Origin: a virus
IMG/VR virus record: IMGVR_UViG_3300049847_000198
Coordinates: 32,001-96,000 of that record
Direction: 5' to 3' (one strand)
Length of the DNA stretch: 64,000 nucleotides
Part shown: piece by piece, positions 1-64,000 of the stretch
Layout of the letters: each line of letters opens with the position of its first letter
How positions within the stretch are numbered: the first letter of the stretch is position 1
The notes under the pieces: model-generated
What the model saw: only the letters and a program-made list of their open reading frames with translations
Databases searched by the model: none
Told to the model about the DNA's origin: nothing
Translations under genes and position numbers: made by a program

Positions 1-222
1 AAGACGACTCACGCACAATTGAAACGCACGATAAAGGCGCTGCGTGATCAGTTTTCCGTTCTTTCGGGGGACGAAATTGGAAATTCCGGCGAAGGATGGC
101 AACATCTTGCCGCAGCTACTGCCGAAACTGCGGAACATCTCGCCAAGCTTCTCAACAATGCCGCTGCTGGCAATGTCGAGTCGTTCTTTTGTTTTCCTAG
201 TTTCGATGATCTTGCTGAGTAG
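1..222 (+). CDS. Hypothetical protein, probably 5'-truncated by the window edge
   Basis: Frame 1 is open from base 1 to TAG at 220-222. Confidence 0.5.
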   Translation, partial: KTTHAQLKRTIKALRDQFSVLSGDEIGNSGEGWQHLAAATAETAEHLAKLLNNAAAGNVESFFCFPSFDDLAE

Positions 223-270
223 TTACCACGATTCACAATCCCACGCTCTTTCAATTGGAGAATCCGTACC

Positions 271-801
271 ATGCCAGCCTATACGATACCGCTGTCACCT
301 GAATTTGCGTCCGCCATGGAGTGGCATGGAGGACGGTATCTTGTGTCTGAAATCTTGTGTCGGCATATCGTCGCCGATGACGACGACCAGAATCCGCGCA
401 TCGAATTGGAAGAGCATGAGGCATGGGAGTTGTCGCAGGCGTGGGAAGACGAAGGACCGTTAGCTTGCGGTTCGGATGAACTCAATAGCGTGATTTCAGA
501 CTTCATTGGCAGGATCGTCTATGGGAAAAACATGACCACGAAAGAAACTTCAATCGGTTCGGCAATCCAAATTGCCATTGATCGGAACATCATTGATCGG
601 CGCGCCGTTGACGCAAACTTCAAACGTCGCGCGTCGGCGGCATTCAAACGCAACATTGACGAGCCGGGAGACTGTCGCGGCGATGTTCTTTTGCTGCTCG
701 GCATTTCCGTGGGTGAGGCATACGTTTCACGCGCTCCCGGATGGATTCCCGAAGTTCAACGCATCGGTTGTTTGATTGCCGATGCAATGGCAACAGTGTA
801 A
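271..801 (+). CDS. Hypothetical phage protein
   Basis: 176-aa ORF with GGAG leader. Confidence 0.7.
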   Translation: MPAYTIPLSPEFASAMEWHGGRYLVSEILCRHIVADDDDQNPRIELEEHEAWELSQAWEDEGPLACGSDELNSVISDFIGRIVYGKNMTTKETSIGSAIQIAIDRNIIDRRAVDANFKRRASAAFKRNIDEPGDCRGDVLLLLGISVGEAYVSRAPGWIPEVQRIGCLIADAMATV

Positions 802-949
802 CGGCAACGTTGCCGAAACACGGAAACTCGCGCCGGTATTGTCGTGGAGATGTGAGAATTCCCGACACTCTGCCGACGATGTTAAGAAAATCGCATCGGC
901 GGAGACTCGGCAGTTTTCAGCGTACCTCAAAAGGAAAAGGGAAAAGAAC

Positions 950-1240
950 ATGGCAAGCGAAACCAAACAACCGAAACAATTCACAGCGGCCGACGCGCTA
1001 CCGTCAACGGTATACGCCGGCTGGATTCAAGCGATGCGTGACGAGTTAGTTTACGATCCGCCGGAGTGGATGCGTCGTGGACTACAAGAAACCGCAAGCG
1101 GATATGGTAGGCGGCTGAATAGCGGTCTCAAGATTCACTTTGAAGGACGCTTGCGGCGAATCTACGTCACCATTTTCAGCAACAGCGGGACGGCGTGGTT
1201 TAACTGTCGCGGCAAGCGATATTCGGTTGATACCTACTAG
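950..1240 (+). CDS. Hypothetical early protein
   Basis: ATG at 950 after AAAGGAAAAGGG leader; motif RRIYVTIFSNSGTAW typical of small phage early proteins. Confidence 0.7.
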   Translation: MASETKQPKQFTAADALPSTVYAGWIQAMRDELVYDPPEWMRRGLQETASGYGRRLNSGLKIHFEGRLRRIYVTIFSNSGTAWFNCRGKRYSVDTY

Positions 1241-1292
1241 CGTAGGTCGGTCGGTTTTCAATCTGGCAACGTAACTTGAAAGGAAAAGCATC

Positions 1293-1541
1293 ATGGCATC
1301 AATATCCTACGATCAAGCGCGTGAGGCGATATTCGCTCGCGGGACGGTGGCGGACGGTTACAACGGGAATCGGACGGAATGCGGTTTCGCGTTCGTTCAT
1401 GGCGTCACTTTGATCGTCTGCTCTTTCGGTTACTTCCGGTCAGGCATCCCGATTTGTGCGGACGCAACGCAAGCGCGTTGGCATATCGAAAACGGCGAAA
1501 CGGCCAAGAGGCTGTATCAATTGGAAGGGGCGACAGCATGA
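1293..1541 (+). CDS. Hypothetical early protein
   Basis: GAAAGGAAA leader; ATGA overlap with next gene. Confidence 0.65.
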   Translation: MASISYDQAREAIFARGTVADGYNGNRTECGFAFVHGVTLIVCSFGYFRSGIPICADATQARWHIENGETAKRLYQLEGATA

Positions 1542-2179
1542 CAACACGAACCGAAGCGGTTCTCCGATATGCCGACAAGATCATTGAAAACGAACTCGCA
1601 TTTCACCGGGAGTATCGTCCCGAATTGCTGGCGGCATTACCGGTGGCTGAACTTGAAGCGTACAAGAAAGGCGAGCGCATCAAAGCGTATTCGCTCGCGG
1701 ATGAAATTGACGATCGGCAATTGTGCTTTCTCCGGCATCAGCGTTGCGGTTTCGACACGTCAAACAATTGGACGCGGCGGTTATTTGTGGACCTGACCGG
1801 CATACCGTTGCCGAGCACGAACCGCGAGACGGATATCGTTCTCCGCCAGTATTGCGGCGAAGTGTGCGTTGGCATTGAAGCCGAACAACAGCGGGAACGT
1901 GAAGCGAAAGAGCAAGCAAAGCAAGCGGCGGAGCAAGTCAAACGCGACACAATCAAGGCTAAGTTGTCCGCTCGCGTGGCCGTCAACGAGTCAATCAGCG
2001 GCGAAGAACTGGCGGAGTTGTGTTCTATGCTCGGCATCGAACTTCATCCCCGCACGATTGGACTGCTTAGAAAGCGTGTTCGGGCTATCAATTCCGGTTC
2101 GGCCAGCATTGTCGGCAAGGGATTGTCGGACGCGGCATACGGCGCATATCTAAGTTGTGCCGCCCGCGTGTCGGCATAG
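1538..2179 (+). CDS. Hypothetical early protein
   Basis: ATG at 1538 overlaps the upstream stop; 213 aa. Confidence 0.7.
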   Translation: MTTRTEAVLRYADKIIENELAFHREYRPELLAALPVAELEAYKKGERIKAYSLADEIDDRQLCFLRHQRCGFDTSNNWTRRLFVDLTGIPLPSTNRETDIVLRQYCGEVCVGIEAEQQREREAKEQAKQAAEQVKRDTIKAKLSARVAVNESISGEELAELCSMLGIELHPRTIGLLRKRVRAINSGSASIVGKGLSDAAYGAYLSCAARVSA

Positions 2180-2245
2180 TTTTTTCTTCACATCTCACAA
2201 CGTAGGGCGGGACGTTCCCCGCTCACTAAAGAAAGAGGCAAGGCA

Positions 2246-3109
2246 ATGAAAACTAATCCAGCAAAGTATCAGCGACTCCGTAACGCGGGGACATTTAGCG
2301 GCACGATCAAGCGCGCCGTTACGTTGCGGGATGCCCGCGACAAACTCGCGGCGAAAACTGACCCGCTCACGATCCCGCTGGCGAAACGATACGACCGGCA
2401 AAAAGCCGTAGTCCCGTTCGGCGCTACCGCGCCAGTTGCTGCGCGAAACGTCCTGGCGGGATATCAGCGGCGTAATCCGAGACTCCGTGAATGGTCGCTA
2501 GGTTGCGTTGCGGGGACGGATACGCGACTCCGTGAGATAGGATCAAATTCGGATTGGAGAAAACGCAGCACATTCCAGCGGGGCGTCGTGGTCCAATCTG
2601 TCGCGGTCGCTTGTGGTCGCTGTCTGTTTTTTACGCTGTCCGGCGAGAAAAAACGCATTGCCGCGCCTTTCGGTTATCGGTGGGAGCGTGACAAAAACGG
2701 AGTCAAGCTAGTTTCGCGGTCGCACCCCGACCGCGACTATCACCCAACGGCAGGCGACCTACTCGGCAACGTGCGCGACATCGTCGCGAAATTGAAAGCC
2801 AACTACGAAACGCGGCGGCTCGCGAACGCGAACAAAAAACAACAACTCGCGGCGGTGAGGCGAGCGGAACGCGAAGGGGCGACCGTCTGTCTTCGCGACA
2901 GTATCCGTGCGGGAAATTGCATCGCCGGAACGTCGAACTTTTGTCAGCGGCACGGACTCGATTCACGGCGACATTACAAGCCCTCCGAAGTTCTCGCGGT
3001 CGCAAACGGCGACGCAAGCCGCGTTGCGTTGGTCGTCACCGTCGCACTGAAACGTCACCGCGAGGAAATGCGGAGGGGCTACGCGATTCTCGCGGAGCAT
3101 CAAGCCTAG
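2246..3109 (+). CDS. Hypothetical basic phage protein
   Basis: 287-aa ORF with purine-rich leader; C-terminal DSIRAGNCIAGT motif. Confidence 0.75.
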   Translation: MKTNPAKYQRLRNAGTFSGTIKRAVTLRDARDKLAAKTDPLTIPLAKRYDRQKAVVPFGATAPVAARNVLAGYQRRNPRLREWSLGCVAGTDTRLREIGSNSDWRKRSTFQRGVVVQSVAVACGRCLFFTLSGEKKRIAAPFGYRWERDKNGVKLVSRSHPDRDYHPTAGDLLGNVRDIVAKLKANYETRRLANANKKQQLAAVRRAEREGATVCLRDSIRAGNCIAGTSNFCQRHGLDSRRHYKPSEVLAVANGDASRVALVVTVALKRHREEMRRGYAILAEHQA

Positions 3110-3117
3110 GCCGTCTG

Positions 3118-3146
3118 TTGACGGTTTCGTCTGTTCGTTTTAACGT
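3118..3146 (+). promoter_or_regulatory. Sigma70-type promoter
   Basis: TTGACG-N17-TAACGT in an intergenic gap upstream of 3219. Confidence 0.6.
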
Positions 3147-3218
3147 ACAGCCAACGGCGTAGCCGCGTCGCCTTTAATCTCGCGGCATGACCCTAAAGAA
3201 AGACAAGAGGCAAGAATC

Positions 3219-6200
3219 ATGGCAACAGTCACGCGGATACCGACCGAAGCGGAATACCTTGAACGCGAGCGGCGAATGCTCGATAAGCAACTCGCGGCGG
3301 TTGAATCGGCACCGCTCGCGGAGCGGCGCGAAGGGGCGGCGGATTATGGCCGTGGATTGCGGGATAATCCCGAAATCATCGCGGAGCGTATCGGATGGAT
3401 TTTCAACGGTTCTTATGGTCGCGGAGCGTATGACCGCGCTCACGAATGGCTCGCGGCGTATCGCGAATCGCCGAAGCGTCGCGAGACGATGATTAAGTTC
3501 AATTTGTGCTGCTTGCTGGCGGCACTTGACGACGCTTGCCCGTCGCGGATGGCGGTGAATCAATGGAAAAAACTGACGACCGAACAACAACAACGGCTTG
3601 ACGTTCTTTTGACCGCCGAAATTGCCGACGCAATGAAGGGAGATGATTCCGAATGACTCCCGAAGAAATCGGCGAACTTGACGACAGCGAATTCGACGTT
3701 GACGCAATCAGAATCGACGTGAGGCACAACAACTTCTCCGCCGATCGGCTGGCAGAGTACCGGCACGAAAACATCGTTCAAGCGTCGCTCATCAACGGCC
3801 AGTTTACGCAAGCCCGTGAGCAGTGCCGATCTTATGGCTTGGACTATCAAAGCGAACTGAGTCGATTCAACAACCACTAACCCGAAAGGCAAACGCTATG
3901 TTGATTTTGAACAAGCTGAGTTCCCGCCGCGACAAGTTCGGGAATTGCTATCACGCAATCAGTGTTGAGAACGTCGAAACCGGATTGACCGCGTCCGCGA
4001 CAATCAGCGGCGACAACGCATCAACCGGACTGCTTGAATTGTTCGGAGATTGGGAAGCGGTGCGGCAACACTCACGAACACACGAACGCGAATTGCCTAT
4101 TCGCGAGTTTGACCGCTTCAAGAAAGACCTACCCTATGCCGGCTGTCGCGGTGAAGACATCGCCGCCTGGATTGTGTCGGCAGTTGGTGAACCGTCTGGA
4201 ATGAAAGAAAGGGCGACGGTGTAGCCATGTTTCCCGTTCCATTCTCTCGCGTTGTCGTCGCCGTCAACGGCGAACAACCGCAACGCTACGACCACAAGAC
4301 AGAGACCGCGCACGAGTTCGCGGCGATGCTCTACGGATGCGTTTTTCGCGAGTCACTCGGCAAGTATGCCGGGACGGAGTCGCTCGCCAACGGATGCCGC
4401 GACCGATTCACGGGCGGCACTATCACGAATTGAAAGGCAAAGAATCATGACCATCACAAAAAACGACACGCTAGACGTTCTCCCGCCATACAGCGACCGA
4501 TTCGTTTACCCAATCGGGAGACGCATCAGAACGGGCGAGGCTTGCGTTGTGTCTCACAATGTCGTCGCGGAAGTCCAGCCGGTTAGCGGCTGTCGTGGCG
4601 GCGACGGTATCGACGAATGCGCCGCAATGGCTCGCCAGTTCGCGGCACTGCCGAAGTTGCTTGAAGCGTTGGAAGATTGCATCACCAGCGACAAAGCCAA
4701 TTGCATCGTCACGAATGACGTGGCTTACATGCTTCGCCGATTCAAGTCTATCAACAAAATCGTCAGCGATGCGTTGTCGCTCGCGAACGGATCGGCCGTG
4801 CGATCGTGACCACGCTACCGAAAGGCTTCAAGAAACTGGCTTCAAGCCCGACGCTTGAGGGGCTCAAGAAACATATCTCCGCCTACTACGGCGGCGAGTC
4901 TAAAACGCTCGTTACGCGGGACGGCACTGCCAATCAATGGGACGTTTTTTCGAGCACTGTCGCGGGCAAGGCTTGCGGCACGATGGCCGTGGAAACATCA
5001 CGCGGTTTTTTCTTTGGGAGGATGGAAGCATGACATTCACGCAAAAACGATATGACGACGAAACGCAAACCGTGGCAAGGCTGGCGAAACAGTATCAAAA
5101 GCAAGTCAAAGGCATAACGTGGGGCGAGGCTATTCGATTGGCCGAAAAACACGTCTCAGAGCGAAAGGCGAATCCATGAACATCAAGGAGGCGGCATCAC
5201 GTTCTGTGCGCGAGAAGATGGCAAGGGAGATCATCTTTCAGGGCATGAGGGCGGTCGGCTATTCGGCATCCGAATCGTTCTGTCAGGCGAAGCGCATGGT
5301 GTCTCGGAACTTCGGCTTCTCGGCACAGATCGACCCTGCGAACTTTGCGGCGGGCATCATTTTTGAAAGGCCGAAACAATGACCACAAACAAAACCTGGG
5401 CCAGCCTCACGCTACTGCGTACCGAGGTCCGTTCGCTGTGCCGGCGGTACGCGGACGGGCAAGCCATCGACATCGCCGACGAACTCGGCCGGCTTGATCG
5501 GCTATCGCGGCCGGTCGGCAAGCGTGCCGAGATCGAAAAACTGATACGCGACGGACTATCCGATGCCGAGATCGTCAAAGCGTTGGGCGTCAAGAAACAA
5601 CAGGTCAATCTCATACGTCATTCAATGAAAGGGAACGCATGACCGACATCATCAATCTATCTGACGCGGAACTACAGCGACGCTATCGCGACGCGGTAGA
5701 CGAACTGGCGAGCCGCTGTCCGCTCACGGACATAGACGCGGCGGACATCAAAGGGCAAGAGTCGCCAAAGCGAGCGTTGGCGGTCGCGGCGATGGAACAA
5801 TCGCCAATCATTCGCGCTATTCACATTATGGAAGCGGTCAATTATCGGTTCCCGTTTTTCTAGTAGCCTAGGCAGAATCCCGTCGGCCTGTTAGTGTTCG
5901 TTTTAGTAAACTCAAACCCGAAAGACAAAGACCATGACGAATCTATTCGCGGAGATATCCGCATCCGCTGAGCGGCTGAATGAACGCGGCCAGGCGTACC
6001 TTGATCGGTTGCCGTTTCTTGACAACGACACGGTGATTGACCGGATTTTGGCGGCGATGCCGACGCCCCTGGAATGGGTCAACGAACAAATCGAAGACGG
6101 AGGAATGCCATACGCCGTGATGCCGCGCAACGGTTCTCTTCACTTCGTTATCGGATTCTCTGTCGTCAGTCGTGACGCTCATTTGCGGAACGTCATGGAA

Positions 6201-6820
6201 ATCGCGGAGGGACGGGAAACCGACGAACTCGACTTCCCGACAATCGAACCACTGGACGAAATTGTGGCAAGATGCGAGGCGTAGCCAGTCAGTCAGTTTT
6301 TCTTATCACATCGAAAGGCAAAGCAATGACGATCATCCTTAACCACGATTGCGATTGTGCAACGTGCCGCTGTCCGCTTATGGCGGGCGAGCGTGTCCAC
6401 ACGAACCAACACGAGACGCTCGTTGCGTGCTCGGAAGACTGTCTCTTGGACGCGATTAAAAAATCTTCGGTTGTTGATGAGGACGACTTTGGTTCAGACA
6501 TTCAGTCAATTGATTTCGTGTTCTTTGAGGACAACTGCTTCAGTGACACGGACGGCATCAATGTGGACGCCAGCATGGAGAAATTGATTGAGTTGACCGA
6601 GTCCGCATTGCGAGAGGCGTTTCCAGGCTGTGGGGAAATTGAGGTCAGTAGCGGGCAGTCTGGGATGCGATGCCAGGCGAATGTGTATATGCACGGTGAT
6701 TATTGTCCTGACTCCGTCGTTGTGGCGGTCGAGGAAATTGCGGCCAGCGTCTGGGAGAAACGCGGCAACGACTGGATTGTGTATTCTGACGAGGACGAGG
6801 ACGAGGACGAGGAGGTGTAG
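3219..6820 (+). other. Array of small co-oriented hypothetical early genes (3219-3656, 3653-3880, 3898-4224, 4227-4433, 4447-4809, 4806-5033, 5030-5179, 5176-5382, 5379-5642 with C-terminal HTH, 5639-5863, 5934-6284, 6326-6820 acidic)
   Basis: Abutting or ATGA-overlapping ORFs, most preceded by GAAAGG-type leaders. Confidence 0.75.
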
Positions 6821-6979
6821 CGATTGACGCGGACGGACTTCGCCAAGCCAAGTTGTTTCGTAAAAACGCTCCGGGATTCCACCGAATAAAGATTCTGGAA
6901 GCCCTTCAACTGATGCCGTCTCTCGTGCAGACGGCGACTATCCAGTTTAGTTTTTATTCTCACTCGAAAGGCAAATGAA

Positions 6980-8476
6980 ATGGCTAAGACAACAAAACAT
7001 GACGTGATGATTTTTGACGGCGTCGCGCCCGTGACTCATAGCGAGTTCAATCTGCCGCCTGACGGCGTTGGCGTGATGATCTTGCAGGGGACTCACGGAC
7101 TTGGAAAAGATCGTTGCATTGCCGCCATCACGCGACTGGTGACGGGAGACAAGTCATACACCGCCGACGTTGACGATCACGCCGAGAAGGGCAAAGTGTC
7201 ATTCGCTGGCGGCGGGCTGTCGGTCGGTCAAAAGATTGTCAGCACGGGAGAGTGCGAATATGCTGGAATCAATCCGTCACTCATCGAAGGACTCATAAAT
7301 CCGCCCTACAAATCGGAAGACGCGGCGGAGCAGTACCGCATTGAGTCGCTGATCGACCTCGCGAAAGTGAAAGCCGACTGCACGCTTTTTGAGTCGCTTT
7401 GCCAAGATCGCGAAGAGTTCGACCGCATCATGCCGCCGGATTTGTGCGAAGAAACAAGTCTCGTGAAGATGGCGAGTCTGGTAGAAGCGGCGTTTCAGAA
7501 AGAGGCACGTTCGGCGGAGTCTGATGCGGCGCAAGAGAACGCGAACGCCACGGCGAAACGCGGGGCGACATCCGACCTTGACCTGACCGCCGAGAGCGAT
7601 GGCAAAATCTTGGAAATGCGACTCGCGGCGGCGATGCAAGCGGAAGCCGACATCAAGGCGGCGGACAACGAAGCGGTGCGTGCTGCTGGCTTGGCCGAGA
7701 ACGCACGGAAACAACTCGCCACGTCGGAGTCGGGCTACACCGGAAAAACAGTCGAGCAAGCCACGAACGCCTACCAAACCGCTGTTGGACTCAAAGAGCA
7801 AGCGGATGCCGTTGTCGCTGACCTGAAACTTCGGCTGTCTGCCGCTGAGAAAGCCGCGTCAATCTGTGCTAATGACGTGGAGCAAGCGATTACCGCTGGC
7901 CGTGCCGCTCGCCAGCACGAAGAGACGGTCAAGGCATGGCGCGAATCACTTGCCGCGTCCGTTCCGCCGCGTCCAAGTGCCGACGAACTCGCAAAAGCGT
8001 CCCAAAGCGTCCATGATGCCCGTAAAGCAGTCGAAACCGGGGCGTTGGTCCGAAGGGCCAAAGAACAGAGTTCCGAGGTTCTAGGGCACGCTGAGAGGGC
8101 CGAGAGCCTCAAGAAGAAAGCCGAGAGACTCAGAGAGGCGGCGAAAGGGACTGACGACATACTTTCGCAGGCGGTTGCTAAGGCGAATTGCCCACTCAAG
8201 GTTTACCGTGGGCGGCTCGTGATGAAGACGGATCGCAGCGACCGCGAACGCTTCACAGACCTGTCGGGCGGCGAGAAGCTGTTGGTCGCTCTTGAGATCG
8301 CTCTCCGTACCGTTCCGAATGGCAAGAAAGCATTGCTGCCGATCACCCCGCGAACGTGGTCCGAACTTGAACCTCGCAGCGAGCACAAGATCGCCGAGAT
8401 GGCGAGAGAGAACGGCGTGCTGATCGTCACGGGTCGCTGCACTTCTGACGAAACGCTTTCTTCCGTGTCGCTGTAG
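6980..8476 (+). CDS. SMC/Rad50-like coiled-coil ABC ATPase with degenerate Walker motifs
   Basis: N-terminal GTHGLGKD, long Ala/Glu/Lys coiled coil, C-terminal LSGGE ABC signature. Confidence 0.65.
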   Translation: MAKTTKHDVMIFDGVAPVTHSEFNLPPDGVGVMILQGTHGLGKDRCIAAITRLVTGDKSYTADVDDHAEKGKVSFAGGGLSVGQKIVSTGECEYAGINPSLIEGLINPPYKSEDAAEQYRIESLIDLAKVKADCTLFESLCQDREEFDRIMPPDLCEETSLVKMASLVEAAFQKEARSAESDAAQENANATAKRGATSDLDLTAESDGKILEMRLAAAMQAEADIKAADNEAVRAAGLAENARKQLATSESGYTGKTVEQATNAYQTAVGLKEQADAVVADLKLRLSAAEKAASICANDVEQAITAGRAARQHEETVKAWRESLAASVPPRPSADELAKASQSVHDARKAVETGALVRRAKEQSSEVLGHAERAESLKKKAERLREAAKGTDDILSQAVAKANCPLKVYRGRLVMKTDRSDRERFTDLSGGEKLLVALEIALRTVPNGKKALLPITPRTWSELEPRSEHKIAEMARENGVLIVTGRCTSDETLSSVSL

Positions 8477-8503
8477 TCTCTTCACTCAAGAAAACGAAAG
8501 GCG

Positions 8504-11500
8504 ATGATCGTGACGATCGACGACGTAATCGAAGAACTCAGCAACAGAATCGAGAGACACCATAAGTCGGCACTGGATACGCAGACGAACGGTGATAAAA
8601 ACTCGTGTTGGCGTGAAGTCGATAAGGCTTCGGCTTTGATGGACTTGAAAGACTGGATTCGCAATCTTCAAAAGAAAGGCACAGAGAATGGCTAAGTATG
8701 TGAACTCAAAGGGCGAAGAAGTCGATGTCCGCACGATGGCGACGCCGCACGTTCTGGCGGCGATGGCCAAGGCGGAGCGTGAAGGAAAAACCGATGTCCG
8801 CGACATGCTGTTCGCGGAAGCCGGCGAGCGAGAGAAACCCGTATGGGAAGTGCGGCAAAAAAAGCGAGACCAAGTGATTCGATACGCAATGCAACAGACG
8901 AACGCCGAAGCGTGGAAGTTCGTTAAGCAATACGGGCCACTTGAGGACGCCGAAGGATACACCAACAGTTTCTTTGTGGCACACGAGAGCGACCCTCTGT
9001 AAAGAAAGGAAAGCAGCATGTTTGTAATCAAGATCACAAACGACGAACCGGATGACTGCGAACTCTGGGGTCCGTATGAAACTCGCGACATGACGAGAGA
9101 CGTTATTGCCGCTTATGTCGAACAGCCAGAATCTTGCGAGATCATCGAGGCAACCGAAGAAATGGAATATGCAATCACTGGAAAACCTCTGTAAAGACTT
9201 CTCTCTTTTTGAAAGGCAACGAACCATGACAGTCTCAACAATCGACCTTCCCCGTGAAATGATTCAACGCGAGCAGTACCAGACGGACGTTTGGTACGAA
9301 GACCTCGACGAAGAAACGGAACGCATCATCGGCAAGCGTTCCAAGAAAACGATCCGAGACGAAAGCGAGGCTGATTGTGACGAGTAAATTTCCTCAACTC
9401 GCGGTCACTCGCGGAGCGCAATCAGATGCGTTCTCGATTGAATCCCCAAGCAAGACTGTCGCGAACGTCAAGCACGGTCCACAAGCGGAGCAGATAGCGA
9501 ATCTTTTTGCAGCATCGCCTGACATGCTCGACGCATTAAAAGCGTTGGTCGCTTCGATTCTCTCATGGGAAGCGTCGGTTCGCGAAGTGATTCACATTGA
9601 ACCGAAACACGGAATGGACCTAACGGCGGCGGAAGCTGCAATCAAGAAAGCGGAGGGGCAATGACAGTTCCTCAAATACTGTCGCTGTTGGTCGTGGCGA
9701 TTTACTTCGCTCTGATGCTTCCCGGCATCCTCGAAAAACGGAGTATCCGAAATGAACCTGAACCCGATCATCCGCCGAGCGACTTTGGCGATACGGAGAC
9801 GCGAAGCGATATGTTTCGATGCTGCGAAAAAGATTCGTGGCGCAAACTACCGAGATAACCATGCTGCACGCTGGTTCGTGCTGGCGGTCGCAGATGAATT
9901 CGCCCGACGTCACGCGAAGTGGCGTCGGTTTTCTGAAGCACTCAACGACGCTTTTTGAAGGAATGCAATGGCAGAACGAAAAACGAAGAAATGGGTGAGC
10001 ACGATCAAACGACGTCTGGCGATTTTGCAGATGTTCCCTGATGTGAACGACGAACCGAACCAGATGGTTCTTTCCGAGATTTTCGACATCGACAGGTCAA
10101 GCATCAACCTGGACCTGAAGTGCATCAGAGAGATTCGCGGAGAGATCGCAGGACTGACCAAGCAGTACGAAGAGAAGTTGAACGGGCCGACGACAGTGAG
10201 ACCAATGAGACGCAAGAAGTGGGGACGCAGAGTGGCCACCGTGTTCGGCGGCACGAAAGAAACATTCCAAAACGAAAAGGCACCAGAAAGGCAAGATGAT
10301 GAGCGACCAACTCACGAAGACGGAACGAATCCAGGCGGCAGTGATTGATGCGATGATTTCGGTTCGCGAGTCCATCAAAAGTCAAGGACTTGAATGCCCG
10401 AATGGCTTAGACGCGAACGAAGACCTGAAGGCGGCGATTACACAATATGTGTTTGACGGCGTTTCTGACGACGAGTGACCGAGAACCGGGAACCATCTTC
10501 CTGTGCGTTACCGAGTCGTTCGAGAAGCCAATCATCGTCCGTCGCTGGTATCGAACGGACGAAAAAGAAGCCGGCATTGAAGCGACGCCAAACTCGGACG
10601 GATCGTGGATGCTCGCGAGCGGAAAGACGATCTATCCATCGACGATTTGTTTCGTCGAGCATCAGAGGATTCGGAAACCCAAAACACTGCGCCCGTGCCG
10701 CTGGCGTGACGGCGGTTGGCAGTTGTTGTGCAAGAAAGGATGGGTGACGCGATGAGAAGTTCGCTCAGGAGTAGAACCAAAACGTGGCATGGCGTGCGTG
10801 GGCAGTATTTCATCGAAGTCACCGAAGACTACGATGGGCCTCGTGACGCACACACAAACAAGCCACTACCGATTCCGAGATTCCACGACGAATCCGAGAT
10901 CACGATTCATTTCGAGTCTAGCGGTTCATTCGATCCGGGCTGTATTTGGATGGCGAACGGCGATCCGGGATATCCACCAGAGGGCAGCGAAGACCGAGAG
11001 TTCGTGGCCGCTACGATTCGCGAGCACGGATCGAAAGAAGAAGTCCGATTGCCGGACGATGTTGGACGCAAGCTGTTCGCGATGTATGAGCAGCAGATTG
11101 ATGATGTCGGTCTCGATTACGAAACGGAGGATGATCGTGAGTAAGCCAACTGCCGCAGCGAAGCGTGCCGCCAAGTCTTTGGGGTGCTACGGGATCGCTG
11201 GAACGAAAGCTGTGAACTACGCCGCAAAAATCATCGACGCAGAGTTTGCGGAATTACTGTCGGCAACGAGGTCGTTCGCAAACCGAATAGCCAACTCGGC
11301 AGACGCGAAGTTTGACGCCAAAGCTCGATCGCTGCTGATGGACTCAGTGGATGAGTTCCAAGACGCCGTGTCAAAAATCGAAAACTAAACACGAAAGGCA
11401 AGCCGTGATTGAATACCGAGGCTACCAAATCGCTCGCGATCCGCCGCCGATTCCGTCGCGTGCATTCGACTGGCAATTCGCAGCCGATGGCTATGACGGA

Positions 11501-12099
11501 GCGATTGACTCCAGCGACATCCGTTGCGGTAGCGGACCTGACGCCAAAGACTGCATGGAACAGATCGACGAAATCGAAGAACTTCTCACTGAAAGAAAAC
11601 TCTCACTGAAAGGCAACTGACCATGAACTCTGATCTTTATCCTTGGACCATCATCATCTGCGGTTGCGTTGTGATTTACGGACTGAGAATGCTTCCGCTG
11701 TGGCGACACTTCGGCAACCCGAAGTTGTCTCCGTGTTTCTTCTCTGAGTCCCTCACGAAGTGGCACGGAGAAAAACTGTCCACAAGGCGTGTGCTCGTGA
11801 AAGCCGAAGGCCCAGAAGACCCCGATTGGATCGACTTCTATCGAGAGGGAAACCTCTTCATTGGCTACGAATACTTTGCCGACTACTGCCGCAGACCGGT
11901 TGAAGTCGAAAACGAAGCAGCCAAGAATGTGTATCTCCGACGCACGAAGGCGGACGACAAAGTCATTCACGTCGAACTTGGGCAGTTCGTTATGATTTGG
12001 CCGTCGTTTGAGACCGTGAAGAAACTCGCTCGGCCGTACCGCCAAGAGTTTCGACGACCGAGCGATAGGCAGCACGTCTGTCACATGCAACCGTATTAA
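8504..12099 (+). other. Second array of small hypothetical early genes (8504-8695, 8688-9002, 9018-9194, 9226-9387, 9377-9664, 9661-9858 or 9752-9958, 9968-10348, 10296-10478, 10447-10755, 10752-11144, 11137-11388, 11405-11620, 11623-12099)
   Basis: Tightly packed + strand ORFs with GAAAGGC leaders; 9377-9664 has the common phage AASPDMLDAL motif. Confidence 0.7.
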
Positions 12100-12108
12100 G
12101 GGCGAATC

Positions 12109-12657
12109 ATGGCCATACCGATCGACAAGAAAGACATCGCTGCCGCGAAGCAGAAACTCAATCAGGAGATTCGCAAGTTTATGATTGAGACTGGCAAGAA
12201 GTTCGAGGTGTTCTTTAGCGACAAACTCGACACATTGTGTGTTGGAAGAAAACATCACTCACCGCAGGGTGCGTACCCGTACCGAGAGACAGGCAGCCTG
12301 CAAGCGTCAGTCGGTTATGAAGTCACGTCTAACAACTCAATCAACGTCGGCGTCGTTCGCGATGTTCGACTCGATGGCAAGAAACGCAACCCGATGATCT
12401 ATGGCGCAGAACTTGAATATCAGATGTACCGAAAAATGGTGCAGCGTGCTTGGGAAGAGTTCTGGCCAACGATTGACCATCGGATTCTGTTCAAGATCGG
12501 AGCGAAAGTTACTCGCGAACTTGAGTTCGTTCAGACGAAAGGCAAGGCGTTCTCGACAATCCCAACCGTGATCGAACTACAAGACATTGGAGACTTTGTT
12601 GCGACCAAGCCGACCATGATGGGACGCGAGATTTATCAGAAGACAATGTTCGGTTAG
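12109..12657 (+). CDS. HK97 gp10-like neck/tail completion protein
   Basis: SPQGAYPYRETGSLQASV...YGAELEY matches the gp10-family S.PG..P...TG.L..S pattern. Confidence 0.6.
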   Translation: MAIPIDKKDIAAAKQKLNQEIRKFMIETGKKFEVFFSDKLDTLCVGRKHHSPQGAYPYRETGSLQASVGYEVTSNNSINVGVVRDVRLDGKKRNPMIYGAELEYQMYRKMVQRAWEEFWPTIDHRILFKIGAKVTRELEFVQTKGKAFSTIPTVIELQDIGDFVATKPTMMGREIYQKTMFG

Positions 12658-13157
12658 CTGCCGCTTGAATCTGGGAATGAATTTGTTCGCTGGTATTGAC
12701 AGACTCCGTGAATTTCCCCAAGAAAAACGAGCAAATCGTTATGTCCGACTGGATAGTATTCGCTGCCTTCAACGACGCATCGACTCACGGTCGCGTTCGT
12801 CATTTTGAACGGACCAACTGAAGCCGTGTGTCCGTTATTGAAAGCCTGTCGAATCTGCTCAATGAAACCATCGTCGCTCGTCAGGTCGTCTTCGTTGTTC
12901 GTCCACACATACAAGAAAAAGTTCTGTTCGTAGATGACGCAATCCACCGTCCGCTTGATCTCACGTTCTTTCATCACCGCGAACTCAGCACGCGGGAACC
13001 CGACGTTCTCGCTTTCCGGCGTACCAGCCACAATCCGTGCCGCCTTGTCTGTGTACGCCTTCTCGTTGACGTAGCCGCTACCAAGAAAGAGTTTGCAGAT
13101 ACTGGATTCAAGGCCAGCACCAATCCACCGAGCGTCTATCGCCGCGCCAACTGACAT
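12654..13157 (-). CDS. Putative tail terminator/completion protein
   Basis: 167 aa; FPRAEF...YEQNFFLYVW...IEQIRQAF pattern; neighbours are neck/tail genes. Confidence 0.5.
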   Translation of the reverse strand: MSVGAAIDARWIGAGLESSICKLFLGSGYVNEKAYTDKAARIVAGTPESENVGFPRAEFAVMKEREIKRTVDCVIYEQNFFLYVWTNNEDDLTSDDGFIEQIRQAFNNGHTASVGPFKMTNATVSRCVVEGSEYYPVGHNDLLVFLGEIHGVCQYQRTNSFPDSSGS

Positions 13158-13168
13158 TGGAGACTCCC

Positions 13169-13387
13169 ATGCTTATTAAAATCGTAGTGTTCGATCAAAC
13201 GTGGCGACTCGAAGAGTCCGCCAGCTTCACCGAGGAATGGACCGGACCACTGCCGCAACGCAAGGACTGTATCGCCTTGAGCGGTCCAGATGAATTCGGA
13301 ATCGTCAAGCAGCGTATCTGGATGCCTGATGGCAGCCTGACGCTGCATGTGGTGCGGAAAGAAAAAGAGACAGAATCATCTTCTTAG
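13169..13387 (+). CDS. Small hypothetical protein
   Basis: ATG at 13169 with GGAG 6 nt upstream. Confidence 0.55.
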   Translation: MLIKIVVFDQTWRLEESASFTEEWTGPLPQRKDCIALSGPDEFGIVKQRIWMPDGSLTLHVVRKEKETESSS

Positions 13388-13525
13388 CCACGGCCAGAAC
13401 GCCGCGACGCCAGCGGCGATGAACCACTCAGACGGCTTCAGTCGCTCGCGGCGAACTCGCTTGAAGACAATCACGCAACCGAGAAGCCAGTAACCAGCGA
13501 ACAGTCCAAGAAGAAAGTCGAACAT
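13376..13525 (-). CDS. 49-aa membrane peptide (MFDFLLGLFAGYWLLGCVIVFKRVRRERLKPSEWFIAAGVAAFWPWLRR)
   Basis: Read by hand (below the ORF-track cutoff); fills the gap exactly; two hydrophobic segments with a basic linker. Confidence 0.45.
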   Translation of the reverse strand: MFDFLLGLFAGYWLLGCVIVFKRVRRERLKPSEWFIAAGVAAFWPWLRR

Positions 13526-13721
13526 GAAGAAAGACCGTATTCAGGGCGAAGTACTTTTCATTGACGTCTCTCAATGTGCAAGGCGTTACTCAATCAGCAA
13601 TCGAGCATGGACGAGGCTTGTCGCAAAAGGCGAGGCACCGAGTCCGGTTAAGTTCGGCAGGTTGACGCGATGGTCAATCAAGTCTCTTGAAGAATGGGAA
13701 TCACGAAAGGAAAAGCAATGA
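13524..13721 (+). CDS. AlpA/excisionase-like HTH DNA-binding protein
   Basis: IDVSQCARRYSIS...LVAKGEAPSPVKFGRLTRWSIKSLEEW is the AlpA-family pattern. Confidence 0.8.
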   Translation: MKKDRIQGEVLFIDVSQCARRYSISNRAWTRLVAKGEAPSPVKFGRLTRWSIKSLEEWESRKEKQ

Positions 13722-13993
13722 ACTCACGCAGCAACAAGGTTCGATGTGATGTTTGCCACAAAGAAAACATCGGAAGAATGAAGAGAACCAAATGTCTCGA
13801 TTGCGATAAGATGATGTGTCGGTTTTGTACCGCCGTTTTGCAGGGAGACGGAGAAAGGTGCCCTGATTGCAGAAGGCGACGATTCCTTGAGTTCGTTGAA
13901 GAAAACAAGTACCGAAAGAACAAAAATCAGATTGCGATTAGCTGCCAAGGCGAAACCATCTACGGAGTTCCGTGGACCGGAGTAGAACAGTGA
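13718..13993 (+). CDS. Cys-rich zinc-finger protein
   Basis: Four CxxC pairs. Confidence 0.65.
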   Translation: MNSRSNKVRCDVCHKENIGRMKRTKCLDCDKMMCRFCTAVLQGDGERCPDCRRRRFLEFVEENKYRKNKNQIAISCQGETIYGVPWTGVEQ

Positions 13994-13995
13994 AA

Positions 13996-14361
13996 TCATC
14001 CCACAGGTCCGAACTCCTCGATCACAGTGACCCACGCCATAACAGAACCTGAACCAAGAACCTGTGGTCGAGACGGCTGAACGACCGATGTCTCGACGGC
14101 GTCTGCGCCAGTGTATGGAACAACCCAGACGTGAGAAGTGCTGCCGATTTCGGGATCGCTCGACGTGAACAACTTCCAGCTTCTCTTCCCTGCCCTAATT
14201 CCAAGTGCTGCGATCTCGGACGAAGGGGTTCCTTGTTGATTGCACTTAACCGTCCGCGAGTTCGACGTCCACGCCTTCTGCGCAGCACCGCCTGCCGTCT
14301 TTGTTGACGTCTGCGACTTCACGGTGACAGTGTGTTTTTCACATAAAAGAGCGAGCGACAT
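13996..14361 (-). CDS. Head-closure / head-tail joining protein (SPP1 gp16-like)
   Basis: HTVTVKSQTSTKTAGGAAQKAW...VKC pattern, 121 aa. Confidence 0.65.
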   Translation of the reverse strand: MSLALLCEKHTVTVKSQTSTKTAGGAAQKAWTSNSRTVKCNQQGTPSSEIAALGIRAGKRSWKLFTSSDPEIGSTSHVWVVPYTGADAVETSVVQPSRPQVLGSGSVMAWVTVIEEFGPVG

Positions 14362-14363
14362 GC

Positions 14364-15449
14364 TTATGGTTCCGGCTTGAAGAGTTTCGTGAAGTCCGCC
14401 TTCTGGTAGATCGCCGTCTCGTCCTGATAGCCAATCACGAGGTCGTCGTAGTTGTACCCGAACGCGAAGTTGCAATCGCTGAATGGGTTATTGACCTGCC
14501 GCTCCAGGCGATAGAAGCCAGCCGGGGCGAAGATGCACTCGGCGTATGGACCCGTACCGACCTTGTTGCTCGCACCTTGATAGAAGAAATGGTTCCATCC
14601 GCCCGGAGCGTCTTGGTCCATAGCGAATACCCGTTTTTCGCTGAACCGATAGACCATCTCCATCGCGTAGGTGCCGTCAGACATCACCTGAGTCTGCACC
14701 TGTGCTCCTGGAAAAAGAAGCGTCTCGACGGCAACCTGACCAGTGATGAAATTCAACTGAGACGAATTGACGTGACCTATGCAGTTTCGGATCGCTGTGA
14801 ACGGCGGACGAACCACTCGCGGCCAAGTTACCTCGTGCTCGATCTGAGCAATCAAGACGTGTGCTTTCGTGTCTTCGTCAACCTGACGACCAACCCAGTT
14901 TCGGTAAGTCGGATCGCTTGGCAAGACAGGAACAGTCTCTGTTTTGTAGAGCAGCTTATCCCACACACTGCCGCCACGACCGAGCGTGATGACCTCCCCG
15001 CCAATCGACCAACGATGCGTCAGATACGGCACAGGGTCAGTGTCGTTGACTGGCTGGTTCTTGAGGTTCTCATACGTCAGTTCGACGTGCGCATGGTTGT
15101 AGACCGGCAGCTTGATTGATGTGCCAGTGTAGTCCAAAACAGGACTAATCGCAGGAGCGACGTTCGCAATCAGGTCTCCGGCATTGACTGGAATGATTTT
15201 CAGGTTCGTGCAGCGCAGATTCGGCCAACCGGGAAACGCTTGTCCGAGGTACTGGTATAGATTGCCTGAGATGATCTGCGACGGCGGGAAAATCGACGTA
15301 GCGAACGCAGCGAGATCGTCCCACGGAACCCAGCCACAGACAGTGGCACGCGATTCATTGGAACTGATATCGAACGTCGGATACCCAGCTTCGACCGAGA
15401 ACCCTGACGTTGGTGATGCGTTGGGGTATGCCCCAATGTTTGTGCTCAT
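14364..15449 (-). CDS. Putative tail tip/distal tail protein
   Basis: 361 aa immediately downstream of the tape measure gene; GWNHFF motif. Confidence 0.5.
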   Translation of the reverse strand: MSTNIGAYPNASPTSGFSVEAGYPTFDISSNESRATVCGWVPWDDLAAFATSIFPPSQIISGNLYQYLGQAFPGWPNLRCTNLKIIPVNAGDLIANVAPAISPVLDYTGTSIKLPVYNHAHVELTYENLKNQPVNDTDPVPYLTHRWSIGGEVITLGRGGSVWDKLLYKTETVPVLPSDPTYRNWVGRQVDEDTKAHVLIAQIEHEVTWPRVVRPPFTAIRNCIGHVNSSQLNFITGQVAVETLLFPGAQVQTQVMSDGTYAMEMVYRFSEKRVFAMDQDAPGGWNHFFYQGASNKVGTGPYAECIFAPAGFYRLERQVNNPFSDCNFAFGYNYDDLVIGYQDETAIYQKADFTKLFKPEP

Positions 15450-15487
15450 TCGATTCGGCTTCCGTTCCGATGCCTGTCAAAAAGAAA

Positions 15488-18400
15488 CTACGCCAGCAAA
15501 CCCGTTTCCATGTTCTGGATCGCACCAACCGTCTGGCCAACGCCGTTAGAGATCATGCCAAGTTTTTCGTTCAGCGTGCGGAGAATGTCCGTCAGCACCT
15601 TGGAATTATCAAGTCCGTCCTTTAATGACACTTCCATGCCCTTTGAAGAAACATCACTGCCGCCTCCGATACCAAGGCGGTTCATCCGATCTTCCTGTGC
15701 CTTCAAAGCGTCCTTGCCATACTCGATCTTCGGCATTCCTTTGACTTCGTCTTGTCCTGCCTTCCAGCCTTCATATTCAGTGTTGCCTCGTGCGCTGTAG
15801 TTCGGCTTCGCGGACGTCGGCATGTCCGACAAACGACCCGCAACCTGCTTCTCTCGCTGAGACGTTCCTTTCGTGTAGCGTCCCGTGTCTTTGTTCATCA
15901 ACGTGCTCGCCTCGTGACTGAACTCTGGAGTCGCCTTGTCCATCCACGAGTTTCTTTTAGTCGCAGCACCGACACGAGTCCCTCTACTACTCCCGTAGTC
16001 GGTTCGAGGAATGATCCCGCTTTTCAGGCTACCGAAACTCCAAGGTTCAGGTTTTTCTTCTTCTTTCGGCTTAGCGGCATCGGAAGCATTCTTGCGAGCA
16101 AGCATCCCTGCTCGCTTTGTGTCTGATTCAACCTTCTTCTGTGAATCAGTTTTCGGTTCTGCATACAGCCGCCCCGTTGCGTCTTGCGCCTTCTGGGACA
16201 TGCCACGTCTCTGCATTTGCTTGAGATGCTCTTCTTTGGCCATCTCGCGAAAATCAGGACCAAGCGGCTGCGTGTATGTTGCCGTAGATTTGCTTGACGA
16301 GGCATTTGCTCCCATGCCCTTTGTGCCCTGCGAGCGAGGACCGGGCATCGTGAACTCCATCTCGCTGGTTTCTCCACCAGTTCGAGGTTCAAGCATCTTC
16401 TTGCGAAGAAACTTCAACGACGATTCATCTGCGCCAACGCCAGAGGCACGCTTCATTGAGTCTTGCGCTCGCTGAGACAAAGCAGAATCCTGGTGCTGAT
16501 CATAGAGTCGTTCCCCTGCCCCGTAATGGTTCTGGCTATTCCCGCCTGCTCTAAGCTGGCCGAGAGTTGGCAACGGTCCAACAAAAAGACTGCGACGAGA
16601 AATCTTCTCTCGTTCTGCGTTCTTTGCCGCCACCGCTTCCTGTTGTCGTTTTCGTGACGCCTTGAGTTGCTCGTTGCGTTGCTGAAACGGCGTCAGCGAC
16701 TTCTTGAAATAGGATCTGGATTGAGGAGCGGCTGACGGAATCGCCGGTCCAGCACCGAACGATTCGTGCTGTGGTTTATTCACCGTTGGGCGAGTTTCTT
16801 TTTTCTTTTCCTCAACAGGCTTCTTGTCGTAATCTGGAGCATCGAACCACAATTGGCCGCGACCAGAACCCGCACCCCATCCAAAACCTCCGCCGCCCGC
16901 GAATCCCGGAACGCCAGCCTCGCCGAACATCTCCGCTGATCGCTTACCGTTGTTCTGCCCAAGCCGCTCCTGCTGCTGCGGAGTCAGCACGACTTCACCG
17001 GGACGCAATCGTGCCGGGATCGTGTCGCGTGCGTCGCCTCGTCCGCCTTCCGCATATCCACGAATCATGCCACCCATCGCGCTGCCGGGAAACTTAGCCC
17101 CTCTGGCAAGGTCGTCTCGCAGAGCCTTGATCTCGTCACGAATCTGTTTTTCAACTTCCAGTGACGGATCGTTATTCAAAAGAGATGTCTGGATTGTGTT
17201 ATACAATCCCTCAACGCCCATTACCTGCGCCGTACCCTTCGGGCGTGCGGCGTTATCCAGTTGCTTCAGGATCGTTTGCTGATCGCCAGCAGAAGAATCA
17301 TTAAACGACTCTTTGAGTGCTCCACGACTCTGCTTGATGTCGTCGAGACGGAACAAGCCTTCATTCACGACACCGGGAAGCATCTGACTGAAGTTACGCA
17401 GTCCTGCTCCGGCGATTCCGAGAGCACGTTTGAACTTTGCTCGCTCTGCGTCGGCTACAAGCTGCAACGCCTCTGGTTCAGCGTTCAGCTTCTCGTAAGC
17501 CTTACGTCGAATCTCTAACTCGACTACCAGCTTTTGACTCTCTTGCTCGATATCTCGCTGAGCGTTGAATTCCGCAAGAATTCGAGACTGACCTTTCGTC
17601 GTCATGTATTCTTGAGTTCGACGTTCTTTCTCTGGCTTGCTGGTCAGATTGTTATAGGCCGCTTGCGTGACATCGAGTTTCTCTTTGAGTTCAGGTCCGA
17701 GTCGTCTTACTCGCTCTTTCGCCTCCTTGATTGCCGCTTCATTCCCTTGAAGTCTTTCGCTTGCTCGACTGACGGCTTCCCCGAAAACAGGACGACCAGT
17801 TCTTGCTTGCTGGTTCCTTGCCTGCATCAACTCGTCTGATGTTGAGTTCGGATTCTCAGTCGCCTGACGAACGAGTTCCGCTCGTCCCTTGATGCTGTCG
17901 TCTAGTTCCTTCAGGAGAGCTTCAAGCTCCTTGTAAACACCAGCTTCTTTTTCTTTATCGAACTTTGCCTGTAGTTCGTTGATATGTTTGCGAGCGCGAA
18001 CGCGATCAAGTTCCGACATCTCAGTGAAATTCCACAGCTTTGGATTTTCTTTCGCAGCCTGAGAAAAATTCTTCGGAGCGTTGAATCTCCCTTTTGGTTC
18101 ATATTTTTCCTCCTCAAGCCCCAGTCGAGCGAAAGTGTCACCGAAAGCTGGACCAATAGACTCAAAGAATCCAGAGAACGCATCTTTGAAGTAATTGCCA
18201 ACCGCTGGAAGTGGAGCACGATTCGGGTCTCGCTTGTCTGGAATGGACTCCTTCTCCATTCGGTTCATCTGTGCCTTGAGCTTGTTGATCTCCGCGTTGA
18301 CCGCCATTGGGTCGCCAGAAATCTTCAGGATGTCTTCCGAGATCGAACCTGACGAAGATCGACCACGAATCTTCTCAACCTTGCCCATCGAGTCAGCAAG

Positions 18401-20413
18401 ACGGTCGATCGAGTCCTTCCATCCCTCTGTTGATTTCTTCGCCTTCTTCGAGGCGATGTCATACAGCGCAGTCACAGCCAACAACGAAGCGATGCCAACG
18501 CTTGCCGCTGTGCCGCCTACGCCTACCAATGCCAACGCGGGTCCAATGTTGTTCGCTGCACCAAGAAACGCCCTGACAGGTGATTGCCCTGCCGCGAGAA
18601 CTTGGAAGAAGTCCTCAACGCCATACGCCGCCTGCTGTGCGGCGAACGTCAGGTTTTGGCCTCCAAACCCCTTTGATGCGGCATTCGGGTTGCGGACACG
18701 CTCGTTCTCTCTGTGTGCCTGAGCGAGTTTTGTTTGCGCAGCCTGAATCTTGTATTTGCTGGCACCGCTTGCTTCTAGGTCCGCCAAGACATTCTGTGCT
18801 TTATCGAGCGCGGCTTGAGCAGGTATAGCCTTCGCGGCGTTTACCGCGTTCATTTTCCGGCGTGTCTTTAGAGTTCGTTTATCTTCGGCAGCAATATCTT
18901 CCAGTAGCTTAGCTGATTCCGCAGCCGCTGTGTCGCCTCTCGCAGCCGCCGCCGCTCCTGCCTTCCTCTGTTTTATTTCTTCTTTTTTGGCTGCCTTGAA
19001 GTCTCCTACGATAAGTTTATCAGCGTCGCCGTAAGCCGATTCGAGATGCTTAGCAGTCAGACTTCGGTCAACTCCGAAAAGACCGCGTCCTTTGCGTATC
19101 TTCTCGGTAGCGTCGTCGTAGGCTTCTTGGCGATCCCCAAAGCGACTTGACGGCTTCGGGGCGTTTGCGGCATTCATCTTCGCCCACTGTGCTGCATTCG
19201 GTGCCGCAGGTCCGAACTGCGGACCTGGTGGCGGCGGTGAGTTTGCCGCTGCATTGGCAGCGTTCATCTTCGCCTGCTGAGCAGGAGTAGGTGCCGCAGG
19301 TCCGAACTGCGGCATTGACTGAGCGGCATTCATTGCCGCTTGTTGCTGCGGAGTCGGAACAGGCGGTCCAGCCGCCTGATGTGGTCCATAGGTTCCTGTC
19401 GGCTGACGGAACTGGTCTCGCTCCTGTTTCTTCTGGTTCTCTTTCTGTTCTCTAATCCAGTCGTCGGCAAACTTCTTATCCGCAGCCGCTTTTGCCGCCG
19501 CAGCCTTAGCGGAAACGTCCGCCGCTTTCTTTGCGTCAGCTTCTTGCTTCTGCCTATTCGCGTTCGCTGACTTAATCCAGTCGGCGGAAAACTTAGCCGC
19601 TGCGTCAGCTTTCTTCTTCTCGGCGTCAGCAGCTTTCTTTTGTGATTTTGCGTAATCAGCTTCTTGCTTCTTTGCGTCAGACCGAGAAGAAGCGATCCAC
19701 TGCTTCGCGAACTCTTCGTCCGCCTTGGCTTTGGCGATGCGAGCGGCTTCCGCCTGCTTCTCGGCAGTAGGCAATTCGTCTCCGCCAAGAGAGCGTTTAA
19801 CGCCACCCATCGAGTTTCCTCCGGGAAGAAAACCGCCACCACCAACGGGCGGGTTCTCTCCGGCAGGCAATTCGTAATGGACGCGAAACTTCTCTTGCTC
19901 TTTCAGGCGATACTTCTGGCGAGCACTTAAAATGCTCCCCGAAGGAAGAGGCTGATTTGGTCCCCCCAAGTCTGGACCGCCAAAATTAGCCGGTAATGGC
20001 CTTTGAGAAGGCGCTGTCGGTGTTTGCTCAATCGGCGGATTCGACGATCCAGAACGCGATTTTCGAGTCTTGGGAGCGTTCCGTGCGGCATTGGCTGAAG
20101 AAACAGCAGTCTTCGCTTCCTTCGCGGCCGCCGCCACGGCGTTCAGGTCCGTGACCATCGCGCTGGATTGCTCGGAAACGACGTTCCTGAGACCTGTCTT
20201 TGCCTTTTCGCCAGCATCAAGAAAAGCCTCTCCGAGAACTGCGGCAGCGACTACCACACGTCCAAGGCTGTTTTCCATGCTCTTAGATGCGGATTCCACG
20301 GTCTTTGCCAGACCATCAACCTTCGTTTCAGTCTTTTTTGTCGCCGCAGAGAGTTCTTCCTCTGAAAAAAGAACGCCCTGAACGAACCGCACGTTTTTCT
20401 TTGAATCCGCCAT
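15488..20413 (-). CDS. Tape measure protein
   Basis: 1641 aa, Ala/Lys-rich helical, central hydrophobic segment, GGMIRGYAEGG...DTIPARLRPGEVVL...GFAGGG motif. Confidence 0.8.
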   Translation of the reverse strand: MADSKKNVRFVQGVLFSEEELSAATKKTETKVDGLAKTVESASKSMENSLGRVVVAAAVLGEAFLDAGEKAKTGLRNVVSEQSSAMVTDLNAVAAAAKEAKTAVSSANAARNAPKTRKSRSGSSNPPIEQTPTAPSQRPLPANFGGPDLGGPNQPLPSGSILSARQKYRLKEQEKFRVHYELPAGENPPVGGGGFLPGGNSMGGVKRSLGGDELPTAEKQAEAARIAKAKADEEFAKQWIASSRSDAKKQEADYAKSQKKAADAEKKKADAAAKFSADWIKSANANRQKQEADAKKAADVSAKAAAAKAAADKKFADDWIREQKENQKKQERDQFRQPTGTYGPHQAAGPPVPTPQQQAAMNAAQSMPQFGPAAPTPAQQAKMNAANAAANSPPPPGPQFGPAAPNAAQWAKMNAANAPKPSSRFGDRQEAYDDATEKIRKGRGLFGVDRSLTAKHLESAYGDADKLIVGDFKAAKKEEIKQRKAGAAAAARGDTAAAESAKLLEDIAAEDKRTLKTRRKMNAVNAAKAIPAQAALDKAQNVLADLEASGASKYKIQAAQTKLAQAHRENERVRNPNAASKGFGGQNLTFAAQQAAYGVEDFFQVLAAGQSPVRAFLGAANNIGPALALVGVGGTAASVGIASLLAVTALYDIASKKAKKSTEGWKDSIDRLADSMGKVEKIRGRSSSGSISEDILKISGDPMAVNAEINKLKAQMNRMEKESIPDKRDPNRAPLPAVGNYFKDAFSGFFESIGPAFGDTFARLGLEEEKYEPKGRFNAPKNFSQAAKENPKLWNFTEMSELDRVRARKHINELQAKFDKEKEAGVYKELEALLKELDDSIKGRAELVRQATENPNSTSDELMQARNQQARTGRPVFGEAVSRASERLQGNEAAIKEAKERVRRLGPELKEKLDVTQAAYNNLTSKPEKERRTQEYMTTKGQSRILAEFNAQRDIEQESQKLVVELEIRRKAYEKLNAEPEALQLVADAERAKFKRALGIAGAGLRNFSQMLPGVVNEGLFRLDDIKQSRGALKESFNDSSAGDQQTILKQLDNAARPKGTAQVMGVEGLYNTIQTSLLNNDPSLEVEKQIRDEIKALRDDLARGAKFPGSAMGGMIRGYAEGGRGDARDTIPARLRPGEVVLTPQQQERLGQNNGKRSAEMFGEAGVPGFAGGGGFGWGAGSGRGQLWFDAPDYDKKPVEEKKKETRPTVNKPQHESFGAGPAIPSAAPQSRSYFKKSLTPFQQRNEQLKASRKRQQEAVAAKNAEREKISRRSLFVGPLPTLGQLRAGGNSQNHYGAGERLYDQHQDSALSQRAQDSMKRASGVGADESSLKFLRKKMLEPRTGGETSEMEFTMPGPRSQGTKGMGANASSSKSTATYTQPLGPDFREMAKEEHLKQMQRRGMSQKAQDATGRLYAEPKTDSQKKVESDTKRAGMLARKNASDAAKPKEEEKPEPWSFGSLKSGIIPRTDYGSSRGTRVGAATKRNSWMDKATPEFSHEASTLMNKDTGRYTKGTSQREKQVAGRLSDMPTSAKPNYSARGNTEYEGWKAGQDEVKGMPKIEYGKDALKAQEDRMNRLGIGGGSDVSSKGMEVSLKDGLDNSKVLTDILRTLNEKLGMISNGVGQTVGAIQNMETGLLA
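19200..19312. repeat. 23-bp direct repeat GGTGCCGCAGGTCCGAACTGCGG at 19200 and 19290
   Basis: Exact copies 90 bp apart, encoding PQFGPAAP repeats in the tape measure protein. Confidence 0.85.
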
Positions 20414-20414
20414 C

Positions 20415-20513
20415 GCCGCCTCCGTTGAGAATGAGGCGGCAGGTTAGCCGAAAAACGACGGGCGTGTCATCGTTGCGTATTTGGAGTGCCGCGCGGCACC
20501 TGAGTTTCGGCTA
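20415..20513 (-). promoter_or_regulatory. Structured tape-measure leader: three-way junction plus SD-sequestering hairpin
   Basis: TAGCCGAAA/TTTCGGCTA closing stem with two inner hairpins; GCCGCCTC/GAGGCGGC hairpin covers the GGAGG. Confidence 0.55.
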
Positions 20514-22052
20514 CGCCGGAACGACTGCGACTGTCGGCGATAGGCGGGACTGCCGAAAGCAGTCAACGAGACACTGCTCAGCGAACTTTGCGTCCGACTC
20601 CGTCACCAACAGGCTATCGTGGATCGTGCCAAGAAAACGCTTCGGTCTCGCCTTGAGGAACGCGGCAGCAGCTTTGTGGATCACGTACTGGCTTTCGATG
20701 TTCTGGAGTAGCTTCGGTAAGACCGAGTGATGTGACCGCTTCAAGGTGCAGATGATCTTCCAGACGTGAGGAAATTCCCTGACAAACAAATCTCGGAACA
20801 GGCGACCCGGAACGTCTTCTTTTTCGCAGAAGATGCACTCTCTGAAGAATGTCTGTTTGAACTCATGCCGAGCCATTGATGCGTAGCTGGTGCCAGCAGG
20901 CACTAGCTTTTGGAAGTGATCGTAGAGTTGGCCTTCACAGCAGAGCGTGATGTACCGCTCGCACTCTTTCCAGTGATGCTTTACCAGCCTGATCGCCGAC
21001 AGAACATCGCTTTCGATGCTCTTGCTCAGAGGAACTGCCGAAGTCGGTTCTTGGTACAATTCCTGTGTGTTTTTGCAGTCAAAATCACCGTAAGTCGTTT
21101 CTTTAGTTGATTTTTCGTTAGATTGTTGCATCATAAGGGTGTGGGAGGGAGAGGGGCTTTCCTGCGGTTGTGTGGCGTTGTCTTGTGCGTTTGTTACATT
21201 TCGCGTCAGACGTTCAGTTGTGACTTTAGCTACACTGTAGTCGTTTTGTAATGAGTACCGTTCGATCTTGTGTATCAACTCACGTACCTTGTCAGACTCC
21301 ACGGTGTCGCTGAGGTTGAAAAGAAACATCAACAGACATCCGAAGATGAACGGCTGGCTGTTTCGGACATCGGTGTTCCAGAGTGATTCTCCGTGCCATC
21401 GCAGGTATTGCCGCAGGTCCGAGGACAGGTTCGTTAGGTTACTATGAACTCGCCCGTACTTGTCTTCCATCAAAAAGAATTGATGCGTTGAGATCATGGT
21501 GATGCTTGACTCGTCCATCCATTGAGCGAACTTCGGGTTCTTGGTTGCCGAATAGTCCTTGGCGAATCGCACATGCCGCAGAGCCGCTGGCGTGTCGATT
21601 TCCAGCCCTCTAAGCAGTTGGTACAGGGATTTGATCGTCGGACTTGAGAACCTGTCCTGCTGATCGTTTCGGAACTTGTCGATCTTGCGGTTCAAGCGGC
21701 GGTTCTTGACCGGACGGATTACTCCGTAGGCGTATCGGAATGTGCCTGTCATGCGGTAGCTCCTTGAATAAAAACCAGCCCTATAGCTCAGATCGACCTC
21801 GATGACACCATTTTCTCTAAGCCAGTCGATCCACTTCGAGAGTCTCTTCCACGAAACGACCTCCCGTAGCTTGTCGATCTTCAAGTAAACCCAATCGTCC
21901 GGGTCGTATCGCCGCGAGTCGTGCATGAATCGCCCGTAGACGCAGTGAACGATGTAGGCGGCTTCCTCCCAGTGCTTCGAGAGTTCTGGCGGCGCACGAC
22001 TGGCGATATCCAGCGTTTCAGGCAGCGTCAGATATCTCTGCGTCCAAGCCAC
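20511..22052 (-). CDS. Family-A-superfamily (TV-Pol-like) nucleic acid polymerase with N-terminal winged-helix-like region
   Basis: YGRVHS, motif A NTDVRNSQP, motif B RHEFK (RxxxK), LQNIES and motif C TIHDS, all in order. Confidence 0.7.
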   Translation of the reverse strand: MAWTQRYLTLPETLDIASRAPPELSKHWEEAAYIVHCVYGRFMHDSRRYDPDDWVYLKIDKLREVVSWKRLSKWIDWLRENGVIEVDLSYRAGFYSRSYRMTGTFRYAYGVIRPVKNRRLNRKIDKFRNDQQDRFSSPTIKSLYQLLRGLEIDTPAALRHVRFAKDYSATKNPKFAQWMDESSITMISTHQFFLMEDKYGRVHSNLTNLSSDLRQYLRWHGESLWNTDVRNSQPFIFGCLLMFLFNLSDTVESDKVRELIHKIERYSLQNDYSVAKVTTERLTRNVTNAQDNATQPQESPSPSHTLMMQQSNEKSTKETTYGDFDCKNTQELYQEPTSAVPLSKSIESDVLSAIRLVKHHWKECERYITLCCEGQLYDHFQKLVPAGTSYASMARHEFKQTFFRECIFCEKEDVPGRLFRDLFVREFPHVWKIICTLKRSHHSVLPKLLQNIESQYVIHKAAAAFLKARPKRFLGTIHDSLLVTESDAKFAEQCLVDCFRQSRLSPTVAVVPA

Positions 22053-22199
22053 GGATCATCCCGAATCGTTCGAGGATGCCGATTTCTCGTGGCCAACAAA
22101 GAACGATAGCCACACGTCTCCGACAACGTATGGCTACGCCCTGAAATAAAGCCCGTAGGCTGTTGTTCCCTGTCCATACCGAGTCGGAGTTCGGCATCC
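22053..22199 (-). ncRNA. Structured cis-regulatory RNA leader of the polymerase gene
   Basis: Five nested helices found by eye plus an alternative SD-occluding hairpin. Confidence 0.55.
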
Positions 22200-22201
22200 A
22201 G

Positions 22202-22230
22202 ATTATGCCGCTGCCGTCCGCTCGGATCAA
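22202..22230 (-). promoter_or_regulatory. Sigma70-type promoter of the polymerase gene
   Basis: TTGATC-N17-CATAAT. Confidence 0.6.
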
Positions 22231-22292
22231 GTCAAACCTATCATTCTCTGGTTTTCAGTAAAACGAACATCGAGTTACGGGAGATTCCCGAT

Positions 22293-22565
22293 TTACTGGC
22301 CAGCCGTTGAAGAAATCGCTGCACTCTGAAAGAACGGATTGTTCGGATTGGCGAACGCAGGCGGGTCGTCCATGCGCACCTTGTACCGGAACTTCATCTT
22401 TTCGGGATCGACCATGACGACTTGGTCTTTCCATTCGCCGCTGATGAAGAAGAACGGCTTCTGACCGCATTCGTCTCGCTTGAAGTTGCCGGCATTGACT
22501 GCCAAGAAATTCTTGTCGCCGTTCATGGCATAGACGGTTCGCAATCGCACTCTACTCATCGGCAT
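22293..22565 (-). CDS. Hypothetical protein
   Basis: 90-aa ORF overlapping the HU stop. Confidence 0.6.
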   Translation of the reverse strand: MPMSRVRLRTVYAMNGDKNFLAVNAGNFKRDECGQKPFFFISGEWKDQVVMVDPEKMKFRYKVRMDDPPAFANPNNPFFQSAAISSTAGQ

Positions 22566-22854
22566 ATTCCTTTTTTGCCAGTGCCGTGAACTTCCTCGCC
22601 AGCGTCGCTGAGGTGTTGAACTTAACGATCAGATTGTCAGGCACTTGAACGCTCTCCCCGGATCGTGGGTTCCTCGCCTTGTGTCCGGCACGCAGACGAA
22701 CCTCAAAGACTCCGAGTCCTCTGACATCCACTCGGCGTTCCTCCTCCAGAGAAGCGACGATCGCCTTGAATGTTTTCTCGACGAGTTCCCTGGTCTTCTT
22801 CTCGGTCAGACCAGTCATGTCCGAGATGGTTGCAATCAGTTTTTTGTTGAGCAA
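22552..22854 (-). CDS. hup: HU/IHF-family histone-like DNA-binding protein
   Basis: NKKLIATIS...VDVRGLGVFEVRLRAGHKARNPRSGESVQVP...VKF signature. Confidence 0.92.
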   Translation of the reverse strand: MLNKKLIATISDMTGLTEKKTRELVEKTFKAIVASLEEERRVDVRGLGVFEVRLRAGHKARNPRSGESVQVPDNLIVKFNTSATLARKFTALAKKEYADE

Positions 22855-22867
22855 GACAGACTCCTTG

Positions 22868-23048
22868 AACTCTCGACCCGCGAACTACTTTGTCAAAAAT
22901 TGTATGCAGGCTTACCGATCAGCGTCTCGGCAGCGGGCTTGCTGGCAAGCTTAGCAATGAGGCAAGCAGCAACAACGAAAAAGAGCGTAATGATGCAGAA
23001 TTCTTTCATTCCACGACTCCTTCTTTAATAACTCTCGACCCGCGAACT
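22868..23048. repeat. 19-bp direct repeat AACTCTCGACCCGCGAACT (22868-22886 and 23030-23048)
   Basis: Exact copies, each just upstream of an AAGGAGTC SD on the minus strand. Confidence 0.85.
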
Positions 23049-23111
23049 CACTAGCCAGACGGGATTGGTTCTGCCCACGAGTGCTCTTTCTGGCCTTGAG
23101 ACACATTAAAA

Positions 23112-23183
23112 TGCGACGTGACGGAATCGAACCGCCTTTCAGGGAGTTGAAAATCCCTTGCATGACCAATCTGCCAACGCCGC
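23112..23183 (-). tRNA. tRNA with an 8-nt anticodon loop (UUUUCAAC); identity ambiguous (UUC Glu or UCA opal); no encoded CCA
   Basis: GCGGCGT/ACGTCGC acceptor stem, D arm with GG, AGGGA/TCCCT anticodon stem, GGCGG-TTCGATT-CCGTC T arm. Confidence 0.8.
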
Positions 23184-23189
23184 ACGAAC

Positions 23190-23687
23190 CTACCCGATCA
23201 CCCAATACTTCTCGCCCGTCAGCCAGTTATGAAAGTCTGGCGAACCTGGTCGATAGTGAAGAAACTTGTCGATCTTCTTTTCGAGTCGTGCCGCATCAAC
23301 CGGACGACTGCCTTTGTTCTCGACTTCCGAATACTTCCTGCCGCGAATGAACGCCAACGCGAGTCCCGCGTACCGAGACTCTTCTCGAAGTTCTCGAATG
23401 CGATGAGAGCGAAGCAGTTCGACGTAGATCAGTCCGCATCGCTTTTCTTCCTGACGGATCAGTCGCGACTCCGCAGCAAGCGATTTTGCGTTGATCCTGA
23501 GCCTATGGATCGCGAAGACTCTTTGGTTGTCCCATTCGCCGGGATGCGCGGCGGCGTAAACCAGTCGCCGTTCCTGACGCTTGGTTCGCTGCTTGATCTT
23601 CTTGCGTGCTCCGAACTGCGGATGACAGATGATGGCAGACGGAGCGAGTTGATTGTGGTTCTGGTTTTCGATGGTTGCTGTGGTCAT
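23190..23687 (-). CDS. Hypothetical basic protein
   Basis: ATG at 23687 after AAGGAAAA; LRINAKSLAAESRLIR...LAFIRGRKYSEVE motif. Confidence 0.65.
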   Translation of the reverse strand: MTTATIENQNHNQLAPSAIICHPQFGARKKIKQRTKRQERRLVYAAAHPGEWDNQRVFAIHRLRINAKSLAAESRLIRQEEKRCGLIYVELLRSHRIRELREESRYAGLALAFIRGRKYSEVENKGSRPVDAARLEKKIDKFLHYRPGSPDFHNWLTGEKYWVIG

Positions 23688-23774
23688 ATCGTTTTCCTTG
23701 GAATTGAAACCTGAGATGGAAGAAAGAAACGTACCGTCGAACACTTCAGGAATCACGGCGGACCTCTCGCGTAT

Positions 23775-24566
23775 TCAGGATTCTCCGTCAGGCTTCCATC
23801 CGTTACGGATCAAAACAGCGGCGAAGTCAGGCTTCAAATGATCTGGATGTTTTTTGAACTTGCCGTGCTCGTCAACGCTCCCGTTCTTGATCTTCAGAAG
23901 ATTGTTTTCGTCTACGACGCTCTGCGCCTCGGCGAGTGGGAATCCGTGCGCGACGGAGGTTCCGACAGCAACGACACTGATATCGGCTACTGCGTCAAGC
24001 ATTGCGACCAAATCAGGCTTCGCTGATTCCGCTAACCGCATCGCTGGATGAAAGAACAAGTCGTCGAAATCGACTCTTCCGGTATCGTGTCCAGTCGAAA
24101 TAAACACCTGAACTGCCGCCGCGTCTGCGTACTCAAGCACTTCTTCTAAAAGAAGTCGCACACGAAGCTCTCGCGTCTTGTAGTCGGAGACTGTCGGCGA
24201 CGGCGGGCATTCCTGCCCGAAGCCCTTCATCATCTGCCGCACGCGATCTTCGTGAGACGGCTTATGTGTCGGCCAGCAACCGATGAGTTTGTCTGCTGGA
24301 TACGACTGCAAAGAAAACGGTTCGCTCGGTACTCCACAAACGGGAACCAAGTTGCGTCCGGCTGACCCAGAAACTTCACGAGCAATACCCTCAAGCAAAG
24401 ACATGCGTCCTTCTCGCGTATAGGCCGTTCCGCTGGCAGACGTTTCGATGTCAAGTTGATCGCACCGCTCATGGTAACTAGCCACGTCTTCGGCGATCAG
24501 CGTTTGCAACGCAACTCCGCTTTCGATCTCTTCTTCCGTAAACGGTTCGGTTGGTTTTTCAATCAT
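23775..24566 (-). CDS. MazG-like all-alpha NTP pyrophosphohydrolase with N-terminal extension
   Basis: LRVRLLLEEVLEY...LDAVADISVV...VDENNLLK...GKFKK pattern. Confidence 0.8.
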   Translation of the reverse strand: MIEKPTEPFTEEEIESGVALQTLIAEDVASYHERCDQLDIETSASGTAYTREGRMSLLEGIAREVSGSAGRNLVPVCGVPSEPFSLQSYPADKLIGCWPTHKPSHEDRVRQMMKGFGQECPPSPTVSDYKTRELRVRLLLEEVLEYADAAAVQVFISTGHDTGRVDFDDLFFHPAMRLAESAKPDLVAMLDAVADISVVAVGTSVAHGFPLAEAQSVVDENNLLKIKNGSVDEHGKFKKHPDHLKPDFAAVLIRNGWKPDGES

Positions 24567-25687
24567 TACCTTGCCTCAATTAGAGCCATAAGAAAGAAAA
24601 CGCTGAAGTCCGCGTTACGCATCAGGAACGCACGCGGTTCCGACTGTGGACCACCAGCACACACATGCACAACCAGCGGTTCTTTGGACGGAAAGCACTT
24701 ACTCGCCGAAGCCACGATCTCCACGTTCAAGCAAATCGTCACGTCAGGTTCGCCTTCACAACTACACGGCACCGTGGCTTCCGACTCACCATGCTGTGAC
24801 TGCATCGACAGGCTGATCGTCTCTTTTTGGATGTGGGTGTCAATCCCCACGATCTCTGGCAGCTTCACCACGGCCATCTGTTGTGCTGCCAAGAAGAAAT
24901 CACCAGCCTCTGCGATCGCCACTGGAGACGACTGCCTCAGTTTTCGATAGTTGGCCAGCGTGAATTTGCTGCCGATGTTCTGATGGCAGCCGACCTCAAC
25001 AGCCATCTCTTCGCTCTTCGACTGCAATCGGATCGTCTTGTCGCTGGCGTAAACGTCCGCCTTCGTTCCAACACAGGCGTCGGCCAGCAGAGCGAGCGAC
25101 TCGCGAGCACAGTTGATCTGCGGGAACTCTTCGCAGTCAGCGTTCAACGAGATACACACGAAGCGAGTCAGTTCGCTGCGTTCGCTCATGTCGTTACCGA
25201 AGACCATCGCCTTGCCAGCATCGCAGAATATGCCGCCTGAACCGATGCCGCCATCCCGCGTCGCTGACGACGAATACCGGAACGCGGCACGCAGAACTTC
25301 AGGATCAGTCGAGAAGACAAACTTGTCGCTGAACTCCGGCATTGAGCGATTATCTTCTTCGTGCATCGTGTTGATGGTCGTCTTGCCGCCATCGAATGCG
25401 ACGCCGATCTTCTCTTTGCCGACGCCGAGTTCTATAACTTCTCCGCGAGCACTCATTACGGCACCGAGAAGTTTTTCTGACAGAACGTAGACGCAGAACT
25501 CGTCGTCGAACTTCTCTTCAAATGAGACCTCGCAGAACGCCGCCTGTGCATTCATCGCAAACAGAGACAGGACACGGTCTTTGCACGTCAGTTTGATCGC
25601 CTGATAGCACGGGTTCGGACTGCGAACAGCCGTGAACCGCGAGACCAGAGAGACAGCTTTCTTCAATAACTCAGATTTGATTTTCAC
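24566..25687 (-). CDS. Sliding clamp (DNA polymerase III beta-like), divergent
   Basis: 373 aa; ELLKKAVSLVSRFTAVRSPNPCYQAIKL N-terminus; HGESEATVPC..EGEPDVTICLN near the C-terminus. Confidence 0.7.
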   Translation of the reverse strand: MKIKSELLKKAVSLVSRFTAVRSPNPCYQAIKLTCKDRVLSLFAMNAQAAFCEVSFEEKFDDEFCVYVLSEKLLGAVMSARGEVIELGVGKEKIGVAFDGGKTTINTMHEEDNRSMPEFSDKFVFSTDPEVLRAAFRYSSSATRDGGIGSGGIFCDAGKAMVFGNDMSERSELTRFVCISLNADCEEFPQINCARESLALLADACVGTKADVYASDKTIRLQSKSEEMAVEVGCHQNIGSKFTLANYRKLRQSSPVAIAEAGDFFLAAQQMAVVKLPEIVGIDTHIQKETISLSMQSQHGESEATVPCSCEGEPDVTICLNVEIVASASKCFPSKEPLVVHVCAGGPQSEPRAFLMRNADFSVFFLMALIEAR

Positions 25688-26426
25688 TTACTTGCCTTTC
25701 TTTGCGTTATCGGAGAACAGTTTTCGGCACTTCTCAAGGATGTCTTCGCTGTCGAAACAAGCCCATGCTCGTTGCTCGAAGTCTGTCTGGATGATCTCTT
25801 CAATCATCGACGCGGCGTCTTCAGGACTATGGCACATCAGCAACTCTTTGTCTGGAATTGTCGTGCTCTGCTTGGAGTTTTCTGTGCTGATTTCCCAATC
25901 AGTTTTCATTGCTTGCCTTTCGGTTAGATTCGTCACGTTTCGGTCGCGGAGACACAAAAACAACCTCTTCACGACAGGAAGCCTCGCCATGCCTCACCGC
26001 CTTTGAAATCGCAGCGTCGATGGCTGAGATTTCCGTCTCGCCATAAGCACGAGACATCTCGCCGTAGTCCAAGGATTCATGAAACAACCAGGCAACGTAG
26101 GTTCCGTATTTGTCGGGGCCACTCACCACTGAAGTCACGAACATATCGCATTCCAATCGAACCTGGTTGACGTTTTACGCAATCGTTTTTTGTTTAACGA
26201 CTTGCGGCTTGAGTGCCACCTGACACTCGAAAGTTAGCTAAGCAATCGAGCATAGATGTCTCTGGTTTTCAGGAAGTCCGTGGGTCTCAACCCACAGCGA
26301 AATCAATTGATCTTCCCAGCAATCCGAGCACAGACCATAAGGCGAACCGACAGGTTCATCGTAGCGGAACAGTTGTCCGCAATCGCAGCGTTGATCTACG
26401 TCGAATTGCTCTCGTTCTTCTGGCAT
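25688..26426 (-). other. Three small hypothetical genes (25688-25909, 25899-26156, 26238-26426)
   Basis: Packed minus-strand ORFs downstream of csrA. Confidence 0.5.
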
Positions 26427-26641
26427 GGAATCACCTCGTTCGCTCGCTTCTTGTCGTAGATCTCTTCTCGATCAATCTCCACGTTTGAGTCCGCCTCAAA
26501 AGATAGCCTGCAAGCACTCGCTTTTCCGTGATCTCCAGTGATTAGCCGAGAAACCTGAATTTCGATCTTCGTTGGCAACAAAGACGGAGGCACGACAATC
26601 AACACCTTCTCGTTCTGTTTTCTCGTAAGAACCAAAGCCAT
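26396..26641 (-). CDS. csrA: CsrA/RsmA-family translational regulator
   Basis: MALVLTRKQNEKVLI...IEIQV...RLSFEA...VEIDREEIY; the RNA-binding Arg of the REEIY motif is retained. Confidence 0.85.
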   Translation of the reverse strand: MALVLTRKQNEKVLIVVPPSLLPTKIEIQVSRLITGDHGKASACRLSFEADSNVEIDREEIYDKKRANEVIPCQKNESNST

Positions 26642-26671
26642 GCCAGCAGTCCTTTGCGTTTGAGATGGCGG

Positions 26672-26701
26672 ATTTTAGCGTGTTCGTTATAGGAAACGCA
26701 A
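26672..26701 (-). promoter_or_regulatory. Sigma70-type promoter of csrA
   Basis: TTGCGT-N18-TAAAAT. Confidence 0.55.
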
Positions 26702-26715
26702 GTCTATTGCGTGGT

Positions 26716-27003
26716 TTATTCCTCTGGATGAAACGCCGACCACAGGTTATCGACCTGCTTCAAGATGTTTCTTGCAATTGGAAGCTGGAAGCATCTTGAC
26801 CCATTTCCGGGATCTCCGTCGTAGTGCATTTGAACGTAGCCAGGCTGAACTCCGTCAGACCTGAGATCGGACAAGTAAACCTCGATGCCTACACGATCAT
26901 CGCCACGATACAGCACCATACTTCCGAACGTGTGGCATCTCTCAACAATCTTGAAACCATTCTTTATTAGACAGGACTCAAGAAAAGACAACTCGCGAGA
27001 CAT
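26716..27003 (-). CDS. Hypothetical protein
   Basis: 95-aa ORF. Confidence 0.6.
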   Translation of the reverse strand: MSRELSFLESCLIKNGFKIVERCHTFGSMVLYRGDDRVGIEVYLSDLRSDGVQPGYVQMHYDGDPGNGSRCFQLPIARNILKQVDNLWSAFHPEE

Positions 27004-27006
27004 GAT

Positions 27007-28005
27007 TTAATCCTCATCCGGTTCTTCCGGTCTATTACGGGCGTTCCAATAGTCAACGGCTTCTTTCGGCTTCGTGTGTTTACGACCCGGATCGTATCCG
27101 CAAACTTGGCACGTCATCGTCATGCGAGTGACCAATCCTTGAGGCGGCGCAAGCGCCACCTGAAACTTCCTGAGCCTGACATGCTTGCTGTCCTTGCCTG
27201 CCTGAAGGCACTTGCGGCATTCCAAAACAAGATGCTTCGTGCCATCAACGTCGATCTCAATCAGCGGCCACTTCGTCTTGTCGTCCTTGTCTGACCAATC
27301 GTTGATGCGCCTGCCTTCAAGAAAAGCCTCTGCCGCTCTGCGATAGATTCGTCTCTGCTGTTCTTTCAGCATTGCTAGTTCTGGAATCTTCTCGGCAATC
27401 AGTTCTTTGTCGATGCCATCATCCAACTCGGACGCACTTGACCGCACCTGCCGCAGCGTGGTCATGGTCATGTCGAGGATGTCGTCGAGCTTCCAGCTTC
27501 GCTCTGAGATGAGCCATGCGATTGCTCCGTCGAGGCTGATCTTTTCTCCCGCTGACGGAGTTCTTTTTCGTAAATCCGAGAAAGCGGACGCCTCGTCCTG
27601 TCCAGAAGCGACCGCCAAGGCTTTGGAAAGAGACTGATAGACCACGACAAGATCATCTGTGTTTTCCAAGGCGAATAACACGTCTTCATAGCCGACTCCG
27701 TTATCTCGCACTGCCTGCCACAACGAAAAGACTTTACCTTCTGGCGAACCAAGAAACCTCGCCTTGAGTTCTTCTTCACGTCCCAACCACAGGAATCGGC
27801 ACTGCTTGATCCACTCGGCAACGAACGTCTTCTTGCGTAAGCACTCGCTTTTTTCTTGAAGCCTGCGAAGTTCATCAATCGGGTTATACAGCAGAGAGTT
27901 CAGGTACGATTCGATCTCGAAGATGTGCCGCAACGTGCGGCCTGAGACGGCAAGTTTCTTGCCACCCAGTTCTATGAATCCTCCAAACTGAGAGACGCCA
28001 CGCAT
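27007..28005 (-). CDS. Tail assembly chaperone-like protein with C-terminal Lar-like zinc ribbon
   Basis: IELGGKKLAVS N-terminus, WKLDDILDMTMTTL gpT-like motif, then CxxC...CxxC...EAVDYWNAR. Confidence 0.4.
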   Translation of the reverse strand: MRGVSQFGGFIELGGKKLAVSGRTLRHIFEIESYLNSLLYNPIDELRRLQEKSECLRKKTFVAEWIKQCRFLWLGREEELKARFLGSPEGKVFSLWQAVRDNGVGYEDVLFALENTDDLVVVYQSLSKALAVASGQDEASAFSDLRKRTPSAGEKISLDGAIAWLISERSWKLDDILDMTMTTLRQVRSSASELDDGIDKELIAEKIPELAMLKEQQRRIYRRAAEAFLEGRRINDWSDKDDKTKWPLIEIDVDGTKHLVLECRKCLQAGKDSKHVRLRKFQVALAPPQGLVTRMTMTCQVCGYDPGRKHTKPKEAVDYWNARNRPEEPDED

Positions 28006-28277
28006 TAAAGTTCCAAGAACTGTCTTTCGAGACAGGCAATCTCGTGGTCAACCGCCTTCAAGATCGCCTGACGCAAAAGTCCGCCAAGTTCGTCTTTGGC
28101 GTTGTCTAAATTAAACGTCCACCCAAGGTCGAATTGAATATCGCTGGCAACCTCGACGTGAGCATAGACGCTGCTCTCTGCTCGGTTCCTGAACTTAGCA
28201 AGCTGCTGTATTCTGGATTCGAGTGTCGTCGCCGATTCGACTCTCTGCTTGGCCACAACAAGTTCTTCGGACGTCAT
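28005..28277 (-). CDS. Hypothetical protein
   Basis: 90-aa ORF. Confidence 0.6.
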   Translation of the reverse strand: MTSEELVVAKQRVESATTLESRIQQLAKFRNRAESSVYAHVEVASDIQFDLGWTFNLDNAKDELGGLLRQAILKAVDHEIACLERQFLEL

Positions 28278-28506
28278 CGTTTGGCTTTCTTTTCATAAAA
28301 CACAAAACCAATCATTCTGTGAAACGAATTCTGGTCTCACGGTCTCGAAGACGCGAGAGATCATCCATTCCACATCCAGACATCCTCGCAGTCGCACAGA
28401 ACTACCAACTACCGCCAAGGACGCAGTCAGCCACGCCGTAGTTCTCCATGTACCGCTCATTAAATCGCATTGAGTCAGCATTGCAGCGTCTTTCTTTTGA
28501 GTCGGT

Positions 28507-28534
28507 ATTTTACCAAAACGAACAAGGAACGCAA
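28507..28534 (-). promoter_or_regulatory. Sigma70-type promoter with extended -10
   Basis: TTGCGT-N16-TAAAAT with TG at the extended position. Confidence 0.55.
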
Positions 28535-28652
28535 GGGCCAGATACTGCGATTGACTCGCATGGCATGGATTTGGGACACAACACCCGAATTTGACGCCGA
28601 ACGGGACCATTAAGCCCGATCAACTAAAACTCTTTTAGTGGAGATTCGTACA

Positions 28653-29189
28653 GTGGGAAATTGCGCGTATTCGAGCGGCTCGATGGCCAGGGTGTGGTGT
28701 ACGCAAGTAACCAGCGGGAATTGCAGTAATGCGCCGTTCTCGTCAGGCACTACGTTTTCGCCGTCCTACGCTGGTCTCGACACGACTTCAGCCGACTTTG
28801 TCGGTGCATTGGAGTCTTTCAACATCAACTACGGCCGAGAAATCCAGACCGTCAACACGGCCGAGCTTCTCGGAGCAACGGGCACGGTACGTGGTGTTGC
28901 TGGCGGAACCGGAGAAATGGTCGTCGTGACGGATGTTGACAATCCGATCGGAGACATCATCCAGTCTGGCGCTCTGTACGACTTTGTCGTCACGGTCGGC
29001 AAGCTGGTTTCTGGCGTCGTTGTGCCCGTCAATGCGACAGACGCTGATGCTGAAAAAATCACTGGTCGCGTGCGATTCGGTCCCTGTCAGTTGACGCTCA
29101 ACGAGAACGGAGAGGTTATGCGAGGCACGTTCCCGTACACCTGCCACGGACTTGCGTATGGCTTGGTCTTGGGTGCGTCTGATTCGTAA
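28653..29189 (+). CDS. Putative major tail tube protein
   Basis: About 178 aa, beta-rich; SFNINYGREIQTVNT...GTGEM...ITGRVRF...TFPYTCHG tube-like pattern; GGAG SD before GTG 28653. Confidence 0.55.
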   Translation: MGNCAYSSGSMARVWCTQVTSGNCSNAPFSSGTTFSPSYAGLDTTSADFVGALESFNINYGREIQTVNTAELLGATGTVRGVAGGTGEMVVVTDVDNPIGDIIQSGALYDFVVTVGKLVSGVVVPVNATDADAEKITGRVRFGPCQLTLNENGEVMRGTFPYTCHGLAYGLVLGASDS

Positions 29190-29274
29190 AATGATGACCA
29201 CTTGACTGTTTAATCTCCAGTGAATACAAGGCTGCCATGAATCATCATGGCAGCCTTTTTCTTTTGGAGAACTA

Positions 29275-30759
29275 ATGAACATTTCGCGAGAAGATTTACA
29301 AAAGCTGATTATTGTCAAGGACTCTGGATGCTGGCACTGGAACGGAACAATTCATCTTCCTCACTACTGCCATGTGATTGTCGATGGCGAGAAATGCAAC
29401 GCTCGTCGAGTGGTTAGGCAAGTTTTTGGACCACCATTCAACGAAAATCTTGCCCTGCTAAAGACCTGTAAAAACAACTACTGCGTTGCGCCTGCGCATC
29501 ACCTGACCGGCGATGAACGGTTTCTGAAAAACTACGCCGTCTCGGAAACTGGCTGCCATGAATGGAAGGGCGGGATTACGGTTAATGGATACGGAGTGAC
29601 AGGGAACGGAGGTGGTTGCAAAAGAGCGCACAGGAGAATGTGGGAATTGAAGGTTGGTCAAATCCCGCAAGGGATGGTCATCAGGCACCTATGCCATAAT
29701 CGAAAATGTGTTAATATCGACCACTTAGCAGTTGGCACACACCAAGACAATATGGACGACATGGTTAAGGCTGGCAGAGCCTGTAACGGATGGAAGAACG
29801 GCAATTACAAGAAGTCTTACCTAGATGAAAAAGACATCCTCGAAATCAGGCAACTTGCCTCCGAAGACGAGTTTACTCTATGGGAAATCGCCGAGGCTTA
29901 CGGAGCCGATGTAAGCTATATCTCAGACATCGCAAAAGGTGATTGCTGGCCACAGGTTGGCGGACCAAGAACGAAAAGAGAAGACGATCCGGTTTTCAAA
30001 TACATCACCAAGGGCAGCGAAAAGTTCAACGCCAAGATCACCGAGTCCGACGCAGTTCGTATCAGAGAACTATGCGACGAAGGAGTTCTCACACAGGGAC
30101 AGATTGGAGATCAGTTCGGCATCGACCAAACAGAAGTCTCTGACATCGCTCACGGAATCATCTGGAAACACGTTGGAGGGCCGATTGTTGAAGGCCACTA
30201 CCTGCCGACAAACCGAGAATACGACGTTGGCGAAGACCATCACGCAGCCAAGATCACTGAGATCGACGTCAAAGAGATTCGCAGGCTGTATGCCACAAAA
30301 GAAATGAATCAACAGCAGCTTGCCGAGCGATACGGACTAAAGCAGTGCCATGTATCCGACATCGTACTGAGTGTCTCGTGGAGTCACGTTCCGGCAGAGC
30401 ATGAGATCAAAAAGAAAACCACTGGCGTAAACTCGCAAGGCAAAGCCTGCAAACTGACAGAAAATGATGTTATTCAAATGCGAGACTGCTACCGCAACGG
30501 AGCATCGTTCTCTGAAATTGCCAAAATGTTCAAAATCTCTCCAGATGCCGCCAGAAGCACGATCATTGGACTACGATGGAGTCATGTTCCCGGAGCGATT
30601 CCCGACGCCGGAAGAAACATCACAGAGAAGGATGCGATCAAGATAAAGGCGATGCTACGAGATGGAGAGAAGCCTAGATCAATCGCAAAAGAACTAGGAG
30701 TCAAGCCGGGCGTTGTCTACAAAATATCAAGCGGTCAGTCATGGTCTCATGTGTCTTAG
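29275..30759 (+). CDS. HNH homing endonuclease: one degenerate and one intact HNH domain plus five tandem HTH repeats
   Basis: GCHEWKG...AHRRMW...IRHLCHNRKCVNIDHL...TH.DN; five K(I/L)TE.D...I...IA..FG......I..G..W.HV-type repeats. Confidence 0.85.
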   Translation: MNISREDLQKLIIVKDSGCWHWNGTIHLPHYCHVIVDGEKCNARRVVRQVFGPPFNENLALLKTCKNNYCVAPAHHLTGDERFLKNYAVSETGCHEWKGGITVNGYGVTGNGGGCKRAHRRMWELKVGQIPQGMVIRHLCHNRKCVNIDHLAVGTHQDNMDDMVKAGRACNGWKNGNYKKSYLDEKDILEIRQLASEDEFTLWEIAEAYGADVSYISDIAKGDCWPQVGGPRTKREDDPVFKYITKGSEKFNAKITESDAVRIRELCDEGVLTQGQIGDQFGIDQTEVSDIAHGIIWKHVGGPIVEGHYLPTNREYDVGEDHHAAKITEIDVKEIRRLYATKEMNQQQLAERYGLKQCHVSDIVLSVSWSHVPAEHEIKKKTTGVNSQGKACKLTENDVIQMRDCYRNGASFSEIAKMFKISPDAARSTIIGLRWSHVPGAIPDAGRNITEKDAIKIKAMLRDGEKPRSIAKELGVKPGVVYKISSGQSWSHVS

Positions 30760-31139
30760 GTTGAGACGATTTCGGTGGCCGTTTTCATTTTCGCAACCTC
30801 ATCCGGATTCTCGTCACGCCACTGCTGCCAGCTTTCGTCTGTCAGCTTGTGCATGATCCAAGAAGGATGATCGGCAGTTGGCAAGAACTGTTCTTCCTCA
30901 TGGAAACATCGCTCGCACAGTTGCAGATGTGAAAGGTGATGTGGCGATGAATGAAACCGCAGATGCTTGGCACAGAAATACAATCCGCAGCCATGCTCGC
31001 CGCCATACGGTTCACTGCCGCAGACATAGCTGAGTCCACGATCAATCTCGGCCATGCAGCCGGGATGATCGCAGTACGCTGGTACGGCATATCCGATGTC
31101 GCGTAACCACTGACTGTCGTATCCGAGACCCCAAGACAT
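30756..31139 (-). CDS. Cys/His-rich phage hypothetical protein
   Basis: RDIGYAVPAYCDHPGC..EIDRGLSYVCG...GCGLYFC..H. Confidence 0.75.
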   Translation of the reverse strand: MSWGLGYDSQWLRDIGYAVPAYCDHPGCMAEIDRGLSYVCGSEPYGGEHGCGLYFCAKHLRFHSSPHHLSHLQLCERCFHEEEQFLPTADHPSWIMHKLTDESWQQWRDENPDEVAKMKTATEIVST

Positions 31140-31143
31140 CGTT

Positions 31144-31999
31144 TCATCCTTCCTTCACTTCATCGACAACAGCGATTGAAAAATATCCCATCCTGCCGTT
31201 CTTCTCAGCGTGAAATTCCATACGACCGACGTTCGGACTTCCTCCGACCAACTGCGCCGATATCGACTGGATGATCTTCATCGCTTCGTGTGACGAGACG
31301 AGCACCATGATGCCGCTGTCGCCGTGCTCCCATGCTTCGATCTTCATCGTTGACTCCAGATCGCAACAAAAAGAATCACTGCTGCCGCCAACGCCGCGAC
31401 ACGCAACCACTTGTTCTTCGGCTTCTCGGCTTCGTAAGCAACGAACGTCGCATCGACATTACCAACATCGCAGCCAAACAGAACCTGCCTCGGAACTCCA
31501 GACATCTTGTAACTCATGTCTGTGAACACGCGAAACTTCATGGCGTTGTAGTCGTCAGGCTTTGGCATCTGCGGTTCAAGCCACTTGAATTCCATCGGTT
31601 CGATTGGCGTGAACACAGATGGCAGCTTCGTCAAGAACTCATCCTCGCACTTGCGGCGCAGCTTCTCTTGCAGTGCAACCAGTTCTTCGAGGTTCACCTG
31701 CGTTGTGGTCGTTGACCAGTTGGTTTGCATTCTTATTCTCCTCCGACGTACTTATCGAATCGCTTCTTCGCTCGCTTGACGATCCCTTCAAGAACGGCGA
31801 TGTCATTCTTTGACAACAAATCTTCTTGTGCGGCAAACATGATCGGACACCAGAACCCGAAGTTTTGCTCAAGTTCCGTTGTCGCAACCAGAAGACCTCT
31901 CGCTTCATTAGCGTCCAGTGCTTTCAAAGAAAGCGAACCAACGCCTTTCGATAGACAAACTGACTTTCCACGACCAAACGCCGTCTTCGTGAGTCTCAT
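31144..31999 (-). other. Three small hypothetical genes (ending 31144; 31344-31730; 31733-31999)
   Basis: Packed minus-strand ORFs; 31344-31730 has a C-terminal TM helix. Confidence 0.55.
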
Positions 32000-32011
32000 T
32001 TTATTTGCCTT

Positions 32012-34966
32012 TCACTTCGAGTTGATAATCCCCAGAACCTCGCTCGGAGCGAGCGGCTTCCACTTGTTGTTCGCCAGCTTGTCGATCAACGCCGATGCGT
32101 GCGTGAAAGAAATCCGGTCAGGGTCGATGCCAGCCTTCGCAATCACCTTCGCCTGCTTGTAAGTGCAGAGCTTTTCTTTTCTTCGCTGCCCAATCCGATC
32201 CAGTGTTGCCGCCGCCATCGTGAACGACATCTTCGACATCTCTTCTGGCTTCACTCCATAGTGACCGAGAGCGTCGATCATCTTCTGTGACGGCTTACGA
32301 TTGCGATGCCACTCTGGTTCACGAATCGCATGGACGTGCAGCACATGAAAAACATCCACCTTCTGTCGCGTGTACGCAACCTTCGCTTCGATCATCTTCC
32401 GCTTATCGGCATCCAACGCAAGACGTGCCATCTCTCGCTTCTGGCGTTCCGCTTCCAGTTCTTCTTCGGCCTTCTCCAAGGCTTCGACGGCGTTCTTTGG
32501 TCCGTTGCCGTCTTTCGCGTTCTCGTTCGCACGAGCAACCACTTCGTCAGGCATGTTGCCACCGAGAATGTCGATAGCAGAGACGAGCGAGTGTCGTGTG
32601 TTTCCCACAAAATCTATGGCAGTCATCGTTTTTTTACCAGACTGCTCAATAGCCGATCTGCGTTCTTCTGGAGTGCCTAGTCGCCACCAATCTCCGTTCT
32701 CGTTTTTTCCTTCGATGACATTCGGAAGAACTCGCGTTCCACGTCCAATCTGCTGAGCAACCACAGAGCGAGACTTAGTTGGTCTTCCGAGTGCGATATA
32801 CTGCGTAATTGGTGCATCAAAGCCTTCGACGCAGTTTCCCATCACAGTCACTGTTCCACGCCTTCTTGTGATGATGTTTTTGCTCTGCGTACTGACGCAC
32901 CAAACTTTTTCAGATTTCCAGTTATCTTCGACTTGTAGAGAGTGCCCTTTTGTTGTTTTGTGTATCTTGGTTTTCTTTAAGCAAATCTGATTCAGTCGCC
33001 TGCTGTTTTCTCCATTAAAAGAATCGTGAACAGAAGCCCTGTACCCACGACAGCAAGCTATCGCTTGGATTAGATCAAACAACTGCTTGTTAGCACCGCA
33101 CACATAGAAGGAGTCGCCCTCAGGCCGTATGCTGTTTTTGTGGTCCGTTCCATTTGCCATCCACCAACCGTAGAGAAAACAGTCGAACTGCTCGTTACTG
33201 AACCCCCAGTAAAGTTCGCTGCCAGACTTTTTTAGATATGGCTCAAGGCGATAAACGCCACGCCTAGCCTGTGGTCCAGAACCAGTTCCGCGAGGCAAAG
33301 ACCAACTATGTCCATCTGCCTTGAATGTCCCGGATTTCTTGTTCCTCTCAATCTTGTCTATGCCGCACTTATCGAGAAGGTGATTGACTCGATCTATGAT
33401 CGCTGGATTCTTGTTTGGTTGGAAAAGTTTGTACTCGATCCCGCCAGTCTTGAGTCGGGATGAAGTTCCGTCGCCAACCCAAAACCCAATTAACTCACAT
33501 TCTTCAAGAGTTAATTCCGGTGGATTTGAATACTTAAAACTGGCAAGATATTCGACTCGCCTAATAGCCTCGGCCTTGGCCTCAGTCTTTCCTAGGCCCC
33601 TCTTTCTTAGTTCATAAGAGAGAGAACGTATCTTTGAAGGAGTAACTTTCCTGGTCTCTTGAACTGGTTTCACATTAAATGGAACGGCAACGCCAGACAC
33701 AGGCAACTCTACGGACAATCCAGACAACTGCTTGGCTGTTTTTTTCTTGAAATCACCATCCCTGAATGTGCGATATAAGAGATCGTGGTCTTCTGTGACT
33801 CGAATTGACCTTCTTCCGGTGTCCAGTGACACCATTTTTTCTTCTGGAAGACGATCTCGCTTGATAAGTGAAATAGGCTTCTCGAACCACGCTTCTCCCT
33901 GATCCCAGTTAGCGATGAGGTGCTGGTCGGTGATTGAATCCATTCCAATAAAACCAGAGGATGTCAGGATTTCGGTTTCTGAATCAAGACATACTCCAAC
34001 ATTCACAAGCTGAGAGAACTCTCCCTTACGGAACGAATTGAATAGCCTTCTACGTCTATCCTTGTCTGAAGAAAGGACGCACCACGGATACTCTTTACCG
34101 TCGTCAGGGACGCGAGACACGATGGCGTAGCTGGACCCGGATTGCTTGCGGCAGAATATCTCGCTTGTGCGCACCGCCTGCTCAACTCCAGCAGTGAACA
34201 CGATCGTTGACTTACCGCCAGAAATGTCCCATGTGGCTTCAGTAACTCTGTGTAGCGGCTTTTCTTTAAGCATCTCCTGCTCAAGCTGTGAATCAATGAA
34301 ATCTCCACAAGAGACGCCAACCGCGTCTAACTGAAGGTCTTCGACAAATACAGTTTCCTGTTCAATCGGAACAAGCCATCCGTCATTGATCGCAGACGGA
34401 CCTCCGTTTGGACTGTAAAGCTGGTACTCGAAAGCGACCGCTTCAAAACTCTGGCCCAACGCCTGTTCGTCGCTCCTGTCTGGCGTCGCAGTAACAGACG
34501 CGACCCGACAAGCCGGATTGCCTTCAAGAAAGTAGTTCACTATATTTGAGTAAGTTTTGTTCGCCTGAACAAAATGATGGCCCTCATCAATGATTATCAA
34601 ACAAATCTCTCGTGGGTCCGGGAATTCCGAACGAAGCCTTTCTAGCCTAAACAAAGTTTGAACGCTGGCAAAAGTGATTCGAGATTTGAACTTGTTGCCT
34701 ACTCGCGTCTGTTTCTGTTGTACGATGTCGCCAAAGTCGTCGTACAGATCACGCCACATTGCGTGCGGCTGAGTGACGAGTTCCTCTCGGTGAGCGAGCC
34801 ACAGAACTTTTCCACCATCACTGCCGGCCGCAACAGACAGAGAAATGACAGTTTTTCCGCATCCTGTCGGGAGTACGCTCAAGCATGATCGCTTATTCGT
34901 TAGCGTTCCAAGAATCGCGTCCCTGCACTCTATCTGATAGTCCCTCAAGAAGTCGTCACTAATCAT
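32012..34966 (-). CDS. Superfamily 2 DEAD/DEAH-like DNA helicase containing an intein
   Basis: LRDYQ, LPTGCGKT, DEGHH, TATP, EGFDAP, QQIGRGTR. Confidence 0.92.
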   Translation of the reverse strand: MISDDFLRDYQIECRDAILGTLTNKRSCLSVLPTGCGKTVISLSVAAGSDGGKVLWLAHREELVTQPHAMWRDLYDDFGDIVQQKQTRVGNKFKSRITFASVQTLFRLERLRSEFPDPREICLIIIDEGHHFVQANKTYSNIVNYFLEGNPACRVASVTATPDRSDEQALGQSFEAVAFEYQLYSPNGGPSAINDGWLVPIEQETVFVEDLQLDAVGVSCGDFIDSQLEQEMLKEKPLHRVTEATWDISGGKSTIVFTAGVEQAVRTSEIFCRKQSGSSYAIVSRVPDDGKEYPWCVLSSDKDRRRRLFNSFRKGEFSQLVNVGVCLDSETEILTSSGFIGMDSITDQHLIANWDQGEAWFEKPISLIKRDRLPEEKMVSLDTGRRSIRVTEDHDLLYRTFRDGDFKKKTAKQLSGLSVELPVSGVAVPFNVKPVQETRKVTPSKIRSLSYELRKRGLGKTEAKAEAIRRVEYLASFKYSNPPELTLEECELIGFWVGDGTSSRLKTGGIEYKLFQPNKNPAIIDRVNHLLDKCGIDKIERNKKSGTFKADGHSWSLPRGTGSGPQARRGVYRLEPYLKKSGSELYWGFSNEQFDCFLYGWWMANGTDHKNSIRPEGDSFYVCGANKQLFDLIQAIACCRGYRASVHDSFNGENSRRLNQICLKKTKIHKTTKGHSLQVEDNWKSEKVWCVSTQSKNIITRRRGTVTVMGNCVEGFDAPITQYIALGRPTKSRSVVAQQIGRGTRVLPNVIEGKNENGDWWRLGTPEERRSAIEQSGKKTMTAIDFVGNTRHSLVSAIDILGGNMPDEVVARANENAKDGNGPKNAVEALEKAEEELEAERQKREMARLALDADKRKMIEAKVAYTRQKVDVFHVLHVHAIREPEWHRNRKPSQKMIDALGHYGVKPEEMSKMSFTMAAATLDRIGQRRKEKLCTYKQAKVIAKAGIDPDRISFTHASALIDKLANNKWKPLAPSEVLGIINSK
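32834..33991 (-). mobile_element. 386-aa intein with LAGLIDADG-like endonuclease in helicase motif V
   Basis: VNVGV|CLDSETEILT...VWCVSTQSKNIITRRRGTVTVMGN|CVEGFD; LIGFWVGDG and FLYGWWMANG blocks; visibly more AT-rich than the flanks. Confidence 0.92.
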
Positions 34967-35119
34967 TTACTTTGCCTTTCACTATTCGTTCTTTGCAAAC
35001 AAGCCGACCAACGACTCAAGCGTTGGCACATACTTCGTCGGCTGCCACATCGCTGGCACGTTTTCATCACGCCATTTGTTGTTTCAATCCGCTGCTCACT
35101 TATCTGTGAGCAGAAAAAC

Positions 35120-36340
35120 TTACGGTCGATCCAAGCCTTTTAGTTTGCTCTTGCCGACTTCCGCACCGCAGACCAAGCACTCGTTAAAAGAATCACTACC
35201 ACCTGCTGGGTCCGCGTGATACTTCGTGAAATCGTGGTGGCACAGATTGCGTGCGTCTTGCAAGTCCTTCGCCAGAAGCTGCATCCTCGACTTGTGATCG
35301 TCTTCGGCTGTTGCAATCTGCCGTTTGATTCTAGCGACTTCAGACGCGACGTTCTCGCAGGCACCGAGTTTGTTGGTTCTCTCTTTGCCTGAGAGATGGT
35401 CCATGCCGCAGATTTTCTCCACGACTTCGTTGGAGAGTTTCATGTCGTCTCCTTCGGCTGGTGGTAGCCTTGAATCAAAGAAAGCATCGTTCGATACGGA
35501 GTTTCGTTGACCGGAATGAAGACCGCCACGTCGCCACCGCACATCAGTAGTTTGTGATACTCAACGACTTCAAATGCCACGTTCTCGGCGTATTCTTTGT
35601 CCCACACAAGAACTGGTGCCGCTCTGCTCTTCGGGACAGCAACGCGATTCGTTTCCGTCTGAACAAACTTGCCATCAGCAGGTCCGCCAACCATCAGGTA
35701 TGGCGGAAAGTTACTTCCGTCTGGTCGTTCCATTTTCATTGCCTTTCAAGAAACAGATCAGCGACCGGACTGTTTAAGACTCAGCTTCAGTCTTTCGACC
35801 TGAGACGACCCGTAGTTCGTCCCGGCGTGGCTTTTGGAATCCGCCTCCCGTTCCACTTCCGCTTTCGCGGAACACTGACCTGTCTTTGTTCATTTTAACG
35901 AACCACCAAAGAAATAAACAGACCGGGCGAGAAATTCTGCGGGCGTTCCCTCCCGCTGCGGCCCAATGCTGCTACCGATCCAAACTAGGACTCCCGCAGA
36001 CATCTCGTCTCGCTGACACCACTCACCTCCGAAGAGGCCGATCTGCTTGTTCGCTCGATTCAATCCAGGATGCAATTATCGACATTGCGACTTCTTCGTT
36101 TTCAGCATCTGGTGTAACCATCTTATTCAGATTTTCGCGGCAACAGAGAACGAATCCTTCGTCAGAGAATCCGCTCACCAATTCATCCTTTGAGAGCGAG
36201 TTCCAATCAACGTCAGATTCAGGAGGAACACCAATAACATCGAGAATCCAATCCTGAATTTTCCAATTAGGGTCTGCGTTGGAGACGATTCTGATTAGGC
36301 GAGACAAGTCTCTCGCAGAAACCGTGAACGATGTTTTCAT
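35120..36340 (-). other. Small hypothetical genes (35120-35443 with Zn ribbon, 35440-35739, 36023-36340)
   Basis: Packed minus-strand ORFs. Confidence 0.6.
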
Positions 36341-37290
36341 TATCTTGCCTCCGGGTGAATCGCACGAAACTGCATATCGCTCAGCCAACCACTGCCGCCG
36401 CATCTCTGGCAGTCGCCGCCCACGCACTTCGGGCATTCCTTCGCTGGCTTCGACACTCGCAGGCACTCCTGCGCCGACTTGATGTGTGCCTTCAGTTCAT
36501 TCGTCTTGATCCGCTGTCCGCCATGCTCTTCCGTCAGGTCTTCGGCATCCCTCAAAAGATCGCCAAGCCGGTTTATCAACGCCTGAATCTTCCCAGCCGT
36601 CTCTTTTGCCACCTGCCACTTCGTCTGCGTGCCCGCAGGAGCGTTCGCGACAGCTTCCGTGAGCGTTTTAGCCTTCCCGGACTTCACGGCTGCTACAGCC
36701 TCGATTTGGGCCTCTGGCGGCATATCCGCAATCTTCGAGGCATCGTTCACGCTGACGACGCCGTCGTCGACAGCCTTGACGACAGATTCGTCAGCTTCGT
36801 TCAAAACTTTCGCCGCACGAAAAGCGGACCTACGTGACGCTCCAGTCTCTGTAGCTGCTTGCTCCACAACATCTTCCGTCGCTCGCTTTTTTCGAGTGCC
36901 ACGTGGCACCTGAGTTTCTTCGGCTGCTTTGTCGGGTAATCCCTGCGTTCCGTTGCGATACGCAGCAATGCGTGCTGCCGCCATCGCTCGGTCCTTCGGC
37001 GTCAGGTGCCTGCGATTGATATTCTTCGACTTCACGAACTCCAAAAGAGCGGCATCGAGTTCAGCGTCCGACGTGATGCCGTCTGGAGGTTCCCACTCAC
37101 GGTACTGCGGAGCGATTCCAGCGTCACGACAGGCGAGTTGGCGGTTCTTACCATCAAGAACTTGCCCTTCGTAAGTCACGATCCAGTCTTCAAGCCCGTT
37201 GTCTTTGATCGACTCGACAAGATCGTCGTATTCATCGCCCAAAACATGACCGAAAATTTCGCAGTATGGGTGGTGCGGAAGCAATTGCAT
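36340..37290 (-). CDS. ParB/Srx N-terminal domain protein with HTH and C-terminal Zn finger
   Basis: HPYCEIF...LVESIKDNGLEDWIVTYEGQVLDGKNRQLAC...SKNINRRHLT; CPKC...CQRCGGSGW. Confidence 0.85.
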   Translation of the reverse strand: MQLLPHHPYCEIFGHVLGDEYDDLVESIKDNGLEDWIVTYEGQVLDGKNRQLACRDAGIAPQYREWEPPDGITSDAELDAALLEFVKSKNINRRHLTPKDRAMAAARIAAYRNGTQGLPDKAAEETQVPRGTRKKRATEDVVEQAATETGASRRSAFRAAKVLNEADESVVKAVDDGVVSVNDASKIADMPPEAQIEAVAAVKSGKAKTLTEAVANAPAGTQTKWQVAKETAGKIQALINRLGDLLRDAEDLTEEHGGQRIKTNELKAHIKSAQECLRVSKPAKECPKCVGGDCQRCGGSGWLSDMQFRAIHPEAR

Positions 37291-37390
37291 CAATGAGTCC
37301 CTTGTCGGATTGTTTTTGTGTTCAAATTCGAGGTCCTGGAATCGAACCAGTCGTTCGCTTGTGTTCCTATGCCACGAACCCAGCGTAATT

Positions 37391-37669
37391 CTACGCCTGC
37401 CCGACCAACGGGCGTCGCCTCGGTTTTCGCTTCTTTGCCTTCTTGATCCAGACTTCGACTTTCTTGCCACACGCAATCAGTTCACGGCCTTGATGGCCCA
37501 TCTCTCCGAAGCCGCTGTAGAACTCCATGTGGCGACCAACAAAATCCAGTATCTCAGCGATCTGAACCAGATGCGGTCCAACAGTTCTGTAAGGATCACG
37601 GAACTTGATCGCCTTCTTTTTAATCGTCGCCCAGTTCGCCTTCTTCGTAGTCATGTTCGCGTGCCTCAA
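37391..37669 (-). CDS. Hypothetical basic protein
   Basis: 92-aa ORF; start uncertain. Confidence 0.5.
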   Translation of the reverse strand: MRHANMTTKKANWATIKKKAIKFRDPYRTVGPHLVQIAEILDFVGRHMEFYSGFGEMGHQGRELIACGKKVEVWIKKAKKRKPRRRPLVGQA

Positions 37670-37688
37670 AAACCGTTCTCATTCACAC

Positions 37689-38147
37689 TCAGTGGTGACA
37701 AAGAATCCGATCCGCCCAGCAGCAGTGCGTCTGCACAATCGTCAAATTCCAGACTGGCTGAACCTCTTCGATCCCGACATCAACCACGGGCTGCCATGAC
37801 GCCGACAGGTAATCACTCGCTGCCACCAAAACCTTATCGTCGATCTGCATACTGCCTGCCGGCTTCCAGACTGCCGAACCATCTTCGTGCTTCACAAGAA
37901 CTGGCAACTCCAACGTGCAGACAACTCGCGACGTCAGCGTTGCGAAAGAAACACACATCCGATTCTTGAGTCGCTTGTAGCGCTCTATCTTACGATAGCA
38001 CTTCATGCCGTCCCAGATCGTCGCGATTGACTCTGGATGCAAATGCGAAAGTTCATCGACACGCATCGCTCCGATGTCCGTTTGAATCAGCGTGCAACCA
38101 GCGAAACCTTCGTTTCCGAGATGCGGAATGTATAGGTCTGGCGTCAC
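37689..38147 (-). CDS. Stand-alone Hint (intein-like) domain lacking catalytic termini
   Basis: GFAGCTLIQT, VVCTLELPVLV, WKPAGSMQIDDKV, VWNLTIVQTHCCWADRILCHH-stop. Confidence 0.75.
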   Translation of the reverse strand: MTPDLYIPHLGNEGFAGCTLIQTDIGAMRVDELSHLHPESIATIWDGMKCYRKIERYKRLKNRMCVSFATLTSRVVCTLELPVLVKHEDGSAVWKPAGSMQIDDKVLVAASDYLSASWQPVVDVGIEEVQPVWNLTIVQTHCCWADRILCHH

Positions 38148-38965
38148 TCAGTTTTTCTCCGTGTCTGATCTCAGGTATTCATCGGTCATGTCGCAAACCA
38201 ACTGGTTTACATCAAGCAGCCCGACGATTTCATCTTTTTCTGGAAGTTCGCATTCTTGCAGATCGTTTGGGTCGATCCCAAAAACATCCCTCTCGTGCGT
38301 CGCGATGAAGTTGTATTTCGCGCTGACGCGAACCGTAACAGTGCCATCCTCGTTAAAAGACCTGACTGTGACTCGCTGCTTAGTGCTTGTCATTCGATAG
38401 AGACGATCAACAGGAAGTCGCTCGCAAACAACGCGAACGCAATCAGGACGACTGGCAACCCAATCGCTCCAATTCCGTTTTTGAACTTCGTCCCACTCAA
38501 CTACCTTGGCCATTATTCGTCATCCACTGTTCTCAGCTTATAGAACTCGTTCACGGTCACTGCCCTGCAGCGCGGCAATCGACGTTCGATCTCGCGTGCC
38601 ACGCGAATGTCTTCGTGGCAGCATTGGATTGCCGTCCAACCCCAGCGGTTCATGCCGCCAAGAAAACGGTCCACATCGAACGGCTTGTTGAACGTGACGC
38701 CTTCTTCTTTCGTCTCAGGATCACCAAGCTGGATGCGAAACCGATCCTTGTAGGTGTTGTATTCGACTTCCACTGCAACCGCTTTCAGCGGCTTGATGTA
38801 GAAGCCGGCATCACCCGCCACAGGCCAGTTCGGAACCCTCACGCTCTGCTTGAACGCGACAACGAGACCGTCAGAAAAACTCGCATTCGCAAAGACGGTA
38901 GCATTTGTCATTACGAGGTCCGAGACGATTGCACGGACCTCGGCGGCATCTTCTTCGGTGAGCAT
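38148..38965 (-). other. Two hypothetical genes (38148-38513, 38513-38965)
   Basis: Abutting ORFs. Confidence 0.65.
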
Positions 38966-38977
38966 CTTTGTCTTTCT

Positions 38978-39358
38978 TTAGAAACGTAAACCGGAACTTG
39001 TCTTCGGAAGATTCAAAACAACTGCGTCAACTTCTTCTTGTGTGATCCGATTCGGAGCACGTAGTTCAGGATCGCGTATTCTAAGCCATGCTTGTAAGTC
39101 GTAACTCGAAAAATCCCGATCTCGCTTAACGGCCAACTGAACGACGTGGTCGAGAGTATCAAAAACTCCTGAGTGGCACTTCTCGCATAACTTCAAAAGA
39201 TTCATCGGGCAATCGCGAAAAGCCGAACTCGAAGCCGAACGCCTTTCGATGTGGTGAACTTGCAGCCCAAGCCATCCACCCGTCGAACCGCACCACATGC
39301 AGCACGCAGGGACCGAATCAACCCAATCGGAAATCTTGCACTCAGAACGGCGTCGCAT
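38978..39358 (-). CDS. Small HNH endonuclease (possibly packaging-associated)
   Basis: CMWCG...LQVHHI...NLLKLCEKCH; adjacent to putative TerS. Confidence 0.8.
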   Translation of the reverse strand: MRRRSECKISDWVDSVPACCMWCGSTGGWLGLQVHHIERRSASSSAFRDCPMNLLKLCEKCHSGVFDTLDHVVQLAVKRDRDFSSYDLQAWLRIRDPELRAPNRITQEEVDAVVLNLPKTSSGLRF

Positions 39359-39992
39359 CGTGCTTCGCTTCTTCTTTCTTTTCGATCACCGTCGCCTCGA
39401 CAGGCTTCGGAACATTCTTGTCCATGATCCGAAGCACGCCCTGCTGTTGCAACATCTCCAGCGAGGCGATCTGCTTCAGTTCTTCTCGCGATAGATTTTT
39501 GAGCGAAACCTGGACATCATGTAAATGGTGCTGGCTGACGTTCAACTGCTTCGGAACCTTCCAGCCATTAGCGTCCAAGATCGTTTCCGTTGCCGCCAAA
39601 GCCGTGTTCGCCCATCGCGGGTCAGCCCGGTTCTGCTCGATTACAGTTCGCGTCTTCGTTCCAACCACTTCGTCGTACTCGTCGCCATCGTCTGTCTTCT
39701 TTTTTCGGGTGATCGTGTCCACGAACTTCTTGCGTGTCGGCTTCTTGCTCTCGTCGAATTCTCGCCTCGCCATCAGATAGATTTCATTCATTCGCTCTGT
39801 GTGAAAATCTCTCTGATAGTCCGCTCGCGTCGTGAACCGATCCTCGTTTTCTTTACTGACCTCTTCGCAGATCGCTTTGACTTCAACTGGAGACGAAACG
39901 TGAAAGAACTTGGCAGCCTGATTGAACGTCAAGCCGTCGATATTGACCGCTCGATGAATCGCGAACTTCTTTTCAGGGCTGATTGCTGCCAT
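39342..39992 (-). CDS. Putative terminase small subunit
   Basis: N-terminal HTH, helical core, KTRTVIEQNRADPRW motif, C-terminal LSREEL motif. Confidence 0.55.
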   Translation of the reverse strand: MAAISPEKKFAIHRAVNIDGLTFNQAAKFFHVSSPVEVKAICEEVSKENEDRFTTRADYQRDFHTERMNEIYLMARREFDESKKPTRKKFVDTITRKKKTDDGDEYDEVVGTKTRTVIEQNRADPRWANTALAATETILDANGWKVPKQLNVSQHHLHDVQVSLKNLSREELKQIASLEMLQQQGVLRIMDKNVPKPVEATVIEKKEEAKHDATPF

Positions 39993-40004
39993 TGTTCAAC
40001 GCGC

Positions 40005-40922
40005 TCAGAATGGAACGAAAGTCGAATCCTTCGGGATATTCGTGCCCTCATGGTATCCGTTCTCTGGAACTTGTGAAGACTGTTGCGGAGCCGGTTGCTG
40101 ATACTGAGGCTGTTGTTGAGGTGCCGCCTGTTGCGGCGGGAAGTATTGCTGCTGCGGTTGCTGAGGCGGCGGTTGTTGCTGCTGACTCGTTCCTCGCTGT
40201 AGTTCCTCGAATTGACCTGGAGTAAACTGCGCCTTGCATCCGCCGCTTTTGGGATAACAGTATCCACCAAAAAGACCGCTGTTTTTGGGAGTGTCGTAGG
40301 ACGACTTTCCGACAGCCTCGACTCCGCAGTACGGACAAACGAGATTCACGAACTTGCCACCGCCTCCCTGTGGTTGCTGCTGTGGTGCCTGTTGTTGCGG
40401 AGCGTTCTGCGGAGGCGGCTGATATTGAGACTGTTGCGGCTGACTCTGTGGTCGCTGAGACGGTGGCGGAGTCTGAAATCGTGGTTCGCGATTCGATTGC
40501 AGTTCGTGCGTCTCGTAGTCTGGATCGACGGCGACAGTCGGAATACAGAGCATCTGAAAAAGCGCGTATTTGTAACCGGAACTGAGACTTTTGTTGGAAC
40601 TTTTGTCCCCACTGTCCATCCCTTCACCAACAACCTGAGTCGAGACACTTGACCCGTCTTCAGCCCAGAACGTGTATTCGAGGGTCAGCAGCGTGTACGC
40701 CATCGTGCCGCCAGCCTTGGTCTGCTTCTCTTCGCGGTGCTGGCCAAGAACCTTGCATGTCGGGAACACGCGATACTTCGCAAGCAGCGGATGGATCGCC
40801 GCGTAGACTTGGTCGATGCCGCGAAACCAAAAGTTCTGGGACTCGTTCTTGCGGTCTTTGCCAATCGCGTCAATCTCGTTGAGAATGTTCGAGATCGCAC
40901 CGTAGATTTTGCCTTCACTCAT
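40005..40922 (-). CDS. ERF-family single-strand annealing protein
   Basis: IGKDRKNESQNFWFRGIDQV...GEGMDSGDKSSNKSLSSGYKYALFQMLCIPT. Confidence 0.9.
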   Translation of the reverse strand: MSEGKIYGAISNILNEIDAIGKDRKNESQNFWFRGIDQVYAAIHPLLAKYRVFPTCKVLGQHREEKQTKAGGTMAYTLLTLEYTFWAEDGSSVSTQVVGEGMDSGDKSSNKSLSSGYKYALFQMLCIPTVAVDPDYETHELQSNREPRFQTPPPSQRPQSQPQQSQYQPPPQNAPQQQAPQQQPQGGGGKFVNLVCPYCGVEAVGKSSYDTPKNSGLFGGYCYPKSGGCKAQFTPGQFEELQRGTSQQQQPPPQQPQQQYFPPQQAAPQQQPQYQQPAPQQSSQVPENGYHEGTNIPKDSTFVPF

Positions 40923-40932
40923 TTTTTCGCTC

Positions 40933-41531
40933 CTAATACTTTGGTTTGCGTTTCATTGCTTCGGCGACATCAACGATGTTCGCATCTTTCAAGAACTTCT
41001 CAGCGTCTTCTTGGACCTTGTAAAACTGATCGAACGAACCACCAGTGCAGCACAGTCCGCTCGCCGCGTGAGCGATTGCGTATACGTCTCCGACAATCTT
41101 CCTTAGCGATTTCAGCAAAGAATAACTATCAACGTCGTTCATGTCCGTCGCCAGTCCTTCGATGACCAACAACGCTCGACGCATTCGATCTTCAGCGGAC
41201 ATTTCTTTGATTGGAGTCATGGCTTCTTCTTCGTGAATCGGAACACCGCAGGTCCGGTTTCGTTGTATCCAGGCTTTTCGTAAAGGACTCCCCATCCAGC
41301 CTCTCGGTAAATGTCCTCAACGTCCAAGTAATGCTTGGAGAAAATCTCTTCTCTTGTAGCCGCTAAAGCCGAATCGTGGCCGACAATCAAAGCGATCACG
41401 TCATCTTGCTTGAATGAAGAGTCGCGACCGTCCCATCGCTCAGCGATCAGTTTGTTGAATGCGTCGATTACGAAGTCTGGCAGCGACTCACGTTTCTTTT
41501 CGACAACTTCTTCAGGAGTAATTGGTTTCAT
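40933..41531 (-). other. Two hypothetical genes (40933-41220, 41217-41531)
   Basis: ATGA-overlapping ORFs. Confidence 0.65.
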
Positions 41532-42439
41532 TACAGGATCACCACCGCTTGCGTCATCGGGTTAAACAACATCAGGTCGTCACGCAGCCTGACCAAAGAA
41601 CGATCAATCGGTTCTCGCTTCTTCAAGAACTCAAACAGATCGTCATCCACCTTGCGGTTCACAATCGGGAACCCTTCCATCGTCTTCATCTTCTCGACGG
41701 AACCATACGCCTCAAGAAGTGTTGACGCCGTCTGAAGTCCGACGCCGTGGCATCCCTTTACCCTATCCGTCGCATCTCCCGCCAGCACCTGCATGTCCAA
41801 AAACTGAGTCCATTCGCAGTTCCAGTCCGTCGCTGCGTCATCAGCCCGATAAAACTGCCACGACGGAACCCCATACTCATTCCGAACGCGACGCTGCATG
41901 TTCACTTTTCCTGGAACCATACACTGCCGCATATCTTTATCAACACACATCATCACACACTTCTTCTCACGTCGTACTGCCGCCTTAGCGATCGTCGCCA
42001 TGCAGTCGTCAGCTTCCCACGCTTGAGCGACGCAGAGTTGGAGTTTATCCTCGAAGTTCTGGTCGATCTCGTTCAACAGGCATTGATACATGCCCCAATA
42101 CTCGGCGGGAACAGCCGAACGCATCCGCTTGTAGTTTGGGTCGATGATCTTTCGTTCCGAGTCGCCTGAATCAAGACAGATAAACGCACGCTCTGGTTCA
42201 AGCCTCTCAAGCGACCAAGTGATCTCGTTCATCACCGTGTCGATTGTTTTCTCGACCGCATCGGTCGTCAGTTTTTCGTCACGCGGATATCCGAGACACT
42301 CGTGAATCTTCTGTGCGACTCCGTAGTCCGCCGCATACCACGAATCGTCCGTGTAATACTTGGAGGAGTACGAAGCCCAACACATTCGGGACAACCACGG
42401 AAGGTCACAGGCCCACCACAAAGAACTTCCTTCAGCCAT
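41531..42439 (-). CDS. 5'-3' exonuclease / flap endonuclease (PolI N-terminal, T5 D15-like)
   Basis: RKIIDPNYKRMR, WEADDCMAT, VDKDMRQ, LAGDATDRVKGCHGVGLQTA. Confidence 0.92.
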   Translation of the reverse strand: MAEGSSLWWACDLPWLSRMCWASYSSKYYTDDSWYAADYGVAQKIHECLGYPRDEKLTTDAVEKTIDTVMNEITWSLERLEPERAFICLDSGDSERKIIDPNYKRMRSAVPAEYWGMYQCLLNEIDQNFEDKLQLCVAQAWEADDCMATIAKAAVRREKKCVMMCVDKDMRQCMVPGKVNMQRRVRNEYGVPSWQFYRADDAATDWNCEWTQFLDMQVLAGDATDRVKGCHGVGLQTASTLLEAYGSVEKMKTMEGFPIVNRKVDDDLFEFLKKREPIDRSLVRLRDDLMLFNPMTQAVVIL

Positions 42440-42445
42440 GAACTG

Positions 42446-43357
42446 CTACTCCTTGCCAAGTTCTTTTTCGATCTTCTCGTCAACCGCCAAGAGCATCTCG
42501 CAACACTGACGCTCAACAAGATTTCGTAGAGCACGCAAAGCCTTCAGCTTCGACGAAAACAAATCCAATCCGCCTTGCGTCGTCGTCTTATTCGGGAACC
42601 CTTCGTTCTCGAAGTTTGTCCCGTGATAATGCGACTTTGTAAGCGACGGAAGAACCTTTCGCGTGTATTCGTTGATCGTGTAGCCGCACAAGAAATCCGA
42701 AGAGTTTTTCGGTCGAGGAACGTCTGGTGGTTCAGCCTTGGCCGTCAAATGAAACGCGGACAGAAGACGCAGTTCTTGCGTGATGTCATCGAACCGCTTC
42801 TGTTCCTTCTTGCTGATTGCCATCTTCTTTGCCTTTCGTTTCGCCAATCACGTCTTCGATCTTCACCGGCACTCCAACGGACCATCCGTTCGGCGGCGCA
42901 ACCACTTGTCCGAACGTCTGTCGATCCAAGCCTTGCTTCGGTCCCGTGAACTCAGTCACGCCTTGGCGTATCTGGTCGCCATATCGAATCTCTGGCGGCA
43001 AGCACTGCTTGATTGCGTTGCCGAGCGTCATCAAGTCCGCGAGCGAGAGTTCGTGCTCCGTTTCGCCGATCTTGACTTTGTAGTTGCCGGGACTGATTTC
43101 GATGTTCATTCGCAAATCATTTCGTATCTGGTGTTGAAAACATTCGCCTTGCACGGATAAGCCAGCAATTCGCATCCGGGTTCGATAATCACCCAGTCCC
43201 CATCCGCGAGATACACTTTCTGTCCGTGAATCGTTTCGACGTAGAACATATAGCCGTCACACTTCACGACAGGTCCGCGACTCAAGAAGGGGAGCGGCTT
43301 TCCATAGAAGAACTGCTCTGCCGCAACAGTGACTGGCTTGTTCCTGTATATCGCCAT
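42446..43357 (-). other. Three hypothetical genes (42446-42823, 42786-43109, 43106-43357)
   Basis: GAAAGGC leaders; 43106-43357 has the common phage YRNKPVTVAAEQF...GDWVI...YPCK motif. Confidence 0.65.
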
Positions 43358-43472
43358 TGCTTGCCTTTCAAAGCCTCTGCGTAGTTTTGCGGCTATTTAC
43401 TACCACGAAGGCGTCAGCCATCGGCGGCTTGCCAAAACCGCAACTCAGAGCACGCCTGAATTTCGTATCGGC

Positions 43473-43501
43473 ATTTTAATCGCGTTCTCCAAAAGAAACA
43501 A
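43473..43501 (-). promoter_or_regulatory. Sigma70-type promoter
   Basis: TTGTTT-N17-TAAAAT just downstream of the terL stop. Confidence 0.5.
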
Positions 43502-43503
43502 GC

Positions 43504-45447
43504 CTACCGTCCAGCGATCACGGATTTCCTCAGTTCCTCCGCCCAGTTCACGGAGCCGAGCGACTGAAAATCCTTGCCGAACTTTGCCTCGTACAGTTCT
43601 TCGCTGATCGTTTCTTCTTTGCCGCTCCAATACAGAACCTGAACCAGCTTGGACTGCTTGTCGCGGTACACGTCCTTCACCTCCATCGCTGGATCGAACT
43701 GTCGCACGAGGTTGTCGCCGAACTCAGGGAGTTCACGCACGGCTTGAAAAAGCAGCCATGCCGCGTCAGCACGGTCAGACGAACGTCCGATCTTTTCTTC
43801 AACGCTCTGCCGATTATCCAAAGCGACCGTAGACTTCTGTGTCGGCTTCTTGCGTTTGTCGTTCAAGCGATACTGTCCTGGCTTGCCTGTGAATACCTTC
43901 TCGTGAGCGAACAGTTCTTCCCACAACGGAGCGGCATACGAATCGTTCGGAATCAGCCACGGCGTCAGATTCATCTCAGGGTCAATCGCGTCTGCAAACT
44001 CGCCGCAAATCTCCGCACGGCGATTCATGTATTGCATCTTGTCACGCTCGGCGGCAGCGCCGAACTCCACCTTGATGACCCATGCTCCGTCCTTCTCAAG
44101 ATTGTCTGCCAAGCCCTTGCCGACCCCGGTGTAGTCGATGCCAATCGGAACCATGCCTTCGTAGATTCTGAGTCCACGCCCAAGGCATATCTCAGCGAAC
44201 GCTCCCTGCAACTCTGCCTGATTCTGAATCTTCTCAAGAACGATCTCTTTGATACCGACGTTGTCGCCAAAAACAAAACAGCTTGGGTCGCCACGCTTCG
44301 ATGCGCCAACGTCCACTCCAACCGCTCGTGCCGTAATCAGCGACTCTTTTTCGATCCACTTGTCGCCAAGAATTCGCGGCCACGCCGAACCGTAGATTTC
44401 AAACTCACTGCCTGTCTTCGGGAACCGACCATACGCTCGCCACTCCCTGTCTTTTGTTTCTTCGACGCTCTGGAAGATGTCCAGCGTCCCCTGTCCGGGA
44501 ATCAACGGCTTGATGTCTTTTGTGAACTCGTCAGGAATGAACTCGCCGGGAGCGAACTTCCTGCCACGGACATGAATCCCTTTCGGCGGCGATATTCGAT
44601 TCGATAGTCTGTTCGCCTTCACGTTGACGCAGTGCATCAACCCGATCGACTGAAGCCGTCTCGGACCCGTTGAAGAGTTCTGTGTGATGATTCCTGACTC
44701 AAACGTCTTGGCAGCGGCATATGCTCTGTAGAACCAGCCTGACGGAGCACGCGGATTCGAAATGGCGATAAAGAACCGCACCTGAGACAAGGCGTCGTTG
44801 TAGTAATTTTCTGGACAACCCGATGCCTCGTCCACGCAAATAAGCGTACAGGGGGCGTTAGTATACGAATCATAGCTGTGGTAGCCAGAAAGTCCTTCGC
44901 CAGACTCCGTGTTGACGATCTTGATGAAGTGGCTGTCCTTGCCGATCTCTTCGATACGTTCCTTCTGCACGTCTACCTGAGAGATGCCCATCTTGTACGA
45001 CGACATTCGCAGTCTCCACGTCTTCGCTTCTCCAAAAAGATTGTCGCGGACGTGCCCGTTGTTCGGTCCAATCAGGATGATCTTGCAGTTCGTGAACCTC
45101 TCGAACCAGATATTGACTATCAAGCCTCCGACCGTGAAACCTTTTCCCAACTTCGTTGCACCGCTAACGAAAAGCTGTGTGTGCCGGTTGTCAAACACCG
45201 AGCGGATTGCATCGACCTGAAAGTCATCGAGTCTGAGATCGAGGTTGTCTTTTCTTTCGAGGTGCTTGGCGAACTCAGCACGTTCTTCCATGTCCGTGAT
45301 GATGAGTTCTGGCCACTCGAATCGAATCAGCGGGAACGGGTCTCCTTCTTCAAGGAGATCGAGCATCGCTAATTCGCGAGTCGCTAGTTTGCTGCGTAGA
45401 AGGTCTGCGTCGAAAAGCTGGTACGACGGCTGTTGGTCTTGATCCAT
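43504..45447 (-). CDS. terL: Terminase large subunit
   Basis: FQVDAI, SGATKLGKG Walker A, ICVDEASG Walker B, AISNP, GVDVG nuclease, IGIDYTGVG, RSSDRADA. Confidence 0.9.
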   Translation of the reverse strand: MDQDQQPSYQLFDADLLRSKLATRELAMLDLLEEGDPFPLIRFEWPELIITDMEERAEFAKHLERKDNLDLRLDDFQVDAIRSVFDNRHTQLFVSGATKLGKGFTVGGLIVNIWFERFTNCKIILIGPNNGHVRDNLFGEAKTWRLRMSSYKMGISQVDVQKERIEEIGKDSHFIKIVNTESGEGLSGYHSYDSYTNAPCTLICVDEASGCPENYYNDALSQVRFFIAISNPRAPSGWFYRAYAAAKTFESGIITQNSSTGPRRLQSIGLMHCVNVKANRLSNRISPPKGIHVRGRKFAPGEFIPDEFTKDIKPLIPGQGTLDIFQSVEETKDREWRAYGRFPKTGSEFEIYGSAWPRILGDKWIEKESLITARAVGVDVGASKRGDPSCFVFGDNVGIKEIVLEKIQNQAELQGAFAEICLGRGLRIYEGMVPIGIDYTGVGKGLADNLEKDGAWVIKVEFGAAAERDKMQYMNRRAEICGEFADAIDPEMNLTPWLIPNDSYAAPLWEELFAHEKVFTGKPGQYRLNDKRKKPTQKSTVALDNRQSVEEKIGRSSDRADAAWLLFQAVRELPEFGDNLVRQFDPAMEVKDVYRDKQSKLVQVLYWSGKEETISEELYEAKFGKDFQSLGSVNWAEELRKSVIAGR

Positions 45448-45456
45448 TGCGCAAGA

Positions 45457-45870
45457 CTACGTTGGTTCCACTAGATTCTCAATCCGAAACGTCAGTGGAC
45501 CACACTTGCCAGTGCGTGTTTCGACAGAGTCAGACCAAGTCCAGCGAAAAAGTAGGCAGTGAGTTTCTGAACTTCCATATGCCAGATTGCCGATCAAAAC
45601 CGTGTCGTCAGGACCAAGACGCAACGTCAGCGTTCCGTTGCTTGCCACTGCGCCGTTATTGGCGTCCAAGACGTTCTGGTTCTCGCGACCATTGATGACA
45701 GTTCTTGTGTCTCTGTCGTACTGCGTGCAGACCAAAGAAATCAACGCCGCCTTAGCGATTGCATTGCCGTCCATGTCCTTAAAAACGACGACGAGATTTC
45801 CGCTCTCTCCCTCTTGGAAGACTGCGTCCTCGCCATCGCCATCTTGAAGCACCGTCGCCATCGGCTTCAC
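45457..45870 (-). CDS. BppU-like virion structural protein
   Basis: FQEGESGNLVVVFKDMDGNAI...GTLTLRLGPDDT pattern. Confidence 0.55.
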   Translation of the reverse strand: MKPMATVLQDGDGEDAVFQEGESGNLVVVFKDMDGNAIAKAALISLVCTQYDRDTRTVINGRENQNVLDANNGAVASNGTLTLRLGPDDTVLIGNLAYGSSETHCLLFRWTWSDSVETRTGKCGPLTFRIENLVEPT

Positions 45871-45892
45871 CTATGTTGATTGAAGCCAATAA

Positions 45893-46312
45893 CTACGCCA
45901 ACGTGAATACGCCGTTTGTGCCCAGAAGATTCAGAGCATTTCCATCGGTCACGGTAACATCCGCTGGCGTGGCGTCCAAAAGTGCGTAAGCAAGAACGCG
46001 CCCACCGACCTCATAAATGACAGCGAACCTCGCCACGATGGAACCACCGGAAGCGGTCCATGTGTTGTTCGTCAGGCTGACGGTAACGGTCGTTGTGCCA
46101 GACAGTCCAAGCGTCACACTCTTGCCACCTGTTGTGTAGCCATTGGCGTTCGCGTGCTCGTTCGTCAGACCGGCATACGTCGTTGATGCCGCACCAATGT
46201 TTGACGTTGAAAGAAACAGCGCACACTTCCATGTATCGCTGTCGATGTCGAAAGTTCCGTCAAGCAGTTTTGTTCTGCCTTCACTCGTGAGTGTCCACGC
46301 GCCAGCGGCCAC
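45893..46312 (-). CDS. Virion structural protein
   Basis: LLDGTFDIDSDTWKCALF...GYTTGGK...TWTASGGSIVARFAVIY...GVFTL. Confidence 0.7.
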   Translation of the reverse strand: MAAGAWTLTSEGRTKLLDGTFDIDSDTWKCALFLSTSNIGAASTTYAGLTNEHANANGYTTGGKSVTLGLSGTTTVTVSLTNNTWTASGGSIVARFAVIYEVGGRVLAYALLDATPADVTVTDGNALNLLGTNGVFTLA

Positions 46313-46323
46313 GGCATGTCTCC

Positions 46324-48513
46324 TTAAAACTTAGTAACCACCGCAGTTGCAGTGGGACGTTTCGTTGTTGCTGATGCTTTCGCTACTTTAGCGACCACTG
46401 AAGCCACGGAACCACCAACGGCGGTTGCGACTGCCTTCGGGCGGGATACTACACAATTCGCCTTGGGCGTGAATACCACAGCCGAAGCAATAGTGACGCC
46501 TTCCTCAACCAAGGCGGCAATTGCGTTCTGCATCGAGACCGTGAGCGACGTGTGACTGAAAACGCAATCCACGGGAGTCAACGCGATTGCTAATTGACCA
46601 GTCAGAGTCATCGAACTTGAGATTGGCGTGACGTTCGTTTCCGTTGTTACGGTCAAGCCGGAACCAGACACGGCCAACGATGACGATCCGGGGCTTGCGT
46701 TTGTCTCCAAAAACACGACCGGATATGCCGCTGTTGCAATCAGTGATGCCGGGGACGGAATCGCGTCAATTGGCGTCTTTACGTCCGCAGGCTGACCAGA
46801 CACGACAAGACTTGCCGCGTCTGGATGAATGACGATTGCTTCGTTCGCAATCAGCGACTGACCAGAAAGAACCAGAAAAGATGCCGATGGAGTTAAGTTG
46901 GATTCGGCAGTGACCAGTAGATTTCCGCCACTCGCAGACAACGAGACGGAACTGGGACTGATGTTCGATTCTGTCGTGACAATTAGCGACTGGCCTGAAA
47001 GAATCAGACTGCCCGCTGTTGGCGAGAGATTCTCTCCAAACGTCACCAATAGCGATTGCCCTGACGTAGCGAGGCTTTGGTTGACTGGAGTTACGTTCGT
47101 TGCAGTCGAGACAACCAGTGCTTGCGAAGAAAGAGTCAGCGAAGAAGCAGAGAAAGAGACGTTCGTGTCCGTTGTTGCCAGCAGCGATTGACCTGTGAGC
47201 GTCAGGCTTGCAGCACTTGGTGATGCGTTTTCTTCCAGAAACACCGTTGGCGACTGCCCAGAAAGCACTAGAGACACGGCGTCTGGAGTGAGCGTCAAGC
47301 CGATAGTGATTTCAAGATTCTGCCCGTTCAGCACCAAACTGCTGGATGATGGAGCAAGATTCGTTTCTGTTGTTACCAATAAATCTTGCAGAGACGCAGT
47401 CAGCGATGCCGACGCAGGGGATACATTTGATTCGGTAGTGACTAACAGTAACCGACCTGACGCAACGAGACTTACGCTAGATGGAGTTACGTTAGATTCC
47501 GTGGTAACTAAAAGAGACTGACCGGAAGTCGCCAGGGTCGCATTGCTCGGCGATATGTTCGAGTCAGTCGTGATCAGAAGCGACTGAGGCGTCGTCGCGA
47601 GAGACGCCGCAAGAGGCGTTGCGTTTGTCTCTTTTGTGACGACCAGTGATTGACCAGAAGCTGTGAGGCTTGCCAATGAAGGCGTGACGTTCGTGTCTTT
47701 TGTGACAAGCAGCGACTGTCCGCTAGTAATCAGAGACCCAGATGTTGGTGTCACGTCAGTCGGTACAGAAGACGGAACAGGCCGCAACGCAACCGCCGCG
47801 ATGGCCCAGACCATGCCCATATCGAGTCCGGTCCAACTCATCGTCACGGCACCAGCCGGAGTTTTCTGGCCCTCGGTTGATGAGCACGCTGAACCTGACA
47901 CACCCGTGATATTACTACGCTCAGTCTGCCCGGCACCGACAGCGACAATCATGTCTGTCGTGGATAGGCAATCGACAACGAAATCGCCATCAACCGTCGT
48001 CGTGACATCGACCGTCGCGTCATCCGAACCCATCCCACCGCCACCGCTGTTTGAACTGAACGCCTCGGACGAGGTCGATTGATCGACGTTCGTAAAACTG
48101 TTGGCAGTTGCCGCCGAGTCGATGCTCCCAGACAGCGTGACCGTGCAAGATTTCGTGCCACTGTTCGGGGCGACGAGTCCCCACAATTCCGAACGGCAGA
48201 TTCCGTTCGTGACTGTTCCAAGTGATGTAAAAGACTGCCCATCTCGCGTGATGCTGCTCACGCTCCCTCCGACACTCATGATTCCGACAGAGATGACGAG
48301 GTATCTGTTGCTGCCAGAACAGGTCACGTTCCAGGAATAGCTCGACTGGAAAATCTGAGCACCGGAGTTTGATGTCTGGTCCCAGACGACCGTTGTCGGT
48401 GCCGCCGCTGGCATGAGTACCGCAACGCCAGGGGGCTTAGCGACACGATCCCAGCGTTGCCAAAGTCTCTGCCTTGGAAATACTCGCGTCAGCCTGTGGA
48501 ACAAACCCGGCAT
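46324..48513 (-). CDS. Ser/Thr-rich fibre/decoration protein with about 18 tandem 22-aa repeats
   Basis: N-terminal beta domain followed by repeats resembling NVTPSSASLTLSGQSLLVTTET. Confidence 0.75.
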   Translation of the reverse strand: MPGLFHRLTRVFPRQRLWQRWDRVAKPPGVAVLMPAAAPTTVVWDQTSNSGAQIFQSSYSWNVTCSGSNRYLVISVGIMSVGGSVSSITRDGQSFTSLGTVTNGICRSELWGLVAPNSGTKSCTVTLSGSIDSAATANSFTNVDQSTSSEAFSSNSGGGGMGSDDATVDVTTTVDGDFVVDCLSTTDMIVAVGAGQTERSNITGVSGSACSSTEGQKTPAGAVTMSWTGLDMGMVWAIAAVALRPVPSSVPTDVTPTSGSLITSGQSLLVTKDTNVTPSLASLTASGQSLVVTKETNATPLAASLATTPQSLLITTDSNISPSNATLATSGQSLLVTTESNVTPSSVSLVASGRLLLVTTESNVSPASASLTASLQDLLVTTETNLAPSSSSLVLNGQNLEITIGLTLTPDAVSLVLSGQSPTVFLEENASPSAASLTLTGQSLLATTDTNVSFSASSLTLSSQALVVSTATNVTPVNQSLATSGQSLLVTFGENLSPTAGSLILSGQSLIVTTESNISPSSVSLSASGGNLLVTAESNLTPSASFLVLSGQSLIANEAIVIHPDAASLVVSGQPADVKTPIDAIPSPASLIATAAYPVVFLETNASPGSSSLAVSGSGLTVTTETNVTPISSSMTLTGQLAIALTPVDCVFSHTSLTVSMQNAIAALVEEGVTIASAVVFTPKANCVVSRPKAVATAVGGSVASVVAKVAKASATTKRPTATAVVTKF

Positions 48514-48516
48514 TGA

Positions 48517-48996
48517 TTATCCACGTTCCTGGAAGTTGAGTTGAACACAGAGGTCGGCAGACGTGATCGTGTTGACTAATCTCAATCCCCATGTGTCACC
48601 CGGAGCAATCGTTTGTCTCTCTTCTGGCGTCGGCTGGTACGCCCATCCTGACAATGACGGGAAACCCTGTAGTCCGTCAGCGTCAACAATCGCCCCGCCC
48701 TGAGCGATAGCCCCGTATGTCGGCTCAGAGGCTGTGACATTCGCTTTGACTGTTGATGCCGCAGCTTGATCGCCTTTCTCAGCTTTAGTCGGTGTGATCG
48801 TCGTTGCGGTCGGCGTTCCCAGAGTAGTGACACGCTGCAAGCAACAAAGAAGCTGCTCGTTCGTTTCGTTAGATTCATTTGTGACATAGCACGAAAGAAT
48901 GTCAACGACGATCGTTGATGGAACAGTGATGTAGAGCAGGGTTTTTCCAGTCGTCACGCCTGCAATTCGATAATTCGCGCCGTAAACGCCACGCAT
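48517..48996 (-). CDS. Virion structural protein
   Basis: 159 aa, beta-rich, located between fibre genes. Confidence 0.6.
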   Translation of the reverse strand: MRGVYGANYRIAGVTTGKTLLYITVPSTIVVDILSCYVTNESNETNEQLLCCLQRVTTLGTPTATTITPTKAEKGDQAAASTVKANVTASEPTYGAIAQGGAIVDADGLQGFPSLSGWAYQPTPEERQTIAPGDTWGLRLVNTITSADLCVQLNFQERG

Positions 48997-49000
48997 GATA

Positions 49001-57838: not shown

Positions 57839-58473
57839 AGAACCCCTAGTCCATGCGGAACGAGGTGATGCGGTATCTCAAGTCCATGCCAATACGGATG
57901 ATCTTCTTGCCACTTCGTGAAACCCACACCAACGTCGCCGCCTTCAAGCTGGATGTCGTGAATGAGAATGCAAGAGTTCGGGAGATTCGACAACCACCAG
58001 ACAGCGTTCGATATATCCTTGTAGACCGCCTCTGCGTCATGTTGTCCATCAATAAAGATGCAGTCGAACTGCATGACCGAGTTAGCGCCGATGCGACCTT
58101 GGAGAATGTTCTGGCTGTTCGTTCTGTGGTAATGAAACTGGCCGTCAAACCCGCTGTGTCTTGTCCCGCAAATGTTCGAGTAAAGGAAAGCACCGCTGTC
58201 TCGATCTGGATTGTATTCCGCACAGTCCAAGTCGATGATCGAAATCTTTTCCGGTTTCCAGCCGCAGCACTGCATGGCGTATGACTCAGTCGTGCCGAAT
58301 AGCCCGCCAATCGCCAAGTATCGCTTCGGATTCAGCCTGCCGATGATCTCTCCAAGAGAACATACATACGTCTTTTCCATGACAGGATCGACATACGGAG
58401 ACCCGATCGGCGTAGACGCCTTGAGTGAAGAACGCTTGTCTTCGACGTGATTCAAGAAATCAAAGTCGATCAT
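57817..58473 (-). CDS. Class I SAM methyltransferase (Methyltransf_24-like)
   Basis: YLAIGGLFG, FDCIFIDGQH..EAVYKD, ILIHD. Confidence 0.85.
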   Translation of the reverse strand: MIDFDFLNHVEDKRSSLKASTPIGSPYVDPVMEKTYVCSLGEIIGRLNPKRYLAIGGLFGTTESYAMQCCGWKPEKISIIDLDCAEYNPDRDSGAFLYSNICGTRHSGFDGQFHYHRTNSQNILQGRIGANSVMQFDCIFIDGQHDAEAVYKDISNAVWWLSNLPNSCILIHDIQLEGGDVGVGFTKWQEDHPYWHGLEIPHHLVPHGLGVLWNGGVP

Positions 58474-58483
58474 TGCGATACCT

Positions 58484-59395
58484 TCAAACCGTTAAGACAT
58501 CAGGAAGAGAGAACGAGACCATGCAATGACTGTTGAGAGTAACGTATGACTTCTTGAGCTTTCCGTGGCCGCAATAAAGAGCAGACATAACCGCCTTAGC
58601 AGTTTTTTTAGGGATGTATTTCCATCCCAGCACTGCCGCGATTTTCTCGATTTTCGATTCATCGTAAAGATTGACGCTTCCGCCATTCGATACGAGAAAC
58701 CTAAAAACTCCATGCCAAGCAATCACGTCCCGCCTGTTTACCGGCGACACTCTGTTTTCTTGCGGAGAAGGAATTATCGCTAACGCCTTAGATGCCTCCC
58801 ATCCAGCCTTCAGACGATTGAATATCGTAGTCTTGTCAATGCCCGTCTCTTTTGCCCAATCCTCAAGGCACTGCGTCCTGCCTCCGAATGTAATCCACCT
58901 GTTTGTGGATTTATTGAGAGATTGCTCTCGACTGGTAGCCCATCGACAGTTGACGGGTTCGTAGTTTCCGTCGTTCTCAATCCTTTCGATGCTGTGCTTT
59001 CTTGATGGAGGATGACCCATGTCTTCTAGGAACGCCTCAAACGAATTGAGCCAGCGCTGACACACGCCTATGCCTCTACCTCCGTAGTCTGGAAACCCTC
59101 GACGATTACTGTTTGTGCATCTCTGGATCATTCCATTCCAGATTCCATACGTTCTTGAATTAGACAGACCGTGAGTCGTCGCTATTTCGCGAATCCTCTG
59201 GCTTCTGTAGCAACCACATGAACTTGATTTACCGTTTAACACATTTCTGAGCAGTACGTCTTTTCTTTTTCCGCATTCACAAACGCAAGACACCTTTGAA
59301 ATAGAGCGATTTTTGTACCCGTCGCAGATAGATTCTACAACAAAACGACCGAATTTTTTGCCGATATACATTTCGGGACCAGAAGAATCGTTCAT
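58484..59395 (-). mobile_element. Free-standing HNH homing endonuclease
   Basis: CVCECG...SCGC, WNGMIQRC...YGGRGIGVCQRW...SIERIENDGNYEPVNCRWAT; AT-richer than neighbours. Confidence 0.9.
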
Positions 59396-59970
59396 GTTTT
59401 CCTCAACACAATCGTCAGACTGTAGTTTCCTGGTGAATGCTGCCCTTTGGCTGGAGGATACCAGCCTTCGATGTCCAGTTCAAAAAACACCTCTTCCGCA
59501 TCCGGGATCGCTCTTGCAATCGTCGCGCGCAACCCCTTCGTGCAAGGCGGTTCGTCATCGTTCTCTACATAGAAAAATGCGTGCTCTATATTCCAAACTG
59601 AAGGAAGCTCCTTCTTGCGTTCGTAGTGATCGCGTGATGGCACGGAAACACACATGAGGCCATTCGGCTTTAGAACTCGCCACCAATTACGGACCGCCGT
59701 AATTGGGTCTTTTAGATGCTCCAATACGTGACTGGCGTATAGATGACTGATTGATCCATCTGGAACACCTTCAAGATAAGTCGCATCACCGTCACCGAAT
59801 ATCACATCCCACGGACGCCAATTTGGAGTCTCGTGGATTCGGTCATGCTGGCATCCGACATCAAGGCCAGATTCGGCGTTCTCTGGCATGTACTTATCGA
59901 ACCAGCCTGTCGCCAAGCGGCGAGCACGAACCTTGGACGTCTCGCCGCGAATCACGATTTCTTCAGACAT
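59392..59970 (-). CDS. Class I SAM methyltransferase (type 11-like)
   Basis: GLDVGC, YASHVLEHL, WWRVLKPNG. Confidence 0.9.
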   Translation of the reverse strand: MSEEIVIRGETSKVRARRLATGWFDKYMPENAESGLDVGCQHDRIHETPNWRPWDVIFGDGDATYLEGVPDGSISHLYASHVLEHLKDPITAVRNWWRVLKPNGLMCVSVPSRDHYERKKELPSVWNIEHAFFYVENDDEPPCTKGLRATIARAIPDAEEVFFELDIEGWYPPAKGQHSPGNYSLTIVLRKT

Positions 59971-60866
59971 CACAGTGCTCCGTTGTAGAACTTCATCTCT
60001 TGGTAAGAAAGAACTGGCCGACCAGTGATCTTCGCAATCACTTCCGCCTGATGCTGGCACGACTCGGCAAACATCATCGCGTTCGGGCGGTCCATGTAGA
60101 CCCTCGCCTTGCGTGTCGCACTGCCGCCGTTCAGGTCACGCTGCTCTGGCGTGTTGCACGGACACATATTCAACGATTTGTAGCGTATGCCGTGCTTGGC
60201 CAGCCACGCTTCCGTCTGTGGTCGGTACTTCTCAAGCCTGCCTGTCACGATCTCGCCGATCTCAAAAGAAGGTTTCATCAGCGGCTTCGTGGTCTCCAAG
60301 TGCCGCATGTATTCATCAGCCTTGTCGCCTGTCTCGTAAGTGAATGGCCAGTCTTCACACAGTACACCGTCCATGTCTACGAGCGTGTTCTCCAAGAACC
60401 AGTGGTGATGCCAGTTCCACTCAAAAACATGGTCGATGTCGCCGACGTTCAGGAAGTAATGATCGACAATATGTTTCGATTGCTCCATTGCGTAGACGAC
60501 GGCGTACTGAATTGGGACGACATCGCCAGTCATTTCACGAGACTCTCTTCCAAGTCTCTGTCTCTCTGTCTGAATTTGACCACCGCCGCATACCGTATCG
60601 TCAACGACAAGAATCCTTCCGCCGTCTTTTGCGAACTTTGCGTGACACGCACGCCTCTTGCTAGACAACCAAGGCTTCGATCCAGACAACAACTCATCCG
60701 TGCTGAGCAAGTGAATGTTGCGTTCCGCCATCAACATCGACGCCACGATCATGCCTGAGCGTCCGCTGCCAGCAACAGCGATGATGTCTTCAGGAAGACG
60801 CCGAGACCATTCTCGGATGTCCTGTGCGAGTTGAGCGTATGTGCGAAACATCAAAGGCTTACTCAT
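59970..60866 (-). CDS. Phosphoribosyltransferase-like domain fused to a HAD phosphatase
   Basis: RSGMIVAS, ILVVDDTVCGG, then LVDMDGVLC and IVTGRLEKYR..TEAWL. Confidence 0.85.
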   Translation of the reverse strand: MSKPLMFRTYAQLAQDIREWSRRLPEDIIAVAGSGRSGMIVASMLMAERNIHLLSTDELLSGSKPWLSSKRRACHAKFAKDGGRILVVDDTVCGGGQIQTERQRLGRESREMTGDVVPIQYAVVYAMEQSKHIVDHYFLNVGDIDHVFEWNWHHHWFLENTLVDMDGVLCEDWPFTYETGDKADEYMRHLETTKPLMKPSFEIGEIVTGRLEKYRPQTEAWLAKHGIRYKSLNMCPCNTPEQRDLNGGSATRKARVYMDRPNAMMFAESCQHQAEVIAKITGRPVLSYQEMKFYNGAL

Positions 60867-61083
60867 TCACTCTGCCATTCAAAGTGAGGCGCTCGATTGC
60901 GTCGTCTTCTGCTCGTTTGCGATCGCCGTGCCAAGATCGACACCTCGGACGCACATGATTTGTGACTTTTGCAAGCTGCGACATCCAGTCAGAACCTGAA
61001 CCGTAGACGATCGACTCTCTGTCTGTCTCGTCACGAAACACAGTTACATAATAGCCGCGAAAAACTTCTTTCACTTCAGACAT
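60859..61083 (-). CDS. Small hypothetical protein
   Basis: 74-aa ORF. Confidence 0.5.
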   Translation of the reverse strand: MSEVKEVFRGYYVTVFRDETDRESIVYGSGSDWMSQLAKVTNHVRPRCRSWHGDRKRAEDDAIERLTLNGRVNE

Positions 61084-61865
61084 TTATCTACCTCTTCAAA
61101 AACCGATTCCGCACTAATCTTCGCGATCTGACCGCAACCATTGCGGTCGCACTTCTTATCGCGAAAAACATTACCATAAACGCAACCAGTACACGGATCG
61201 TCCTCTGGCGGAGTAATACACGTCACGCAGTCGGCGGCATGGGAGTAAGCGTTCGGTCGAGTCGGACCAAGAACGACAATCGTTTTCTTGCCAAGCGTTG
61301 CCGCAACATGCGCGTACCCAGAATCAATCGCCACGACAACATCCGCCATGTCGATAATCGCCGCCACATTTCCCCACAACGCCCCACAATTCGCCTTCCT
61401 TAAGAACGAGGCCGAACCGAGCAGCTTCAACAGCTTCAAGAATCCATCGTCCCACCGTCTCGATTTGTCCTCGACTTCCATGCACAGCAGAATCCTTTTG
61501 CCGAGATAGCCGCTCGATCCAGACCACCAGTCCTTCGCGTACTGACGCTCACCTTCCGTGATGTGAAGCTGTGGACGCCTTGGCTCTGCGTTGATCCTGA
61601 AGTGACGGCGGATCAAGTCGATTCGCGGAACCGAACCTCGGCATTCAACCTCGTGTCCGAAAATCGGAGACGGACTTCTGCCGACGACTCGTTCAATGTT
61701 CTCTTCGCCGAGCAGGCTCAAGACATCTTTCTTGTTGTCAGAACGGAGTCGCATTTCGCCTTCTGTGCCCTTCGTGTTGGCGATAGCGTGAGCTAGAAGA
61801 ATGACATCGCCAACTCCACAAAAGTTCGGGCCGTGATCGACGTTGATGTAGTTTAGGTATCTCAC
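61071..61865 (-). CDS. GT9 heptosyltransferase-like glycosyltransferase with C-terminal four-Cys motif
   Basis: GVGDVIL, ADVVVAIDSGYAHVAATLGKKTIVVLGPT, CTGC...C...C; GTG at 61865 overlaps the upstream stop. Confidence 0.85.
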   Translation of the reverse strand: MRYLNYINVDHGPNFCGVGDVILLAHAIANTKGTEGEMRLRSDNKKDVLSLLGEENIERVVGRSPSPIFGHEVECRGSVPRIDLIRRHFRINAEPRRPQLHITEGERQYAKDWWSGSSGYLGKRILLCMEVEDKSRRWDDGFLKLLKLLGSASFLRKANCGALWGNVAAIIDMADVVVAIDSGYAHVAATLGKKTIVVLGPTRPNAYSHAADCVTCITPPEDDPCTGCVYGNVFRDKKCDRNGCGQIAKISAESVFEEVDKCLK

Positions 61866-62257
61866 TTCTGAATCATCTCCATCACCATCGGTCCCACCAC
61901 GTTCCAATCAACAAACGGTCTTCCGCCGCTTCTTGGGTTTGTCTTCAGCGGGCAACCAAACGCAGCATCGTCGATATAGAGATGCGCGTAACACTTCGGG
62001 GACGAAGTCCAAGAAGACTGTTCTGGATTCGAGTTGTGCGACCAGAACTCAATGCCACGCTCTTTGCACCACTCGATCGCTTCTGTCAGCGGATTGAATC
62101 CATCTTCCCTGCCGTCGCTTCGCATTGTCCAAAGAACCAGCTTCGCTCCGGCTTCTTGGAACTCCTTGAGATACTTAAACGCTTCGGGAACCTCGTTTCC
62201 GATCTCAGGAAATCGGTGGTCGCAAAGCGTGCCGTCAAAGTCGATCGCAATAATCAT
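61862..62257 (-). CDS. HAD-superfamily phosphatase
   Basis: IIAIDFDGTL, LWTMR, K.YAHLYIDD. Confidence 0.85.
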   Translation of the reverse strand: MIIAIDFDGTLCDHRFPEIGNEVPEAFKYLKEFQEAGAKLVLWTMRSDGREDGFNPLTEAIEWCKERGIEFWSHNSNPEQSSWTSSPKCYAHLYIDDAAFGCPLKTNPRSGGRPFVDWNVVGPMVMEMIQK

Positions 62258-63159
62258 CGCGGAGTCTTTCCGTGATTGAACGCCAATCTCTTCTGCGCCG
62301 CCTCAAAGATGTCCTCGGCGTCCGGTTCAGGTCCGTGATACTCAACGAAACTCCAGTCGTCTTTGTTCGCCTCCCAAGCGTCGTGGTGAATGTCGCTCAC
62401 CAGATACCAAGCGTTCGGATTCGGGATACAGCAGTGGACTGGTTGAATCTGACGGAACACGCCGAGACACGGAACGTCGGTAAACGAAGCCAGATGAAAC
62501 GGTCCTGAATCAACGCCGATCATCAAGTCGCTCATGTAATACAACGCACACAGCCAATCGAGACCGATGCGTCGCCAGTTCTTGTGCGTCTTCACTCGCT
62601 CATGCGGAAAAGACGGTTCCGACTTCACTGCGTTCAACTGCACGATGCTTCCGCCAGTTCGATCCAGCCACATCTCCATGAACTGCTTTGTTGTTGAATG
62701 GTCGAGGTTTTTCTTGGTTGAAAACGAATCTCCGCAGGTATGCAGCGCCATGATTGGTCGTGGCAAATCCTTGACGAATTCATCGACAGCGCAAGACGCC
62801 TCTTGTGAGATGCACCCATCAGAAACAATGCGAACATGACAAAGTTCTTTCCATGTCATTTCTGGATCGCCCAACGGAGGCATCAGTTCGTCATCAAGAC
62901 CTTGCATCGGCTTGTTTGTGACCCACACGGGCAGGTCCATATTGCCCCACGACTCGCGATAACGCCACTTGTGAAACGCCTCGGACGGATTCATCGGAAC
63001 ATGCCGCACTTCGGCGCAATCGAAAATGAAATCTCGATTTTGGTTCACGCTGACATGAATGTCGTATCCGCGTGCTTTGTAAAGCTGCAACAGGAACGCC
63101 ATGTGGACCGCGTCGCCCATGCCCGCCTCGAAACGGAAACGAATTTGCTTGTCAGGCAT
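62254..63159 (-). CDS. GT9 heptosyltransferase-like glycosyltransferase
   Basis: GMGDAV, SDLMIGVDSGPFHLASFTDVPCLGVF. Confidence 0.85.
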   Translation of the reverse strand: MPDKQIRFRFEAGMGDAVHMAFLLQLYKARGYDIHVSVNQNRDFIFDCAEVRHVPMNPSEAFHKWRYRESWGNMDLPVWVTNKPMQGLDDELMPPLGDPEMTWKELCHVRIVSDGCISQEASCAVDEFVKDLPRPIMALHTCGDSFSTKKNLDHSTTKQFMEMWLDRTGGSIVQLNAVKSEPSFPHERVKTHKNWRRIGLDWLCALYYMSDLMIGVDSGPFHLASFTDVPCLGVFRQIQPVHCCIPNPNAWYLVSDIHHDAWEANKDDWSFVEYHGPEPDAEDIFEAAQKRLAFNHGKTPR

Positions 63160-63586
63160 TCTTGATTCTTTCAATCATTTGAGTCGTGCTCTCGTCTGGG
63201 CCTTCGAGAAAAACAAGAGGAATCTCAAGTTCTCGGCACAACGCAATCTCAGGCATATTTGATTCGTTCCACGTATCAGGCTTGCCCTTAGGGAAGCCCT
63301 TAAAGACAAGGTTCGGCATCAACCTCCGAATCCAGTCCGATGGTTCGCTATCTGGCATCGGCACAACCAAATCAACGCAACGCAGCGACTCAATCATCTG
63401 CTTGCGAGTCGCAAACGGGACTATCGGACGAATCGATCCCTTTAATCGAGAAACCGATTCGTCCGTGTTTAGTCCAACAATCAACACGTCGCATTGCTGC
63501 TTGCATCGCTCAAGAAATGAAACGTGATGCGCTCCAAGCAAGTCGAAACAGCCGTTCGTGAATGCGACAAGGCGAGACATGTACAC
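63152..63586 (-). CDS. Heptose-1-phosphate adenylyltransferase-like (HldE/RfaE nucleotidyltransferase domain)
   Basis: FTNGCFDLLGAHHV, LIVGLNTDESVSRLKGSIRPI, LRCVDLV, STTQMIERI. Confidence 0.92.
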   Translation of the reverse strand: MYMSRLVAFTNGCFDLLGAHHVSFLERCKQQCDVLIVGLNTDESVSRLKGSIRPIVPFATRKQMIESLRCVDLVVPMPDSEPSDWIRRLMPNLVFKGFPKGKPDTWNESNMPEIALCRELEIPLVFLEGPDESTTQMIERIKNA

Positions 63587-63631
63587 TGGTCTCTCAGGTT
63601 CAAGCCAGACTCAAGGCGACGATCGCTCTCA

Positions 63632-63988
63632 TCACGGAATCAACGAACCAGCCCGACCACGCACATTCGACCTCAACATCAGCAGTGACGTGTAATCCAA
63701 GAAGCACTTGTCGTAGTGACTCTGCGCAGAATCGAACTTAGAAATCGCCAAACTGGAGTTTGCACAACAAGCAGCAAACTTGAGAACTGCCGTCGTATTG
63801 CCCGTTGAAGTTCCGACCAACATCCAACGCCAGCCATCGTTGAAGTTGTCGCGAGCAGCGTTGCGATTAACAACGGCTGCTGCGAAATAGGCATCTCCAT
63901 TGGCTCGCTCCGTCAGGAAATCGACGCACAATGTCGCAACATCATTGATTTCCCATGAAGTCACGAGTGGGTCAGTCACAATGTCCAC
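63632..63988 (-). CDS. Hypothetical protein, possibly truncated by the window edge
   Basis: 118-aa ORF at the window end. Confidence 0.45.
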   Translation of the reverse strand: MDIVTDPLVTSWEINDVATLCVDFLTERANGDAYFAAAVVNRNAARDNFNDGWRWMLVGTSTGNTTAVLKFAACCANSSLAISKFDSAQSHYDKCFLDYTSLLMLRSNVRGRAGSLIP

Positions 63989-64000
63989 TGCGACGCCTGA

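What the first reader, a model, noticed from the sequence alone, without database searches (positions are those of the whole stretch)
20511..22052. Stand-alone minimal family-A-like polymerase (TV-Pol-like) of unknown template and product
Seen: all palm/finger motifs are intact (GRVHS; D in NTDVRNSQP; RxxxK; Q; HD). There is no 3'-5' exonuclease and no fused helicase. The N-terminus is winged-helix-like, and a roughly 100-aa low-complexity insert lies between motifs A and B. Established: the TV-Pol group related to PolA and T7 RNA polymerase is proposed to act as primase-polymerases in viruses and transposons. No other primase or replicative polymerase is in the window, although a clamp, helicase and flap nuclease are. 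Inference: an origin-binding initiator-primase, with its own promoter and structured RNA on both sides, forming a self-contained cassette.
Basis: partly seen in the sequence, partly recalled or inferred. Interest (0 to 1): 0.75.

Follow-up and report, generated by a model that had tools for sequence, protein, structure and literature searches.

The report
Minimal winged-helix family-A polymerase (divPolA2-like)
This phage gene encodes a half-size relative of DNA polymerase I and T7 RNA polymerase with a DNA-binding-type head; it is a distant member of an untested family already described by computation (TV-Pol 2008, divPolA2 2024), and here it and a second copy are the only polymerase-like genes found in the phage.

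Summary
Window 20511-22052 (-) is an intact 513-aa ORF. A confident AlphaFold model (pLDDT 88) has a winged-helix head (residues ~11-115). It also has an exonuclease-less family-A palm and fingers (~130-513; Z 14.4 to Pol theta, 13.2 to Klenow, 10.8-12.8 to single-subunit RNA polymerases). D228, D479, R395xxxK399, R201 and Q450 are invariant in a 50-sequence alignment drawn from more than 3,200 homologous clusters.

No Pfam, PHROG, NCBIfam or PADLOC model hits it. A profile comparison ties it to divPolA2 (probability 95.5%, E 1.6e-8), far better than to canonical PolA (52%, E 1.5e-4). In bacteria the family often sits beside tyrosine integrases, as described for TV-Pols.

A 40%-identical paralog lies outside the window. 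The 112-kb record, about 79% complete, has no canonical PolA, PolB or PolC, no Toprim or AEP primase and no DnaB.

Most likely it synthesises DNA and starts chains, as a primase-polymerase or initiator. This is untested. RNA polymerase and repair roles remain open.

The "own promoter plus structured RNA cassette" is weakly supported.

An unexpected extra: a 25-nt C-rich DNA motif in the disordered insert is conserved in both paralogs and in a Gemmataceae homologue, in different reading frames.

This scan has already reported the same kind of gene in at least 25 other genomes.

The parts
20511..22052 (-). Gene for the 513-aa winged-helix plus minimal family-A polymerase (P0001)
   Evidence: ORF. 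AF2 model has pLDDT 88.4 and pTM 0.85. Fold matches. The family has more than 3,200 clusters.
21708..22022 (-). N-terminal winged-helix domain (residues ~11-115)
   Evidence: VIA-align Z 6.3-7.3 to Fur, MarR, LexA and ORC2/ORC winged helices, among others; rows 20-50 are mostly winged-helix domains. The Z values are moderate.
21483..21707 (-). Helical linker or reduced thumb (residues ~116-190)
   Evidence: Helices 118-133, 138-147, 154-164 and 173-188 in the model. Alignments to PolA chains start at ~125-136.
21426..21473 (-). Beta-hairpin with the invariant Arg (G200-R201-V-H-S-N-L-T-N-L)
   Evidence: Strands 194-196 and 202-204. R201 is invariant. This corresponds to the conserved-Arg hairpin of the TV-Pol/PolA core (PMC2579912); that equivalence is an inference.
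21330..21389 (-). Motif A: strand ending in catalytic D228, then the N-S-Q233-P helix start
   Evidence: Strand 222-229 and helix 232-245. D228 and Q233 are invariant; N231, S232 and P234 are conserved in at least 90%.
20973..21320 (-). Subgroup-specific fingers insert (residues ~245-360): two long helices and a disordered tip (294-338)
   Evidence: Absent from most relatives, which match in two stretches. pLDDT is below 50 at 294-338. Alignment.
21132..21156 (-). 25-nt C-rich DNA motif (core TCCCACACCCTTATG) inside the insert; the template strand is G-rich
   Evidence: 23/25 identical to the paralog's insert and read in another frame. A local-composition null reaches at most 19/25 in 1000 trials. 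23/25 to the Gemmataceae homologue L015. Present only twice in the 112-kb record.
20829..20870 (-). Motif B (O-helix): R395xxxK399xxxF403 ... F408
   Evidence: hhalign to a PolA profile aligns R395 with T7 DNAP R518, K399 with K522, F403 with Y526 and F408 with Y530. K399 is invariant and F403 is conserved in at least 90%.
20691..20720 (-). L-P-K-L-L-Q450-x-x-E453-S motif (equivalent to the PolA Q615/Q849 motif)
   Evidence: hhalign aligns Q450 with T7 DNAP Q615. E453 is invariant and Q450 is conserved in at least 90%.
20601..20633 (-). Motif C: T-I-H478-D479-S
   Evidence: Strands 474-477 and 480-484. H478 and D479 are invariant. They align to T7 DNAP H653-D654 and to T7 RNAP I-H-D-S.
22053..22230 (-). 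Upstream leader with one sigma-70-like match (22230-22202) and a 13-pair hairpin plus T-rich tail (22137-22106)
   Evidence: Promoter scan found 1 match where 1.5 are expected. Fold z-score -2.93. No Rfam match. Function is not shown.
20414..20510 (-). Downstream spacer with hairpins; one is followed by a U-run and looks like a terminator, another lies just before the 1641-aa ORF
   Evidence: Fold -36.1 kcal/mol, z -2.50. The terminator reading is an inference.

Best explanation
**What it is.** The gene encodes an active, exonuclease-less, minimal family-A nucleic-acid polymerase. A winged-helix DNA-binding head is followed by a reduced thumb, a palm with the two metal-binding aspartates (D228, D479), and fingers carrying R395xxxK399xxxF403. 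It belongs to a very large unnamed family that is remotely homologous to divPolA2 and matches the TV-Pol concept.

**Most likely role.** It makes DNA on a DNA template. It acts at the start of replication of the phage, or of the integrative elements that carry its relatives. The head places the enzyme on a specific DNA site, and the core starts or extends a short DNA chain, which a processive machinery then takes over. That machinery would be the phage clamp with a host polymerase or another polymerase.

**Shown versus inferred.** Fold, homology and conservation of the active site are shown. DNA rather than RNA as product, de novo priming, site specificity and hand-over are inferred.

**Rough odds.**
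- Real family-A-fold polymerase homologue: about 0.95.
- Catalytically active: about 0.8.
- Product is DNA: about 0.6.
- Initiator or primase-polymerase role: about 0.4.
For: **Fold.**
- The AF2 model is confident.
- The 19 best of 48,161 PDB representatives are all family-A DNA polymerases or their single-subunit RNA polymerase relatives: Pol theta Z 14.4 over 256 residues at 3.6 A, Klenow 13.2, T7 DNAP 12.6.
- All listed top Foldseek PDB hits are PolA.

**Active site.**
- R201, D228, Q233, K399, H478 and D479 are invariant over 50 diverse relatives; Q450 is at 90% or more. R395 is invariant in the 10- and 8-sequence subsets.
- hhalign to a PolA profile (E 1.5e-4) aligns R395/K399/F403/F408 with T7 DNAP R518/K522/Y526/Y530, Q450 with Q615, and H478-D479 with H653-D654.

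**Features pointing to a DNA product (inference).**
- There is an aromatic residue at the Y526/F762 sugar-selection site.
- Gln sits where DNA polymerases have Q615/Q849; T7 RNAP has His784 near that place, from my own knowledge.
- By ungapped spacing, a bulky invariant Q233 falls at the steric-gate position (E480/E710), where T7 RNAP has Gly (my own knowledge).

**Family link.**
- Homology to divPolA2: probability 95.5%, E 1.6e-8, 292 columns. The divPolA2 profile also hits the paralog.
- divPolA2-group phage proteins rank above canonical PolA in BFVD.

**Context pointing to replication or initiation.**
- A tyrosine integrase lies within five genes in about 24 of 82 bacterial loci.
- The order INT - cargo - HTH_17 - small ORF - POL recurs. 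This is the setting PMC2579912 used to propose primase-polymerase activity.
- In this phage the gene sits beside HU, a MazG-like gene and the clamp.
- No other polymerase, primase or DnaB was found in 112 kb.
- The paralog starts at a strand switch, on the plateau of the cumulative GC-skew minimum.
Against: - No member of this family or of divPolA2 has been assayed.
- Motif C reads H-D-S, as in T7 RNA polymerase, not H-D-E.
- Structural scores to mitochondrial and T7 RNA polymerases (Z 12.8 and 10.8) are close to those for DNA polymerases.
- The Tyr of motif B (Y530/Y766) is Phe here, after a one-residue shift.
- Motif A was not aligned by hhalign, so the steric-gate assignment is only an inference.
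- CCPol needs an OB-fold partner to prime. No conserved small partner was found here, and no adjacent helicase.
- Neighbourhoods in phages vary.
- Two old paralogs in one genome are not predicted by a simple initiator model.
- The record is only about 79% complete, so a canonical polymerase may lie in the missing part.
- GC skew follows gene orientation here, so it is weak evidence.
Confidence: 0.4

Rival explanations
1. It is a minimal single-subunit RNA polymerase that transcribes part of the phage or element genome. The winged-helix head would serve as the promoter-recognition module. The two paralogs might serve different gene classes.
For: - Motif C is I-H-D-S, as in T7 RNAP.
- VIA Z is 12.8 to yeast mitochondrial RNAP (343 residues aligned, including the N-terminus), 10.8 to T7 RNAP and 8.8 to the 404-residue N4 RNAP II chain.
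- Yutin et al. raise the same possibility for divPolA2 (PMC11348598).
- Two paralogs are found in the genome.
Against: - Q450 aligns with the DNA-polymerase Gln, not a His. F403 sits at the dNTP sugar-selection site.
- A bulky Gln sits at the inferred steric-gate position.
- There is no specificity loop or promoter-binding N-terminal domain, and the protein is far smaller than any known autonomous RNAP.
- Relatives sit in small integrase-bearing elements, where a private RNAP is less expected than a replication protein.
- The assayed TV-Pol CCPol strongly prefers dNTPs (PMC7581432).
Confidence: 0.2
2. It is an accessory DNA polymerase for repair, gap filling, lesion bypass or recombination-dependent synthesis. 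It extends existing 3' ends, does not prime, and is not needed to start replication.
For: - Yutin et al. propose a repair role for divPolA2, because those phages have a regular PolB.
- The same family occurs in huge phages of 595-735 kb. My own expectation, not checked here, is that such phages carry full replisomes.
- The lack of proofreading and the reduced thumb fit low processivity.
- Erf, a flap nuclease and a RadD-like helicase are encoded nearby.
Against: - No regular polymerase is seen in this record.
- A site-specific-looking winged-helix head is not expected for a repair enzyme.
- Carriage in small integrative elements argues for a role in the element's own propagation.
Confidence: 0.25
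3. It makes some other product: template-independent or protein-primed synthesis, or a role in phage-host conflict. Alternatively it is mainly a selfish, mobile gene whose polymerase activity serves its own spread.
For: - Phage neighbourhoods vary, and the paralogs are not sisters in the quick tree.
- One relative carries a C-terminal NUMOD4-HNH homing endonuclease.
- A DNA motif is conserved regardless of reading frame inside the gene.
- Hairpins on both sides resemble a moron-like unit.
Against: - No PADLOC model matches ten family members.
- No recombinase lies beside either copy in this phage.
- The template-contacting residues of PolA are conserved (R201 hairpin, Q450), which argues for templated synthesis.
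Confidence: 0.15

Closest known systems
divPolA2 (Yutin, Tolstoy, Mutz, Wolf, Krupovic, Koonin 2024, Virol J 21:200, PMC11348598; prototype AUR84708 of Vibrio phage 1.063.O; Rheinheimera barbaviruses; ICP1)
   Same: - About 400-500 aa.
- An N-terminal globular domain instead of a canonical thumb or exonuclease.
- Intact palm and fingers motifs.
[quoted passage not shown]
- Untested biochemically.
- Profile-profile homology: probability 95.5%, E 1.6e-8 over 292 columns.
- The divPolA2 profile hits the paralog.
- Barba31A and Aeromonas-phage members rank above canonical PolA in BFVD.
   Different: - It is not detectable by BLAST or by a single-sequence comparison.
- The motifs differ: N-S-Q-P after motif A, and I-H-D-S against V-(H/F)-D-(E/S).
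- This branch lives in phages and integrase-bearing elements of Planctomycetota, Bacteroidota, Ignavibacteria and Verrucomicrobia, not Vibrio or Rheinheimera phages.
- There is a ~115-residue fingers insert.
- No regular polymerase was found in the same record.
TV-Pol family (Iyer, Abhiman, Aravind 2008, Biol Direct 3:39, PMC2579912)
   Same: - The same minimal core: thumb helices, an Arg-bearing hairpin, a two-Asp palm and RxxxK fingers.
- No nuclease.
- An extra N-terminal domain in one subset.
- Found in viruses and in elements with lambda-type integrases in Bacteroidetes, Planctomycetes and Verrucomicrobia.
- A proposed primase-polymerase role.
   Different: - A direct sequence link to a named TV-Pol was not obtained. 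The family profile finds nothing in phage Ma-LMM01.
- No D5-like helicase fusion or neighbour was seen.
- TV-PolN was described as all-helical, whereas this head is a winged helix in the model.
CCPol-MP primase of SCCmec and Pol-SSB pairs of Bacillota (Bebel et al. 2020, PMC7581432; Rice 2023, PMC10061031)
   Same: - An exonuclease-less family-A polymerase on a mobile element.
- The only assayed member of the TV-Pol concept: it extends primers and, with its partner, primes with dNTPs.
   Different: - CCPol keeps a relic of the exonuclease domain, needs an OB-fold partner (MP) and sits in an operon with a helicase.
- Here the N-terminus is a winged helix. No conserved small partner and no adjacent helicase were found.
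Canonical family-A DNA polymerases (Pol I/Klenow, T7 gp5, Pol theta) and T7-like or N4 single-subunit RNA polymerases
   Same: - Palm and fingers fold, with motifs A, B and C.
   Different: - No Pfam DNA_pol_A match.
- No 3'-5' exonuclease.
- A much reduced thumb.
- About half the size.
- A winged-helix head.
- H-D-S in motif C, and Phe for the motif-B Tyr.

Membership tests
Family-A polymerase superfamily (fold level) | Palm (RRM-like) plus fingers architecture superposable on PolA or T7 RNAP structures | tested here: met
   VIA-align Z 14.4 (Pol theta), 13.2 (Klenow), 12.6 (T7 DNAP) and 10.8 (T7 RNAP) over ~250 residues. The top 19 rows are all from this superfamily. All listed top Foldseek PDB hits are PolA.
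Family-A polymerase superfamily (fold level) | Two catalytic aspartates (motifs A and C) and the RxxxK O-helix (motif B) | tested here: met
   D228, K399 and D479 are invariant in 50 sequences, and R395 in the 10- and 8-sequence subsets. hhalign places R395, K399 and H478-D479 on T7 DNAP R518, K522 and H653-D654.
Canonical DNA_pol_A (Pfam PF00476) | Match to the curated family model | tested here: not met
   No PF00476 hit for the protein, for 50 relatives, or in the six-frame genome search at E <= 1.
divPolA2 | Sequence homology to the prototypes (AUR84708, barbavirus, ICP1 proteins) | tested here: met
   hhalign of A1 against A5: probability 95.5%, E 1.6e-8, 292 columns. The A5 profile hits the paralog's motif C at E 4.9e-5. 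Only profile-level methods detect it; the single-sequence and tblastn tests were negative.
divPolA2 | N-terminal globular domain, no canonical thumb, no 3'-5' exonuclease | tested here: met
   Model and fold matches.
divPolA2 | Several paralogs per phage genome, in variable neighbourhoods | tested here: met
   Two copies are in the record. No neighbours are shared with eight other viral contigs.
divPolA2 | Encoded in addition to a regular replicative polymerase | tested here: inconclusive
   No PolA, PolB or PolC model matches in 112 kb, but the record is about 79% complete.
TV-Pol | Minimal core (thumb helices, Arg hairpin, two-Asp palm, RxxxK fingers) with no nuclease | tested here: met
   Features as listed in PMC2579912.
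TV-Pol | Carried by viruses or by elements with an integrase, resolvase or transposase, or linked to a D5-like helicase | tested here: met
   A tyrosine integrase lies within five genes in about 24 of 82 loci, and the family is present in phages. No D5-like helicase link was seen.
TV-Pol | Sequence relationship to named TV-Pol members | tested here: inconclusive
   The family profile finds nothing in phage Ma-LMM01 at E <= 1.
CCPol-MP type primase | Adjacent OB-fold SSB partner and helicase in one operon | tested here: not met
   No conserved small neighbour was found across 82 loci. The upstream 90-aa ORF is uninformative. The neighbours are HU and a 1641-aa tape-measure-like ORF.
T7-like single-subunit RNA polymerase | RNAP-type substrate-selection residues and promoter-recognition modules | tested here: inconclusive
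   Q450 and F403 align with DNA-polymerase-type residues, and the protein lacks the large N-terminal domain. But motif C is H-D-S, and the PF00940 search rang in no control genome.
Any polymerase | Catalytic activity, and the nature of template and product | not testable with these tools
   This needs biochemistry.

The most novel reading that the evidence does not exclude
Each of the two paralogs would be a self-contained 'initiator polymerase plus its own start site'. The C-rich motif, whose complement is G-rich and can form a G-quadruplex, has the core TCCCACACCCTT. It sits in the disordered fingers insert and is conserved whatever the reading frame. In this reading it is a cis-acting DNA element: an origin or priming site, recognised by the winged-helix head. 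The two modules would also be the only polymerases this phage of 112 kb or more encodes, working with its clamp, helicase and flap nuclease.
Probability: 0.12. Interest if true: 0.8.

Novelty: new variant of a known kind. Interest (0 to 1): 0.45.

Why it matters
**An untested enzyme class.** Minimal family-A polymerases (TV-Pol, divPolA2) are abundant in phages and mobile elements, yet apart from one staphylococcal enzyme nobody knows what they make.

**What this case adds:**
- The divPolA2 class extends by remote homology to a very large branch, more than 3,200 clusters at 50% identity. It is found in Planctomycetota, Bacteroidota, Ignavibacteria and Verrucomicrobia and their phages, and no curated family model covers it.
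- This phage has a clamp, a helicase and a flap nuclease, but no recognisable polymerase or primase other than two such paralogs. That raises the question of whether they start, or even carry out, replication.
- A short DNA motif inside the gene is kept across reading frames, which gives a concrete candidate site for binding and priming assays.

If the priming role holds, this would be a third widespread solution to the priming problem, beside DnaG and AEP primases.

Tried and rejected
**Curated family models and PDB sequences**
- Pfam, PHROGs, NCBIfam and PADLOC gave no meaningful hit for the protein or its relatives.
- PDB sequence searches, with the single protein and with the family profile, found nothing relevant.

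**Pairwise comparisons**
- hhalign of the family against single sequences (divPolA2 prototype, T7 gp5, T7 RNAP) aligned only motif C and was not significant.
- The search for diverse PolA relatives with T7 gp5 returned only near-identical T7-like polymerases. I therefore built the PolA profile from eight phage records instead.

**Searches for relatives**
- tblastn in phage records found only four huge-phage records.
- Close relatives were absent from IMG/VR and from JGI metagenome contigs, where the best identity was 30%. Synteny in sister phages could not be examined.
- The first pattern search with the 50-sequence alignment failed, because the alignment had no stretch conserved enough to search with.
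- Longer fused forms: none found (weak evidence).
- The TV-Pol of Ma-LMM01 did not match the family profile.

**Possible partners**
- No conserved small partner was found.
- The upstream 90-aa ORF gave only low-confidence, propeller-like noise in the Atlas.
- A regex for clamp-binding motifs hit only the structural Q-P-F-I-F of motif A.

**RNA and expression**
- Rfam found only the tRNA.
- No RNA holder was listed among the sequencing runs. The only full holder is a freshwater-sediment metagenome that may be the source of the DNA.

**Other checks**
- A G-quadruplex or C-tract pattern is not a general feature of the family: 2 of 73 genes, no enrichment over neighbouring genes.
- TGA recoding as an explanation for the odd tRNA was rejected, because TGA is the commonest stop codon.
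- The large unannotated ORFs of 1166 and 729 aa, and the 984-aa helicase, gave no polymerase signal by PDB sequence search.
Full report
**The gene and its setting**

Window 20511-22052 on the minus strand is an uninterrupted 513-codon frame with a GTG start. The window is bases 32001-96000 of a 112,081-bp linear IMG/VR virus record, estimated to be 79% complete. The only full holder among public runs is a freshwater-sediment metagenome.

Neighbours on the same strand:
- Downstream: a 1641-aa low-complexity ORF that looks like a tape-measure protein.
- Upstream: a 90-aa ORF, an HU gene, a tRNA, a MazG-like pyrophosphohydrolase and a beta-clamp homologue.
- Further on: an HNH endonuclease, a 984-aa RadD-like SF2 helicase, a ParB-like nuclease, Erf, a flap nuclease and the large terminase.

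**No curated family, but a very large family**

Pfam, PHROGs, NCBIfam, PADLOC and PDB sequence searches give nothing. An exhaustive HMMER search finds 3,221 clusters at 50% identity with E <= 1e-3, and 1,279 with E <= 1e-10.

Most relatives are 380-480 aa and match in two stretches, residues 1-245 and ~360-510. So the ~115 residues between them are an insert of a small subgroup.

In a 50-sequence alignment these residues are invariant: R201, R214, D228, Q233, G374, Y377, K399, K438, E453, H478 and D479. N231, S232, P234, F403 and Q450 are nearly so.

**Structure**

An AlphaFold2 model built from that alignment is confident (mean pLDDT 88.4, pTM 0.85). Only residues 294-338 are disordered.

I compared the model with 48,161 PDB representatives without a Foldseek prefilter. 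The 19 best chains are all family-A DNA polymerases or their single-subunit RNA polymerase relatives, aligned over residues ~130-513:

| Chain | Z |
|---|---|
| Pol theta | 14.4 (256 residues, 3.6 A) |
| Klenow | 13.2 |
| Yeast mitochondrial RNAP | 12.8 |
| T7 DNAP | 12.6 |
| T7 RNAP | 10.8 |
| N4 RNAP II | 8.8 |

Rows 20-50 are mostly winged-helix domains aligned to residues ~11-115 (Z 6.3-7.3). Foldseek against the PDB lists only PolA chains among its top hits, though weakly (E about 1e-3).

There is no exonuclease domain. The thumb is reduced to a few short helices.

**Sequence-level support and residue equivalences**

A profile of T7 gp5 and seven diverse phage PolAs aligns to the family profile with E 1.5e-4 over 140 columns. 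Equivalences to T7 DNAP:
- R395 = R518
- K399 = K522
- F403 = Y526
- F408 = Y530
- Q450 = Q615
- H478-D479 = H653-D654

Motif A was not included in that alignment. By position, D228 ends strand 222-229, and the N-S-Q-P helix follows. With ungapped spacing the invariant Q233 falls where DNA polymerases have the steric-gate Glu and T7 RNAP has Gly. That last point rests on my own knowledge and is an inference.

The aromatic residue at the sugar-selection site, the DNA-polymerase-type Gln450 and a bulky residue at the inferred gate lean towards dNTP use. The H-D-S form of motif C resembles T7 RNAP. The product therefore cannot be settled by computation.

**Which known group**

Three groups were compared.

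*TV-Pol.* Iyer et al. (PMC2579912) defined it as a minimal family-A core without nuclease, found in viruses and mobile elements.
- One subset has an extra N-terminal domain and lies next to integrases, resolvases or transposases in Bacteroidetes, Planctomycetes and Verrucomicrobia.
- They proposed a primase-polymerase role.
- The only assayed member, CCPol of SCCmec, extends primers and, with the OB-fold protein MP, primes with dNTPs (PMC7581432; PMC10061031).

*divPolA2.* Yutin et al. (PMC11348598) described it as ~430-aa phage proteins with an unknown N-terminal domain, no thumb or exonuclease, two or three paralogs per genome, variable neighbourhoods and an unknown role.

*Results of the tests.*
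- A single divPolA2 prototype was not significantly similar.
- A six-sequence divPolA2 profile aligns to this family with probability 95.5%, E 1.6e-8 and 292 columns, running from the second half of the head to the C-terminus.
- The same profile finds the paralog's motif C in the phage genome.
- In the viral model library the two best matches are ~400-aa phage proteins (E 2.6e-18 and 9.5e-16, TM 0.76-0.78).
- divPolA2-group proteins (Rheinheimera Barba31A, Aeromonas phages) rank above canonical PolAs.
- The family profile finds nothing in phage Ma-LMM01, which carries a named TV-Pol. Formal TV-Pol membership is therefore inconclusive, although every structural and contextual feature fits.

**Distribution and context of the family**

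A scan of species-representative genomes found 92 relatives. They are mainly in Planctomycetota (Gemmataceae, Thermoguttaceae, Pirellulaceae), Bacteroidota (Pontibacter, Rufibacter, Hymenobacter, Flavobacteriales), Ignavibacteria and Verrucomicrobia.

Clustering of the neighbours shows one recurrent theme, a tyrosine integrase within five genes in about 24 of 82 loci. Two orders recur:
- Integrase - cargo - HTH_17 - small ORF - polymerase, in Bacteroidota.
- Polymerase - HTH_3 - integrase, in Planctomycetota.

Other points on context:
- No conserved small partner, helicase or nuclease accompanies the gene.
- No longer fused form was found.
- One relative has a C-terminal NUMOD4-HNH homing endonuclease.
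- In eight other viral contigs the neighbours differ.

**This phage**

A second copy, 40% identical, lies at G000:C1:105470-107245 (+), outside the window. It has all catalytic residues and an even longer insert.

In a quick tree both copies fall in the insert-bearing clade (SH-aLRT 93), but they are not sisters. The paralog pairs with an environmental protein (support 100). So the pair is old or was acquired separately (the careful tree search did not finish).

Six-frame searches of the whole record find none of the following at E <= 1:
- DNA_pol_A, DNA_pol_B or Pol III alpha.
- Toprim_2.
- Prim-Pol.
- DnaB_C.

The two paralogs are thus the only polymerase-like genes seen, in a phage that encodes a clamp, a helicase, a flap nuclease, Erf and HU. 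About a fifth of the genome is missing.

Cumulative GC skew peaks at 45-46 kb. It has a broad minimum at 105-109 kb, where the paralog starts at a strand switch. The target gene is ~7 kb from the maximum. Skew follows gene orientation here, so this is weak evidence.

**Flanks**

- The region holds one sigma-70-like match (22230-22202, 9 of 12 positions), where 1.5 are expected by chance.
- The 240-nt upstream spacer folds somewhat better than shuffles (z -2.93). It contains a 13-pair hairpin with a T-rich tail.
- The 97-nt downstream spacer has z -2.50 and a terminator-like hairpin.
- No Rfam family matches.

The gene may be its own transcription unit. A special leader RNA is not supported beyond that.

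**An unexpected DNA motif**

I followed a first-reader note on this genome and confirmed it.
- The two paralogs share a 25-nt stretch inside their otherwise unalignable inserts. It lies at window 21156-21132 on the minus strand and at about G000:C1:106542-106566 on the plus strand.
- It matches at 23 of 25 positions, with a 15-nt identical core (TCCCACACCCTTATG). It is read in different frames: S-P-S-H-T-L-M against H-P-T-P-L-C.
- Codon shuffles reach at most 20/25 in 200 trials. Shuffles of the two local C-rich neighbourhoods reach at most 19/25 in 1,000 trials.
- The Gemmataceae homologue L015 shares only ~30% protein identity, yet carries the same element at the same place (23/25 to gene 1).
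- The 9-mer CCCACACCC occurs in just two of 85 other family genes, L015 and L057, at residues 297 and 294. Over the four genes it is read in all three frames.
- The 9-mer and the 15-nt core each occur only twice in the 112-kb record, once per paralog.
- The complementary strand is G-rich and fits a quadruplex pattern. Such patterns are not general in the family: 2 of 73 genes.

This points to selection on the nucleic acid itself. What for is unknown.

**Verdict**

The protein is a distant, insert-bearing branch of the divPolA2/TV-Pol kind of minimal family-A polymerase.

My best reading is a DNA-synthesising initiator or primase-polymerase, targeted by its winged-helix head (about 0.4). The rivals are an accessory repair polymerase (0.25), a minimal RNA polymerase (0.2) and other roles (0.15).

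This scan has already reported the same kind of gene in at least 25 other genomes, with follow-ups that also named divPolA2. I reached that assignment independently.

The kind is therefore known. What is particular here is the absence of any other polymerase in the record, the old paralog pair, and the frame-independent DNA motif.

Noticed in passing
window 21132-21156 (-) and G000:C1:106542-106566 (+); L015 ~6095-6121; L057 (polymerase residue ~294): A 25-nt C-rich DNA motif (core TCCCACACCCTTATG) lies inside the disordered insert of both polymerase paralogs. It matches at 23/25 and is read in different frames. It is also present in a Gemmataceae homologue. The 9-mer CCCACACCC sits at the same relative place in four genes and is read in all three frames. 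The complementary strand is G-rich and fits a quadruplex pattern.
   Followed up: yes
G000:C1:105470-107245 (+), outside the window (locus L002 1330-3105): A second, 40%-identical paralog of the polymerase with all catalytic residues. It starts at a divergent strand switch, on the plateau of the cumulative GC-skew minimum (105-109 kb). It is not the sister of the window's copy in a quick tree.
   Followed up: partly
window 23112-23183 (-): A tRNA (Rfam 48 bits) with an 8-nt anticodon loop (TTTTCAAC); ARAGORN reads a four-base anticodon 'ttca'. It could be a UCA (opal) suppressor-like or frameshift-suppressor-like tRNA. TGA is nevertheless the commonest stop codon in this phage (36 of 78 long ORFs).
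   Followed up: partly
P0077 (669 aa, metagenomic relative): A full-length family member carries a C-terminal NUMOD4 plus HNH_3 homing-endonuclease module (residues 471-569).
   Followed up: partly
window 32012-34966 (-): A 984-aa protein whose first ~330 residues are a RadD-like SF2 helicase. The remaining ~650 residues match no family.
   Followed up: no
window 49001-52501 (-) and 46324-48513 (-): Two very large ORFs (1166 and 729 aa) next to the terminase gene have no Pfam or PHROG match. By PDB sequence search the 1166-aa ORF matches nothing, and the 729-aa one shows only a weak fibronectin-type repeat signal.
   Followed up: partly
G000:C1:12901-14106 (-) (L003): An IS605 OrfB/TnpB-type gene (OrfB_IS605 plus Cas12f1-like TNB domain) lies in the phage record, next to the capsid and portal genes.
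   Followed up: no
window 29275-30759 (+): A 494-aa HNH_3 endonuclease followed by several helix-turn-helix repeats, on the opposite strand within the replication region. This is a typical free-standing homing endonuclease.
   Followed up: no
LR756511.1 395206-396357; LR756501/03/04: The only phage-database records with BLAST-detectable relatives of this polymerase are uncultured huge phages of 595-735 kb.
   Followed up: no
loci L034, L042, L067, L076, L088, L091, L093: Bacteroidota loci show a recurrent small integrative element: integrase - variable cargo - HTH_17 - small ORF - polymerase. In two loci the cargo is a ~440-aa protein with an AlbA_2/Schlafen-like N-terminus, identified from my own recall of the sequence pattern.
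   Followed up: partly

Follow-up and report, generated by a model that had tools for sequence, protein, structure and literature searches.

A strongly folded, start-occluding leader upstream of a TV-Pol-like polymerase gene in an uncultured phage

Leaders that sequester the ribosome-binding site of the following gene are known from several phages: the hairpin of the lambda N leader is processed by RNase III, and RNA phages possess hairpins at their start sites. To our knowledge, both the biological role and the regulation of the TV-Pol-like enzymes are poorly understood. Members of the TV-Pol family comprise 400-600 amino acids and have a beta-hairpin arginine, two palm aspartates and an RxxxK motif in the fingers, and no exonuclease (PMC2579912). 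The leader analyzed here precedes the gene of a polymerase-like protein (P0001) and combines a terminator-like hairpin with a second hairpin at the start of that gene. The window is a stretch of 64,000 nucleotides comprising bases 32001-96000 of the 112,081-bp IMG/VR virus record IMGVR_UViG_3300049847_000198, which belongs to an uncultured phage.

On the minus strand, the genes for a CsrA homologue, a beta-clamp-like and a MazG-like protein, a tRNA, an HU-like protein and P0002 are followed by a gap of 240 nt, the polymerase-like gene and an open reading frame of 1641 codons (Table 1). No homologue of P0002 was detected in any polymerase-related locus searched, and the idea of a conserved gene pair consisting of P0002 and the polymerase was dropped for this reason. 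The tRNA has an anticodon loop of eight nucleotides (UUUUCAAC) and, according to ARAGORN, the four-base anticodon UUCA; it may read opal or quadruplet codons. P0001 did not match any entry of Pfam or PHROG. It has 129 homologues, whose N-termini are consistent with the GTG start, and its AlphaFold model reached a pLDDT of 87. All 50 matches listed by Foldseek for this model are family A DNA polymerases of the Klenow type, with E-values starting at 3e-4 and TM scores that are low (0.25-0.3). Across 55 sequences, the residues R201, D228, K399 and D479 do not vary, and the same applies to R395 within the closer set; both the length of 513 amino acids and the four invariant residues fit the published description of TV-Pol (PMC2579912). 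Because the structural matches point to family A and the invariant residues fit TV-Pol, the label polymerase is a fair one for this predicted TV-Pol-like, family-A-type enzyme.

Table 1. Features of the leader and its surroundings. Positions refer to the window unless genome or locus coordinates are indicated.
Feature	Position	Strand	Remarks
Leader, intergenic, 240 nt	22053..22292	-	Between P0002 and P0001; from ORF map and translations
P0002, 90-aa gene	22293-22565	-	Upstream neighbour of the leader; scores as coding
P0001, 513-aa polymerase-like ORF	20511-22052	-	GTG start; directly downstream of the leader
1641-aa ORF		-	Downstream of P0001
HU/IHF-type DNA-binding protein gene	22552-22854	-	Pfam Bac_DNA_binding, 76 bits; two genes upstream of the leader
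tRNA gene	23111-23184	-	About 1 kb upstream of the leader
Beta-clamp-like gene and MazG-like gene		-	Between the CsrA homologue and the tRNA
csrA homologue P0123, 81 aa	26396..26641	-	Pfam CsrA, 35.8 bits (cut-off 27)
Hairpin T	22101..22142	-	Core 22137-22106, 13 pairs, 2 of them G-U; terminator-like
Hairpin S	22047..22094	-	Outer stem 22094-22088/22053-22047 pairs the GTG itself
P1, 5' arm	22191..22199	-	Pairs with 22074-22082 (9/9); competes with the inner stem of S
P2	22089..22113	-	22113-22107 with 22095-22089; uses the T 3' strand and the S 5' strand
P3/P4, 5' arms	22174..22189	-	Pair with 22118-22133, the 5' strand and loop of T
ACAGGGA motif	22167..22173	-	Between hairpins
Sigma-70-like TTGATC-N17-CATAAT	22202..22230	-	9/12 matches; not in the phage's own promoter family
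Degenerate copy of promoter box GTTCGTTTTGGTAAAAT	22252..22268	-	Spacer kept; -10 reads TGAAAA; no -35
Promoter-family copies	Window 28523, 5896, 22268; genome 6252, 19997, 86162, 105404, 109983, 111484	28523 (-), 5896 (+), 22268 (-)
Leader ORFs, 70 aa (TTG) and 59 aa (ATG)	22230/22197-22018	-	Open frames
19-codon ORF in the polymerase frame	GTG 22115 (22113-22115) to TGA 22058-22056	-	TGA 3 nt before the polymerase GTG
GAAAGGC examples	Window 3884, 6966, 25700, 34980	25700 (-), 34980 (-)
P0006, second TV-Pol-like gene	Genome 105470-107242; locus L002 1501-3276	+	Same phage; 37-40% identical to P0001

Minimum-energy folding of the minus strand revealed that the ground state of the leader RNA consists of two strong local hairpins, named T and S. 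The core of hairpin T amounts to -19.1 kcal/mol and is followed by CGUUCUUUGUU, the extended stem to -23.7 kcal/mol, followed by UUUGUU (22100-22095). T has a pair probability of 0.93 in the ensemble, ranks second among the hairpin-plus-U-run elements of the 112-kb genome and contains a GGA in its loop (CGGAGA). It lies 156 nt past P0002, the last gene of the upstream block, and 54 nt before the GTG start of the polymerase gene. In hairpin S (-21.2 kcal/mol), the inner stems CAUCC/GGAUG and CGAA/UUCG pair the weak GGGA Shine-Dalgarno sequence (22062-22059). An initial annotation of this DNA had already described the CAUCC/GGAUG hairpin over this site; it was recovered with a pair probability of 0.96 for the inner stem. 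The annotation had covered the inner part of S only, without the outer stem and without T. Among the start regions of 118 genes, that of the polymerase gene is the third most stable. The most stable one (20414-20470 on the minus strand, -23.5 kcal/mol), in which a GGAGG is paired, belongs to the 1641-codon gene. As this gene directly follows that of the polymerase, occlusion of the start is a repeated feature of the gene block. The polymerase gene also lacks the usual ribosome site of the phage, GAAAGGC or GAAAGGA, and possesses GTG and GGGA as start codon and Shine-Dalgarno sequence. This usual site is strongly over-represented before open reading frames: GAAAGGC occurs 42 times in the genome, compared to about 14 copies expected, and 24 of the copies directly precede open reading frames of at least 40 codons.

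The folding of the leader exceeds chance. Compared to dinucleotide shuffles, the sense strand yielded z-scores of -3.36 (196 nt), -2.90 (160 nt) and -4.09 (154 nt), and in a GC-adjusted fold scan of the whole genome, on the minus strand, the leader took rank 21-23 among 2798 windows, i.e. it belongs to the top 1%, together with about 20 other genome windows that fold equally well. Its plus strand was placed around rank 800 in the same scan (z -0.55). When the plus strand was compared to shuffles, a z-score of -2.28 was obtained, and its best fold (-50.4 kcal/mol) is the mirror image of the multi-helix fold proposed by the initial annotation; the helices P1, P3 and P4 of that fold are thus strand-symmetric inverted repeats. 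T and S, unlike these three helices, rely on G-U pairs that only the sense RNA has; T, S and P2 have four G-U pairs between them, each of which is possible on the sense strand only. The leader is a strongly folded, sense-strand-specific RNA structure.

The helices P1 to P5 had been proposed by the initial annotation as a multi-helix fold that excludes the hairpin over the Shine-Dalgarno sequence. All of them exist on the minus strand, P1 with 9/9, P3 with 7/7, P4 with 6/6 and P5 with 5/5 pairs, P1 being entirely Watson-Crick paired, and P2 with 7 bp including one G-U pair. A repeat search independently recovered P1, P3 together with P4 (13/16 pairs) and, in addition, the core of another hairpin. 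In a transcript spanning 22197-22044, the proposed fold reached -48.9 kcal/mol and is thus about 14 kcal/mol weaker than the minimum of -63.0 kcal/mol; P1 to P5 had an ensemble probability of 0.0. P5 was absent from every computed fold, and P2 was seen only once the ground-state pairs were forbidden. Under this restriction, the best fold consisted exactly of P1, P3, P4 and P2, again with -48.9 kcal/mol, a marginal value (z -2.29) that was reached by 4 of 150 shuffles. Hence, two mutually exclusive sets of helices are present, one of which hides the Shine-Dalgarno sequence as had been claimed, but the multi-helix fold is the weak state and not the favoured one. It is a metastable alternative.

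Four segments of the leader (22138-22118, 22113-22107, 22095-22089 and 22082-22074) have two alternative partners each. The 5' arms of P3/P4 are a candidate antiterminator, because the partner sequence holds the 5' strand and the loop of T. When growing transcripts were folded, P3/P4 (13/16 pairs) was the minimum-energy pairing while the 3' end of the chain lay at 22118-22112. Once the 3' end reached 22106, P3/P4 was displaced by T, P1 appeared transiently at 22072-22060, and S formed last. Thus, as in an attenuator, the antiterminator pairing overlaps the 5' strand of T and forms first in the simulated transcripts. A dependence of this folding on the promoter, with upstream 5' ends blocking P3/P4, was ruled out; the order was the same whatever 5' end was used. 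Both the anatomy and the folding order allow a two-state reading, in which T is gone and the ribosome site free in one state, and both are locked in the other.

The sequences TTGATC-N17-CATAAT and ACAGGGA, which the initial annotation had read as a promoter and a CsrA-type motif, are both present. The former is the sole sigma-70-type match within 4 kb, but one match found against 1.9 expected from shuffles is chance level. The phage has a promoter family of its own, TTGnnn-N5-GTTCGTTTTGGTAAAAT, whose spacer is conserved and whose -10 element is extended; about ten good copies exist, most of them before genes. At up to four mismatches, 16 matches were found, compared to 2-4 in shuffles, and most are located 30-60 nt before a start codon. 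In the leader, the 9-nt core of the box is present at 22268-22260; usable -35 and -10 elements are absent there. A hairpin of 10 bp at 22256-22298 on the minus strand (9/10 paired) links the region of the P0002 stop codon with the GTTCGTTTT box. On the strand of the leader, a 17-mer scan detected a perfect box at 28523 and no other good copy between this position and the leader. Terminator scores were -38 for the core of T and -4.5 (borderline) for extended T, compared to +24 and +14 obtained for two clear phage terminators, and the U-run of T is interrupted. The clearest intrinsic terminator of the genome is located at 29228-29257 on the plus strand; it has an 11-bp stem and UUUCUUUU, and lies 17 nt before the next gene on the same strand.

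A comparison with Rfam gave no family match in 21900-22400 even at E-values up to 10; the only match in the window was the tRNA. A covariance model, built on the leader sequence with its ground-state structure and applied to 99 loci with related polymerases (484 kb) and to the paralogue, retrieved only the leader itself. An exact-pattern scan for T found nothing, and there are no repeats of the helix arms elsewhere in the genome. Contigs encoding a relative with more than about 32% protein identity were found neither in IMG/VR nor in the JGI metagenomes (searched with P0001 and family alignments) nor in a phage database, and the latter contained no DNA match. In the protein database, the closest proteins (P0004-P0008) are 33-39% identical to P0001. 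As no homologous leader was found in the collections searched, there is no covariation for or against the structure. The upstream regions of distant homologues are heterogeneous; strong folding (z of at most -3.7) was seen in 5 of 21, and in several of these, a hairpin with a U-run lies near the start codon or borders on it. The second TV-Pol-like gene of the phage, P0006, also has a strongly folded leader (genome 105400-105577, about 180 nt, z -3.5), in which a hairpin with UUUUU precedes a small hairpin at the start codon, similar to the arrangement in the P0001 leader. The upstream gene is divergent here, and the leader diverges from a box-type promoter. The two leaders have no sequence similarity, the covariance model did not match the P0006 leader, and the latter has no significant alternative fold. 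The suggestion that the RNA might be a non-coding partner of the polymerase found no support in these data, in that the leader of the paralogue differs and the model finds nothing elsewhere. With regard to RNAs of the retron or DRT type, no conserved RNA was found in the related loci searched, and P0001 is predicted to be family-A-like and not a reverse transcriptase. Of the initial idea of an undescribed riboregulator, the folded, start-occluding leader has stood; a new RNA family found no support, and a switch is conceivable but rather unlikely.

We prefer the reading, though with slightly less than even confidence, that the leader belongs to the leftward mRNA and, as a structured element acting in cis, keeps expression of the TV-Pol-like polymerase low. 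Transcribed as part of one RNA, T and S would form independently of each other in the stable state. T would pause or partly terminate RNA polymerase arriving from upstream and so lower read-through, or it would protect the 3' end of the upstream mRNA. S would pair the GGGA sequence and the GTG codon and lower translation; from this pairing of both Shine-Dalgarno sequence and start we infer that ribosomes would rarely initiate. P3/P4 and then P1 would form first during RNA synthesis and be displaced later. This reading is favoured by the stability of the sense-strand fold, the high ranks of T and S, the missing usual ribosome site, the GTG start consistent with the homologues, the folded leader of P0006, and leader ORFs that have no homologues and only intermediate codon scores. 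It is weakened by the chance-level sigma-70 match, the incomplete promoter box, the interrupted U-run of T, the absence of homologous leaders from the collections searched and the roughly 20 other windows that also fold well. If the gate works in this manner, the leader exemplifies how a stand-alone TV-Pol-like polymerase is kept in check by an uncultured phage. Being a single orphan sequence without relatives, the leader adds a candidate and not a new principle.

Another explanation, which is unlikely, is that T is a mere terminator of the upstream replication operon, reaching from the promoter at 28523 to P0002, that S and the other helices are incidental, and that the polymerase gene is expressed by leak-through or from an unrecognised promoter. 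The perfect box on the same strand, with no other good copy before the leader, the position of T 156 nt after the last gene of the block and the hairpins with U-run near the start in several of the five strongly folded regions among 21 distant homologues are all consistent with such a terminator. On the other hand, the 54 nt between T and the GTG leave no room for a recognisable promoter, the U-run of T is weak compared to the clear phage terminators, and S, which would have to be incidental, is sense-strand specific and among the three most stable start regions.

Rather unlikely, too, is a true two-state riboregulator, in which the P1/P3/P4/P2 fold would be the ON state, doing away with T and freeing both the Shine-Dalgarno sequence and the GTG, T plus S would be the OFF state, and a trans factor such as the phage CsrA, the polymerase or another ligand would shift the balance. 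The fold obtained with forbidden ground-state pairs is exactly the one proposed initially and stronger than that of 146 of 150 shuffles, four segments of the leader have two alternative partners each, and P3/P4 is the minimum-energy nascent pairing before the 3' strand of T emerges. However, the ON fold is weaker by about 14 kcal/mol and has an equilibrium probability of 0.0. P1, P3 and P4 form equally on the antisense strand and could therefore be inverted repeats at the DNA level. Moreover, no Rfam aptamer was matched, reading of the sequence revealed no convincing leader peptide with a ribosome site, the paralogue leader is devoid of a significant alternative fold, and no relatives were found that could show covariation.

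With regard to the trans factor, P0123 keeps the LVLTRK (LTR(R/K)) and REEIY regions, which we take to be those with the RNA-binding role in CsrA, and this retention speaks for a riboregulator. Its gene has its own promoter-like site (TTGCGT-N18-TAAAAT) and an AAAGGA ribosome site. The motif argument of the initial annotation is not above chance: ACARGGA occurs 28 times in the genome, compared to about 27 copies expected, and is not concentrated in leaders. Four GGA are present in the leader versus 2.3 expected, and 22% of the 150-nt windows have at least four, while the GGA of the Shine-Dalgarno sequence is paired within S and not displayed. An enrichment of CsrA motifs in the leader was therefore rejected, and the lack of GGA enrichment also argues against a riboregulator. 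P0123 is a possible trans factor for the leader, and because the phage encodes this homologue, the CsrA idea stays testable. It is conceivable, but improbable, that the leader acts as a bistable gate, in which formation of P1/P3/P4/P2 would abolish T and unmask the ribosome site, and P0123 or the polymerase itself would choose the state. If this were true, the doses of the primase-polymerase and of the downstream 1641-aa gene product would be tied to the infection programme. The leader, the phage CsrA and the polymerase would then make up a compact test system.

Very improbable is a small RNA in its own right, about 100 nt long, that would extend from the TTGATC/CATAAT promoter to T and perhaps titrate the phage CsrA. 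The promoter-like match, which precedes a terminator-like hairpin by about 60-100 nt, the GGA in the loop of T and ACAGGGA between the hairpins would fit such an RNA, but the promoter is at chance level and T is a borderline terminator. There are also only 3-4 GGA, a density reached by 22% of the windows, and neither an Rfam match nor relatives were found. For comparison with sponges of the CsrB/Rsm type, these 3-4 GGA lie in about 100-150 nt, whereas the maxima of the genome are 10-11 per 150 nt and located elsewhere.

Still a little less credible is a DNA-level element, in which the inverted repeats would either be bound by a protein, e.g. a GTTCGTTTT-box factor or the HU-like one, or serve the polymerase as a site of replication or priming. 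The inverted repeats P1, P3 and P4 show perfect Watson-Crick pairing and are mirrored by the best fold of the plus strand, and a copy of the dispersed box is located at 22268-22260. The most stable helices, T and S, however, need G-U pairs that exist in the sense RNA only, the cumulative GC skew has its turning point at about 12-14 kb and not at the leader, and the helix arms are not repeated elsewhere in the genome. Least probable of all is a coding leader, giving rise to a small protein that opens S or to a 19-codon peptide coupled to, or read through into, the polymerase via the UCA-carrying tRNA with the 8-nt loop: both longer leader frames are open, the in-frame TGA precedes the GTG by 3 nt and the tRNA with the loop UUUUCAAC lies 1 kb upstream, but the frames have no usable ribosome site, the extension is unlike the N-termini of the homologues, and a coding reading was rejected on the absence of homologues and on codon scores intermediate between those of shadow ORFs and real genes.

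The preferred reading of a cis-acting leader that keeps polymerase expression low can be compared with three kinds of described systems. The CsrA/RsmA-repressed leaders of glgC, hag and hcnA have in common with this leader a GGA in the Shine-Dalgarno sequence and others upstream, here one of them in the loop of T, and the phage possesses a CsrA homologue. What separates them is the number and quality of the GGA, which are at chance level here, and the position of the Shine-Dalgarno GGA in a long stem. With the attenuators (trp, pyrBI and protein-mediated ones), the leader shares a terminator-like hairpin whose 5' strand has an upstream partner which pairs first. Contrary to those systems, it has no leader peptide, aptamer or known protein site, its U-run is interrupted and the upstream promoter is uncertain. 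To the phage leaders that sequester a ribosome-binding site, there is no sequence or family relationship, and the leader described here has no established processing site, trans factor or coupling ORF. As in those leaders, a long imperfect hairpin pairs the Shine-Dalgarno sequence and the start of a dosage-sensitive gene, and pairing with an upstream segment could free it.
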